From positions 1 through 49,232 of the forward strand of contig LCQF01000006.1 of NCBI GenBank assembly GCA_001004005.1: a stretch of DNA of 49,232 nucleotides. The letters run 5' to 3'. This DNA is from Parcubacteria group bacterium GW2011_GWA2_49_9. GTDB taxonomy: Bacteria; Patescibacteriota; Minisyncoccia; Phycocordibacterales; UBA10002. The position numbers were made by a program, and so were the translations under genes. The first letter of the stretch is position 1, and each line of letters begins with the position of its first letter. Below are positions 1 through 49,232 of this stretch, piece after piece. The notes under the pieces are model-generated. The model was not told the origin of the DNA. It did not search any database and saw only the letters and a program-made list of their open reading frames with translations.

Positions 1-1059
1 AGGATTGCGGGCAGATTAGGGGGGGCATTTACTTACGACGGCGATGGTAAGTTGAATTTTTATATTCAAAAAGGAAGTTATCAGCTTTTGGAAAACACAT
101 TCGGTTTCGAGAAACTGGACTTTAACAATATAGAAGGACAGATCGGTCTGAAAAACGGAGCGCTCAAAATAAGCAAATTAGCACTGAAAGGCGACAAGAT
201 AAGCTATTTTCTGAAAGGCGATATCTGCGCACCACTCAAGATTGATGGACCCGTGGACTATATCATTCATCTCGCGGGTATCGCTTCACCTGTGTATTAC
301 ATTAAATATCCGCTTGAAACGATTCACACCGCGACTATCGGCACGGAGAATCTCTTGGAACTCGCCCGAAAGAAAAAGGCGAAGAAGTTTCTCTTTTTCA
401 GCTCAAGCGAAATTTACGGAGACCCCGCGCCTGAATTCGTGCCAACTCCCGAAACCTACCGCGGAAACGTATCCTCTACCGGTCCCCGCGCCTGCTATGA
501 CGAAAGTAAACGTCTTGGCGAGACACTCTGTATGGTGTACCACACGGTCCATAAGGTGCCTATTGTTATCGTGCGCCCCTTTAATGTCTATGGACCTGGG
601 ATGAAGCAGGAAGACCGGCGCGTGGTCCCGCAATTTCTCTCCTGCGCGTTCGCGGGGAAGCCCCTTCCGATTCACGGGAGTGGACTGCAGACACGAAGTT
701 ACTGTTACATCACCGACGCGGTTATCGGCTTTTTCAAAACGCTTCTTACGAAACGGAGCGGAGAAGTCTATAACATCGGCAGTCATGAAGGAGAAACGAA
801 CTTGGTTGATTTGGCCAAAGCGCTTGAAAAACTCTTGAAGCGTAAACTTGTTGTCGCGAAGATTCCGTATCCTCCCGAGTATCCTGCCGACGAACCAAGC
901 CGGAGATGTCCCGACCTCACCAAGGCGAAAAAGGAACTCGCGTATGTTCCTAAAGTGAACCTTGAAACGGGACTTCGCCGCATCATCAACTGGTATGAGG
1001 ACACCTATGTAGCGGAAGTTCCGGTTAAACGAAACGCGCAAACACGAAAGAAAAAGTAG
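1..1059 (+). CDS. NAD-dependent epimerase/dehydratase, UDP-glucuronate decarboxylase-like extended SDR; 5' end open to window edge; N-terminal ~50-60 aa do not look like an SDR
   Basis: The frame is open from nt 1 (ORF track 52..1059, TTG). From 'VDYIIHLAGIASPVYY' onward the SDR hallmarks are present: 'SSSEIYG', catalytic Y-x3-K in 'CYDESKRLGE', 'RPFNVYGPG', 'GSGLQTRSYCYITD'. There is no GxxGxxG Rossmann motif. The upstream 'GLKNGALKISKLALKGDKIS' segment looks like a different protein. Confidence 0.7.
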   Translation, partial: RIAGRLGGAFTYDGDGKLNFYIQKGSYQLLENTFGFEKLDFNNIEGQIGLKNGALKISKLALKGDKISYFLKGDICAPLKIDGPVDYIIHLAGIASPVYYIKYPLETIHTATIGTENLLELARKKKAKKFLFFSSSEIYGDPAPEFVPTPETYRGNVSSTGPRACYDESKRLGETLCMVYHTVHKVPIVIVRPFNVYGPGMKQEDRRVVPQFLSCAFAGKPLPIHGSGLQTRSYCYITDAVIGFFKTLLTKRSGEVYNIGSHEGETNLVDLAKALEKLLKRKLVVAKIPYPPEYPADEPSRRCPDLTKAKKELAYVPKVNLETGLRRIINWYEDTYVAEVPVKRNAQTRKKK

Positions 1060-1103
1060 GAGAGCGGGACGGGAGTGTTCGTTCGTACGCTCCATTCGGT
1101 GAA

Positions 1104-1253
1104 GTAACTCTCCACACCTGTCGAAGAATGTCTTAATTCCTCCTTTTCTAAAGGAGGTGCCCGAGTCTTCGAGGGCGGGGGATTTAGAAAATCCCTTCTG
1201 CATAAGAATGCAGTGCTCCCTTTAGGAAAGGGAGAATAAGAGTGGAGAGGTAC
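1104..1253. mobile_element. MITE-like palindromic element, intergenic full-length copy (~150 bp) with terminal inverted repeats
   Basis: Left end 'gtaactctccac' matches the reverse complement of the right end 'gtggagaggtac' at 11/12. The interior has hairpin modules 'cctccttttctaaaggagg', 'ctgcataagaatgcag' and 'ctccctttaggaaagggag'. The module order parallels the element at 34156-34301. Confidence 0.7.
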
Positions 1254-1328
1254 TTCGGGGGTGCGTTGACTTCTAACGTCTTCGTGTGAATATAGGTTGT
1301 ATTCCCATATAAGGTCTTGAATATTTGT

Positions 1329-2267
1329 ATGCAAACTAAAACTAAACTGTCTGTCGTTGTACCTCTCTATAACGAGGCGCAATCTGTCGCGCCGCTCCAC
1401 GGCCGCATCATTAAAGCTCTACGAGAATTTGATTCTTTTGAGGTACTCTTTGTTGACGACGGTTCAACAGACAGTACCTTCGCTGAAATACAAAAACTTG
1501 CGCCCATTGTCGCGCTTAAACTTTCGCGGAACTTCGGGCAAACTGCGGCACTTGCCGCGGGGATTTCCAAAGCAACCGGGGATGTAATAGTGACGCTTGA
1601 CGGTGATCTTGAAAACGACCCGAGTGATATCCCAAAACTTATTACCAAACTTCAAGAAGGTTTTGATGTAGTCTCGGGATGGAGAAAAAACCGCTGGCAA
1701 GGACAGTGGTTTTCAAGGCGCATTCCCTCCGTCATTGCGAATTCTCTCATCTCCCTTGCTACCGGAGCAAGACTCCATGACCACGGCTGTACATTAAAGG
1801 CCTATCGGCGGGACACCCTCACACACCTCAAACTCTACGGGGAAATGCATCGTATGATTGCGGCGTACGCGAAACTCTTTTGCCAAGCAAGACTCGCGGA
1901 GATTCCGGTTAGCTATACTTCACGCCAGTTTGGGAAGTCAAAGTACGGTATACTTCGGTCCTTTAAAGTAATTCTTGACCTTGTGGCAATACGTTTTTTT
2001 GTGAAATACGCGAATCGCCCGATGCACTTCTTCGGGGCCATCGGCTTTTTCTCATGTTTTCTCGGTCTCCTTGCGCTCGCAGGGATGTTCTATTTTAAAT
2101 ACGCTCTCGGCATCACCTTCATAGAAACACCGCTACCGACGCTTTCGGGAGTCTTTACCATCATCGGGGTTCAATTCATTTTAATGGGACTGCTAGCGGA
2201 GCTTATCGTGCGTAATTCTGCTGAGGCAAAGACGTTTATTGTTGAAGAAGAAGTTAGGAATACGTGA
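1329..2267 (+). CDS. GT2 polyprenyl-phosphate glycosyltransferase (ArnC/GtrB/DPM1-like) with C-terminal TM helices
   Basis: 'LSVVVPLYNE', 'VLFVDDGSTD', 'LSRNFGQTAAL', 'TLDGDLENDP'; two hydrophobic C-terminal segments. The ATG at 1329 is preferred over the TTG at 1317. Confidence 0.9.
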   Translation: MQTKTKLSVVVPLYNEAQSVAPLHGRIIKALREFDSFEVLFVDDGSTDSTFAEIQKLAPIVALKLSRNFGQTAALAAGISKATGDVIVTLDGDLENDPSDIPKLITKLQEGFDVVSGWRKNRWQGQWFSRRIPSVIANSLISLATGARLHDHGCTLKAYRRDTLTHLKLYGEMHRMIAAYAKLFCQARLAEIPVSYTSRQFGKSKYGILRSFKVILDLVAIRFFVKYANRPMHFFGAIGFFSCFLGLLALAGMFYFKYALGITFIETPLPTLSGVFTIIGVQFILMGLLAELIVRNSAEAKTFIVEEEVRNT

Positions 2268-2280
2268 AAGCGGGAAAGTA

Positions 2281-2382
2281 ACCCAGCCGTAGTTTTGGGG
2301 AATAGAGTATATCTTTTTATTAGTGTATAACACTCAAGGGCGGACTGTCAGGTGTTCACGTTGGGTGAAACTACAGCTGGGT
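2281..2382. repeat. Inverted repeat (15-16 bp arms) enclosing ~70 bp in the GT2-asnB intergenic region
   Basis: 'acccagccgtagtttt' (2281-2296) versus 'gaaactacagctgggt' (2367-2382), reverse complement with one mismatch. Confidence 0.6.
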
Positions 2383-2421
2383 GGCGATTTTTATAATTGC
2401 TCCGCTCCTTAAAAATCAGCC

Positions 2422-4293
2422 ATGTGTGGTATCGCAGGATTCGTCGGCGAAGGGACACGCGAACATCTCAAGAAGATGACGCGCGCCATTTCGTATAGGG
2501 GACCTGACGGAGAGGGTTTTCTTTTTGACGCGAAAGCTGGCGTAGGGCTTGGTCATCGGCGTCTCTCTATTATTGATCTCCAAGGAGGAGGCCAGCCTAT
2601 CTACAACGAAGATAGGAGCGTGGCGGTCATATTCAACGGAGAGATTTATAATTTTGAGGCATTACGCGCAACGCTTTTGCCGCGCCATACGTTTGCCACT
2701 AAGAGCGATACCGAAGTCATCGCGCATCTGTATGAAGAGAAAGGAGAAAAGCTTTTTGAGAACCTTTCTGGGATGTTTGCAATCGCGCTTTATGATTCAA
2801 AGAAAGAGCGCCTTCTTCTCGCACGTGACCGGCTGGGAAAGAAGCCTCTCTACTGGGGCATGTTCGGAGGGACGCTCCTGTTCGGTTCAGAGCAAAAAGC
2901 GCTTATGCAGCATCCACTTTTTACGCGAGAGCTTGATATAGAATCTTTGGCCTCTTATATGAGCCTCGACTATGTACCGACACCACGCGGCATCTTCAAG
3001 GGTGTGTATAAGCTTCCGCCTGCGTCATATCTCGTCTTTGAAAACCGGAAGATCAAGCAGGAGATATTCTGGAAACCACACTTCGAAGAGAGTAAGATCT
3101 CTTTCGCTGAAGCGCTTACCGGGCTTGATACCCGACTCGCACACAGTGTGAAGGAACGTCTTGTTGCCGACGTGCCACTTGGCATCTTTCTCTCGGGCGG
3201 GATTGATAGTACGACGATCGCCTACTACGCGCAAAAGAACAGTGCCAGGCCTATTGAAACATTTTCCGTAGCATTTAAGGAAAAGAGTTTTGACGAATCG
3301 GCGTATGCGAAGCTTGCGGCGAAACATCTCGGGACGAGTCACCATGAAGCTACCTTTACAGCAAAAGATCTTCTTGACTCTGTGCCGACTGTATTCGGCC
3401 TTCTTGACGAGCCCCTCGCCGACCCTTCAATCCTCCCTACGTCTCTTCTTTCATCATTCACCCGAAAAAAAGTCACCGTGGCGCTCGGCGGAGACGGGGG
3501 AGACGAACTTTTTGCTGGTTATCCGACGTTTCAGGCAGAGCGGTTTGCTACTCTGTTCGCACATCTACCTCGTGCTGTTAAAAGCGCTGCAGCCTTCTTT
3601 GCCGACAAGCTCCCCGTGCAGCAGCACAAGGGTCTCGGTATGCAATTCAAAGCGGAGAAATTCATAGAAGGCTTCGGTGTCGAGCCAAAATATCGTCACG
3701 CACGCTGGCTCGGGAGCTTTGGCACCGGCGACTATGTGAAGATGTTCACTCCCGATATTCTCCGGTCGCTCAGCTTCTATAATCCATATGAACCCGTAGA
3801 TCGATATCTTGAAGAGGCACGCATAGCTTCGCCTGAGAATGCGCTTCTGTATGTATATCTCCGGACCTATCTTATGGATCAAGTCCTTGTGAAAGTGGAC
3901 CGTGCCAGCATGTGGAATGCGCTTGAGGTGCGTGCCCCGTTCCTTGACGAGCATCTGGTTGATTTTGTGCAGTCGTTACCTTATGATTTCAAGTGCAACG
4001 GCTGGAGAACAAAATATATCCTGAAAGAGCTTATGCGTGACAAGTTACCGCGCGCAATCGTTGAGCGGCAAAAGAAGGGGTTCGGCGTTCCCGTTGGAGC
4101 GTGGCTCAAAGCGGACCTTCGTGATCTCACACATGACGCACTTTCGGAGTCAAGGATACGAAAGGACGGCATCTTCGAACCTAAGTATGTGCAGACGCTC
4201 CTTCGGGAGCATGAGAGAGGAACGCGAAACCACCGCAAGCTCCTTTGGTCGCTTCTCGTGTTTCAGTTATGGCAACTGAAGTGGGGAAGATAA
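2422..4293 (+). CDS. asnB: Asparagine synthase (glutamine-hydrolysing)
   Basis: N-terminal 'MCGIAGF' Ntn nucleophile, 'HRRLSIIDL', the PP-loop 'SGGIDST', and a length of 623 aa. Confidence 0.92.
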   Translation: MCGIAGFVGEGTREHLKKMTRAISYRGPDGEGFLFDAKAGVGLGHRRLSIIDLQGGGQPIYNEDRSVAVIFNGEIYNFEALRATLLPRHTFATKSDTEVIAHLYEEKGEKLFENLSGMFAIALYDSKKERLLLARDRLGKKPLYWGMFGGTLLFGSEQKALMQHPLFTRELDIESLASYMSLDYVPTPRGIFKGVYKLPPASYLVFENRKIKQEIFWKPHFEESKISFAEALTGLDTRLAHSVKERLVADVPLGIFLSGGIDSTTIAYYAQKNSARPIETFSVAFKEKSFDESAYAKLAAKHLGTSHHEATFTAKDLLDSVPTVFGLLDEPLADPSILPTSLLSSFTRKKVTVALGGDGGDELFAGYPTFQAERFATLFAHLPRAVKSAAAFFADKLPVQQHKGLGMQFKAEKFIEGFGVEPKYRHARWLGSFGTGDYVKMFTPDILRSLSFYNPYEPVDRYLEEARIASPENALLYVYLRTYLMDQVLVKVDRASMWNALEVRAPFLDEHLVDFVQSLPYDFKCNGWRTKYILKELMRDKLPRAIVERQKKGFGVPVGAWLKADLRDLTHDALSESRIRKDGIFEPKYVQTLLREHERGTRNHRKLLWSLLVFQLWQLKWGR

Positions 4294-5067
4294 GTGAATT
4301 TTATGGCATCGACCGAACGTTTTGGATACGAATGGGACAAGTACGCCTCGATGGACGAGCGCTATGAAGCGCAGTTTCGAAACTGGACCTATCCGCTCGC
4401 CGAAGATGATTTCAAAGGCAAAAAAATCCTTGACGCGGGGTGCGGAATGGGTAGGAATAGCTTCTGGCCTCTTTCGTGGGGAGCACGGGTGGCGGTCGCA
4501 TTCGACTTTGACCGACGCTCGGTGGCTCGCGCTAAAGAAACGCTCGCAACTTTTCCAAACGCACGCGTCGAGTACAAAAGTATCTACGAGCTTTCGTGGA
4601 AAGATGAATTTGATATCGCCTTCAGCATCGGAGTTATTCATCATCTGAAGGAACCGGAACTCGCTCTTCGCAATCTTGTTACGGCTCTCCGATCTGGCGG
4701 AACGCTTCTTGTGTGGGTGTATAGTTATGAAGGAAACGAATGGATAGTGAGTTATGTAAATCCAATTCGGAAACACATAACGTCAAAATTACCCCTTCCC
4801 CTGGTACACTTTCTTTCCTACTTCTGTTCCGTTCCGCTCTTTATACTCGTCAAGCTAATGAGAGGACCATCAAAGTATCTGAAACAACTTTCTACGTTCA
4901 GATTTCGGCATATACACAGCATTGTCTTTGACCAACTTATTCCCGAAATCGCCAATTATTGGTCAAAAACGGAGGTTGAAGCGCTGGGAAAGGGTATAGG
5001 GCTTTCCGGCTTTGACGTTTATGCGCCACCTAATAAACTCGGATGGATACTTTGCGGTAAAAAATAA
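4294..5067 (+). CDS. Class I SAM-dependent methyltransferase
   Basis: Motif I 'ILDAGCGMGRNS', 'IAFSIGVIHHL', 'LRSGGTLLVWVY'. GTG start at 4294 or ATG at 4303, abutting the asnB stop. Confidence 0.85.
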   Translation: MNFMASTERFGYEWDKYASMDERYEAQFRNWTYPLAEDDFKGKKILDAGCGMGRNSFWPLSWGARVAVAFDFDRRSVARAKETLATFPNARVEYKSIYELSWKDEFDIAFSIGVIHHLKEPELALRNLVTALRSGGTLLVWVYSYEGNEWIVSYVNPIRKHITSKLPLPLVHFLSYFCSVPLFILVKLMRGPSKYLKQLSTFRFRHIHSIVFDQLIPEIANYWSKTEVEALGKGIGLSGFDVYAPPNKLGWILCGKK

Positions 5068-5068
5068 C

Positions 5069-5651
5069 ATGAATGAAACATCTTCCAAGGACCGAGTGGA
5101 GAATATACGGGACGCTTTTAAGCGTTGGCCGCGTTTATATTTCTTCATTGCGACCGTCTTCGGTCCGCTTATGTTTTGCGGCTTAAGCGGAAAAGGGTTC
5201 CTCAAAAAGTACGGCAGTGAGGGGGTATGTCTCAATCTCGGTTCCGGTCCGAGAGTTATCGGTGAGGAGGTGGTTAATGTCGATATGTATCCATACAAGG
5301 GTGTATCGGTCATTGCGGATATTACCGCTCTTCCGTTCAAAGACGGAAGCGTGTCGCGAATCGTATGTGATACGGTGCTTGAGCATGTGCATGACCCCAT
5401 ACAAGCAGTGCGTGAGATGCACAGGGTGCTTATGCAGGGATCGGGCTGGTCCGTTTTCCGCCTTGACCGTGTGGCTTTGTTATTTCTTTGCAAGCGCGTT
5501 CTCGTTCGGTAGCAAGAGTCTCTATTGGGTTCTTATCAATATGGCAATGTTTATTTTCTTCCCCATAAAACTTCTTGATATCGTCGGTAATCATTTACCG
5601 CAGGCAACAAATATGGCAGCCGTGCTGTATGTGGTCATTAGGAAGAAGTAA
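5069..5651 (+). pseudogene. Class I SAM-dependent methyltransferase (type 11-like), split over two frames near 5436-5445
   Basis: Frame 1 reads 'LNLGSGPRVIG..NVDMYPY..ADITALPFKDGSVSRIVCDTVLEHVHDP..REMHRVLMQG' and then becomes nonsense. Frame 2 resumes with 'GPFSALTVWLCYFFASAFSFGSKSLYWV..PIKLLD..VVIRKK'. The combined length of ~190 aa seems ~40 aa short for this architecture. Confidence 0.65.
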
Positions 5652-5657
5652 CATCGT

Positions 5658-6407
5658 ATGAATAAGGATTTTGAAAAAAGGTATCTCACCCAAGGTCCCT
5701 CCCACTGGTGGACACGTTCAAGGCGGGATATATTACTCCGAATGGCGCGCGCGTATCCTCAAAGCACGCGAATTCTCGATATAGGTTGTGGCGGCGGGGA
5801 GCTCTTGCGAGACCTGCGTCACGCCGGGTTTCAGCATGTTACCGGCATAGATATAAGTGAAGAGTCAATTTCATTTTGCAGGAACCAGAACATATCGGAA
5901 GTCTATCGCATGGATGCCGCGAAGCTTAATTTTCCCGACGCTTCTTTCGATCTCGTTATTGCTTCCGATATCTTGGAACACATGAAAGATGACGAGGCAG
6001 TATTGCGGGAGTGGCGTCGCGTGCTTGCCGACAAGGGGGTACTCATCCTCTTTGTACCCGCGTTTATGTTTTTGTGGAGCAAACATGATGAAGTGAATCA
6101 CCATTACCGGAGGTATACAAAGAAGGTTCTTCTCGGGAAGTTTTCAGCGGCAGGTTTTTCAATCGGACACATAGGATATTGGAATTTTTTGCTGTTTCTT
6201 CCCATCGCTCTGGTCCGGCTCTTTCAGACCGCCCTTGGTGTTTTATTCGGTAAGAAAGACGCGGGCGACCGGATAAGCGGGCTGGGGACCGGTTTTTTGA
6301 ACGGGTTGCTATCACGTATCGTACGATGCGAGAACGCTTTTATCGGGGTAGGGTGCTCACTGCCTATCGGGTCAAGTATCTACGTCGTCGCCCGAAAAAC
6401 ACACTAA
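5658..6407 (+). CDS. Class I SAM-dependent methyltransferase
   Basis: 'ILDIGCGGGELLRDL', 'DLVIASDILEHMKDD', 'LADKGVLILFVP'. Confidence 0.88.
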   Translation: MNKDFEKRYLTQGPSHWWTRSRRDILLRMARAYPQSTRILDIGCGGGELLRDLRHAGFQHVTGIDISEESISFCRNQNISEVYRMDAAKLNFPDASFDLVIASDILEHMKDDEAVLREWRRVLADKGVLILFVPAFMFLWSKHDEVNHHYRRYTKKVLLGKFSAAGFSIGHIGYWNFLLFLPIALVRLFQTALGVLFGKKDAGDRISGLGTGFLNGLLSRIVRCENAFIGVGCSLPIGSSIYVVARKTH

Positions 6408-6409
6408 TC

Positions 6410-8215
6410 ATGTTACCGCGATTTTCTTTAATTCTCACCGGACAGGCAAGAGTCCACGTTGTGGCGCTGGTATGCGCTTTGTGTGTAGGCGTACTGTATG
6501 TAGCCCCGTACGTTTTCTTCAGAGTTTCGGCAGGTGATGCATATCGGAGAATACCGATGATGCAAAGTACGAATGAGGACGAGTACCTGATGCGCATACA
6601 GGAGATTATTGACGGACATCCGTCTCTCGGCTCGCCGGTCTTCTATGAATACAAAAGTGAACCCCCTCTGTCGCCTCCGGTTGGCGAATTTCTGTACGCG
6701 CTTCCGACTCTCATGCTCGGGATATCGCCCATTACGACGCTTGTCGCAAGTAAGTTTTTCCTGCCCGCACTCCTGTTTCTTTTAGTGTATCTTCTTGCGT
6801 GGCGGCTTTCTGGGGCCGAAAACGGTGTCGTAAGCAAGCTCTCCGCTCTTGCGGCGGCATTCTTCGTAACGCTCGGATACGACCTTATCGATTACAGAAC
6901 TGTTTGGAATTTTCTCACAGGTGCAGCTTCTCCCGGAAGTTTTTTGCTCTGGTCAAGGCCGGTGAATCCAATTCTCGGCGCACTTTTCCTGTTTTCTTTT
7001 TTACTTCCTCTCCACGCTCTTGTTGAAGGAACAAAGTGGCGCAAGACTGTCATAGCTCTCGCCGCCGTGTTCCTCGCCTGTATGTTCGGGAGCTATTTTT
7101 TCAGCTGGGGTATTGCGGTTTCAATTCTCGCTATACTAGTGCTCTTTCTTCTTATACGCAAAGAGTATCGAACCGCCGGTACGCTTGCCCTTGTGGTGCC
7201 GGCCGGTATGTTGTGCGCCTTGCCGTATTTCATAGCCATATGGCGCGCGGCGCAAAGTCCCTGGTATGAAACTTCAGTTCTCCGAAGCGGGCTATTTCTG
7301 ACGCACTATCCGCTTTGGAATAAGCTTCTGCTCGTCTCGCTCTTCTTTTTTGCAGTTACAGTCGCGTGTGATTTCTTTCTGAAGAAAAGGAAAAAAATTA
7401 TATTTCGTCTTGAATCGTGGCATTGGTTCTGTTTCTCGTTGCTTCTTGGCGGACTCTGGGTGTATATACAGCAACTATTTACGGGCAGAACAATTTGGCC
7501 GTATCATTTTGTGCAGTATACGATTCCGCTGTCCATAGTGGTCGGAATGACCGTTGTGGAGCGAAGTATCCGGCAGTACAGTCGGTATCTCTACTTCGTA
7601 CTCATATCGATTATCATCCTTTCCTCCGTTACTTTCGGAATATATACACAGGTGAGCGTCTATGCGCAGTTTCGCCCCTATTACGTCGAGTTACAACGTT
7701 ATGGAGCGTTATTTACCTTACTGAACGCACAAGAGAGCGACTGTGTCGTCTTGCAGACAAGTATGGAGGAACATACAGGTCTTGACCATCTGATTCCGGC
7801 CTTTACGCACTGCAATTTGTATGACTCGTCCTCCGTATACTCGCTTCTTCCCGAAGAGCGTATTTTACACAACTATCTGGTGCGCCTGTATTTTAGAGGC
7901 GTTAGTCCGGATACCATAGAGGAGTTTCTTCAAAGTCCCGATTCCGAAGCGCGGGGCTATCTCTCGTCAAACTGGAAAGGAGTGTTCGGGGTTACGGACT
8001 TTCCCGATTTTTCCGACCCACTTTTTGAGAAACGATTACAGGAATTCCCAGAGCAGTATAGAGCGTTTGCGCGAAAAGACTTCGAAACGGAACTTCGGAA
8101 GTATCGCTTGGACTATATTCTCGTTAAGGGCGAGCCGTCAGCAAACGCGCGGAAGTTACTTCAATTAAAGAAAGTGCTGTATGTGGACAAAGATGTGAGC
8201 GTGTATCAATTTTAG
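6410..8215 (+). CDS. Large polytopic membrane protein of unknown function with a C-terminal soluble domain (possible glycan polymerase or lipid-linked-sugar glycosyltransferase)
   Basis: About 12 hydrophobic segments over the first ~430 aa, then a hydrophilic ~170 aa tail. The ATG at 6410 overlaps the upstream stop (6407). I recognise no diagnostic motif. Confidence 0.6.
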   Translation: MLPRFSLILTGQARVHVVALVCALCVGVLYVAPYVFFRVSAGDAYRRIPMMQSTNEDEYLMRIQEIIDGHPSLGSPVFYEYKSEPPLSPPVGEFLYALPTLMLGISPITTLVASKFFLPALLFLLVYLLAWRLSGAENGVVSKLSALAAAFFVTLGYDLIDYRTVWNFLTGAASPGSFLLWSRPVNPILGALFLFSFLLPLHALVEGTKWRKTVIALAAVFLACMFGSYFFSWGIAVSILAILVLFLLIRKEYRTAGTLALVVPAGMLCALPYFIAIWRAAQSPWYETSVLRSGLFLTHYPLWNKLLLVSLFFFAVTVACDFFLKKRKKIIFRLESWHWFCFSLLLGGLWVYIQQLFTGRTIWPYHFVQYTIPLSIVVGMTVVERSIRQYSRYLYFVLISIIILSSVTFGIYTQVSVYAQFRPYYVELQRYGALFTLLNAQESDCVVLQTSMEEHTGLDHLIPAFTHCNLYDSSSVYSLLPEERILHNYLVRLYFRGVSPDTIEEFLQSPDSEARGYLSSNWKGVFGVTDFPDFSDPLFEKRLQEFPEQYRAFARKDFETELRKYRLDYILVKGEPSANARKLLQLKKVLYVDKDVSVYQF

Positions 8216-8237
8216 ACTGCGTGGTAACCTTCCATCT

Positions 8238-9071
8238 ATGACGCCCCGAGAAGTATACAAAACCTATTTCAGTTTTCCACCGCTTGATGGACTCATTAAG
8301 ATGTTGCTTAACAATGCCGTTACGTTCATTGCGTGGGTGAAAGGGTTTCATTTTCCCGAGAACTATTTCCGTCAGCAGAGATGGGAAATGCTCACTGGAC
8401 GTTACGAACCCGACAGCGTGGCGGTCTTTCGGAGTTTGATTACGCCCGGTATGGTCGTCGTTGATGTAGGCGCGCACATCGGCTATTTCTCCAGGCTGTT
8501 TTCTCTGCTGTCAGGGAGAAAAGGAACAGTTCTTGCGCTTGAAGCCGACCCGTTTATCTTCGAGCTCCTCAAAAAGAATGTCAGCAGACATTCCAACGTA
8601 GTGACACGGCACGTGGCGGTGAGTGACCAAAGCGGCATGATTGACTTCTATCATAGCGATGAAAAGAGCGGGTGCGGTTCGGTACTAGGAAAACTTCCCG
8701 TCTCATTTAAAAAGACAAGACTTACGGTTCCGGCAAATTCGCTTGATACCATCGTGGCGGAAGCCGGACTTTCACGTGTTGATTTTATCAAAATGGATAT
8801 TGAAGGTGGGGAGCCGCGTGCGCTTTCCGGTATGCAAAAGACTTTGGCAGAGAACCCTGCTATCATACTTGTGACCGAATTCGCTCCCGAATGGCTCCGT
8901 GCGGGAGGTATGGAGCCACTTAGGTTTCTTGAAGCGCTCAAAGATTTCGGTTTCGCCATCCACGCTATTATTGATGGATCACTGCTCCCCTTCAATCCGA
9001 AGACGGAAGAAGAAATGAAAGCGGCAATGCCCTCCTATTTTATGAATATTTGTTGCAAACGAGAGGGATAA
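8238..9071 (+). CDS. FkbM-family methyltransferase
   Basis: 'VVVDVGAHIGYFS', 'FIKMDIEGGEPRAL', and a length of 277 aa. Confidence 0.85.
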   Translation: MTPREVYKTYFSFPPLDGLIKMLLNNAVTFIAWVKGFHFPENYFRQQRWEMLTGRYEPDSVAVFRSLITPGMVVVDVGAHIGYFSRLFSLLSGRKGTVLALEADPFIFELLKKNVSRHSNVVTRHVAVSDQSGMIDFYHSDEKSGCGSVLGKLPVSFKKTRLTVPANSLDTIVAEAGLSRVDFIKMDIEGGEPRALSGMQKTLAENPAIILVTEFAPEWLRAGGMEPLRFLEALKDFGFAIHAIIDGSLLPFNPKTEEEMKAAMPSYFMNICCKREG

Positions 9072-9121
9072 CATATACGGCAGTATAAGGGTTCTATTCG
9101 TGTCATTTTTGTTTAACTTTT

Positions 9122-9166
9122 GGATTTCTCATTTAGAATTTGTTTCGGATTTCGATATTAGAATTT
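9122..9166 (+). promoter_or_regulatory. Tandem ~25-bp imperfect direct repeat upstream of gmd, each copy containing a TAGAAT (-10-like) hexamer
   Basis: 'ggatttctcatttagaattt' (9122-9141) and 'ggatttcgatattagaattt' (9147-9166), lying 19 bp upstream of the gmd ATG. Confidence 0.35.
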
Positions 9167-9184
9167 CGAATTTATACAGAAGTT

Positions 9185-10252
9185 ATGGCTCAAAAAGCAA
9201 TCATCAGTGGTATTACGGGGCAGGACGGTTCCTACCTTGCGGAACTCCTTTTATCGAAAGGCTACGAGGTATACGGTCTGCAGCGGCGGGCGAGCCTTCC
9301 CAACACAGGAAGGATTGATCACCTGTACGGCAAAAAGGGGTTCAACATGACCTATGCCGACCTCTCGGACAGTTCAAACCTGCTTCGCGTCATCAAAAAA
9401 ATAGAGCCGGACGAATTCTACAATCTCGGCGCGCAAAGTCATGTCGGCGTGAGCTTTGATGTACCGGAGTTTACCGTGAACACCAACGCGCTCGGACCAC
9501 TACGAATCCTTGAAACCATACGCAACCTCGGCATGCCGATAAAGTACTATCAGGCGAGTTCCTCGGAGATGTTCGGCAAAGTTCTGGAAATTCCGCAAAG
9601 AGAAACTACCCCGTTCAATCCGCAGTCACCCTATGGGCTTTCGAAAGTCTTCGCATTCCATATCACGAAGATTTACCGCACGGGATACAATATTTTCGCT
9701 TCGAACGGTATCCTCTTCAATCACGAGTCTCCCCGCCGCGGCATCAACTTCGTGACCCGCAAGGTGACGATAGGGCTTTCCCGCATTTCACTCGGGCTTC
9801 AAAAGACCCTTAAGCTCGGTAATCTTGACGCCAAGCGCGATTGGGGATATTCAAAAGATTATGTGGAAGCTATCTGGAAGATTTTACAGCACAAAGAACC
9901 CGATGATTTTCTTATCGCGACCGGGGAAACGCACTCGGTTCGGGAGTGGGTGGAGGAAGTAGGGAAGCACCTCGGTATGAGCATTACATGGAAAGGGAAG
10001 GGACTTCTCGAGAAAGGCATTGACCAGAAAACAGGGAAAACGATTATTGAAATAGACCCGATTCATTTTCGTCCGAATGAGGTGGAATTCTTGCAAGGTG
10101 ACTCTTCCAAGGCACAAAAGATTCTCAATTGGAAGCCCAAGACGACTTTCTCTGGTCTTGCGAAACTTATGACTGAACAAGACCTTGTGTATGTGAAGCG
10201 TGAGGCGACGGAAGGGCATCCGGTCGTGACGCAGCAAAAATTTCAAGTGTAG
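9185..10252 (+). CDS. gmd: GDP-mannose 4,6-dehydratase
   Basis: 'KAIISGITGQDGSYLAELLLSKGYEVYGL.RR.S', 'YNLGAQSHV', 'YQASSSEMFG', 'SPYGLSKVFA', 'NHESPRRG'. Confidence 0.95.
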   Translation: MAQKAIISGITGQDGSYLAELLLSKGYEVYGLQRRASLPNTGRIDHLYGKKGFNMTYADLSDSSNLLRVIKKIEPDEFYNLGAQSHVGVSFDVPEFTVNTNALGPLRILETIRNLGMPIKYYQASSSEMFGKVLEIPQRETTPFNPQSPYGLSKVFAFHITKIYRTGYNIFASNGILFNHESPRRGINFVTRKVTIGLSRISLGLQKTLKLGNLDAKRDWGYSKDYVEAIWKILQHKEPDDFLIATGETHSVREWVEEVGKHLGMSITWKGKGLLEKGIDQKTGKTIIEIDPIHFRPNEVEFLQGDSSKAQKILNWKPKTTFSGLAKLMTEQDLVYVKREATEGHPVVTQQKFQV

Positions 10253-10274
10253 AGCACGAAGTGAAAGCACAAAA

Positions 10275-10336
10275 CACAGTACCCAAAAACCCAGACAAAC
10301 AGTCCAAAGCACAGTATCCAAAAAACCAAACAAAAG
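10275..10336. repeat. A/C-rich imperfect direct repeat (2 x ~27 nt) in the gmd-downstream spacer
   Basis: 'cacagtacccaaaaacccagacaaacag' (10275-10302) and 'cacagtatccaaaaaaccaaacaaaag' (10310-10336). The top strand is almost G-free here. Confidence 0.5.
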
Positions 10337-10370
10337 AGATGAGTTTGTGTTTTGTAAAGTCTTAACTACC

Positions 10371-10757
10371 ATGCAGAAAATCTTTTTAGGAAAAAAATTA
10401 GTCGCCATTAAAGCCTCGCTCAAAAGCGTGCGAGACGGGACGCACCCGCTTTCTTTACCGGACGACGCGCTTCAGATTATGACTATGAAGCGCCCTAAAA
10501 GCTATGTTGCAAAGGCCCACCGGCATATCCCTAAGCGTCGCATCACCGAGCTCTTGCAGGAGTGTCTTATCGTGGTGAAAGGCAAAGTGCGTTTTGACCT
10601 CTTTGACTCGCGCGAGAAGCTGTTTAAAAAAGTGCTCGTGAGGGAGGGGGAAGCCATGCTTATCTTGGAAGTGGCGCACGAAGTTCGCTACCTAGAGGAT
10701 ACCCTCGCGTACGAGCTGAAGAACGGGCCGTTTATCGACGATAAGCAGTTCCTCTAG
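10371..10757 (+). CDS. Cupin-fold protein, WbuC-like
   Basis: A ~128 aa protein with 'AHRHIP...ECLIVVKGKVRFDLFD' and 'YELKNGPF', a pattern I associate with WbuC-type cupins found in O-antigen loci. This is a weak, memory-based assignment. Confidence 0.45.
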   Translation: MQKIFLGKKLVAIKASLKSVRDGTHPLSLPDDALQIMTMKRPKSYVAKAHRHIPKRRITELLQECLIVVKGKVRFDLFDSREKLFKKVLVREGEAMLILEVAHEVRYLEDTLAYELKNGPFIDDKQFL

Positions 10758-10778
10758 CTCTAGCAATCGGATATTTCA

Positions 10779-11585
10779 ATGACGGATTTTAATACAACAC
10801 TTACAGTCATGGAAAACGCGGCCATCAATGCCGCGCGCGTACTTGCGAAGATGCAACCGAAAAGCAAGCGGCTTGAATCCCGCAAAGATTTTCTTACGGA
10901 CGCCGACCTTGCATCCGAAAAGGTCATCCTCTCCGCACTTGCGGCGAAGTTTCCGGATATTCCCGTTCTTTCCGAAGAAAAAGGCGGTGCGGAAACAAAA
11001 GAAGGGTATCTTTGGGTCGTCGACCCGATTGACGGGACGATCAATTTCTTCCTGCAAGACGATCATTGGGGGATTTCCATAGCACTTGTTAAGAACGGGC
11101 GTACGATAGCCGGAGTCGTGTATCTTCCCGCCAGAGGACAGATGTTTTCGGCTTCTAGCGAGCACGCCGCAACATGCCGTCTCGTCGGCAAAAAACAGAG
11201 CGCACAAACGCACATCAAGGTTGCGACCGGAGGCAACTTGCACGACGAACAAATTTGGGTTGAATGGGGAAAAGAGGGGCATGGTGGAACTGACCACGCG
11301 AAGGTCTACGACCTCCTCGAGCGATTGGACCGTCACACCCTCTACCCCCAGATACGCAACTCTACCACCGCAACCCTGATGGCGGTCGCGTGCGGAAAGA
11401 TAGCGGGTGCTGTTATTCCCAAACCCGAACCGTTTGACATCGCCGCGGCAGGACTCATCGTAGAGCGCGCGGGCGGTACGGTTACTGATATGAGCGGAAA
11501 GCCGTGGGGACCGTTCTCGCGCTCCCTCGTTGCAAGCAACGGCCTCCTGCGCAACGACTTGCTCCGTATCCTCAAAGCTGATTGA
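10779..11585 (+). CDS. Inositol monophosphatase family protein
   Basis: 'LSEEKG', 'WVVDPIDGTINF', 'WGISIALV', and a C-terminal 'DIAAAGLIVERAGG'. Confidence 0.88.
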   Translation: MTDFNTTLTVMENAAINAARVLAKMQPKSKRLESRKDFLTDADLASEKVILSALAAKFPDIPVLSEEKGGAETKEGYLWVVDPIDGTINFFLQDDHWGISIALVKNGRTIAGVVYLPARGQMFSASSEHAATCRLVGKKQSAQTHIKVATGGNLHDEQIWVEWGKEGHGGTDHAKVYDLLERLDRHTLYPQIRNSTTATLMAVACGKIAGAVIPKPEPFDIAAAGLIVERAGGTVTDMSGKPWGPFSRSLVASNGLLRNDLLRILKAD

Positions 11586-12368
11586 ATGAGCAAGGAGAAA
11601 ATGAACATGAATGTCGAATCACTACAGTCCTTAGAGAATCAGGAACAAATCCCGAATGTTGAGGTTTTGGCGATCATCGGCCACAGCATCGAAGAAGATA
11701 CAACGAGAGGTTGGGTGCCCACGCGCCTCATCCAAAAGATGGACGAGAGTAAGAAACGGACCGGCGTTCGTGACCGCGGTTTAGGCCCGGATGACGAACG
11801 GGCATATGTCGGGGGAGGAAACGCCGTTGCGCTCGCCGCCGCCGAGATGTATGAAACCCTTATCGCGCGCGGGTCACCGCCCAGAGCGGTTTCTGTTGTT
11901 CCCGGGCGCCCCCTTTATCTTGAGAAAGCTCCACCCGATGTGAACGAAGGCACCGTGATGTTGGATGCTTTCAAGAAGAAAGTGAAACATCTACCCGATA
12001 CCTTCATCACTCTTGGAGCGGCGCGTAATACGCAAGGCGAATTGGAGCAGCATTTGAGGATGTGCGTTGAGCGCGGTTACAAAAGTATCGGTTTCGTTCT
12101 TCTTGACCTGCGTATCGAACGGGCGGAAGCCATACTCGAACGGCTGAAAGCAGAACACCCGGAGTTTTCATCCCTCGAAACCAAGTGTATTTCGGCCGAG
12201 ACCCTCTTGCGGCATCGATACCAGGATGAACCGGAGCGTCTTGTCCAAGTGGAGAAAATGCTGAAAGCTTTTTCTGTTTCAGCGGCAGCTACTAAAACAG
12301 TAACGGACGAAAAGGGGGGTGCCGAAGCGATACGACAGGGCACTTACAAAGGCAAGGGAAACTATTGA
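11586..12368 (+). CDS. Hypothetical protein, possibly DUF218/YdcF-like
   Basis: Loose resemblance only: 'GGGNAV..AAEMY', 'NEGTVMLDAF', 'ARNTQGEL'. The coding-like ORF is tightly packed against its neighbour. Confidence 0.4.
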   Translation: MSKEKMNMNVESLQSLENQEQIPNVEVLAIIGHSIEEDTTRGWVPTRLIQKMDESKKRTGVRDRGLGPDDERAYVGGGNAVALAAAEMYETLIARGSPPRAVSVVPGRPLYLEKAPPDVNEGTVMLDAFKKKVKHLPDTFITLGAARNTQGELEQHLRMCVERGYKSIGFVLLDLRIERAEAILERLKAEHPEFSSLETKCISAETLLRHRYQDEPERLVQVEKMLKAFSVSAAATKTVTDEKGGAEAIRQGTYKGKGNY

Positions 12369-12409
12369 GACGTATCTTTGACTTTCCTTTTCTTTCGGTA
12401 TCTTCATTC

Positions 12410-12434
12410 GGCGTCACCGCAAAACGGGGACGCC
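12410..12434. terminator. Hairpin between convergent genes (bidirectional terminator candidate)
   Basis: 'ggcgtcaccg-caaaa-cggggacgcc' followed by 'gagattttta'. Confidence 0.55.
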
Positions 12435-12441
12435 GAGATTT

Positions 12442-13539
12442 TTATGCGCGGTAGAATGCCTCTATCGCTTTAATGATGTAGTCTATCTCTTCGTCGGTAA
12501 GCTGTGACGAAGAGGGAAGCCAGAGGCCCCGTGCAGCATAATACTCGCTTACGGGGAAACTTCTTCCCGAGTAGTCTTTTTTATAGATTTCCTGCGTGTG
12601 TATCGGCGGATAGAAGAAACGCGTATCAATACCCGCTTTTTTCAGATGTGTCGCGAGCGCCTTCGGGTCATCCACGAAGATATCCATAAACCATGGAGTG
12701 GTGACACTCACATCGGTTTTGATGAATTCCACCTGCGGAAGAGCAGCAAGACCCTCTTTAATGCGCGTATACATCTCCTTCTTGCGCTTCATACGCCACG
12801 GGAGTTTTTTGAATTGTTCCACTCCGATGAGGGCGAGTATTCCCGACATCTTGAAGTTGAAGCCGAAGTGGTCGTGGATATCGGGACCTTTTCCCGTTCG
12901 TCCGAAATCTTTAAGCAGTTTTATCTTCTCGTACCAGAGTTGGTTGTTGGTTACGAGCGCCGCTCCTTGCGTTGTTGAGATAATCTTGAATAAGCTGAAC
13001 GAGAAGCTGCCAATGTCGCCGAAGGTACCCAGATGTCTTTTGAAAAAGTGCTTCCCTTTGTAATATGAACCGAGTGCTTGAGCGGCGTCTTCTATAAGAA
13101 AGAGATTGTGCTTTTTGCAGAACGCGACGACGTCGTCCATATTTCCCGAGCGTCCGTTAAGTGGCACATACATCATGGCCTTGGTGCGAGGAGTCACTGC
13201 TTTTTCCGCTTGCACGAGGTCAAGACAGAGCGTTTCCTCCTCAATATCTATGAGGATGGGTTTGAGACCGATAATACTGCATGAGTTCGGCGTGGCAATC
13301 ATCGTGGAGTTAGGGACAAGCACTTCGTCCCCCGGCTGTAGGGAAAGCGCAAGAAGCGCTTGTGTAAGCGAGATGGTGCCATTGAGTGATGAAACGGCGA
13401 ACGAAGCACCAGTCACATCCCCGACCGCTTTTTCAAACTCCGCGTTCCACGGCCTGCCTTTCAGGTTGCCCTTGAGATAAAGAGAAACGGCTTGCGCCTC
13501 TTCTTCGCCGAACCACGCTTCCATTTGAGGTATGTTCAT
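12442..13539 (-). CDS. DegT/DnrJ/EryC1/StrS-family PLP-dependent sugar aminotransferase
   Basis: 'MEAWFGEEEAQAV', 'NGTISLTQALLAL', 'VLVPNSTMIATPN', 'LIEDAAQALGS', 'GSFSFSLFKII'. The start is taken at the internal ATG (13539); the ORF extends to 13620. Confidence 0.88.
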   Translation of the reverse strand: MNIPQMEAWFGEEEAQAVSLYLKGNLKGRPWNAEFEKAVGDVTGASFAVSSLNGTISLTQALLALSLQPGDEVLVPNSTMIATPNSCSIIGLKPILIDIEEETLCLDLVQAEKAVTPRTKAMMYVPLNGRSGNMDDVVAFCKKHNLFLIEDAAQALGSYYKGKHFFKRHLGTFGDIGSFSFSLFKIISTTQGAALVTNNQLWYEKIKLLKDFGRTGKGPDIHDHFGFNFKMSGILALIGVEQFKKLPWRMKRKKEMYTRIKEGLAALPQVEFIKTDVSVTTPWFMDIFVDDPKALATHLKKAGIDTRFFYPPIHTQEIYKKDYSGRSFPVSEYYAARGLWLPSSSQLTDEEIDYIIKAIEAFYRA

Positions 13540-13692
13540 ATTGTCTGTAATCTTATCGTCTCCATATTTGTTATAAGCGACGCAGAGAGAGGCGAAACTG
13601 CCTCGGGTTTCCATTTCCACCTAGCTCGCTGACGAAGCCGGCCAAGGAGCCTATATGGTTTTTTTCTTAACTCATATAGTATACTACCCCAC

Positions 13693-14964
13693 ATGAAGAT
13701 TTTTTTCATCACGTCAAAACTGAAGAATCAAGATACCGCTTCGGGCTCTGTTATTGAAATTGACTATATGATGCGCGAACTTGTTTCGCTTGGAAACGAC
13801 GTTACTGCCGTGACGGTTTATTCACGCGACAACGACCTTACCGAAGAAACTCCCTATAAAGTTCTAAATGAACACGTCACCACTCCTCGCCTTATTCCGG
13901 CACAACTCGCGGTGTACCGGATACTGAAAAAATACGAAAAGAATGCCGATATTTTTCATATTGACGCGCAGTACATATATGGTGCTGGACTTTACCGTCT
14001 GCTCGGGGGGCTTCGGCCGCTTTTCGCGTATCTTATCCGCCCGCCACTCATCAAGGATGAATATGTTTCCTATTTCTTCCAGAAACGTTATCAGAAGAAA
14101 ACACGGTCCTTTGGCGGGATGGCGCTTGCCGTAAAGAAAGCCATCCGGTATTTCATTGAACGTTTTATCTTCACGCCTGTCCTCGCGAATCGCGTGGACT
14201 ACGTATCCTGCCTTAACCCGTTACTTCTGAAAGAACATAGGCAATTCGGTCTTACGAAAGCAGACTATGGGCTTATTATCGGAGATACCTATCCGATGGA
14301 TGCCGTCATGCGGAAAACAGAGATTACCGCAGAGCGTTACCAAGTGCACGCCGGCAGGAACGGAAAAGTGATGTTGTATTGTTCGGGGAGAATGGCACCA
14401 GGCAAGGGCTACGACCTGCTTCTTGAGGCGTTTGCGCGTGTACAGCATAAGGACCGTTTCAGAGTCGTACTCGGCGGCACCGGACCGGAGGAGGGAATGG
14501 TTCGGCAGGCGATACAGGACTTAGGACTCCCAAAATACGTGGAGCTTACCGGCTGGGTGTCGCGCGAGAAGATGTTTGAGTACCTCAAAATGACCGATAT
14601 CTACGTTTTTGCGCGCTGGGGGACGACCCTTTCGGCACTCACGCTTATGGAGACAATGGTGTTCGGGATTCCACTCATTGTGCCGCGCGGCACGGGGCTC
14701 GCATGGACGGCAGGGAAGAGCGCACTTACCTTCGAGCCTGAAAACCCGGATGACCTCGCGCGGCAGATTGAGCTCCTCGGGGCCGATGTGGAACTTCGCA
14801 AGGAACTTTCGCGTCAATGCTATGAGCGCCTCAAAGAAGCCGACATTGACCCACATCAGACGGTCGTGGCGATAAACGTTATCATGAAGAGTCTAATCTT
14901 TAGTCCCAAGGACAAGTATCCGCTTAAGAGCTTTCTTCAGGGGTACAGGCATGAACGTGAATAG
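13693..14964 (+). CDS. Glycosyltransferase family 4 (GT-B, group 1)
   Basis: The C-terminal half reads 'SGRMAPGKGYDLLLEAF', 'GGTGPEE', 'TLSALTLMETMVFGIPLIV' (EX7E-like region). Confidence 0.8.
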   Translation: MKIFFITSKLKNQDTASGSVIEIDYMMRELVSLGNDVTAVTVYSRDNDLTEETPYKVLNEHVTTPRLIPAQLAVYRILKKYEKNADIFHIDAQYIYGAGLYRLLGGLRPLFAYLIRPPLIKDEYVSYFFQKRYQKKTRSFGGMALAVKKAIRYFIERFIFTPVLANRVDYVSCLNPLLLKEHRQFGLTKADYGLIIGDTYPMDAVMRKTEITAERYQVHAGRNGKVMLYCSGRMAPGKGYDLLLEAFARVQHKDRFRVVLGGTGPEEGMVRQAIQDLGLPKYVELTGWVSREKMFEYLKMTDIYVFARWGTTLSALTLMETMVFGIPLIVPRGTGLAWTAGKSALTFEPENPDDLARQIELLGADVELRKELSRQCYERLKEADIDPHQTVVAINVIMKSLIFSPKDKYPLKSFLQGYRHERE

Positions 14965-15577
14965 TCGGTAGATCTTGTGCACAAGCACCAAGGCGTCTCC
15001 GTAGCATCGCATGCACAGCGCCTGCAGAGCATCGCGTAGGTGTCGCTCCTTTGTTTTCTCCATGATGGTCGTCGTGTCCACGATGCGTATGTTCCTCCAG
15101 CCCCGTTTCCCGAGCACAAACTTTCGGAGTATCTTACGCGGTCCTTTCCACCCGTGGAACGGCTGCTGCTCTTTGATGACGACGCGGAGTGCAGGATAGG
15201 TGTTGTGCAGCATGATGGTGCCGCCGTCTATGACGAATCTGCTCCACTTTTACGTCCCATGGATTTTTATATTCTTCTGCACACTCATACAACTCGATCG
15301 GGTATTCTGATACCACATCCAGACCAAGCGCTTCGAGGTGGTCGGGGCTTCCCGTATGCGGGTCTATGGCATACACCTTCACGCCCTTCCCCGCCCGCGA
15401 ACCTAAGCCAAGCGCGACCGTGGATTTTCCTTTCCATGAGCCAATCTCCACGATGACGCCCCTTCCCGTGCACGCTTTTGCAGAGTCAAAAAGCGCGCAT
15501 AACTCACGCTTTGACGCCCATCCTTGTATTGGGCAAGCAAATCTTTCTATACGCATCCATTCTTCTGCAGTTGACAT
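14893..15577 (-). pseudogene. Class I SAM-dependent methyltransferase (Methyltransf_24/CmcI-like) split over two frames near 15235-15250
   Basis: The N-terminal part 'VIVEIGSWKGKSTVALGLG..VYAIDPHTG' continues in another frame as 'WSRFVIDGGTIMLHNTYP..GPRKILRKF'. The expected 'IDG-H' segment between the two parts is not present. Confidence 0.55.
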
Positions 15578-15590
15578 ACTTTTTACTCGC

Positions 15591-17099
15591 TTACTTTTCA
15601 GGGCTTCCCATCTTGCTAAATAAAAATGCGGCGAGGTTATGTATCTGCTCGCTGTATTTCCCAAGATACAGCGCGGATTCAATATCCCACATTGTGATTA
15701 AATCAATTGGAACGCTTTCTGCGAAGAGCGCAGTCAAGAAATCAATAAGTTGTTTCTCGTCGTGCCTCGAGTCTTTCAAGAGATCGCTCACCACATACGG
15801 CAGTTCGTGTATGTTTTCGCACTTTGTAACCGAAGGAAAGATGTTGTAAAAAGCATCACCGAACGTAATAGCAGGTTTCCCAAACAAGACACCCTCCCAG
15901 CCGCATGTTCCGGTGAGCGTTATGATAATCTTAGCATGTTGCACTACCTTTAGACCGGTTTCTGTCGGCGGAATCAGTTTGACATTTGGTATATTCTTGA
16001 GTTTTTTGTAAAACGCACGTGTTCGGTAACTATACATTGCCGGGTGTTCTTTCACATAGAGTGTATAGCCGACCGGCAGTGAAGCGGCAGCCTGTGTGGC
16101 AAGCCAGAGCTGGTCTGTATAAAATCTTGAAAACAGAGTGGTTGCCATCTCTGGTTCAAGCTGGAGTGGGAAGAACGCATATGGCTCGGAGTAATCCGGT
16201 GTATCGTACAAATCGTCAAATCCAATAAGCACACGAAGTTTACGCTTGCAGCGGTCAAAAAGATGGTGCCACGGTTTTACTACGCTCGGGTCATCTTTAT
16301 GAGTGTTTTTCAGATAATCAATCCATATCTTTAGTAAAAAAGCGAGGGATGCATACATTCTACCGAATCTCAAAAAAGAAAATTGACGTTTCCTGGTAAG
16401 GTGTCTGATATCAGGAGTATCTTGAATTGAGTAGGTGGACGGCTTAGAACGGAATTCTTTCAGAAAAGATAGCGCGCTCTCTTTTTCTTTTTGCAAAAAA
16501 ATCTCTCCTTTTCGGATTTTATTAAACAGTGATCCAATGTAGCTAAAGGTTTCATACTTTTCTGTGGCGGTTAAGAGGTTACGTACACCGGAAGAAGCCA
16601 TCAGGAATACCTGTATGCCTCTTTTTTTTGCGGCTTGATAGAAAAATAAAGTACTTATATCGGTAATGACAGGAAGCAATAGAACATCGGGTTTTTCCTT
16701 ATCTAGGAAATTGGTGACGGCTTTTGTTTCTGCCTGAAGAATGCGCAGCATGTCTTCGTAGCTGTAGCGCGGTTTGTCATAGGGGTATTCACGTATATAC
16801 TGGCCGTGTCTTACGATACGGTCATTTTCAAAATACGGCCAGAGATTGGGCATACCAAAGTCATGCTCAAGTCGCGAGAGGTACGCAAGGTCAAGCGTTT
16901 CGTAGCGGTATGCATTAAATACATCTTCGTAGAGCAGAAGAGAGGTGTACGCAATGTCTTTTTGCGATGTAAGAAATGCTAAACTATCGCGGAGTTCAAC
17001 GAATCCGCAAAATTCCTCAACACCAAGTTTCTTCAGTTCTTTTGCGATTGCGTGGCCTATATACGCGAATCTCCGCTGAAGCATTAAACATACTTTCAT
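15591..17099 (-). CDS. Capsule polysaccharide biosynthesis protein family (Capsule_synth, KpsS/KpsC/LpsZ-like)
   Basis: 'FFPLQLEPEMAT', 'YVKEHPAM', 'NVKLIPP', 'IITLTGTCGWEGVLFGKPAITFG'. It is a paralogue of 31501-32928. The start is taken at 'MKVCLML' (17099). Confidence 0.75.
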   Translation of the reverse strand: MKVCLMLQRRFAYIGHAIAKELKKLGVEEFCGFVELRDSLAFLTSQKDIAYTSLLLYEDVFNAYRYETLDLAYLSRLEHDFGMPNLWPYFENDRIVRHGQYIREYPYDKPRYSYEDMLRILQAETKAVTNFLDKEKPDVLLLPVITDISTLFFYQAAKKRGIQVFLMASSGVRNLLTATEKYETFSYIGSLFNKIRKGEIFLQKEKESALSFLKEFRSKPSTYSIQDTPDIRHLTRKRQFSFLRFGRMYASLAFLLKIWIDYLKNTHKDDPSVVKPWHHLFDRCKRKLRVLIGFDDLYDTPDYSEPYAFFPLQLEPEMATTLFSRFYTDQLWLATQAAASLPVGYTLYVKEHPAMYSYRTRAFYKKLKNIPNVKLIPPTETGLKVVQHAKIIITLTGTCGWEGVLFGKPAITFGDAFYNIFPSVTKCENIHELPYVVSDLLKDSRHDEKQLIDFLTALFAESVPIDLITMWDIESALYLGKYSEQIHNLAAFLFSKMGSPEK

Positions 17100-17374
17100 A
17101 GATGTATCTGGAAACAAGTGCAACTGTGCTAAAGTTACACGTATAGTACACCATCATATAGAATATCAATATTATTCCCTGCGTGGATGTTAAGAGACCA
17201 CAAGACAAGTTTCTTCCGGCTACGTGTGTCGTTAGTCGTTTGATTTCGTCTAAAACGCTTCGCGAGATTTGCGACCCGATTCCGCGCCACACGACTGGCC
17301 TGGCTCTATCTATAAGCTTGTGGACGAGCAAGTTAATGTTATACTGCTGATGCCACGCAATTTCCCAAGCGCTT

Positions 17375-18346
17375 ATGCATGAAATACCCAGCATACAAAA
17401 GAACGCTCCAATCTATGTTGCAGGACACCGAGGACTCGTTGGTTCTGCAATTGTACGCGCACTTACATCACAGAGGTATACTAACCTTATCTGTCGTACG
17501 CACGGCGAGCTTGACCTGATTGATGCAGTTGCGACAACAGCATTTTTCGAGCGGGAAAGACCCGAATACGTATTTCTTGTAGCCGCGAAAGTCGGTGGCA
17601 TTATGGCAAATATGACGTACCCTGCTGATTTTATTTACCAAAATTTGGTACTGCAGAGTAATGTCATCCATGCCGCGTATCGTGTACGAGTCCGCAAGCT
17701 ATTGTTTTTAGCGAGTTCTAGCATTTACTCGCGCCACGCAATTCAGCCGTTCAAGGAAGAATATTTTTTGAACAGTCCTCTTGAAGAGACAACCGAGCCG
17801 TATGCCATCGCTAAGATAGCGGGCATCGCAACCTGCCAAGCGTACAACAAACAGTACGGCACGCATTTTTTAAGTGCCATACCAGCAAATTTATACGGTC
17901 CGAATGACAAGTTTGACCTTGATAATTCACACGTCATTCCCGGACTTATCCGACGGTTCCACGACGCGAAGATGTCACAGGCGAAGTCCGTGTCGCTGTG
18001 GGGAACTGGTGCTGCACGGCGCGAGTTCTTGTACGTTGACGACCTAGCAGAAGCGTGCCTGTTTCTCATGGGCCACTATGACGATTCAGAAATTATCAAT
18101 GTCGGTACTGGAGAAGATGTTTCTATCCGGGAACTCGCGGAGCTGGTGAAAGAAACAGTCGGTTTTCACGGTTCAATTGTTTGGGATGCGACAAAACCAG
18201 ACGGTACTCCGAAGAAAGTGATGGATATCACTCGAATAACTAAACTTGGATGGAAGGCGCGTACCAAGCTCCGGGACGGTATCCATCTCTCCTATGAGTG
18301 GTACCTAAGAAACTGTCTGAAACACCCGTACACTCCGAAGCATTGA
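17375..18346 (+). CDS. fcl: GDP-L-fucose synthase (GDP-4-keto-6-deoxy-D-mannose 3,5-epimerase/4-reductase)
   Basis: 'IYVAGHRGLVGSAIVR', 'VFLVAAKVGGI.AN', 'YAIAKIAG', 'NLYGPNDKFD...SHVIPGLIRRF', 'LWGTG.ARREFLYVDDLA'. Confidence 0.93.
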   Translation: MHEIPSIQKNAPIYVAGHRGLVGSAIVRALTSQRYTNLICRTHGELDLIDAVATTAFFERERPEYVFLVAAKVGGIMANMTYPADFIYQNLVLQSNVIHAAYRVRVRKLLFLASSSIYSRHAIQPFKEEYFLNSPLEETTEPYAIAKIAGIATCQAYNKQYGTHFLSAIPANLYGPNDKFDLDNSHVIPGLIRRFHDAKMSQAKSVSLWGTGAARREFLYVDDLAEACLFLMGHYDDSEIINVGTGEDVSIRELAELVKETVGFHGSIVWDATKPDGTPKKVMDITRITKLGWKARTKLRDGIHLSYEWYLRNCLKHPYTPKH

Positions 18347-18379
18347 AATAGAAATTGACCAATTTACAACACCATAACT

Positions 18380-19480
18380 ATGAAATACTGCATTGTTACA
18401 ACTACCATTAATGTTCCGCGACTCCTTTCTGCGTATGTAGAGGACTGTCGTCATTTTGGTCACGACTGTGTATTTGTCGTGGTTGGAGATAAACAGACGC
18501 CGCGCGCAGCCGAAACGTATTGCAAAACGCTCGCCAAAAGAACCGGCACAGAAATCGTGTATATGGATGTCTTAGACCAAGAACGTTATCTGGCGAGATT
18601 TCCGGAACTTCGACGATATCTTCCGTATCGTTCAGTGCAGCGGCGCAATGTTGGGCTGCTCTACGCGTATGAGCGTGGCGCGGATGTACTCGTGACGATT
18701 GACGACGATAATTTTCTTCAGACTAAAAATTTTCTTGGTGCGCATCGGCTCGGGCGCTCAAGCTTAGATGTGGCGAGAGCACGAGACGGTTGGTTTAATG
18801 TCTGCTCGTTTCTGCGGGAAAAAAACAAGCGCGAGTTCTTCCATCGTGGCACTCCGCTCGAGGCACGGTTTATGCAGGGTGGCGTGCGGATGCAGAAAAA
18901 AGAAGTATATGTAGCCGTGAATGCTGGGCTGTGGCTGGAAGACCCAGACATAGATGCTCTGACGCGCCTCTACTTTCTAGGCAATCCAATTCGTTCAATT
19001 GCATACAGCCGAAAGAAAAACTTCGCGCTTGCTCCCCAAACCTGGAGTCCGTTCAACTCCCAAAATACCGCACTCGCGCGCGAAGTTCTGCCGGCATATT
19101 TCTTAAGCCCAACAGTTGGTCGCTACGATGATATCTTTGGCTCATATGTGGTGCGGAGAATTGCAGATCACCTCGGACATGCAGTGTCATACGGATTTCC
19201 GCTCGTTGCGCAACACAGGAATCCGCATAACCATTGGAAGGACTTCCTTGAATTGGAAGCCACAGGGCACAGATTGGTCGGGGTGTTTACTGTTGCGCTC
19301 CGTAGCATCCGTGTCGTAGGTAGAGATTATCACGCTTGCTACAGCGAGATTATTCGTTCACTCCCGAAAGCACTTTTCAGTACTGGTAAAACATTGACCG
19401 CAGAGGAACGGGCATATTTCTTGGGGTATGTGAGCGGTATGAAAGTCTGGCACGCAACTTTTGACCGCATTCTTGTATAA
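18380..19480 (+). CDS. Reversibly-glycosylated-polypeptide (RGP/GT75, UDP-arabinopyranose-mutase-like) family protein
   Basis: 'IVTTTINVP', 'TIDDDNF', 'HRGTPLEAR..VAVNAGLWLEDPDIDALTRL', 'RYDDIFGSYVVRRIADHLGHAVSYGFPLVAQHRN'. This parallels my recollection of the plant RGP signature '..RGYPF..GLWLN.PDYDA.TQ..' and 'R.DDMW.G...K.I.DHLG.GVKTG.PY..H'. Confidence 0.6.
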   Translation: MKYCIVTTTINVPRLLSAYVEDCRHFGHDCVFVVVGDKQTPRAAETYCKTLAKRTGTEIVYMDVLDQERYLARFPELRRYLPYRSVQRRNVGLLYAYERGADVLVTIDDDNFLQTKNFLGAHRLGRSSLDVARARDGWFNVCSFLREKNKREFFHRGTPLEARFMQGGVRMQKKEVYVAVNAGLWLEDPDIDALTRLYFLGNPIRSIAYSRKKNFALAPQTWSPFNSQNTALAREVLPAYFLSPTVGRYDDIFGSYVVRRIADHLGHAVSYGFPLVAQHRNPHNHWKDFLELEATGHRLVGVFTVALRSIRVVGRDYHACYSEIIRSLPKALFSTGKTLTAEERAYFLGYVSGMKVWHATFDRILV

Positions 19481-19559
19481 TACCTGCGTATTGCCGTAAC
19501 GGCACGTAATGTCCTATGGTTATATTAAAGCTTATTTTGATTAGCTAGCGCCATCTCTT

Positions 19560-20414
19560 ATGGAACAGGAGCCGGAACTTACAGAAGGATATCAATATAC
19601 GCGAACGCGCTATGACCGCTTCATCGCCAAAACGAAAGCGCACTGGTATGCGGCAGTGGAGCCACGACTTTTGCGGTTGGCACGGTTTTTGCATGAGAGT
19701 GAATACCAAGACACATCTGAAAAGCCGCTTATTAGCATCATGATGCCGACGTTTAAACGTGGGCAGCTTCTCATTGACCGTACACTACCTTCAATTCTTG
19801 CGCAGACCTACCAGAATTTTGAAGTGATTATTGTCGGCGACCGGCGCATTGACAATACGGAGAAACTAATCCAAAACCTTAATCATCCAAAAGTTCATTT
19901 TTATCACCGTGCAGAGTACACGCATTACCCTAAGGATGTGAAAGCGCGTTGGCATGTCGGCGGCGGACCCCAACGTAACCGCGGACTTTCGCTTTCGCGT
20001 GGGAAGTGGATTGCCGAGCTTGATGATGACGATATTTTCACCCCAGACCATCTTGAGACGCTTCTATCACATGCGCAGAAGAATAATCTTGAGTTTGTTT
20101 CAAGTTCTAATGTTATGCGGAGGCGTGGGGTGGATTATGTCGTAGATTCCGGTTGGGAGACCCCGTTAGTCGGTGGCATCTCAACTTGGCTGTACCGGTC
20201 ATATCTCACCTTTTTCCGCTATAATATGGATTCTTGGCGAAAGGGATATAATCGACCACAAGATTATGACCGTGCTATGCGAATGTACAAGGCTGGCGCA
20301 CGTACTGGATTTATCAAAAAAGTACTGGCTTACAGTTATCCGGTGCCTGGCTCTGGTCTCACATCGGTTGGTCTCGACGCAATCGAGGAGCGGACCGGAC
20401 TTAAACTTCGCTAG
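19560..20414 (+). CDS. Glycosyltransferase family 2
   Basis: 'ISIMMPTFKRGQLL..SILAQTYQNFEVIIVGD', and the DXD motif in 'ELDDDDIF'. Confidence 0.85.
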   Translation: MEQEPELTEGYQYTRTRYDRFIAKTKAHWYAAVEPRLLRLARFLHESEYQDTSEKPLISIMMPTFKRGQLLIDRTLPSILAQTYQNFEVIIVGDRRIDNTEKLIQNLNHPKVHFYHRAEYTHYPKDVKARWHVGGGPQRNRGLSLSRGKWIAELDDDDIFTPDHLETLLSHAQKNNLEFVSSSNVMRRRGVDYVVDSGWETPLVGGISTWLYRSYLTFFRYNMDSWRKGYNRPQDYDRAMRMYKAGARTGFIKKVLAYSYPVPGSGLTSVGLDAIEERTGLKLR

Positions 20415-20463
20415 ACACAAATGCCATGAGGATTGGTTTTTACCTACAACGCCATATGAAAAA

Positions 20464-21243
20464 ATGGTTCGCGTGAATCTTTCAAAAAACATCCGTATTA
20501 TTCCACGGCTGGATATCAAAGGGCCAAATGTGGTGAAGCCGGTACACACCGAGGCGCTCCGGGTAGTCGGCAACCCGAAAGAGTTGGCGGCGCGCTACTA
20601 CCGCGAGGGGGCTGACGAGCTTCTCTATCTTGATATCGTCGCGAGTTTGTATCAGCGAAATCTTGATTTCGAGCTGTTGAAACAGGTAACCGACGGCATC
20701 TTCATTCCCGTCACGGTCGGCGGCGGTATCCGTTCACTCACCGATATCACCAACGCGCTCCGTGCCGGAGCCGACAAAGTGGCGATTAACACGTACGCGA
20801 TACATCATCCCGAATTCCTGACGGCAGCGGCGAAAGAATTCGGCTCGCAATGTATCGTCCTGTTTATCGAAGCGAAAAAGCAACCCAGTGGTTCCTATGA
20901 GGCGTATACCGATGGCGGACGCGAACACTCCGGTGTTGACGCGATTGACTGGGCGAAGCGGGGCATTGACCTCGGTGTCGGCGAGATTCTGATATCTTCC
21001 GTCGACCGTGACGGGACGCGGAAGGGCTTTGACAACGAACTTCTCCGGCGTATCGGCGAGTTTGCGCCGATACCGGTTATCGCGCACGGCGGAGCAGGTA
21101 GCATGGAATCATGCGTCACTGCGGTACGGGAAGGAAAGGCCGACGCACTTTCCGCATCGTCGGTATTCCACTACGGTGATTTCACTATCGGGGCGCTCAA
21201 AACATTTCTTACTGAGGCCGGCGTTAACGTACGACGAGTATGA
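20464..21243 (+). CDS. HisF-like cyclase subunit (glycosyl-amidation-associated WbuZ type)
   Basis: 'IIPRLDIKG..VVK', 'GADELLYLDI', 'PVTVGGGIRS', 'GADKVAINT', 'GVGEILISSVDRDGT..G', 'PVIAHGGAG'. The ORF track begins at 20173, but that part overlaps the preceding GT2 gene. Confidence 0.88.
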   Translation: MVRVNLSKNIRIIPRLDIKGPNVVKPVHTEALRVVGNPKELAARYYREGADELLYLDIVASLYQRNLDFELLKQVTDGIFIPVTVGGGIRSLTDITNALRAGADKVAINTYAIHHPEFLTAAAKEFGSQCIVLFIEAKKQPSGSYEAYTDGGREHSGVDAIDWAKRGIDLGVGEILISSVDRDGTRKGFDNELLRRIGEFAPIPVIAHGGAGSMESCVTAVREGKADALSASSVFHYGDFTIGALKTFLTEAGVNVRRV

Positions 21244-21776
21244 GCACAGGTGCAAAAGAACTAGTTATCGTGGATTATGGTGTCGGGAATCTTCAGAGCC
21301 TGAAGAGAGCTTTTAACTTTTGTGGCGTAGAGCCGGTTATCTCTGAAGACCCTGACGTCGTCGCCGTTGCCGATATACTGGTTCTTCCTGGAGTCGGCTC
21401 GTTTGAGGCCGGCATGCGTGGCCTCAAACTTCGTGGTCTTACCGAAGTTGTGAAACGGGTTATCAAATTTCAGGAGCTTCCCGAAAAAGAAAAAATCCCA
21501 CAGGTCGGCTGGAACAGTGTGCTTCCTTCAGCATCAGTTTCGTGGAGAGGCACCATCTTCAATGGCCTTGAGAAAAGATGTATTGTGTATTTTGTCCATT
21601 CGTATATCTTCAAGCCCGAAGATACGCAAAATGTGCTAGGAGAGACAATCTATGGAGGCCTCACATTTTGCTCGGCGGTGCGCAAGGGAAATGTCTACGG
21701 AACACAGTTTCATCCCGAAAAGAGCGGGACCGTCGGGCTTGAGATACTTAAGAATTTTGTTACGCTAGTAAACTAA
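21240..21776 (+). CDS. HisH-like glutamine amidotransferase subunit (WbuY type) lacking the nucleophile-cysteine segment
   Basis: 'VIVDYGVGNL.S', 'LVLPGVGSF', 'VGWNSV', 'YFVHSY', 'GTQFHPEKSG' are present. The 'G.CLGMQ' block normally between 'EVVKR' and 'KF..(M/V)GWN' is absent, and the protein is 178 aa versus ~200. Confidence 0.8.
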   Translation: MSTGAKELVIVDYGVGNLQSLKRAFNFCGVEPVISEDPDVVAVADILVLPGVGSFEAGMRGLKLRGLTEVVKRVIKFQELPEKEKIPQVGWNSVLPSASVSWRGTIFNGLEKRCIVYFVHSYIFKPEDTQNVLGETIYGGLTFCSAVRKGNVYGTQFHPEKSGTVGLEILKNFVTLVN

Positions 21777-21781
21777 GTTGT

Positions 21782-23095
21782 ATGGCAAAACGAGAATCAG
21801 AATCAAAAGAACTTGAAACAAAGTACGGACTTCCCCGTGATGTCCGGTTTTGCGCTCGGTGCATCATTTCGAACCAACGGCCGAATTCCACCGTGGAATT
21901 CACGCACACCCGCGACTCCAAAAAGAAGACTATTCATTTTGATACGCAAGGCGTCTGTGATGCCTGCAGATTTGCGGAAAAGAAGCAAAGCGAAATAGAC
22001 TGGAAAAAACGCGACGAGGAACTTCGGGAGCTTTGTGACAGGTTTCGCAAAACGAACGGCGAGTACGATTGCATCGTGCCCGGTTCGGGAGGCAAAGACA
22101 GCTTTTACGCGGCGCATATGCTGAAGTACGTCTATGGCATGCATCCGCTCACGGTGACATGGGCTCCACATCTGTACACCGACTGGGGTTGGAAGAATTT
22201 TCAATCGTGGATTCACGCGGGGTTTGATAACTATCTGCATACGCCAAACGGCCGAGTACACCGACTGCTCACGCGCCTTGCCGTCGAAAATCTATTTCAT
22301 CCGTTCCAGCCGTTTATCCTCGGCCAGAAGTCTCTCGCCCCCAAGCTCGCGCTCCGTTTCAACATCCCGCTCGTTTTTTATGGGGAAAACGAAGCCGAGT
22401 ACGGCAACGCGCTCGCGGACCTCGAAAAGGCGGAACGCGACTGGTCGTATTTCACCTCGTCCGACAAAACCAAAGTGTTTCTCGGCGGGGTTTCTGTCTC
22501 GGAACTGCAAAAAAAATACGGAGTCGACGCAGCAGACCTGAAGCCGTATTTTCCCGGGAACCCCAAGGATATGTCGAAGCTCGGACTTGAAGTACATTTT
22601 CTCGGATACTATCTCAAGTGGCACCCCCAATCCGCGTACTACTACGCGGTGGAACATGGCGGCTTTCAAGCCTCTCCCGAGCGCACACCCGGTACGTATA
22701 GTAAGTACAACTCGATTGACGACAAGGTGGACGACCTGCACTATTACACGACGTTCGTGAAATTTGGCATCGGGCGTGCGTCCTATGACGCCTCGCAGGA
22801 AATTCGCAATGGGGAGATAACGCGCACGGAAGGTGTCGCTTTGGTGAAGCGATTCGACGGGGAATATCCAACACGATTTGAAAAAGAACTTTTTGAGTAC
22901 TTGAGCATATCACCCAAAGAATTTCCGCTTGCCCACAAGGAGTTCGCGCATCCCGAGATGACCCGTCAGTATTTTATGAAACTCGCCGATTCGTTCCGCT
23001 CGCCACATTTGTGGAAGAAGGAAGGTACAGAATGGAAGCTTAGACATACCTTAGAGCCTGTTCATAATCTAACCGTATTCTATGGCTCAACATAA
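21782..23095 (+). CDS. N-acetyl sugar amidotransferase (PP-loop ATP pyrophosphatase; WbuX/PseA/WbpG-type)
   Basis: N-terminal Cys pairs 'CARCIISNQRP..GVCDAC', the PP-loop 'VPGSGGKDS', and adjacency to the HisH/HisF-like pair. Confidence 0.85.
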   Translation: MAKRESESKELETKYGLPRDVRFCARCIISNQRPNSTVEFTHTRDSKKKTIHFDTQGVCDACRFAEKKQSEIDWKKRDEELRELCDRFRKTNGEYDCIVPGSGGKDSFYAAHMLKYVYGMHPLTVTWAPHLYTDWGWKNFQSWIHAGFDNYLHTPNGRVHRLLTRLAVENLFHPFQPFILGQKSLAPKLALRFNIPLVFYGENEAEYGNALADLEKAERDWSYFTSSDKTKVFLGGVSVSELQKKYGVDAADLKPYFPGNPKDMSKLGLEVHFLGYYLKWHPQSAYYYAVEHGGFQASPERTPGTYSKYNSIDDKVDDLHYYTTFVKFGIGRASYDASQEIRNGEITRTEGVALVKRFDGEYPTRFEKELFEYLSISPKEFPLAHKEFAHPEMTRQYFMKLADSFRSPHLWKKEGTEWKLRHTLEPVHNLTVFYGST

Positions 23096-23239
23096 ACACT
23101 TGCCTGCCGAACTGTCCAAAATTCTGCTACAAATCGCGTCTTTCTCGTCAGCGTACCTCGATATGCTTGCCTCGAAATCCGCAATTTTCGCAACGAATTT
23201 TGAACATTTCGCCTAGGCATTAGATTTTGAACAGGCTCT
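23053..23239. repeat. 20-bp inverted repeat pair bounding ~190 bp that spans the amidotransferase 3' end and the downstream spacer
   Basis: 'agagcctgttcataatctaa' (23053-23072) versus 'ttagattttgaacaggctct' (23220-23239), reverse complement with one mismatch. Confidence 0.6.
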
Positions 23240-23253
23240 TACGTTAAACAACC

Positions 23254-23967
23254 ATGAAATTACTCGCCGTCATACCCGCCCGTGCGGGCTCCACACGCCT
23301 TCGCAATAAAAACATCCGGAATTTTTGCGGGAAGCCGCTTATCGCCTACGCCATCGAGCAGGCGAAACGACATCCTCGTGTTGATCGGGTCATTGTCGAT
23401 ACCGATTCACAAGCTATCGCCGATGTTGCGATTGCCTACGGAGCGGAAGCGCCGTTCCTGCGGCCGGCGGCACTCGCTACCGCAACCGCTGGTATCAATG
23501 ATGCGCTTCTGCTCCTGCTTCAAAGACTGCGGGAGAAAGAAAAGTATGTATCGACGCATGTACTGCTTCTCCAAGCGACATCACCGCTTCGTAGTGACGA
23601 AGACATTACCGAATGCATACGGGTAATGGAAAAGACCAAGGCGACGACCGCCATAACCGTGGTGAGTACTCACCCCCAGCTTCACAACCTGTCGCCGAAC
23701 GGAGAAATAGTTCTGGCGAATAAGAGGAAAGTTAATTCGACGAACAGTCAGGCATGGCCCCAAGGATATCTTCAGAACGGCGGCGTATACATCGTGAAGA
23801 CTTCCGCGTTTCTCCTCGAGAAAGAGATTGAGACTAAACATACGTACGCCGTTATCTCGGAAAAATGGCGCGCCGTCGATATTGATACTCCCGAAGATTT
23901 CGTAGTAGCCGAGTATCTGTATACAAAGAAAGACGCGATTAAAAAAGATATTACCGATTTTAACTAA
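23254..23967 (+). CDS. Acylneuraminate cytidylyltransferase family (CMP-nonulosonic acid synthetase, NeuA/LegF/PseF-like)
   Basis: 'AVIPARAGSTRL.NKN...GKPLIAYAI', 'LQATSPLR', and a length of 237 aa. Confidence 0.9.
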   Translation: MKLLAVIPARAGSTRLRNKNIRNFCGKPLIAYAIEQAKRHPRVDRVIVDTDSQAIADVAIAYGAEAPFLRPAALATATAGINDALLLLLQRLREKEKYVSTHVLLLQATSPLRSDEDITECIRVMEKTKATTAITVVSTHPQLHNLSPNGEIVLANKRKVNSTNSQAWPQGYLQNGGVYIVKTSAFLLEKEIETKHTYAVISEKWRAVDIDTPEDFVVAEYLYTKKDAIKKDITDFN

Positions 23968-23999
23968 CGAATCATGCCAAAGAAAAAAGTCTGTATCAC

Positions 24000-24239
24000 T
24001 TGTTTTTTTACGGTGAAAATGAAGCCGGCAGATATAATTCAATCGATGATAAGATAGACGATCTTCATTACTACACTACCTTCAAATTCGGTATCAGGAG
24101 AGCGTCACATGATGCTTCTCAAGAGATTCGGAGTGGTGATATGATACGCAGAGGGAGTATTGCTCTTGTCAGACGTTTCGATGGTGAATATCCAATACGA
24201 TTTGAAGAAGAATTGTTTGGCAGTTTAAACTCCCGGTGA
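24000..24239 (+). pseudogene. Relic of a second N-acetyl sugar amidotransferase paralogue (heavily truncated with internal losses)
   Basis: 'FFYGENEA|GRYNSIDDKIDDLHYYTTFKFGIRRASHDASQEIRSGDM..ALVRRFDGEYPIRFEEELF' matches two separated blocks of 21782-23095: 'VFYGENEAEYG' and 'YNSIDDKVDDLHYYTTFVKFGIGRASYDASQEIRNGE..ALVKRFDGEYPTRFEKELF'. An out-of-frame 'MPKKKVCITC' at 23974 resembles the family's N-terminus. Confidence 0.8.
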
Positions 24240-24434
24240 CTGAATCACTAAGACAGCACAAACCTTAATTGCAGAAGTCATTCACCCGTGACATAAGCAT
24301 GTCAGTATGCGAATGATATAAACTATCCGAGTCACCACGAATAAGACAACTCACGCTCGAGTGCAAAGTTGTTCGGATGACTGGGTAGGAGTTTAGCACT
24401 TCGCGGCGGCCCACTTAATCTTTCTTTTCTTATC

Positions 24435-25301
24435 ATGGGATTTCTCGTAGGTATTCTGACTGGATTTTTCACTTCGGTCGGCAATAACCAATTAAAGAAA
24501 CTGGCGGGAGTGCCAGCTTCGTTCATTGTCAGTAACCAATTTGTGATTGGAACTATCATGTTGGCAATAGCCGTTTCCTTGTTTGGAAACTGGGAATTGC
24601 CTCCTCTTGCATTTTTTGCACTGCTCGTGATACTCACCACTATCGAATATCTCAACTCGTATATATACGCGAGAGCACTTCAACTTTCTCCCCAATCTCT
24701 TGTTGGTCCACTCTATTCTCTTTCGGTTGTCTTTCTCGCCCCTCTTGGAATACTGTTTTTGGGTGAGACGCCAAACATGTCTGGGTGGCTCGGCATCATC
24801 CTCTCGGTTGTAGGTTCGCTACTACTTGGTTTTGATACGGGAGACCCTGGAATCCGTCCTGCTGTGCGCGCTCTGCTTAGGGAGCGGGGAAGTTATTTTA
24901 TGCTCGGCTCGGCGCTGCTTTCCGCCGTCGCCGTCATTCTCACCAAATTCTCATACGTCTCCGTGCCCCCGCTCCTTTCCGGGTTTTGGATTTATGTAGG
25001 ACTCACGGTCATTTCCACGGGTATAGCGTTTAGGAGAGGTCTTCCCGTGGTTTCAAAAGAGTTGAGCATGCCATTTTTGTACCTTCTTCTTGCCACAGGT
25101 TTTGGGGTGGTTTTTCACTATATCGGTCTCGCACTTATCCCCGCGGCTTACTTTATTGCTTGTAAGCGCTCCAGCGTTCTATTTGATGTCGTATTGGGGA
25201 GGGTGGTGCATGGCGAAACGCACTTTCGCTCCCGCCTTTTGGGAGCGTTTGTTATGTTTGTGGGGGTATTGCTTGTAATGTTTTCCGGGAGAACTTTTTA
25301 G
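24435..25301 (+). CDS. EamA/DMT-superfamily transporter
   Basis: About 10 predicted TM helices in two similar halves; 288 aa. Confidence 0.75.
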   Translation: MGFLVGILTGFFTSVGNNQLKKLAGVPASFIVSNQFVIGTIMLAIAVSLFGNWELPPLAFFALLVILTTIEYLNSYIYARALQLSPQSLVGPLYSLSVVFLAPLGILFLGETPNMSGWLGIILSVVGSLLLGFDTGDPGIRPAVRALLRERGSYFMLGSALLSAVAVILTKFSYVSVPPLLSGFWIYVGLTVISTGIAFRRGLPVVSKELSMPFLYLLLATGFGVVFHYIGLALIPAAYFIACKRSSVLFDVVLGRVVHGETHFRSRLLGAFVMFVGVLLVMFSGRTF

Positions 25302-25515
25302 GTTAGGGGGAGTTATACACAAGGCGGGAGCAGAGGACCAACAATTTGCATTGAAAGAATTTTCTTATATTGTATTTATCCATGATTCTTCTTGAAAATT
25401 GCCGATGTCTTCCGTCCCCCCACATCTCTAAGGAGAAAAAGAAAGAAATCTTGAAATTAGGACATCACGCCAGTTCGGGATGTATCACAATTCATTAGTT
25501 TAGTATACGATTTCT

Positions 25516-26463
25516 ATGTCAAAAACATCTAAGCAAGTATTTATCACCGGCGGTGCCGGATTCATCGGGCAGGCGGCAGCGAAAGCCTTCGCTAAAGCGG
25601 GTTACCGTGTAAAGACTTTTGACCTCTCCTCGCCCAAGGAGAGCATAGGGGAGCATGTAACCGGAACCATCATGTTTCCGGAAGAACTCTATAATGCCAT
25701 GAAGGGTTCTGACTATGTCGTGCATCTTGCGGCCATGCTCGGGGTGAAGCGAACGGAAACAGCACGGCTTCAGTGTCTGACCGTAAATACCATAGGTACC
25801 ATCAATGTGCTTGATGCGGCGGTTAAGGCGGGCGTGAAGAAAATAGTATTCGCCTCGTCGTCAGAGGTATACGGCGAACCTATCAAGACACCGCTTTCGG
25901 AAACCGACATTGTGTTTCCGAAATCCGTCTACGCGGTCTCAAAATTGGCCGGAGAAGAGTACATGCGGGCGTACAAGCAAAGCCACGACCTCGATTTTTC
26001 GATTGTCCGTTTTTTTAATGTGTACGGTCCGGGGCAGGTTGCGGAATTTGTGATGCCGAATTTTATCAAAGCCGCGCTTGCGGGAATGCCTATCCCAATA
26101 AACGGAGACGGGACGCAGGTGCGCTCATTCTGCTACGTGGATGACGCGGCGCGCGGAGTCCTCCTTTCGCTTGAGAGCAAGAAAGCGAACGGTGAGGTAT
26201 TCAACATCGGCAACGATGCCGCGGCTATTTCTCTCAATGACCTCGCGCACAAAGTGCTCACACACGCCGGCAAAAACAGGAAACATGTCGTGTATCTCAA
26301 AGAACATCAAGCTGACCGTCTTCACTCGCGCGAGATCAAGACCCGTACGGCAGATATTACCAAGGCTCGAAAAGTGCTGAAGTACAAACCCAGTGTACAC
26401 CTCGATGAAGGTATCAAGCGCATTATCAAAAGCCGGAATATCCCCGACTCGAAAGCGCTTTAA
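25516..26463 (+). CDS. NAD-dependent epimerase/dehydratase (UDP-sugar 4-epimerase-like SDR)
   Basis: 'VFITGGAGFIGQ', 'VVHLAAM', 'ASSSEVYG', 'YAVSKLAGE', 'RFFNVYGPG'. Confidence 0.88.
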   Translation: MSKTSKQVFITGGAGFIGQAAAKAFAKAGYRVKTFDLSSPKESIGEHVTGTIMFPEELYNAMKGSDYVVHLAAMLGVKRTETARLQCLTVNTIGTINVLDAAVKAGVKKIVFASSSEVYGEPIKTPLSETDIVFPKSVYAVSKLAGEEYMRAYKQSHDLDFSIVRFFNVYGPGQVAEFVMPNFIKAALAGMPIPINGDGTQVRSFCYVDDAARGVLLSLESKKANGEVFNIGNDAAAISLNDLAHKVLTHAGKNRKHVVYLKEHQADRLHSREIKTRTADITKARKVLKYKPSVHLDEGIKRIIKSRNIPDSKAL

Positions 26464-26474
26464 TTTCTTCACCC

Positions 26475-27569
26475 ATGAACAACAACATGATTCACTTCGG
26501 TTCTGTTTCCGTCGGCGAAGGGAAACCTTGCGTGGTTATCGCGGAGGGGTGTGATAACCACGGCGGGAGTCTCACGAAGGCAAAAGAAATGGCCGCGGCG
26601 GCAAAAGAGTCCGGCGCAGACATTATCAAATTCCAGTTGCACCTCCCCGACGAGGAAATGGTGAAAGATGAAATGGATAAAGTTTCTTCCGGCGGTGCGT
26701 TTAAGCAGTGGGGGTCACTCTACGGCTTTATCAAAGCTCACCAGCTTTCGGTGGAAGGCCATGCCGACCTTATGGCCTACTGCAAAAAAATCGGCATAGA
26801 GTACCTCTGCACGCCGTTTTCACTGAGGGCCGCCGAGCTCCTGCGCGACATGGGCGCGACCGCCTTCAAAATCGGTTCCGGCGAAACCGAGGATTTGCCC
26901 ATGCTCGAGGAGGTGGCGAAGATGGGGAAACCGATGATGATAGCGACTGGTATGACAACCAAGGAAGAACTCGACGGGACGGTCACAACGATGCGTGCCA
27001 TCGGCACGCCATTTTGTCTTGCCCATTGTATTTCGGTCTATCCCGTAAAACGCCTGCGAGATTTGCATTTCGGAACCATCGCCGCTTACAGGGAGCGCTA
27101 CGACGTACCGGTCGGCTGGTCGGACCACACGCCGCCCGAAGGCATCACCGATGAAGAATCGGGCCGACAGTTTTCCGAAAATGAAATTCTCGCGGTGGCG
27201 CTCGGATGCGGCGCGAAGTTCATCGAAAAACACTTCACGCTTGACCGCGCCACGAAAGACGCCGACAGCTACTTCTCGCACGATCCGCAGACTCTGAAAA
27301 GCCTTGTAGAAAATGTCCGGCTTTGGGAACGTGCGCTCAAGGAACGTGACGGCGTGCTGACGGGAGAAAAAGGCGTCCGTTTGTGGGCGAAGCGAAGTCT
27401 TGTCGCTGTAGCGGATATTACCCGCGGTACGCCGCTTACACGGGAGCTTTTTACGTCCAAGCGTCCCGGCGTCGGCGTGCTCTCAAAAGGATATAAAGCC
27501 GTTCTTGGCAAGAAAGCCTCGCGCGACATTGCTGCGGGTGAAATAATCTACCCAAAAGATTTGTTGTAG
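26475..27569 (+). CDS. neuB: N-acetylneuraminate/legionaminate synthase family (NeuB/LegI/PseI-like) with C-terminal SAF domain
   Basis: 'GKPCVVIAEGCDNHGGSL..AKEM..AAKESGADIIKFQ', 'FKIGSGE', and a C-terminal 'RSLVAVADI.RGTPLT.ELFTSKRPG.G'. Confidence 0.88.
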   Translation: MNNNMIHFGSVSVGEGKPCVVIAEGCDNHGGSLTKAKEMAAAAKESGADIIKFQLHLPDEEMVKDEMDKVSSGGAFKQWGSLYGFIKAHQLSVEGHADLMAYCKKIGIEYLCTPFSLRAAELLRDMGATAFKIGSGETEDLPMLEEVAKMGKPMMIATGMTTKEELDGTVTTMRAIGTPFCLAHCISVYPVKRLRDLHFGTIAAYRERYDVPVGWSDHTPPEGITDEESGRQFSENEILAVALGCGAKFIEKHFTLDRATKDADSYFSHDPQTLKSLVENVRLWERALKERDGVLTGEKGVRLWAKRSLVAVADITRGTPLTRELFTSKRPGVGVLSKGYKAVLGKKASRDIAAGEIIYPKDLL

Positions 27570-27575
27570 AAGTCT

Positions 27576-28730
27576 ATGCGAACGATATGCGCAATGACGG
27601 CCAATCGGGCGGACTTTAGCCGCATCGAAACCATACTCGAAGCGCTACAAAAACGCTCCGACGTAGAGCTTTCGCTTGTCGTGCTCGGTTCGCATATCAT
27701 GGAGCAGACGGGAAAAACGATCGAAGAGATAGAGCGGAAAGGATTTTCGATCACTGAAGTCGTCAAGAGCGGCCGGACCGGAGATACTCCTGCCGACATG
27801 GCCGCGTCGGTCGGCTCGTACATTGCGGAGCTCACGAAAGTTTTAGAGCGCCTCTCGCCCGATATCGCACTCGTGCCGGTTGACCGCTTCGAATCGCTCG
27901 CCATGGGGACCGCCGCGGCACTTATGAATATCTGCGTCGCGCACATTCAGGGCGGGGAAGTGACCGGTACCGTCGATGAAAGCATTCGCCACGCGCTTAC
28001 TAAGCTCTCGCATTTACATTTCGTTTCAACCGAAGAGTGCCGGAAACGCGTCATTAAAATGGGCGAGCCCAAGCAGTTTGTGTTTAACGTCGGCTGTGCG
28101 GGCACCGATCTTCTCTTGCGGGTTACGCCACTCTCCCGCGAGGCGACACTACAGGCGCTGAACGAGGGTGTTGCCGAAACGGAAAAGTTGGATCCGAAAA
28201 AGCCTTACCTACTCTTTTTGCAGCATCCGGTTACAACCGAATTTGGAGAGAGTGCTGCCCAGATAACCGAGACACTAGAAGCACTTTCCGGCTTTGACGA
28301 GCAACTCGTTGTGCTTTGGCCCAACATCGACGCGGGGAGCGACGCGGTGTCCCGTGCTCTCAAAAAATATCAAACCTCTTCCAAACGGCCGTTCGTTATT
28401 TTCAAGAATATCCCGTCGGGGCTGTACGCGAACGTGCTCCGAAACGCATCGGCTATGGTTGGAAATTCCTCGAGCGGCATCCGCGAAGCCTGCTACTTCG
28501 GCACGCCGGTCGTGAATGTCGGTTCGCGGCAGAACCGCCGTGAGCGGGGACACAATGTAACGGATGCCAGTTATGACCGTTCGGCAATTTCAAAAGCCGT
28601 TTCAAATCAGCTCGCGCACGGCACGTACAAACGGGAAGACGTGTACGGAGACGGAAAAAGCGGCGAGCGGGTCGCAGAGCTTCTCGCCACTGCTCCGTTG
28701 CCTCCCATTCAGAAGGTGATAACCTATTGA
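27576..28730 (+). CDS. neuC: UDP-N-acetylglucosamine 2-epimerase, hydrolysing (NeuC/LegG type)
   Basis: 'ICAMTANRADFSR', 'VAHIQGGEVTGTVDESIRHALTKLSHLHF', 'GNSSSGIREA..FGTPVVNVGSRQ.RRE'. Confidence 0.88.
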   Translation: MRTICAMTANRADFSRIETILEALQKRSDVELSLVVLGSHIMEQTGKTIEEIERKGFSITEVVKSGRTGDTPADMAASVGSYIAELTKVLERLSPDIALVPVDRFESLAMGTAAALMNICVAHIQGGEVTGTVDESIRHALTKLSHLHFVSTEECRKRVIKMGEPKQFVFNVGCAGTDLLLRVTPLSREATLQALNEGVAETEKLDPKKPYLLFLQHPVTTEFGESAAQITETLEALSGFDEQLVVLWPNIDAGSDAVSRALKKYQTSSKRPFVIFKNIPSGLYANVLRNASAMVGNSSSGIREACYFGTPVVNVGSRQNRRERGHNVTDASYDRSAISKAVSNQLAHGTYKREDVYGDGKSGERVAELLATAPLPPIQKVITY

Positions 28731-28734
28731 AACC

Positions 28735-29676
28735 ATGACCTGTGTCATTTGCGGCTCAACCAAACAAAGCGTCATCCGCGACACCCTTCGGTATGGGGTG
28801 AAGCGCGATGTCCTCCGTTGTTCGAAATGCGGACTCGTCTTTCTTGCCTCGCAGAAAGGGACGGACACCTATTATGCAGGCAAGGAGTACCGCAAACGCC
28901 ACGGTCCGACTCCCGGCAAGGCATCCTCAATGCGCGAGATTTTCGATGCTTATTTTCCGCACCAGGGTCCGATTGTGAAGGCGCTTAAGAACCACCTGCG
29001 ACCCGGAATGAGTGTGCTTGATGTCGGATGCTCCACCGGACACTTTCTTGCCGCCCTCAAAGGAAAGGTAAAAACTCGCGTCGGACTCGAACTCGGGCAG
29101 GACGAAGCCGCGTTTATCCGCAAGAACCTTGATTTTAAAGTCTATACCGAACCCATCGAATCCGCGCGTATAGACGAAGGTCCGTTCGACCTCGTCACCG
29201 CCTTTCAGGTTCTCGAGCATATTCCCGAACCTGTTTCGTTTCTCCGGGGCATCGCGAAGAATCTCAAACCAAACGGACTTCTGTATCTCGAGCTACCAAA
29301 CATCGATGACGCACTCCTTTCGGTGTTTAAGGTAAAGGGCTACGCCGATTTCTACTACCGGGAGCCGCACGTGTCCTACTATTCGAAAAACACACTTATG
29401 GCTTTGCTTCGAAAGACCGGATTCAACGGAGAAGTGAAAACGGTCCAGCGCTACAATTTTACGAATCAGATGCGCTGGATTCTTACCGGCAAACCGCAGA
29501 CGACCTTCGCGCAGGGAAACGGAACGCCGGTGCTCGTGACCGACGAAAGCGTCCCGTCAAGAATACGAGCTTCACTCAACGTTTTTTTTAAGGACGCCGA
29601 TATACGCTACCGAAAGCTTATCGAACAAAACGGAGCAGGGGACAATCTAACCTTTTTGGGGCGTAAAACGTTATAG
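28735..29676 (+). CDS. Class I SAM-dependent methyltransferase with N-terminal zinc-ribbon
   Basis: 'CVICGS...CSKCGLVF', 'VLDVGCSTGHFL', 'DLVTAFQVLEHI', 'LKPNGLLYLELPN'. Confidence 0.85.
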   Translation: MTCVICGSTKQSVIRDTLRYGVKRDVLRCSKCGLVFLASQKGTDTYYAGKEYRKRHGPTPGKASSMREIFDAYFPHQGPIVKALKNHLRPGMSVLDVGCSTGHFLAALKGKVKTRVGLELGQDEAAFIRKNLDFKVYTEPIESARIDEGPFDLVTAFQVLEHIPEPVSFLRGIAKNLKPNGLLYLELPNIDDALLSVFKVKGYADFYYREPHVSYYSKNTLMALLRKTGFNGEVKTVQRYNFTNQMRWILTGKPQTTFAQGNGTPVLVTDESVPSRIRASLNVFFKDADIRYRKLIEQNGAGDNLTFLGRKTL

Positions 29677-29723
29677 AATGTATGTCAATAAGGACTCACG
29701 CGACACTTATGGGTCGGGTTGTT

Positions 29724-31499
29724 ATGAAGAGGATTAGGTTGCAAAACCTATTTTCTTTGTGCTCCCGCGCATTCGGTCCGTATAAGGCGGCGGTTGTTGG
29801 TATGGCGATTCTTAGTTTTTTAAGCGGTACCCTTGAAGGCGTCGGCATTACTACCGTTATCCCGCTTTTTTCCGTTATCGTCGGAGGAGAAGCTACCGAC
29901 GTCATTTCACACGCGATAGCCGGCCTGTTCGCTTTCCTGCACCTCCCCTTTACGGCGAAGTTTCTGCTGGGGTTCATGGTGTGTTTGTTTTTTGCCAAAG
30001 CCGTTTTTCTTTTCTTCTCACAGCAACTTACCGCACATGTAACTTCCGACTTTGAAAAAAAGATGCGCAGTTCACTTCTGCGCCTTACCTTTACGGCGAA
30101 TTGGCCGTTTCTTTCTTCACAGAAAGTTGGGCATCTCGACCAGATGCTCACGACGGAAGTTTCCAACAGCTCAGCGATACTCCTGTATCTTAGCAACGCG
30201 ATTTTCGTGCTCGTCAACCTGTTCGTCTACAGCTTCCTTGTGTTCAATATTTCTCCTTCAATCGCCGCGCTCACAGTATTTTTCGGAGCCGTTGTCTTTT
30301 TCATCTTTATGCCGCTTATGCAGAAAACACGGATGACGTCGGAAAAAATGGTGCGCCGAAATAAGGAACTTGCCCACTACGCGAGCGAGCATATCATCGG
30401 TGCGAAAACGCTGAAGGCGATGCGTCTTGAAGAGCCTGTTTTCTTACGTGGGACATTCCTCGCCGAGAAGATGCGCGGACTCTATCTCCGGCTTTCATTC
30501 CTGAAAAACATAACCGGTGCACTCGTGCAACTCGCAGGCGTTTTCTTTGTAGTCGGCCTCTTTATTTTCCTCTACAAAACCTCGGTGTTTCAGTTCGCTT
30601 CGTTTGCCGTTGCTGTCTATGCGCTGAATAAGGTCTTCAGTAATGTTCAATTTGCCCAATCAAGCGCGCACGCGATCAGCATGCAAATACCGTATCTTGA
30701 AAGCCTTCTTCGCCATATCGACGAAGCCACGCTAAGTGGCGAGACGGAAACCGGACACGGGGATTTTTCCTTTACACATGAACTTGCCTTTAACAAAGTG
30801 GACTTTGCCTATTCCGGCAAAGATGCGGCGCTTTCCTCCGTCGGTTTTACGGTTAAGAAAGGTGACATGGTTGGGATTGTAGGTCCGTCTGGAGCCGGAA
30901 AGACCACATTGGTTGACCTACTGCTTCGCCTCATTGTGCCGCAGGCAGGAAGTATTCTTCTTGACGGAAAAGATATCAGCGATATCAGTCTCTCGAAATG
31001 GAGGGGGCATATAGGATATGTTTCGCAGGAAATATTCCTGCTGAACGATACGATTGAAAACAATATACGTTTTTACGATGCGGCCATGACCACGGAACAT
31101 ATCATTGAAGCCGCGAGGCTTGCCAATATCTACGATTTTGTTGATTCGCTTCCCGAAAAATTTAAGACCATCGTCGGTGAGCGGGGAGTCCTCCTTTCGG
31201 GCGGACAAAAACAACGCGTCGTGCTTGCGCGTGTGCTTGCTCGGAAGCGTGAAATCCTCGTGCTTGACGAAGCCACCAGCGCGCTTGATAACGAATCAGA
31301 AGTCCTGATACAGAAAGCCATTGAAGGACTTCGCGGCAGGATGACCGTACTTGTCATCGCGCATCGCCTCTCCACCGTGAAGGCTTCGGATAAGCTTATC
31401 GTGCTTGCCGAAGGGAAGGTCGTGGAAACAGGTTCGCCCGAAGCGCTTCTCAAAGACAAGGATTCGTATTTTTCCAAAGTAAATAATCTTCGAAACTGA
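29724..31499 (+). CDS. ABC transporter, fused permease/ATPase (MsbA-like exporter)
   Basis: Six N-terminal TM segments; Walker A 'GPSGAGKTT', signature 'LSGGQKQR', Walker B 'ILVLDEATSALD', H-loop 'IAHRLST'. The ORF is open from 29682. Confidence 0.92.
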   Translation: MKRIRLQNLFSLCSRAFGPYKAAVVGMAILSFLSGTLEGVGITTVIPLFSVIVGGEATDVISHAIAGLFAFLHLPFTAKFLLGFMVCLFFAKAVFLFFSQQLTAHVTSDFEKKMRSSLLRLTFTANWPFLSSQKVGHLDQMLTTEVSNSSAILLYLSNAIFVLVNLFVYSFLVFNISPSIAALTVFFGAVVFFIFMPLMQKTRMTSEKMVRRNKELAHYASEHIIGAKTLKAMRLEEPVFLRGTFLAEKMRGLYLRLSFLKNITGALVQLAGVFFVVGLFIFLYKTSVFQFASFAVAVYALNKVFSNVQFAQSSAHAISMQIPYLESLLRHIDEATLSGETETGHGDFSFTHELAFNKVDFAYSGKDAALSSVGFTVKKGDMVGIVGPSGAGKTTLVDLLLRLIVPQAGSILLDGKDISDISLSKWRGHIGYVSQEIFLLNDTIENNIRFYDAAMTTEHIIEAARLANIYDFVDSLPEKFKTIVGERGVLLSGGQKQRVVLARVLARKREILVLDEATSALDNESEVLIQKAIEGLRGRMTVLVIAHRLSTVKASDKLIVLAEGKVVETGSPEALLKDKDSYFSKVNNLRN

Positions 31500-31500
31500 T

Positions 31501-32928
31501 ATGCGGCTTTTTCTTATACAGTGGAGTGGCAAAGAATTGGGAATGATTGATGTCGTGAAGCGTTTACAGCGCGACTATACGATTGCGTATTGGGTGCTAC
31601 CCAATATCGAAAAAGAGGTGGATAAGGGAGAGTTCCCCTCGACAATCTTTCATGAACACGCAGATGCTCTTCAGGGGAAGCCAGCACCGGATGTGGACGT
31701 ATCGGGTTTCGAGCCGCCGAGCGCACAGCTGCTCGAAGAGCTCTCGACCACTGAATCAGTTGTTCTTACCATGATGAATAAGCTTCTCGGTCACCTGTCG
31801 GTTACCGAGCGCAAACGTCTCTATTACCGGATACTCGGTTATTGGTCCGGTGTCTTCAAAACACATCGCCCCGATGTGGTTATCTTTCCACTTGTGCCGC
31901 ACACAGTCTATGACCTCGTTATCTACGACCTAGCCAAGTCTTTGGGAATCCGGACCGTCATGTTTACGGCCACGCAGGACTTTATACGCCTCATGCCGAT
32001 GACCGATTTTGTTGAAGGTATTTCCAAACTTAACCGCGAGTTTACGGCACGGGAGAATGAACGGGTCACGCTTAGTGATATCGCTGTAGATATACGAGCG
32101 TACATCGCCAAACACACTGAAGCAAAGGGCGATCCCACCCCCCCGAATATGCGGAATATGAAGGAAAAGTACGGGACGAAAAAATCAGTCATTCTTGCGC
32201 GCGCGGTCAAAGACCTGACCGTATTTCAAAAAAGCTTTCACTATCTGCGCAAGCGGTTTGGCGCCAATCTAGAACGTGAATACCAGAATGTCTCGCGCAT
32301 TCCCGATCTTTCAAGGAAATTTGTCTACGTTCCGCTCCAGTTTCAGCCCGAAGCCACCACCTCGCCCCTTGGCGGTGTCTTTGTTGACCAGCGGCTTCTC
32401 ATAGAGACGCTTTCCGCAGCGCTTCCCAAAGACTGGGTTATCTACGTGAAGGAACACCCGCGCCAGTTCATCTTCTACGGCTTGAATTTTTCGCAGTATC
32501 GTTATCGGGGATATTATGAGGGTATCGCTAAACTCCCGAATGTTCGTATTGTTCCCACAGGTACGGACACATTCTCGCTCATCCAGGCCTCGCAGGCGGT
32601 GGCGCTCAATACCGGCACTGCGGGGCTTGAGGCGGTACTTCGTGGGAAGCCTGTGCTTGCGTTCGGATATGCGTGGTATAGAGGCTGTCCCGGGATATTT
32701 TCCGTTTCGGATACGGCCTCTTGCAAGGCGGTATTTGATACTATACTCTCTGGATTCTCAATTAACCGCAACAAGCTCATTACGTTTTTTGCCTGTGTGG
32801 ACCGTGTGAGCTTTAAGGGGTATGTCGAGCCACATATGCAAAAACTTTGCGGATTGAGTCCTTCGGAAAACGCGGATGCTTTGACAAAAGCACTCATTGC
32901 GGAAATAGGTCGATTGGCTTACACTTAA
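31501..32928 (+). CDS. Capsule polysaccharide biosynthesis protein family (Capsule_synth, KpsS/KpsC-like), second paralogue
   Basis: 'FVYVPLQFQPEATT', 'VIYVKEHPRQ', 'NVRIVP', 'AVALNTGTAGLEAVLRGKPVLAFG'. It aligns block by block with 15591-17099. Confidence 0.72.
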   Translation: MRLFLIQWSGKELGMIDVVKRLQRDYTIAYWVLPNIEKEVDKGEFPSTIFHEHADALQGKPAPDVDVSGFEPPSAQLLEELSTTESVVLTMMNKLLGHLSVTERKRLYYRILGYWSGVFKTHRPDVVIFPLVPHTVYDLVIYDLAKSLGIRTVMFTATQDFIRLMPMTDFVEGISKLNREFTARENERVTLSDIAVDIRAYIAKHTEAKGDPTPPNMRNMKEKYGTKKSVILARAVKDLTVFQKSFHYLRKRFGANLEREYQNVSRIPDLSRKFVYVPLQFQPEATTSPLGGVFVDQRLLIETLSAALPKDWVIYVKEHPRQFIFYGLNFSQYRYRGYYEGIAKLPNVRIVPTGTDTFSLIQASQAVALNTGTAGLEAVLRGKPVLAFGYAWYRGCPGIFSVSDTASCKAVFDTILSGFSINRNKLITFFACVDRVSFKGYVEPHMQKLCGLSPSENADALTKALIAEIGRLAYT

Positions 32929-33074
32929 TTTCTAACGCTATGATGTTTTTACATCGTTTAAAAGACAAAATAGAAGATTTTAGCTACCGTCGCATTGCCT
33001 CCTGTCTAGAAAATGATAACCTATTGAGATAACCTACTAAGGAGCACTATACATCCCAACTACTCAAGGAAAAT

Positions 33075-34115
33075 ATGACCAATCAATATACACATAAGTG
33101 CGTGTTCGTCACCGGAGGCACGGGCTCGATTGGCTGGCAAATCGTGCTTGAAGCGCTCCGGCACCGCCCAAAGGAGGTTGTCGTCTACAGCCGCGATGAA
33201 ACGGCGCAGTTCGAGCGCAAGTGGGAACTCCCGTCGGACGCGGCGGTCCGTTTTGTCATCGGCGATATCCGCGACAAAGAGCGTCTGCATGAGGCGATGC
33301 GCGGCAGCCACATCGTGTTCCATGCTGCGGCGCTCAAGCACGTGCCGATATGCGAGAGCAACCCTTCCGAGGCGGTGAAGACCAATGTTGTCGGTACGCA
33401 GAACGTGATTGATTGCGCCCTTGAACACAATGTGGAAAAAGTGATCGGCATTTCCACCGATAAAGCCGCGAACGCCAGCAACGTGCTCGGCAGCACCAAG
33501 TTCCTTGCCGAAAAACTTATGCGGGCTACGAATTTGCAGACAGGCGACCGGCAGACTAAATTCTGTTTCGTGCGGTTCGGTAATGTGCTGGGCAGCCGTG
33601 GCTCGGTGGTGCCGCTTTTTGTCGCGCAGGCGAAAGCCGGCGGTCCTCTTACGATTACCGATCCCGCGATGACGCGTTTTTTCATGACCCTTCCGCAGGC
33701 GGTAACGCTTATTTTCAAGGCTGCACAGCTTGTACGCAACCGCGAGATTTTCATCTTGAAAATGCCGACAGCCCGAATGGGGGATCTCGCGCAAGCGGTC
33801 ATTTCGCTTGTCGTTCCGTTGGGAACGAAAAGAAAGAATATCGCGATACGTGTTATCGGCATCCGGGAGGGGGAACGCACTCACGAGGTAATGCTTTCGT
33901 ATGAGGAATCTCGGGTCGCCCTTGAAACGGACGATATGTTCATTCTTTTGCCCGATTCTCATTCGTCTTCGGAACAGGGGTGGAAACAGTCCTATCCGTC
34001 TATGCGTCCGGCCCGCATCGGTGCGTATGAATCGCAAAAAGAGAAGACTCTTTCAGTTGCCGATCTCAAGAAGATGTTGGAACAGGATAACGTACTACGC
34101 CATGCAGACCTGTAA
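33075..34115 (+). CDS. UDP-N-acetylglucosamine 4,6-dehydratase, PseB/FlaA1/CapD family
   Basis: 'VFVTGGTGSIG', 'VYSRDE..Q', 'FVIGDIRDKERL', 'VFHAAALKHVP.CE.NP.EAVKTNV.GT.NVI', 'STDKAANA.NV.G.TK', 'VRFGNVLGSRGSVVPLF', 'ITDP.MTRFFM'. Confidence 0.9.
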   Translation: MTNQYTHKCVFVTGGTGSIGWQIVLEALRHRPKEVVVYSRDETAQFERKWELPSDAAVRFVIGDIRDKERLHEAMRGSHIVFHAAALKHVPICESNPSEAVKTNVVGTQNVIDCALEHNVEKVIGISTDKAANASNVLGSTKFLAEKLMRATNLQTGDRQTKFCFVRFGNVLGSRGSVVPLFVAQAKAGGPLTITDPAMTRFFMTLPQAVTLIFKAAQLVRNREIFILKMPTARMGDLAQAVISLVVPLGTKRKNIAIRVIGIREGERTHEVMLSYEESRVALETDDMFILLPDSHSSSEQGWKQSYPSMRPARIGAYESQKEKTLSVADLKKMLEQDNVLRHADL

Positions 34116-34155
34116 GATGTGCGATTCACCACAAAGAGCATACTCGTTCTCGGTA

Positions 34156-34301
34156 GTAACTCCTCACGCTCTTAACATCCCCCTTATTAAAGGGGGTGGA
34201 CGCATTCTTATGCGCCGGGGGATGTTACCGAACACCCCTCCTGCCGAAGACGGCAGTGCTCCCCTTGCTTAGGGGAGATACAGACGAGTGTGAGGGGTTA
34301 C
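34156..34301. mobile_element. MITE-like palindromic element, intergenic full-length copy (~146 bp) with 16-bp terminal inverted repeats
   Basis: 'gtaactcctcacgctc' (34156-34171) matches the reverse complement of 'gagtgtgaggggttac' (34286-34301) at 14/16. Internal hairpins are 'cccccttattaaaggggg', 'gcgcattcttatgcgc', 'ctgccgaagacggcag' and 'ctccccttgcttaggggag'. Confidence 0.75.
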
Positions 34302-34380
34302 TCTCGATAGAGTGGACACTTTGGCTACTTTGTACTATTTCATTAAACAATAGCGCGGCTCATAACGAGCACACTGTAAA

Positions 34381-35151
34381 ATGACTCGAGAAAAACTGCT
34401 TGCAAACTTAGGGGAACACATGCGGGAGCTCTATGTTACCGGAAAGTATTATGTATCGGTACCGCCGATTCCCGACAAGAACTTTGAAGAGGGGTATTGG
34501 CACACGATTATAGACCCCGACGGAAAGAAGCGCGACCGCCTTGCCGAGAAGGACCAATGTCTTGCCGATATAGACTATGTGTTTGAGTACCTGAAAACCG
34601 TGAAGCACGGTTCGGTGCTTGATGTCGGTTGCGGACTCGGTTGGTTTCTCTCCGCGTTACCCAAGGGTTGGAAAAAATACGGACTTGAGGTCTCGAAAGT
34701 AGCCGCCGAGTATGCGGCAAAGTTTGGAGATATTTTCCATGGAACACTCCTTACGAGTCGTTACAAGGAAAATATGTTTGACGTGATTTTTATGCACCAC
34801 GTCATAGAGCATCTCCCAAAGCCGGAAGATGATTTTAAAGTCATCAAACGGATACTAAAGCCTGGCGGACTGCTGATACTGGGTACCCCCGATTTTGATT
34901 CAGGTTGCGCACGTTTGTTCGGAAAAAATTACCGCCTGCTTCATGACGGGACGCATGTCAGCCTATTCTCAAACGACTCTCTTCATCGCTTTTTACGCGA
35001 CAATGGATTCAGTATAGTGCGTGTTGAATATCCGTTCTGGAAGACACGGTTCTTCACCAAAGAAAATCTGATGCGCCTTTTCAACATCCGTGTTATGTCG
35101 CCACCTTTCTACGGCAATTTTATGACTTTCTTCTGCACCAATGAAAAATAA
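34381..35151 (+). CDS. Class I SAM-dependent methyltransferase
   Basis: 'VLDVGCGLGWFL', 'FDVIFMHHVIEHL', 'LKPGGLLILGTPD'. Confidence 0.87.
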   Translation: MTREKLLANLGEHMRELYVTGKYYVSVPPIPDKNFEEGYWHTIIDPDGKKRDRLAEKDQCLADIDYVFEYLKTVKHGSVLDVGCGLGWFLSALPKGWKKYGLEVSKVAAEYAAKFGDIFHGTLLTSRYKENMFDVIFMHHVIEHLPKPEDDFKVIKRILKPGGLLILGTPDFDSGCARLFGKNYRLLHDGTHVSLFSNDSLHRFLRDNGFSIVRVEYPFWKTRFFTKENLMRLFNIRVMSPPFYGNFMTFFCTNEK

Positions 35152-35791
35152 ACCACGCATCGTGTCCGTACTGTTGGCCCGCGGCGGAAGCAAGGGAATA
35201 CCTCGGAAGAACATCATACCTCTTGGAGGGAAGCCGCTCATACAGTATACGATTGACGCCTCAATACATGGAGGAGCTGATGAAACGTGGGTCAGTACGG
35301 ACAGTGATGAGATTGCCGAAGTCTCTGAACGTCTTGGTGCGAAGATATTGAAACGACCCGCCGAACTTGCGGGCGATACGGCGTCCAGTGAATCCGCGCT
35401 CCTGCATTTCGCGGAGAATGTTGATTTTGACTGGCTTATCTTCATCCAGCCGACGTCGCCCCTCCTCCTTCCCGATGATATAAAAAAGGGAATAACGAAG
35501 ATGAAAGAAGGGAAGTACGATTCGGTTTTCAGTGCCTACGAAGAGCATTGGATGGCGACGTGGGATGAGAAAGGACAGCCGCGGGGGTGGGATATCTTTC
35601 ATCGTCCCCGTCGGCAGGATGCAGAACCAGTCTTCCGCGAGAACGGCGCGTTTTATATCACCAAAAAAGAGCATCTTCTCAAATCAAGACTTCGTTACAG
35701 CGGTATCATTGGTATCGTGGAGATGCCGTTCTATAGAAGCTTTCAGATAGATACGCAAGAGGACCTCGCCTTTGTTGAGAAAATTATATAA
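35141..35791 (+). CDS. Acylneuraminate cytidylyltransferase family, second copy (CMP-ulosonic acid synthetase-like)
   Basis: 'LLARGGSKGIPRKN...GGKPLI.YTI', 'IQPTSPLL', 'RRQD..PVFRENGAFYI'. It overlaps the upstream gene by 11 nt. Confidence 0.87.
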   Translation: MKNKPRIVSVLLARGGSKGIPRKNIIPLGGKPLIQYTIDASIHGGADETWVSTDSDEIAEVSERLGAKILKRPAELAGDTASSESALLHFAENVDFDWLIFIQPTSPLLLPDDIKKGITKMKEGKYDSVFSAYEEHWMATWDEKGQPRGWDIFHRPRRQDAEPVFRENGAFYITKKEHLLKSRLRYSGIIGIVEMPFYRSFQIDTQEDLAFVEKII

Positions 35792-36092
35792 AAGCGGTAT
35801 TGACCCCAGAGCAAGCCCTAGTTTTAAGGAACAAGCAATGCTCGTACTTTGTGGGGACAAGCCTTGCGGTAGTAAACCCTTATATCTGCGTCTAGCTCGG
35901 ACGCCATGAAAACTAAGAAGTTTTCGCGGCTTTCCCTACGGGAACGGTACACCTTTCGCCTTTGAAGACAAACGCTCAAGGTCTTGCGGAAGCTCCACGT
36001 CTTCGCTTCCTCACCTCGCTAGCCGAAATAAACAGACATAGAATTCTCTCTCCCGATTCCGGCATACGTGAGAACTCAAGCGTACCAACTCT

Positions 36093-36665
36093 TTAATCGG
36101 AAAAGGTGTCCTCTACCTCTCCGCATATCGCGTGGATAAGGGCAATCTGTACTTCCTGTATATGCGTCGTACGCGTATCGGTAAGCGCTATCGTGATGTT
36201 GGCGCATCCAGCGAGCAACCCCCCGCTATTTCCTAGAAGACACACACTTGTTATACCAAGGGTTTTTGCTTTTTCCACGGCACGGACGATATTTTTGGAG
36301 GTACCACTTGTGGAAATACCGAAAAAAATATCCTCCGGTTTTGCGAACGCTTCAAGCTGTCTCGCGAATACATCTTCAAACTTATGGTCATTGCTCCACG
36401 CGGTAATGGTTGGAGAAGAAGTGAGAGCGATGGCGGGGCGTGCTCGGCGTTCTTTCATGAATCGTCCGACAAACTCGGTGGCGAAATGCTCTGCGTCTGC
36501 CGCGCTTCCACCGTTTCCGGCGATAAGCAGTTTACCGCCTTTGGCGAAGCACTTGGAAATAAGAGTAGCCGCTGCGCTCACATTTCTCATCAATACCGTG
36601 TCTTCACGTGCCGCATCAATGGCTGCGGCCGTTTCTTTCAAATGTTGTGTAATAAAGGTTTCCAT
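36093..36665 (-). CDS. SIS-domain sugar-phosphate isomerase (GmhA/phosphoheptose isomerase-like)
   Basis: 'GGKLLIAGNGGSAADAEHFATEFVGRF', 'ISTSGTSKN', and a length of 190 aa. Confidence 0.85.
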   Translation of the reverse strand: METFITQHLKETAAAIDAAREDTVLMRNVSAAATLISKCFAKGGKLLIAGNGGSAADAEHFATEFVGRFMKERRARPAIALTSSPTITAWSNDHKFEDVFARQLEAFAKPEDIFFGISTSGTSKNIVRAVEKAKTLGITSVCLLGNSGGLLAGCANITIALTDTRTTHIQEVQIALIHAICGEVEDTFSD

Positions 36666-36690
36666 ATAGATTAGGACCTACGCAATCGGT

Positions 36691-36766
36691 GTCATTCTCC
36701 TGAAAAGGGGAATCCAGAACCTCATTAAAGGGCTTTATACTGGATTCCCGCCTCCGCGGGAATGAC
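36691..36766. repeat. Inverted pair of 27-nt 'GTCATTC..GGAATCCAG' palindromic units (dRS3-like ATTCCC-N8-GGGAAT type)
   Basis: 'gtcattctcctgaaaaggggaatccag' (36691-36717) and 'ctggattcccgcctccgcgggaatgac' (36740-36766), in opposite orientation and 22 nt apart. Confidence 0.7.
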
Positions 36767-36862
36767 AGAAAAGTGCGAAATGCGTAAGTCCTACAGATGT
36801 TACTTTTTTCTTATAGATGAGTTGTATATACTATAACAATTCTTTATCGTTAAAGTAACACC

Positions 36863-37729
36863 ATGAGTACGGTCATTGTAGGTAAGAAGAAAGTCGGCAA
36901 CGAGCATCCTTGTTTTTTCGTTGCCGAAATAGGTATCAATCATAACGGCTCACTTGAAACGGCGAAAAAGCTTATTGACGCGGCTTTTGAGGCAGGGTGC
37001 GACGCCGTCAAATTTCAGAAACGGACTGTTGAAGTGGTGTATACAGCAGAAGACCTCGCGAAACCCCGTGACAATCCGTTCGGGCCGACGAACGGTCATT
37101 TGAAGCGGGGTCTTGAGTTCGGAGAGAAGGAATATGCCGAAATTGATCGTTATGTAAAAGAGAAAGGACTTTTGTGGTTCGCTTCTCCGTGGGATGAGCA
37201 GTCGGTGGACTTCCTCCACCGGTTCGACCCCCCTTGCTACAAAATCGCTTCCGCCAGCCTAACCGACGATGGACTCCTCCGTCATATACGTTCTAAAGGG
37301 AAGCCAGTGATGCTCTCTACGGGTATGAGCACCATGGAAGAAATTGAGCATGCCGTTAAAGTTTTAGGAAAACAGGATCTTGTGCTCCTGCATACGGTGG
37401 CAACCTATCCCGCGAATAATGAAGAGTTGAATCTCAAAATGATTAGAACGTTTCAGGAGAGATTTCCGAATGTGCTCATTGGTTATAGTGGACACGAGAA
37501 GGGGGTATCGCCTTCGGTTATGGCGGCTGTACTCGGAGCGTGCGTGATAGAACGTCACATAACGCTTGACCGCACTAGCTGGGGTTCTGATCAGGCAGCA
37601 AGCCTAGAGCCGAAAGGTCTTGAGCTTATGGTGCGCGACATTCGCACATGGGAGGTCTCAAGAGGTGACGGGGTGAAGCGAGTACTTGACACTGAAATCC
37701 CTGTGAAGAAGAAACTGCGCCGAAAGTGA
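36863..37729 (+). CDS. NeuB-family ulosonic-acid (phosphate) synthase paralogue without a SAF domain
   Basis: 'PCFFVAEIGINHNGSLETAKKLIDAAFEAGCDAVKFQKR', 'YKIASASL', 'GYSGHE.G'. It ends at 288 aa, just before the point where the SAF domain begins in 26475-27569. Confidence 0.8.
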   Translation: MSTVIVGKKKVGNEHPCFFVAEIGINHNGSLETAKKLIDAAFEAGCDAVKFQKRTVEVVYTAEDLAKPRDNPFGPTNGHLKRGLEFGEKEYAEIDRYVKEKGLLWFASPWDEQSVDFLHRFDPPCYKIASASLTDDGLLRHIRSKGKPVMLSTGMSTMEEIEHAVKVLGKQDLVLLHTVATYPANNEELNLKMIRTFQERFPNVLIGYSGHEKGVSPSVMAAVLGACVIERHITLDRTSWGSDQAASLEPKGLELMVRDIRTWEVSRGDGVKRVLDTEIPVKKKLRRK

Positions 37730-37847
37730 CTCCGCGCAGTCGGAGTCATCCCCACGACGGAACAGCAGTGAAGTAAGCCTGTGTCGTAGTGGAATAGTCG
37801 TAGACTGACTATCGTAGACTATGCGGGGATCCAGAGAATAGTGCATA

Positions 37848-38288
37848 ATGGTACTCTCTATGTCCGCCCACGTTATTAGGAAAGGAATGATTGACGAGAT
37901 GCTCGCGCTCGCTCCGCGGCAGGGGAAGCGATTACTTGAACCGCTTAAAGATATTTCCTCAAAGGAGAAGTTACCGTTTAACCTACTTGAGGAAACGAAC
38001 GTATCTAATGACGCAGAAGTACACACTCATGAAGCCGACCTTTGGTATTGTTTGTCGGGGGAAGTGACGTTTATCTGTGGTGGTGAACTTGTTCACGGAA
38101 TTCCGAGGAAATTAAAAGACGGAACCATAGATGAGCGCGAATGGAAGGCGAAGGAGATACGAGGAGGCGAAGCAATTATTCTCAAAGCGGGAGACTGGCT
38201 GCATATTCCCGCGGGCGTACCGCATCAACATCGTGCGGTCGGCACCGCGAAACTCATCATAATCAAAGTGCCGTCTGTTTCAGGATGA
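37848..38288 (+). CDS. Cupin-domain protein (small, possibly sugar-phosphate isomerase/epimerase type)
   Basis: 'HTHEADLWYCLSGEVTF' and 'GDWLHIPAGVPHQH', the two cupin motifs. Confidence 0.7.
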   Translation: MVLSMSAHVIRKGMIDEMLALAPRQGKRLLEPLKDISSKEKLPFNLLEETNVSNDAEVHTHEADLWYCLSGEVTFICGGELVHGIPRKLKDGTIDEREWKAKEIRGGEAIILKAGDWLHIPAGVPHQHRAVGTAKLIIIKVPSVSG

Positions 38289-38300
38289 ATGCCTAAAATT

Positions 38301-38329
38301 ATCGCCCGTCTTTTCCGAAGACGGGCGAT
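38301..38329. terminator. Perfect 12-bp hairpin between convergent genes
   Basis: 'atcgcccgtctt-ttccg-aagacgggcgat', located between the stop codons at 38288 (+) and 38333 (-). Confidence 0.65.
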
Positions 38330-38332
38330 GGC

Positions 38333-39031
38333 TCACACGGGACAGGACTCTTTGATAACGTAGTATTTTCCCGCCCCCAAGTGATAGATAATCTTCTCCG
38401 GCCGGTCGGCAAAGAACTCATTAATCGCTCTGCTACAGCCCGGCCACTTTTCAGCGCCGTCGTACGGCGGTTCAGGGTGAATTTCGAGATATTCGTCAAA
38501 AGCGACGATTCCACCCGATACGACTTTGGGGAACAAGCATGTCAGCGCGTCGTGGTATCCACGATATAGGTCCACATCAAGATGAAGAAAAGCAATCTGC
38601 TGTACTTTCGCGCTCGGCAGGCTGTCCGAAAGGAACCCTGCAACGAGACGCAGTTCCAGTTCAGGAAATGAAGTGAATATACTTGCCTCCGCGAGCCGCT
38701 GACGTACTTGTTTTTCACTTACCTTCCATTCGCCTCTTTTCGGATTTCGCGGTGACGCATCGCAAACGTCTGGTTCAGGCCAGCCTTCAAATGAATCAAA
38801 TCCCCATACGTGGCGGGAACAAAATCCTTCCTCGCTTCCAGCAAGGTACGCAAGCATGGAAAAGGTTGAACCTTCCCCGAGTCCGCACTCAACGATGTCG
38901 CCGGAAAGCAGATGAATCTTATCAAAGAGAAAGCAGAAATAACGGAATTGACGCATCCACGCCACAGGGACGGCGGGAACGGTGTGCCACTGGGTCGGGA
39001 ACGGAGTCGGTACGGATGATGTGGTATTCAT
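38333..39031 (-). CDS. TylF/macrocin-O-methyltransferase-family methyltransferase
   Basis: 'GDIVECGLGEGSTFSMLA', 'FLHLDVDLYRGYHDALTCLFPKVVSGGIVAFDEY'. Confidence 0.82.
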   Translation of the reverse strand: MNTTSSVPTPFPTQWHTVPAVPVAWMRQFRYFCFLFDKIHLLSGDIVECGLGEGSTFSMLAYLAGSEEGFCSRHVWGFDSFEGWPEPDVCDASPRNPKRGEWKVSEKQVRQRLAEASIFTSFPELELRLVAGFLSDSLPSAKVQQIAFLHLDVDLYRGYHDALTCLFPKVVSGGIVAFDEYLEIHPEPPYDGAEKWPGCSRAINEFFADRPEKIIYHLGAGKYYVIKESCPV

Positions 39032-39123
39032 TTGATTTACTGTTTGGTCTCGTAATATCTAATCACGTCTGAGACATGATGTCAATGATGGGGCGCACGG
39101 AAAAGTTTGTTATTATTGTGTGT

Positions 39124-39530
39124 ATGGATATAACTCTTAAAACAAAACTAGAAAATATACGGCTGGTCGCCACCGACTTTGACGGCGTGCATACGAACGG
39201 GTGCGTTCATGTTGACGAACACGGCGTTGAAAGCGTCACCTGTAGCCGTAAAGACGGACTGGGCATTGACCTCCTTAAGAAAGCGGGGATAGAGGTGCAT
39301 GTCATCTCTAAAGAGAGAAATCCTGTTGTTGCGGCGCGCTGTATATGGGTGACGACCTCAACGACAAAGCTCCGCTTGAATATGCCGGAGTCGCGATTAC
39401 CGTCGCGGACGGCCATTCCACCCTTTTGTCGTTATGCGACTACGTAACCGAAAGGAGGGGAGGAGACCATGCCATACGGGAAGTAGCGGAACTTATTCTT
39501 GAAGCACAAGGTCACGCGGTCACTTTTTAG
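39124..39530 (+). pseudogene. KdsC-like HAD phosphatase (ulosonate-phosphate phosphatase) split over two frames near 39338-39345
   Basis: Frame A reads 'IRLVATDFDGVHTNG..DEHG.E...CSRKDGLGIDLLKKAGIEVHVISKE.NPVVAAR'. Frame B reads 'YMGDDLNDKAPLEYAGVAITVADGH....CDYVTERRGGDHAIREVAELILEAQG'. About 40-45 aa of the expected linker ('..LGI......DK......') are missing. Confidence 0.75.
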
Positions 39531-39552
39531 TGTTTCTTTTGACATACTGAAA

Positions 39553-39576
39553 CGGCGCCACAGGCGCCGCTTTTTG
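39553..39576 (+). terminator. Rho-independent terminator candidate
   Basis: 'cggcgcc-aca-ggcgccg' followed by 'ctttttg'. Confidence 0.65.
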
Positions 39577-39601
39577 TTGATATTGCGGAGAGAACGCATT
39601 G

Positions 39602-39610
39602 TGCTACTAT
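39602..39610 (+). promoter_or_regulatory. Extended -10-like element (TGcTACTAT) 7 nt upstream of the ATG at 39618 (possible leaderless transcript)
   Basis: Sequence 'tgctactat'. There is no Shine-Dalgarno-like purine run between it and the start codon. Confidence 0.25.
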
Positions 39611-39617
39611 AGCGCGT

Positions 39618-41810
39618 ATGCAAACTATAGATAAAGCACTGTTATGGGTGGCCCGCATCGGGGTCTTTTTCGTGCCGTTTGTGCCGCTAATTATCGCTTC
39701 CAGTCTTTTCTTTCCGTTCATTACGGGGAAGGGGTTTGCGTTCAGAATTATCGTTGAAATCATCTTCGCCTGCTATCTCTTGCTCGCGCTCCGGCGGCCG
39801 GAATTTCGTCCAAAGCACTCGCTCATTCTGTACGGCGCGCTCGCGTTCATCGCGGTGGTGTTTCTTGCGGACGCGTTCGCGGTAAATCCTTTCAAGGCGT
39901 TCTGGAGCAACTTTGAACGTATGGAAGGGTTCGTCACGATGATTCACCTTGTCGCGTACTTTTTGGTTGCCACCGCCGTACTCAACACGGAGAAGTGGTG
40001 GCACCGCTTTTTCGCGACCTCGGTCGGCGTCTCGGCGTTTCTTGGTATCTATGGCATTCTTCAGCTGGCGGGGAAGATTGTCATCAATCAGGGCGGTGTC
40101 CGTCTGGATGGCACGTTTGGCAACGCGGCCTATTTTGCCGGCTATATGCTTTTTCATATTTTTCTTTCGGTGTTTCTTATTCTCCGACATCGGTTGGATA
40201 CCGGATGGAAATGGCTGTACGGCGCGGCGATAATACTTCAAGCATTTACTCTTATCTTCACCGCGACGCGCGGAGCGGCACTCGGCCTTGTCGGTGGACT
40301 CTCGCTCGCGTTTCTACTTGTTGCACTCTTTGAAAAGAGTAATCGCCGTCTCCGCATGGGTGCAGCGGGCGCGTTTCTCGCCCTCATCCTTCTTGTCGTA
40401 GGTTTGTACGCGGCGAGAGATATTTCATTCGTGAAAAACAGCTCCGCGCTCACGCGTTTCGCTTCCGTCTCGGTCAGCGACGCGGGTCCACGTCTTATGG
40501 TCTGGGGTATGGCATGGCAGGGTTTTAAGGAAAATCCGGTTCTCGGTTGGGGGCAGGAGGGATTCAACTATGTGTTCAACAAGTACTACAATCCGAATAT
40601 GTGGTCGCAGGAACAGTGGTTTGACCGTACGCACAATATCTTCTTTGACTGGCTGATTTCCGCGGGACTGCTTGGGTTACTCTCATATCTGTCGCTTTTT
40701 GCTTTTCTGCTCTGGTACATTTGGAGGGGGAAGACAGCAGAAGGCGAGCAGTCATTCTCATTCGCCGAGAAAAGCGTACTCTCCGGACTCCTTGCCGCCT
40801 ATATGATTCATAATTTCTTTGTGTTTGATAACCTAATTAGTTATATTCTCTTCTTCTCGCTCCTCGCCTTCGTGCACACTCGGTTCGGAAAGCCGTTTCC
40901 GTCACTCGCGAACAGTGCGCCGGTACGGAGCGAACAGACTGCCTCAATCTTCGGGGCGGTGCTCCTTGTCCTTCTTTGTTTCGGCATCTATTACGTAAAT
41001 CTCCGCCCGCTCGGAGTTGCCGGCAACCTGATACAAGCGCTTCGGCCTCAACCGAAAGGTCTCACCGAGAACTTAGCGTTCTATAAGCGTGCATTCGCGG
41101 TAGAAAGCATCGGCACGCAGGAAGTGGGGGAGCAGGCCATTCAGGCCGCCGCGAATATCGCCGCCGCGCCAAACGCGCCGGAGTCCATGAAAGTAGAATT
41201 CGTGTCGTTCGGTCTTTCTGCGATGCAGAGAGAAATTACGAGAGCACCTGATGACGCGAGACTCCGTATGTTCATCGGCGGGTTCTTGAATCAACTCGGA
41301 CACTACACGGAAGCGCTTCCACATCTTGAAAAAGCCAACGCGCTTTCCCCGAACAAACAGACCATCGCGTTCTCGCTTTCCAATGCATATGTGAGTCTTG
41401 GGAAGACGGACGAAGCACTTTCGCTTATGAAGACAGCTTTTGAAAATGCCCCGAACTATACGGGAGCGCGAATCGCTTACGCGGCGACAGCCGTGTACGC
41501 GAAACAGTTTTCCGTCGCGGACGAACTTCTTGCCTCCACAACCGATAGTACTATGCTCACCGACGAACGGCTTGTCAAAGCGTATTTCCAAGCGAAGCAA
41601 CTCAAGAAAGTCATTAGTCTGTTGCAGCTACGGCTATCGGCTAATCCGAATGACGCGCAGACCCATATCTCACTCGCGGCGGCGTACATCGCGAACGGCA
41701 ATCGCAAGGAATCCATCGCCGAACTGCAAAAGGCGATTGAGCTCAATCCAGACTTCAAACAGCAAGGTGAATTCTATATCGGTGAAATTAAAGCGGGGCG
41801 GAATCCGTAA
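39618..41810 (+). CDS. O-antigen ligase/Wzy_C-family membrane protein fused to C-terminal TPR repeats
   Basis: About 11-12 TM helices, the Wzy_C-like 'FTATRGAALGLVGG' loop region, and a C-terminal ~250 aa with repeated 'A...Y...G....EA......A....P' TPR-like units. Confidence 0.8.
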   Translation: MQTIDKALLWVARIGVFFVPFVPLIIASSLFFPFITGKGFAFRIIVEIIFACYLLLALRRPEFRPKHSLILYGALAFIAVVFLADAFAVNPFKAFWSNFERMEGFVTMIHLVAYFLVATAVLNTEKWWHRFFATSVGVSAFLGIYGILQLAGKIVINQGGVRLDGTFGNAAYFAGYMLFHIFLSVFLILRHRLDTGWKWLYGAAIILQAFTLIFTATRGAALGLVGGLSLAFLLVALFEKSNRRLRMGAAGAFLALILLVVGLYAARDISFVKNSSALTRFASVSVSDAGPRLMVWGMAWQGFKENPVLGWGQEGFNYVFNKYYNPNMWSQEQWFDRTHNIFFDWLISAGLLGLLSYLSLFAFLLWYIWRGKTAEGEQSFSFAEKSVLSGLLAAYMIHNFFVFDNLISYILFFSLLAFVHTRFGKPFPSLANSAPVRSEQTASIFGAVLLVLLCFGIYYVNLRPLGVAGNLIQALRPQPKGLTENLAFYKRAFAVESIGTQEVGEQAIQAAANIAAAPNAPESMKVEFVSFGLSAMQREITRAPDDARLRMFIGGFLNQLGHYTEALPHLEKANALSPNKQTIAFSLSNAYVSLGKTDEALSLMKTAFENAPNYTGARIAYAATAVYAKQFSVADELLASTTDSTMLTDERLVKAYFQAKQLKKVISLLQLRLSANPNDAQTHISLAAAYIANGNRKESIAELQKAIELNPDFKQQGEFYIGEIKAGRNP

Positions 41811-41823
41811 ACTCAAAGCAATA

Positions 41824-41864
41824 GACGAGGCTCAACCTCAACCACGACGAGGTTGAGCCTCGTC
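41824..41864. repeat. Perfect 16-bp-stem hairpin at the 3' flank of the RAYT-like gene
   Basis: 'gacgaggctcaacctc-aaccacgac-gaggttgagcctcgtc'. The transposase stop codon lies inside it. Confidence 0.8.
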
Positions 41865-42539
41865 AGCGTATCGGAGCCAGTCAGAAATCTCCCGATTAAA
41901 AGTTGTCTTCTCTGGAAAGTAACCGGGGAACTCTTTTTGGTTGAGAAGTTTAGAAAATTGCCGACTGATGCCGAGATAATCGAAGTAACTTGAATAAGGA
42001 TATTCTGCCAGATATTGTTTCGCTCTCCTCCTGTCTCTAATGCCGTTCTCTTTCCATTTCGGTTCAATGATTTTTACAGGATTAAGGTGAATATATGAAA
42101 ATAGATAGCGCAAATAGGTATCGGTTTTTGCGTGCTTCGCTTTGAACCTTCCTTGAAAAAGCACCCCGTCTCTTTTTCGTCCGATGTTAAAGTACATAGT
42201 ATACGCGGTGGAAAGGCGGTGCATAAAAGCGCTAATGCCGTTTTCCGTGGTTTCGCGTACTAGGAGGTGGAAGTGATTTGGCATAAGACAATATGCGCCG
42301 ATGGCTATGATAGGGGAGTCCATCTTTTCACCGAGCGCGGACTTGATAAGCTCAAGCGAAGTCTCATCTTTCCATGCGGGCAGTCGGTCAAAACGAAAAG
42401 GAGCTTTTCCGTTGCATAGATACAGTAGAAGCATGAACCGTTTTCGGTCCGAATCATTCTCAAAGACAGGTCTTCTCTCAACCCCGCGATTGTAGAGGTG
42501 ATAGTACTCTCCTTCGGCAAATTGTATTTTGCGTGACAT
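41838..42539 (-). mobile_element. IS200/IS605-superfamily Y1 (HUH) transposase, REP-associated tyrosine transposase (RAYT)-like
   Basis: 'YYHLYNRGVERRPVF', the HUH motif in 'YCLMPNHFHLLV', and the catalytic-Tyr region 'RYLFSYIHLNPVK'; 233 aa. Confidence 0.85.
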
Positions 42540-42570
42540 GGTCTGTTAAGCATAACACAACAACAAAATT

Positions 42571-42600
42571 GACGAGGCTCAACCTCGTCACAACCTCGTC
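42571..42600. repeat. Hairpin repeat at the 5' flank of the RAYT-like gene, sharing a 16-mer with 41824-41839
   Basis: 'gacgaggctcaacctcgtcacaacctcgtc'. The first 16 nt are identical and in direct orientation to the other flank; 'gacgagg/cctcgtc' forms a 7-bp stem. Confidence 0.75.
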
Positions 42601-42624
42601 AAGACGAACCATAGAAACGCCTTG

Positions 42625-43458
42625 TTAGAGAATGGTGAGCGCGAGGCCGATGACGATAACGGCAAGCGCGAGTAATTTTACGTACAGGCCTTTTTCCCTG
42701 AAATACATTTTTCCCGAGAGAATTGCCCACAGAACGGAAAGGCCGCGCTTTGCGGTGGTTATAATTGAGGCGGCGCCATAGAGGTACGCGAAACCCATCA
42801 GCACGTTTCCAAGTCCCGCCGAAAGCGACTGTACGAAAAAGTCCGGCCGAAGCAACGACCGCAGCGGATTTTCTTTCGCGACGAACACGGCCATACAAAA
42901 AAAGTACAAAACAAGAATCGCCCCAACGATACCTTCCTCGGCCTCCACCGAATTGAAATGGGTAATGTTGTATTTATAAAGTGAGAGCGTGGCCACAGCG
43001 AGGAGCGTGGTGGCGATAACGGGCAACACTCCTTTTTTCCCGACGCCGTGGTTTCGGAACAATATGAGCAGGGCGAGGATAATAATGCCGATGCCGAAGA
43101 GTGCGGGAAGTGTTATTGAATAGCCCAATATAAGGTCGGTGATGAGCAAGAGGGGAATTGTGCCCACCCGTATGAAGTTGTACGTGCTCCGGTCCGCGCG
43201 GGTTATCGCGATCACCGAGACCTGCGCGAGGATTAGTTCAAGCACTACTCGTGTAATGAATGTCGGGAGAGACGCGAGAGAAAACACGAACGTGTGTTTC
43301 GTGATGATGATGCACAGGAAAAACACCGTGCTCCAGAGCATGCTTAAGAACCCCATCGTGTAGATGCTTTGTTTTCCCTCTGCGACCTTTTGTTTTCCAA
43401 GCGACTCCTGCGCTTCGGTGAAGAATGTCGCGGCGAACGTGAGAAGTAATCCGATCAT
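42625..43458 (-). CDS. EamA/DMT-like membrane transporter
   Basis: About 9-10 TM helices and no soluble domain. The start is taken at 'MIGLLLTF' (43458); the ORF extends to 43488. Confidence 0.65.
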   Translation of the reverse strand: MIGLLLTFAATFFTEAQESLGKQKVAEGKQSIYTMGFLSMLWSTVFFLCIIITKHTFVFSLASLPTFITRVVLELILAQVSVIAITRADRSTYNFIRVGTIPLLLITDLILGYSITLPALFGIGIIILALLILFRNHGVGKKGVLPVIATTLLAVATLSLYKYNITHFNSVEAEEGIVGAILVLYFFCMAVFVAKENPLRSLLRPDFFVQSLSAGLGNVLMGFAYLYGAASIITTAKRGLSVLWAILSGKMYFREKGLYVKLLALAVIVIGLALTIL

Positions 43459-43525
43459 GGTGTCTATAGTATAACAAAGTTTGCACAAGCGTTTTTTTGT
43501 ACTAGTATGAAGCGACGAATCTTCT

Positions 43526-44839
43526 ATGCATATTCAGGAACATATTTCTCTTAAAGAACTGACGACGATGAAAATCGGGGGAGACGCCCGCTATTTTTGT
43601 TCTGCCTCGACTGCCGAAGCTTTGGCGGAGGCGGTTTTGTTTGCTCGCGAAAAGAATGTGCCCGTTATTGTGCTTGGTGGAGGTTCCAACACGCTTGTCG
43701 CGAGTGGTGATATTAACGCGCTGGTTCTGAAAATTGAAATCAAGGGGGTTGAGTGGGAATCTCCCTTAGGAAAGTGGAATAGTCGTAGACGAGGAGCACT
43801 CCGACGTGGCGTCGGGGGAGGGTTGTTACAACCCCCGGCGCATCGGAATGCGTCCACCCCCTTTAGTAAGGGGGATTCCGTTCCGGTCGTTGTCGGCGCC
43901 GGTGAGAGCTGGGACGGCTTTGTCGCGCAAGCTGTTGAGAAAGGATTGTGGGGTATTGAAAATCTTTCCGGTATTCCCGGCACCGTAGGCGCCGCCCCTA
44001 TCCAAAATATCGGTGCGTATGGAACGGAAGTCAAAGATACGATTCTGTGGGTAGAGGTGTTTGATATCAAGGCGGGGAAGCTCCGGCGGCTTACAAACGC
44101 CGAATGCCGGTTCGCGTACCGCGACAGTATGTTTAAGCATCAGGTGGAAGGACCGTTCATCGTCTGCCGTGTGGCTTTTCTCCTCCGGAAAGATGGCGTT
44201 CCTAATTTGGAATATAAAGATTTACAAAAATATTTCGGGAATCTTTCCTCCCCTCCTTTCCAAGGTGAGAAGCGAATACTTGGAGCTTCGCAAGACCTTG
44301 AGCGTCCGTCTTCGGACGCGAAAGGTGTACAGCTTCGGTACGAAGGGGATAAGAGGGGTGGTAGTTTTCCTTCTCTCCAGCAAATCCGCAACGCTGTTAT
44401 TGAAATCCGTTCCGGGAAATTCCCCGACCTGCGGGAATTTGGTACCGCCGGTTCATTCTTCAAAAATCCGATTATCTCAAAGAAACAGTTTGATGAATTG
44501 AAAGAGAGATACCCGAATCTTCCAGGATTTCCTCTTAGCCTCTCCCCCTCTTTAGAGGGGGAGATTGAGAGGTGGTGCACCCCACCCACCCTCCCCTCTA
44601 AAGAGGGGAGGAGGGAAGAAAAGGTGAAAATCCCGCTTGCGTGGGTACTCGACAATATTTGCAATCTTAAAGGTTTCAAAAAAGGAAATGTCGCCTTGTT
44701 TGAGAAACAGCCGATTGTGCTCGTGCACAGCGGAGAGGCGACCTCGGAAGAAATTGAATTGTTCGCGAAAGAAATTGCGGACATCGTAAAAGTAAAAACC
44801 GGAATTGAAATTGAGTGGGAGGTGCAAAGAATATTTTAA
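43526..44839 (+). CDS. murB: UDP-N-acetylenolpyruvoylglucosamine reductase, enlarged by three in-frame repeat-derived insertions
   Basis: 'LTTMKIGGDARYF', 'VLGGGSNTLV', 'VVVGAGESWD', 'GIENLSGIPGTVGAAPIQNIGAYG.EV', 'C.FAYRDS.FK', 'GSFFKNP', 'IPLAWVLD..G.KG...G...L.EKQPIVLV'. It is 437 aa versus ~300 aa typical. Confidence 0.9.
   Translation: MHIQEHISLKELTTMKIGGDARYFCSASTAEALAEAVLFAREKNVPVIVLGGGSNTLVASGDINALVLKIEIKGVEWESPLGKWNSRRRGALRRGVGGGLLQPPAHRNASTPFSKGDSVPVVVGAGESWDGFVAQAVEKGLWGIENLSGIPGTVGAAPIQNIGAYGTEVKDTILWVEVFDIKAGKLRRLTNAECRFAYRDSMFKHQVEGPFIVCRVAFLLRKDGVPNLEYKDLQKYFGNLSSPPFQGEKRILGASQDLERPSSDAKGVQLRYEGDKRGGSFPSLQQIRNAVIEIRSGKFPDLREFGTAGSFFKNPIISKKQFDELKERYPNLPGFPLSLSPSLEGEIERWCTPPTLPSKEGRREEKVKIPLAWVLDNICNLKGFKKGNVALFEKQPIVLVHSGEATSEEIELFAKEIADIVKVKTGIEIEWEVQRIF
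43760..43879. repeat. Palindromic-element copy inside murB (reverse orientation relative to 34156-34301), in-frame
   Basis: 43832-43874 matches the reverse complement of 34179-34221 at 40/43. The flanking modules 'tctcccttaggaaag' and 'gcactccgacg..cgtcggggg' are co-linear with the reverse complement of 34222-34275. Confidence 0.8.
44247..44361. repeat. Second hairpin-rich insertion inside murB, in-frame (boundaries approximate)
   Basis: Bounded by the inverted 'cctcccctc' / 'gaggggtgg'. It contains 'gcgtccg-tctt-cggacgc' and encodes 'LSSPPFQGEKRILGASQDLERPSSDAKGVQLRYEGDKRGGSFP', which has no counterpart in the MurB fold as I know it. Confidence 0.55.
44540..44612. repeat. Third insertion inside murB: two G/C-homopolymer hairpins, in-frame (boundaries approximate)
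   Basis: 'ctccccctctttagagggggag' and 'cctcccctctaaagaggggagg', encoding 'LSPSLEGEIERWCTPPTLPSKEGRRE'. Confidence 0.6.
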
Positions 44840-44995
44840 AAAGATATCCACACATTTACGTCGCGCGCTATTGTATTCATCTACATTGATGCGATAATTA
44901 AGTCGGTCGATTCTCATTAATGCTAATCAGAAGAAAAGAAAAATGAACGCACGATGTTCTCGATTCCGGCCGAAAGGATTCTTTTCTTTAACATA

Positions 44996-45082
44996 ATGGC
45001 AAAGAAGAAACGAAAAGCGACGAAGAAGCGCAAGACGGCGAAGAAAGGCAAGAAGCGCAAGACCGCAAAGCGACGCCGATAA
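44996..45082 (+). CDS. 28-aa lysine/arginine-rich micro-protein (hypothetical)
   Basis: An ATG..TAA ORF 'MAKKKRKATKKRKTAKKGKKRKTAKRRR', followed 3 nt later by a strong terminator hairpin. It was not in the ORF track because it is under 60 aa. Confidence 0.4.
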   Translation: MAKKKRKATKKRKTAKKGKKRKTAKRRR

Positions 45083-45085
45083 ATC

Positions 45086-45117
45086 AAAACTCCTCCGACA
45101 TATGTCGGGGGAGTTTT
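45086..45117 (+). terminator. Rho-independent terminator candidate
   Basis: 'aaaactcctccgaca-tat-gtcgggggagtttt' followed by 'gtat'. Confidence 0.65.
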
Positions 45118-47071
45118 GTATCCGTGATTGTCACTCGAAAATAAGCAGAGCACGGGTGAAGGGTTAAGGATTAAAGATTAAGGATTTCTATGTTAGTATT
45201 GCCCCATGTTTGATGGATTAAAAAAGCTATTCGGGGACGACACGGTGGCCAAGCTAAAGCCTCTTTTGGGGAACGTAGAGAAAATAAACCGCTTGGAAGA
45301 AGGCCTCAAAGCGCTGCCTAAAGAGGCGCTTAAAGAAAAGACCGCTGAACTGAAAGCCCGATTACAGAAGGGTGAGACGTTGGATGATATCCTACCCGAA
45401 GCGTTCGCGCTCGTGCGCGAATCGTCGCGGCGCACGCTTGGCGAACGGCACTTTGACGTACAACTTCTCGGCGGACAAGTCTTACATAACCGCGGCATCG
45501 CGGAGATGCGTACCGGAGAAGGGAAGACACTTGTCGCGACGCTCCCTTCGTATCTTAACGGGGGTTGTTAATCATGATTCTTCTTTTTTGTATGACCCAC
45601 TGCATAGTTCTAAGTTGGAAGTTGAAAGTTCAGAGTCAGAAAACCTAAAACTTAAAACTGATAACTTAAAACTTGACGAGACAAGGGACACACTTGGCTC
45701 GTTCAAGGTCGTGCATGAATTCCTGCGGCCGTGCACCCGGCGTGAAGCGTACGCCGCGGATATCACGTACGGCACCAACAACGAATTCGGGTTTGATTAC
45801 CTTCGCGACAATCTTGAGTATGACCCTGCGCGGCTCCGTCAGCGCGATTTCAACTATGCGATTGTGGACGAGATTGACTCCATCCTTATTGACGAGGCGC
45901 GAACCCCGCTCATTATTTCCGCCCCCACGGGTGATTCGGAAGATTTATACGCGCGGTTCGCGCAGATTGCGGGAGGCCTTGCGGCGGATACGGATTTTAC
46001 GGTAGACGAAAAACAAAAAGCGATTCAGCTCACGCCCGCGGGTATTGAGAAAGCGGAAAAGGCGCTCGGAATCGGCAATATCTACACCGAGAAAGGCATC
46101 AAGTACGTACACCATCTTGAAACCGCCGTACGGGCGAAAGCGCTCTTCCAACTTGATAAAGAGTACGTGGTGAAGAACGGCGAAATCATTATCGTGGACG
46201 AATTTACCGGCCGTATGATGCCGGGGAGGCGTTGGAGTGAAGGGTTGCATCAGGCGATTGAAGCGAAAGAAGGCGTGAAGGTGCAGAAAGAATCCCGCAC
46301 GTTTGCGTCCATCACGTTCCAGAATTATTTCAGAATGTACAAAAAGCTCGCCGGGATGACGGGTACCGCGAAAACCAGCTCCGAAGAGTTTTACAAAGTG
46401 TATGGACTTGACGTCGTTTCTATCCCGACTAACAAGCCGATTGCCCGTGCTGACCGGAACGACCAGATTTTTCAGACGGAGACGGGGAAGTACAAGGCCA
46501 TCGCGAAGAAGGTCGCGGAACTGAACAAAAAAGGCCAGCCCGTTCTCATCGGCACGGTCTCCATTGAGAAAAACGAAGTGCTTTCCGAGTACCTGCGTAC
46601 GGTCGGCGTCCCTCACGAACTTTTGAATGCCAAAAATCACGAACGGGAAGGAGAAATTATCGCCCAAGCGGGACGGCGTGGAGCGGTGACCGTCGCGACT
46701 AATATGGCTGGCCACGGCGCATTGATAACCAGCTTCGCGGACGCAGCGGACGACAGGGAGACCCCGGCGAAACGCAATTCTTCGTTTCAATGGAAGACAC
46801 ATTGATGCGGGTCTTTGCCGCGGATACTATCAAGAGTGTTATGGGGAAATTCGGTATTCCCGAAGACGAGCCGATTGAAAACAGGATGATTACCCGCTCG
46901 CTTGAATCGGCACAGACGAAAATTGAAGGCTTCAACTTTGATTCGCGCAAGCACGTACTGGAATACGACAACGTGCTCAATCACCAGCGCACCGTTATTT
47001 ATGAACGCCGGCGCAAGATGTTGCTCGGCGGCCCCGAAGCGGTGGATGAGTATCTCACTATGCTCTCGGCA

Positions 47072-47126
47072 GGGGAATCCCCCTTAGAAAAGGGGGTGCC
47101 TCCGTCTTCGGAGGCGGGGGTTGTGA
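47072..47126. repeat. Palindromic-element core inside the secA C-terminal region, in-frame
   Basis: 'cccccttagaaaagggggtg-cctccgtcttcggagg-cgggggttgtga' has the same hairpin1-TG-hairpin2-CGGGGG layout as 1139-1181 and 34179-34221. It encodes 'ESPLEKGVPPSSEAGVV'. Confidence 0.7.
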
Positions 47127-47493
47127 ATTTCGGCAAGCTCGTTGAGCAGAAAAAGCAGCAGCTCGGTGCGGAGTTCTACCCGGCCATTTCGCGCCTTATC
47201 CTCCAGACCATTGACCTCTTCTGGGTGGAGCATCTGGAAGTGATGGATTATTTGCGCGGTTCCGTAAATTTGCGCGCGTATGGCCAGCGCGACCCGCTCG
47301 TGGAATATAAGCGGGAAGGACTCAAACTTTTCAAGGATATGGAAGAGAATATCGTGAATCAGGTACTGCACGTCTTTCCACACGTTGGCGGTGCTCCCAT
47401 ACAGGAACAGGTCAAATTACAGGAGGTACACGAGCAGGCCCAGCTTATCGGCTCGGGCGATGAAGAGTCCGATGCGCAGCATCACGGCAATAT

Positions 47494-47524
47494 CCCCCTT
47501 AACAAAGGGGGTGGCCTGGGGGGG
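47494..47524. repeat. Truncated palindromic-element core inside the secA C-terminal linker, in-frame
   Basis: 'cccccttaacaaagggggtggcctggggggg', encoding 'IPLNKGGGLGGL'. Confidence 0.6.
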
Positions 47525-47683
47525 TTGTCGTCTTCACGTTCGGAACCGAAAAATCCCGACGGTTCGCGCATCGGTCGCAACGACCCCTGCTTCTGCGGAA
47601 GCGGCAAGAAGTATAAGAAGTGCCATGGAGTGTAGAGTCAGCGTTTTTCTTGCCCTCTGTAGAAAGAGGCAAAAACCCTTGTT

Positions 47684-48043
47684 ATGAAAGAAACACTCTC
47701 GCTTAAACTTGCCAGGGTCTTTCTCGGCAAAGAAGTTGAGGTTGTCTTTGACCGGCCTATCGGGACACGGCACCCGAAATATAATTTTGTGTACAAGCAG
47801 AATTATGGGAATATCCAGGGGGTACCAGCTCCTGATGGGGAAGACCTTGACGCCTTTTATCTCGGAGAGACCAAGCCGCTCCAAAAAGCGAGAGGACTAT
47901 GTATCGCGATTATTCATCGGCGGGACGATGACGACGATAAGCTAGTGGTTGTTCCAAAAGGGTTCAATCCGAGCGATGAAGAAATTATGAAGCTGGTGCA
48001 TTTTCAGGAACAATTTTTTGATTCGGCTGTTGTTAGGAAATAA
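47684..48043 (+). CDS. Small inorganic pyrophosphatase-family protein
   Basis: 'DRPIGTRHP', 'NYGNIQGV.APDGEDLDAFYLG', 'IAIIHRRDDDDDKLVVVP'; 119 aa. Confidence 0.6.
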   Translation: MKETLSLKLARVFLGKEVEVVFDRPIGTRHPKYNFVYKQNYGNIQGVPAPDGEDLDAFYLGETKPLQKARGLCIAIIHRRDDDDDKLVVVPKGFNPSDEEIMKLVHFQEQFFDSAVVRK

Positions 48044-48101
48044 CATTCTGACATTCTTAAGAATGTGAGAATAAGAAAAAGAGGGTGTAATCAAGAACGG
48101 T

Positions 48102-48629
48102 ATGAAATTGGTATTGCCGACAATTGAATACGAACAAAGTTTCCGCGAAGCCGCGGAGGAGTTCCGGAAGGAGGAGAAGAGATTGGATATTGAAAACAGT
48201 CTGGTCAAACGTCTTGGCGAAAGCTCGGATTTTTCCGCCTTTGTAGAAAAACTCCACGGCGAGGCGGAAGGGAAATTTCTGCCTGAAGGGTACGTCCCAC
48301 ATACGGTGTTTTGGCTTGTGGATGGTGAGAAATTTATTGGATGGCTGAATATTCGGCATCGGCTGAATGAGCATTTGCGTGAAGTCGGCGGACATATTGG
48401 GTATGCGATACGGCCGAGCGAGCGGGGAAAGGGATATGGCAACAAAATTCTTGAGCTTGCTTTGACGAAAGCGCGCGAGCTGGGGATAGAAGATGTGCGA
48501 ATCACCTGTAATGCCGACAATATCCGTTCGGCGAAAGTGATTGAAAAGAACGGCGGAGTATTTGAGAATACCGCGACAACCGCGGGTGACACCACGCGTC
48601 GCCGCTATTGGATTCACCTGCAAAAATAA
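48102..48629 (+). CDS. GNAT-family N-acetyltransferase
   Basis: 'IGWLNIRHRLNE..REVGGHIGYAIRPSERGKGYGNKILELAL.KARELGIEDVRITCNADNIRSAKVIEKNGG'. Confidence 0.82.
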   Translation: MKLVLPTIEYEQSFREAAEEFRKEEKRLDIENSLVKRLGESSDFSAFVEKLHGEAEGKFLPEGYVPHTVFWLVDGEKFIGWLNIRHRLNEHLREVGGHIGYAIRPSERGKGYGNKILELALTKARELGIEDVRITCNADNIRSAKVIEKNGGVFENTATTAGDTTRRRYWIHLQK

Positions 48630-48634
48630 ATGGT

Positions 48635-49075
48635 ATGAAAAAGAAAACCATTATCATTTGCTCCAGCGCGTCGTTTTACCGGCAAGCGCTTGAGGTGGAA
48701 AAGCTGCTGCGAAAACGCGGTTTTCGCGCGCTCGTTCCTTTTATCGCGAAGCGTATGAAGCGAAGCGGCAACTTTGAGGTTTCCACGTATAAGACGTGGT
48801 ATGCGAACAGTAACGATTGGAACAAAAAGACCGCGCTTATGAAGCGGCACTTTAAGAAAGTATTGGAGGGAGACGCGGTTCTCGTGCTTAACTACCGAAA
48901 GAATAAGACAGATGGATATATCGGAGGAAATGTGCTTATGGAAATGGCGCTCGCGTTCCACTACAAGAAACCAATCTTCATCCTGCATCCGGTGACCGCG
49001 GCACTGCCGCTCTATGAGGAAGTGATGGGGGTGCAACCGATATTTCTGAATGGCGACTTGCGGCATCTCTCATAA
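48635..49075 (+). CDS. Nucleoside 2-deoxyribosyltransferase-like protein (hypothetical)
   Basis: Flavodoxin-like 'KTIIICSSASF' N-terminus, then 'EGDAVLVLNY...DGYIGGNVLMEMALAFHYKKPIFIL'. This is a weak, memory-based assignment. Confidence 0.45.
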   Translation: MKKKTIIICSSASFYRQALEVEKLLRKRGFRALVPFIAKRMKRSGNFEVSTYKTWYANSNDWNKKTALMKRHFKKVLEGDAVLVLNYRKNKTDGYIGGNVLMEMALAFHYKKPIFILHPVTAALPLYEEVMGVQPIFLNGDLRHLS

Positions 49076-49084
49076 ACAGGAATA

Positions 49085-49118
49085 GTTATGCTGTTATTCT
49101 TGAGAATAACAGCATAAC
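49085..49118. promoter_or_regulatory. Perfect 15/16-bp hairpin ending immediately before the maf-like start codon
   Basis: 'gttatgctgttattc-ttga-gaataacagcataac' directly abuts the ATG at 49119. Confidence 0.6.
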
Positions 49119-49232
49119 ATGGAAACGATGAAAATTATTTTAGGCTCACAATCGGAGAACAGAAAACACGTGCTTGAACAGGCCGGCTATATGTTTGAGG
49201 TGATGGTCTCAAATATAGATGAGAAAGCGATT
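49119..49232 (+). CDS. maf: Maf-like nucleoside-triphosphate pyrophosphatase, 5' fragment running off the window
   Basis: 'KIILGSQSENRKHVLEQAGYMFEVMVSNIDEKAI' matches the Maf N-terminal pattern 'ILAS.SP.R..LL...G..F.V..S.IDE'. Confidence 0.7.
   Translation, partial: METMKIILGSQSENRKHVLEQAGYMFEVMVSNIDEKAI

What the first reader, a model, noticed from the sequence alone, without database searches (positions are those of the whole stretch)
47072..47530. Two element cores embedded in-frame in the SecA C-terminal region
47079-47120 ('cccccttagaaaagggggTGcctccgtcttcggaggCggggg') and 47494-47524 ('cccccttaacaaagggggTGgcctggggggg') reproduce the hairpin1-TG-hairpin2-CGGGGG architecture of the intergenic elements at 1139-1181 and 34179-34221. 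Both are translated within the intact 46790-47635 frame as 'ESPLEKGVPPSSEAGVV' and 'IPLNKGGGLGGL'. They lie in SecA regions that are length-variable: after the 'NVLNHQR..IYERRR' helix and in the linker before the zinc-finger tail 'CFCGSGKKYKKCHG'. This makes a second essential gene colonised by the same family.
Basis: partly seen in the sequence, partly recalled or inferred. Interest (0 to 1): 0.7.

Follow-up and report, generated by a model that had tools for sequence, protein, structure and literature searches.

The report
Mobile hairpin repeats inside SecA gene
Two short copies of a hairpin-forming DNA repeat sit in-frame inside the SecA gene of a candidate-phyla-radiation bacterium, where they add floppy loops to the protein. 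The same repeat family occurs in many bacterial phyla and flanks a small nuclease gene (DUF559) that may be what moves it.

Summary
47078-47125 and 47492-47528 are two copies of a ~48-nt unit: hairpin 1, TG, a variable hairpin 2, then CGGGGGTTGT. A covariance model scores them E=6e-20 and 1e-10. Three more copies lie at 1136, 34176 (both intergenic) and 43828 (in MurB). Both SecA copies are read in-frame.

Codon alignments show they are insertions:
- A 66%-identical SecA lacks both.
- An 84%-identical sister has both.
- Another relative has two tandem units at site 1 and none at site 2.
- A fourth lineage carries an unrelated palindromic repeat at the same two sites.

AlphaFold places both inserts in low-confidence loops: the helical-wing loop and the linker before the zinc finger.

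The phenomenon resembles Rickettsia palindromic elements, here in Patescibacteria. Other CPR genomes carry the unit in-frame in Obg, a Mur ligase, GMP synthase and others.

Two results were unexpected. The unit occurs in many phyla, and it flanks DUF559 (Vsr-like nuclease) genes in 6 of 6 loci chosen by protein homology alone. A DUF559 unit is also present or absent right after secA between sister genomes. Mobilisation by DUF559 is inferred, not shown.

Caveat: secA in this contig is broken upstream by two ~105-nt deletions.

The parts
47078..47125 (+). Unit A, SecA site 1. It is 16 codons long: hairpin 1 (CCCCCTTAGAAAAGGGGG), TG, hairpin 2 (CCTCCGTCTTCGGAGG), then CGGGGGTTGT. It is read as SPLEKGVPPSSEAGVV (SecA C-terminal ORF residues 97-112).
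   Evidence: Covariance model 67.4 bits, E=6e-20. Folds as two hairpins, -16.7 kcal/mol, z=-4.8. Codon alignment: absent in L120, present in L001, doubled in L121. Coil with pLDDT below 50.
47492..47528 (+). Unit A, SecA site 2. Hairpin 1 (CCCCCTTAACAAAGGGGG), TG, hairpin 2 lost (only GCCTG left), then GGGGGGTTGT. It is read in the other open frame as IPLNKGGGLGGL (residues 235-246).
   Evidence: Covariance model 38.8 bits, E=1.4e-10. The sister L001 has the full unit with hairpin 2 at the same codon; L121 and L120 lack it. Lies in the disordered linker, residues 222-250, pLDDT below 50.
46790..47635 (+). Host ORF: the SecA C-terminal part (SecA_SW plus the SEC-C zinc finger), 281 aa.
   Evidence: ORF list. 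Precomputed Pfam PF07516 and PF02810, and more than 7000 SecA homologues.
45206..46805 (+). The rest of secA, in two further frames (45206-45571 and 45372-46805). It is interrupted at about 45560 and about 46715 by deletions of about 104 and 105 nt relative to the sister genome.
   Evidence: SecA_DEAD profile positions 115-148 are missing.
43750..43880 (-). Full A+B doublet in reverse orientation, in-frame inside MurB (read as ...STPFSKGD...).
   Evidence: Covariance model 52.6 bits, E=4e-15 for 43828-43877(-). Sequence. Fold z=-4.6.
44528..44615 (+). Second palindromic insert in MurB, of the CCCCTC variant (PLSLSPSLEGEIERWCTPPTLPSKEGRREEK). The sister has a different short sequence here.
   Evidence: Weak covariance-model hits to hairpin 1 at 44544-44561 and 44593-44608. 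Comparison with L001. Fold z=-4.1.
1136..1237 (+). Intergenic full element: unit A (1136-1185) plus unit B, an inverted A-like unit (1188-1237). It forms five consecutive hairpins.
   Evidence: Covariance-model hits: + strand E=7e-14, - strand E=0.002. Alignment with the copy at 34176. Fold z=-6.0.
34176..34280 (+). Intergenic full element: unit A (34176-34225) plus unit B (34232-34280).
   Evidence: Covariance-model hits: + strand E=8e-15, - strand E=0.1. Fold -33.3 kcal/mol, z=-7.2.

Best explanation
The two SecA segments are single units of a family of short, GC-rich, hairpin-forming mobile repeats. The full form is an inverted doublet of about 105 nt.

Shown:
- The units were copied into secA in an ancestor of this lineage and its sisters. 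One sits in the loop of the reduced helical-wing domain, the other in the disordered linker before the zinc finger.
- They persist because they add a whole number of codons at permissive, unstructured places.
- The unit is nearly always stop-free in two of its three forward frames, where it reads Ser/Ile-Pro-Leu-x-Lys-Gly.
- Since insertion the copies have changed by whole-unit gain or loss (one versus two tandem units at site 1) and by internal deletion (hairpin 2 lost at site 2 in this genome).
- Hairpin 1 has stayed unusually constant, even at synonymous positions.
- The family is not specific to this genome. The same unit occurs in many bacterial phyla.
- It brackets a small DUF559 (Vsr-like PD-(D/E)XK) nuclease gene, usually as A-gene-A'.

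Inferred, not shown:
- The short doublets and singlets are non-autonomous derivatives of that DUF559 unit.
- They are spread in trans by its nuclease, through nicking or cleavage followed by repair-copying. This would be analogous to REPIN/RAYT or to a free-standing homing endonuclease.
- Gene-dense CPR genomes have little intergenic room, so surviving copies often end up in-frame in genes.
For: Repeat family and statistics.

Insertion status:
- The protein alignment shows both peptides absent from most SecA homologues.
- The codon alignment shows a 48-nt unit in the same frame in the window and in L001, two tandem units in L121, and none in L120.
- An unrelated palindromic family (AAGGTCTGACCTT) sits at the same two SecA sites in L122.

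Permissive sites: AlphaFold coil with pLDDT below 50 exactly over residues 96-111 and 222-250, flanked by helices at pLDDT 85-89.

Frames: forward frames 0 and 2 are open in 35/42 and 40/42 copies, and frame 1 is closed in 39/42. Shuffled sequence has a stop in 38% of frames. SecA uses exactly frames 0 and 2.

Structure:
- Hairpin 2 varies in sequence (51 distinct among 61) but stays a hairpin. All 6 pairs show double-sided changes; covariation 0.255 against 0.072 +/- 0.011, 0/500 shuffles.
- Synonymous codon identity is 0.47-0.58 in flanking SecA against 11/12, 6/7 and 6/7 in hairpin 1.

Generality in CPR: 16/24 hits lie inside long stop-free frames against 12/102 in other phyla (Fisher p=1.3e-7). 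Hosts include Obg, a Mur ligase, GMP synthase, a GT4 glycosyltransferase and an aminotransferase.

Distribution: 106 of 122 exact hairpin-1 hits in species-representative genomes also carry the unqueried GGGGG[AT]T tail within 45 nt.

DUF559 link:
- DUF559 was the top recurrent ORF family near hits.
- In 6 of 6 independent loci chosen by DUF559 protein homology alone, covariance-model hits flank the gene within 250 nt or less. Only one weak hairpin-1 hit lies elsewhere, about 350 nt upstream in L115.
- CPR examples are L013 and L001. In L001 an A-DUF559-B unit of about 515 nt lies right after secA and is absent from the window.
- DUF559 proteins are 86% identical between a Nitrospinae and a Brocadia genome, with the same flank variant.
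- The nearest characterised relative in PDB is the homing endonuclease I-Bth0305I, 3R3P.
Against: - No transposition or homing event was observed, and no target-site duplication is evident at the coding copies (sequences).
- No DUF559 gene lies in this 49-kb window, and the rest of the genome could not be examined.
- The arrangement of units around DUF559 is not uniform. A-gene-A' is commonest, A'-gene-A occurs in L078, L086 and L118, and direct repeats occur in L102. DUF559 could therefore instead be a gene that targets or rides on pre-existing repeats.
- The constancy of hairpin 1 could reflect gene conversion among copies rather than function.
- secA in this contig is disrupted upstream. 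'Tolerated in an essential gene' therefore rests partly on the relatives. Of these, only L121 gives a clean C-terminal ORF, and L001 is a 1.9x-coverage contig with frameshifts.
Confidence: 0.75

Rival explanations
1. The hairpins are functional RNA or DNA structures kept by selection, rather than selfish mobile DNA. Examples would be transcription terminators or attenuators, mRNA stabilisers, ribosome-pausing signals or a protein-binding site. The SecA copies would then be there for a purpose.
For: - Hairpin 2 shows compensatory covariation.
- Hairpin 1 is conserved at synonymous sites.
- The two intergenic copies lie just after the stop codons of upstream genes.
- Fold z-scores are strong.
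Against: - Copies occur in both orientations relative to the host gene (10 sense, 6 antisense among the CPR coding copies).
- They occur in unrelated genes.
- They occur as tandem duplicates (L121, L033, L105).
- They are present or absent between close relatives.
- An unrelated repeat family occupies the same SecA sites elsewhere, which points to permissive sites rather than a required function.
- No Rfam family matches.
Confidence: 0.1
2. The repeats are ordinary REP/REPIN elements mobilised by a RAYT (Y1 tyrosine transposase), or MITEs of a conventional insertion sequence encoded elsewhere in the genome. DUF559 is an unrelated neighbour.
For: - The units are short GC-rich imperfect palindromes.
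- They form inverted doublets.
- They are multi-copy within genomes.
- Only 49 kb of this genome, and 8 kb or less around each other hit, were seen.
Against: - Clustering 1918 ORFs from 111 loci found no recurrent transposase. The other recurrent families are housekeeping (ABC ATPase, GMP synthase, GT4, D-Ala ligase).
- DUF559 is flanked by the units in 6 of 6 loci sampled independently of the motif.
- The unit ends carry no GTAG or CGTC tag (alignment).
- REP families are normally lineage-specific. This unit keeps the same 18-nt hairpin 1 and tail across phyla.
Confidence: 0.1
3. The SecA copies are assembly artefacts: repeat-induced chimeric joins in a metagenome assembly.
For: - The contig's secA has two unexplained ~105-nt deletions.
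- Scaffolds break at these repeats elsewhere (the N-gap in L013).
Against: - The same units sit at the same codons in independent assemblies from other samples and sources: L001 (ENA) and L121 (JGI).
- The units preserve the frame.
- The flanking SecA sequence continues colinearly on both sides.
Confidence: 0.03
4. The peptides are native, lineage-specific SecA loops whose similarity to the intergenic repeats is coincidental.
For: Both sites are naturally length-variable in SecA.
Against: - Nucleotide-level covariance-model E-values are 6e-20 and 1e-10.
- The two sites use different reading frames of the same nucleotide unit.
- The hairpin 2 of site 1 is identical to that of an unrelated locus in another Patescibacteria genome (L097).
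Confidence: 0.02

Closest known systems
Rickettsia palindromic elements (RPE; Ogata et al. 2000, from my own knowledge; mentioned in PMC1779305 and in the MITE review PMC10969869, both found)
   Same: - Palindromic repeats of roughly 100-150 bp, in many copies in a small genome.
- Inserted in-frame into protein-coding genes, including essential ones, at surface or loop positions.
- They add peptide segments without destroying the protein.
- No transposase is encoded within the short elements.
   Different: - Different host (Patescibacteria, with relatives of the unit in many phyla), and a GC-rich sequence built on C5/G5 runs.
- The SecA copies are 37-48-nt single units rather than whole elements.
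- The family is linked here to a DUF559 nuclease gene. To my knowledge no such partner is known for RPEs.
- Sequence similarity to the RPE families was not tested.
REP / REPIN elements with RAYT transposases (PMC3116915, PMC3337134, PMC3733652; abstracts seen)
   Same: - Short GC-rich imperfect palindromes.
- Organised as inverted doublets, also found as singlets and tandem arrays.
- A small single-copy gene is bracketed by the repeats (the 'REPtron' layout), with non-autonomous copies elsewhere.
   Different: - The bracketed gene is a PD-(D/E)XK Vsr-like nuclease (DUF559), not a Y1 tyrosine transposase.
- There is no GTAG or CGTC tag.
- Many copies are intragenic rather than extragenic.
- The same unit sequence is shared across phyla.
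Intragenic MITEs and small mobile sequences (Coxiella QMITEs, PMC5896051; enterobacterial RU/ERIC, PMC2759123, PMC2229807; abstracts seen)
   Same: Non-autonomous small repeats found both between and within genes, contributing peptide segments to host proteins.
   Different: - Those are lineage-restricted.
- They have terminal inverted repeats and, for MITEs generally, target-site duplications and an IS parent (my own knowledge).
- Here no target-site duplication or IS parent was found.
Vsr-like (EDxHD) homing endonuclease I-Bth0305I (PDB 3R3P; PMC3239194, abstract seen) and PDB 3HRL, an uncharacterised DUF559 protein
   Same: - The DUF559 profile matches 3HRL (E=6e-30) and 3R3P (E=3e-5).
- It is a small stand-alone nuclease associated with mobile DNA, and shows presence/absence polymorphism at a fixed site (L001 versus the window).
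   Different: - I-Bth0305I sits in a group I intron in a phage gene.
- The DUF559 genes here are free-standing, bracketed by hairpin repeats, and their activity is unknown.

Membership tests
Rickettsia palindromic elements (RPE) | Belongs by sequence to one of the RPE families of Rickettsia genomes | not tested
   No RPE consensus was available in the tools. The host is clearly not Rickettsia: the best SecA matches are Patescibacteria/Paceibacterota.
Rickettsia palindromic elements (RPE) | Palindromic, about 100-150 bp, multi-copy | tested here: met
   Full A+B elements of 102-131 nt fold into 5 hairpins with z=-4.6 to -7.2. There are five A copies in 49 kb.
Rickettsia palindromic elements (RPE) | In-frame insertion into ORFs at permissive (exposed) positions | tested here: met
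   Codon alignment, AlphaFold coil with pLDDT below 50, and other CPR host genes.
REP/REPIN-RAYT | Short GC-rich imperfect palindromes, often as inverted doublets | tested here: met
REP/REPIN-RAYT | Associated RAYT (Y1 transposase) gene flanked by the repeats | tested here: inconclusive
   No recurrent transposase was found among 1918 ORFs near 122 hits; DUF559 is found instead. Whole genomes were not searched, and a singleton RAYT would be missed.
REP/REPIN-RAYT | Conserved GTAG or CGTC tag at one end (Di Nocera et al., PMC3733652 abstract) | tested here: not met
   Unit ends are (A/T)TCCCCC and GGGGG(T/A)T(G/T)T in 42 aligned copies.
REP/REPIN-RAYT | Extragenic location | tested here: not met
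   3 of 5 strong copies in the window, and 16/24 CPR hits, lie inside ORFs.
MITE (IS-derived) | Terminal inverted repeats | tested here: met
   Unit B is an inverted A-like unit. The covariance model for A hits the minus strand at 1188-1237 and 34232-34280.
MITE (IS-derived) | Target-site duplication | tested here: not met
   No consistent direct repeat flanks the 15 CPR copies inspected.
MITE (IS-derived) | Parent insertion sequence with the same ends encoding a transposase | tested here: not met
   The only gene found between the same ends is DUF559, which is not a known transposase family.
Free-standing homing endonuclease gene (Vsr-like / EDxHD) | Nuclease of the Vsr-like fold with conserved catalytic residues | tested here: met
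   PF04480, E=6e-33. Invariant D53, E64, D66, H70 in 7 sequences from 5 or more phyla. PDB 3R3P, E=3e-5.
Free-standing homing endonuclease gene (Vsr-like / EDxHD) | Presence/absence at a conserved site between close relatives | tested here: met
   One case: L001 3410-3924 against window 47653-47682.
Free-standing homing endonuclease gene (Vsr-like / EDxHD) | Cleaves the empty allele or the repeat | not testable with these tools
   This requires biochemistry.

The most novel reading that the evidence does not exclude
The hairpin unit (CCCCC-loop-GGGGG, TG, an optional variable hairpin, GGGGG(T/A)T) together with the DUF559 nuclease gene it brackets would be a previously undescribed, pan-bacterial class of small selfish element. 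It would be a nuclease-driven counterpart of the REPIN/RAYT system.

Under this reading:
- Its non-autonomous units spread within genomes and between phyla.
- In gene-dense CPR genomes they are fixed in-frame in essential genes such as secA, murB and obg.
- This would give the very large DUF559 family a function, and would name a candidate mobilising enzyme for RPE-like in-frame repeats.
Probability: 0.35. Interest if true: 0.8.

Novelty: new variant of a known kind. Interest (0 to 1): 0.62.

Why it matters
In-frame colonisation of essential genes by palindromic repeats is a textbook oddity known from Rickettsia. Finding it in Patescibacteria (SecA, MurB, Obg, a Mur ligase, GMP synthase) shows that the oddity is not confined to Rickettsia. 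It looks like a more general outcome when small selfish repeats meet a gene-dense, reduced genome.

It also has practical consequences. Such units inflate and distort CPR protein alignments. They create apparent lineage-specific 'insertions'. They also break assemblies.

The larger potential pay-off is the link to DUF559. A conserved hairpin unit brackets this nuclease gene across many phyla. That gives a concrete, testable candidate for the enzyme that moves REP/RPE-like repeats lacking a transposase, and a first functional hypothesis for a huge domain-of-unknown-function family.

Tried and rejected
- Rfam, gathering thresholds on the window: no hits.
- Rfam, E-value mode on 8 repeat-bearing loci. 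This gave an unrelated c-di-GMP riboswitch, spurious miRNA-precursor and anti-hemB matches to the long palindromes, and one other chance sub-threshold hit. No known RNA family matches.
- tRNA/tmRNA scan: none.
- An element remnant at the first secA deletion junction. 45551-45568 (TCTTAACGGGGGTTGT) scores only E=0.21. The sister sequence shows that GGGGTTGTT there is native coding for Gly-Val-Val. Rejected.
- Metagenome-wide sampling of DUF559 loci (search for related loci). I replaced it with a protein search plus six contig look-ups.
- Literature searches for CPR repeats or MITEs, and for DUF559 linked to repeats or mobility. Nothing describes either. The library is incomplete, so this is weak evidence of novelty.
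- A conventional transposase near the repeats. The other recurrent ORF clusters are housekeeping genes.
- Strict co-variation between DUF559 clades and flank variants. This is only partial: the CCCCTC/GGGGTGTGT pair clusters at 86% identity, most TTGT loci group together, and the two ATTT loci do not.
Full report
**Observation**

They lie in ORF 46790-47635, whose translation contains ESPLEKGVPPSSEAGVV and IPLNKGGGLGGL. The window is 49.6% G+C.

The hairpin-1 motif CCCCCTTNNNAAAGGGGG with up to 2 mismatches occurs 11 times counted by strand, at six sites, against 0.05 expected from shuffles. I built a covariance model (R1) of the unit from 42 copies, 38 of them from other genomes. Run over the whole window with filters off, it gives five strong hits:

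| Position | Strand | Bits | E-value |
|---|---|---|---|
| 47076-47124 | + | 67.4 | 6e-20 |
| 43828-43877 | - | 52.6 | 4e-15 |
| 34176-34225 | + | 51.7 | 8e-15 |
| 1136-1185 | + | 48.8 | 7e-14 |
| 47491-47528 | + | 38.8 | 1.4e-10 |

Weaker minus-strand hits follow at 1188-1237 and 34232-34280.

**Anatomy**

The two intergenic copies align over about 150 nt. As single strands they fold into five consecutive hairpins, with z=-6.0 and -7.2.

They consist of two parts:
- Unit A is hairpin 1, then TG, then hairpin 2, then CGGGGG(T/A)TGT.
- Unit B is an inverted, A-like unit, which is why the A model hits the opposite strand there.

The full element is therefore an imperfect palindromic doublet.

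The SecA copies are single A units. Site 1 is complete. Site 2 has lost hairpin 2. MurB (43526-44839) carries a complete doublet in reverse orientation at about 43750-43880. It also carries a second palindromic insert of a CCCCTC variant at 44528-44615.

**Are the SecA segments insertions?**

Yes. In a 15-sequence alignment, most SecA homologues at 50-66% identity have nothing at either place. I fetched DNA for four relatives and threaded it onto the protein alignment.

| Sequence | Relation | Site 1 | Site 2 |
|---|---|---|---|
| Window | - | One 16-codon unit (TCC CCC TTA nnn AAG GGG ... GTN) | Unit with hairpin 2 deleted |
| L001 | 84%-identical sister | One unit, same frame | Complete unit with hairpin 2 |
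| L121 | 67% identical | Two tandem units | None |
| L120 | 66% identical | None | None |

In L121, one unit has the window's hairpin 2 and the other has the sister's.

Removing the 48 nt from the window leaves ...SAGE|NFGKLVEQK. This lines up without a gap with the uninserted ...AGNDEGLVKAVEDK of other homologues.

Site 2 is read in a different frame of the same nucleotide unit (ATC CCC CTT AAC AAA GGG GGT).

In a further lineage (L122, 65% identical) an unrelated palindromic repeat, AAGGTCTGACCTT...AAGGTCAGACCTT, occupies the same two sites plus a third. These are permissive landing places.

AlphaFold2 on the C-terminal ORF gave a modest model (mean pLDDT 65). Its low-confidence segments within the fold are 48-50, 96-111 and 222-250. 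The last two are long coils that contain the two inserts (residues 97-112 and 235-246). They lie between helices at pLDDT 85-89. From established SecA anatomy (my own knowledge), these are the loop of the reduced helical-wing domain and the flexible C-terminal linker before the zinc-binding tail.

**Why the units are tolerated**

Across 42 copies the unit is open in forward frames 0 and 2 in 35/42 and 40/42 cases. It is closed in frame 1 in 39/42. Shuffled sequence has a stop in 38% of frames. Because of the C5 and G5 runs, both open frames read x-Pro-Leu-x-Lys-Gly. SecA uses exactly these two frames. The reverse strand is less open, but it is used in MurB (STPFSKGD).

**Nucleotide-level constraint**

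Hairpin 2 differs in sequence between copies (51 distinct among 61) but remains a hairpin. All six pairs show double-sided changes. The covariation score is 0.255 against 0.072 +/- 0.011, reached by 0 of 500 shuffles, and slid controls score below 0.07.

Between the window, L001 and L121, codons for identical amino acids are identical in 47-58% of flanking SecA positions. In hairpin 1 the figures are 11/12, 6/7 and 6/7. Either the hairpin is constrained as nucleic acid, or the copies are homogenised by conversion.

**Beyond this genome**

My own estimate of chance matches for 18 specified bases in 596 Gb on both strands is about 17.

More telling is what follows the query. 106 of 122 matches also carry GGGGG(T/A)T within 45 nt downstream, which was not part of the query. 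The spacer length is bimodal, at 0-3 nt or 8-35 nt. The long spacers fold much better than their shuffles (-4.9 against -1.7 kcal/mol, p=1e-9).

Hosts include:
- Saccharibacteria, Nomurabacteria, Gracilibacteria and Paceibacterota
- Gemmatimonadales, Ca. Brocadia and other Planctomycetota
- Nitrospinae and Nitrospirota
- Acidobacteria
- Bacteroidota and Balneolaceae
- gammaproteobacterial MAGs, Elusimicrobiota and Ignavibacteria

Several copies per genome are seen even with this exact pattern. Inverted doublets and tandem arrays are common.

In CPR genomes 16 of 24 hits lie inside long stop-free frames, against 12 of 102 elsewhere (Fisher p=1.3e-7). Most of the 12 are short, probably spurious frames. 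The CPR host proteins include Obg, a Mur ligase, GMP synthase, a GT4 glycosyltransferase, an aminotransferase, a zinc alcohol dehydrogenase and a Wzy/TPR protein. In-frame colonisation of core genes is thus a general feature of this repeat in CPR. This is the Rickettsia RPE phenomenon in another reduced-genome lineage.

**The DUF559 link**

I clustered the 1918 ORFs of the 111 loci. The most recurrent family (7 loci, 5 or more phyla) is a protein of about 120 aa that is DUF559/PF04480, E=6e-33. In those loci the gene is bracketed within 5-75 nt by the units. An example is ACAACCCCC-h2'-CA-h1' [gene] h1-TG-h2-CGGGGGTTGT in L078 and L086. The other recurrent clusters are housekeeping genes.

To remove the ascertainment bias, I searched the protein database with a DUF559 profile and fetched six independent loci chosen only by protein and contig length. 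In all six, model R1 finds units flanking the gene within 250 nt or less. The usual layout is a plus-strand copy upstream and a minus-strand copy downstream (A-gene-A'). Only one weak hairpin-1 hit lies further out, about 350 nt upstream in L115.

Two CPR examples exist:
- In L013, a complete A+B doublet precedes the gene and an A' unit overlaps its end.
- In the sister contig L001, a segment of about 515 nt directly after the secA stop is A-like unit, DUF559 ORF, B-like unit. It is absent from the window, which has 30 nt there.

DUF559 proteins from a Nitrospinae and a Brocadia genome are 86% identical and share the same flank variant. This indicates transfer of the whole unit between phyla.

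The profile matches PDB 3HRL (an uncharacterised DUF559 protein, E=6e-30) and 3R3P, the homing endonuclease I-Bth0305I (E=3e-5). The PD-(D/E)XK survey groups Vsr, DUF559 and that homing endonuclease in one clade (PMC3424549).

I found no paper linking DUF559 to repeats or mobility, and none describing such repeats in CPR. The library is incomplete.

**Mechanism, and what is shown versus inferred**

Shown:
- The SecA segments are copies of a dispersed palindromic repeat.
- They are insertions relative to homologues.
- They preserve the frame and sit in disordered loops.
- They are inherited with later unit gain or loss and internal deletion.
- The repeat family is cross-phylum and brackets DUF559 genes.
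- A DUF559 unit is polymorphic between sister genomes.

Inferred:
- The short units are non-autonomous derivatives of the A-DUF559-A' unit.
- They are spread by its nuclease through breakage and repair-copying.

Against a simple story:
- No target-site duplication is visible.
- The layout around DUF559 varies.
- No DUF559 gene lies within this 49-kb window.

**Caveat on secA**

In this contig secA is split into three frames: 45206-45571, 45372-46805 and 46790-47635. The sister has an extra 105 nt after LPSYLN, encoding [20 protein letters not shown].... It has about 108 nt after TNMAG, encoding RGVDIKLGG...GTERHEAR. The window lacks all but 1 and 3 nt of these. Pfam confirms that SecA_DEAD positions 115-148 are missing.

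Short direct repeats lie at both junctions (CT(T)AACG, and ...CGGCG). Apart from these two deletions, no other stop or frameshift interrupts the three secA ORFs. I cannot tell whether the deletions are assembly or amplification artefacts or very recent lesions. Either way, the in-frame status of the units is independently supported by L121 and L001.

**Verdict**

The finding itself is a new instance, in Patescibacteria, of a known kind of event: RPE-like in-frame palindromic repeats. The cross-phylum unit and its consistent association with DUF559 nuclease genes make it a new variant of that kind, with a testable mobilisation hypothesis.

Noticed in passing
window 45553-45561 and 46715-46719: secA is interrupted by two deletions of about 104 and 105 nt relative to the sister contig. 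They remove conserved motor-domain segments and shift the frame. Short direct repeats lie at both junctions. This could be an assembly or amplification artefact, or a very recent lesion.
   Followed up: partly
L001 3410-3924 versus window 47653-47682: The sister genome has a segment of about 515 nt directly after the secA stop: A-like unit, DUF559 nuclease ORF (frameshifted in a 1.9x-coverage contig), B-like unit. The window has only a 30-nt spacer there.
   Followed up: yes
L122 (SecA of a 65%-identical relative), codons about 87-118, 212-224 and 250-270: A different palindromic repeat family (AAGGTCTGACCTT ... AAGGTCAGACCTT, read as GSTLDREKGQTL / RSDLGSGKRSDL) sits in-frame at the same two SecA sites and at a third.
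   Followed up: partly
window 43765-43790 (MurB copy); L013 about 4850-4890 and 6905-6930: A 16-18-nt motif (TGGAATAGTCGTAGAC / AGTCGTAGACT) is nested inside hairpin loops of the element in several genomes. It looks like a secondary insertion or a subfamily marker.
   Followed up: no
window 1100-1122 with 1243-1262, and 34146-34164 with 34284-34304: The two intergenic elements share additional outer inverted repeats (AGTAACTC(T/C)(C/T)CAC ... GTG(G/T)(A/G)G(A/G)GGT(T)ACT) beyond the A+B core. These are absent from the coding copies.
   Followed up: no
window 44255-44365 (MurB): A third MurB stretch (SSPPFQGEKRILGASQDLERPSSDAKGVQLRYEGDKRGG) contains a GCGTCCGTCTTCGGACGC hairpin resembling hairpin 2. 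It may be a degenerate element copy. It was not compared with MurB homologues.
   Followed up: no
window 44998-45083: A small ORF upstream of secA encodes an extremely Lys/Arg-rich peptide (MAKKKRKATKKRKTAKKGKKRKTAKRRR), built from a 21-27-nt tandem repeat (family D9).
   Followed up: no
window 5012-5509: This ORF has only the C-terminal half of a methyltransferase domain (profile positions 47-90 of 95) and overlaps its neighbours. It may be another truncated or frameshifted gene on this contig.
   Followed up: no
L053 (Nitrospinae) and L116 (Ca. Brocadia): DUF559 proteins are 86% identical across two phyla and share the same CCCCTC/GGGGTGTGT flank variant, which suggests recent horizontal transfer of the whole unit.
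   Followed up: partly
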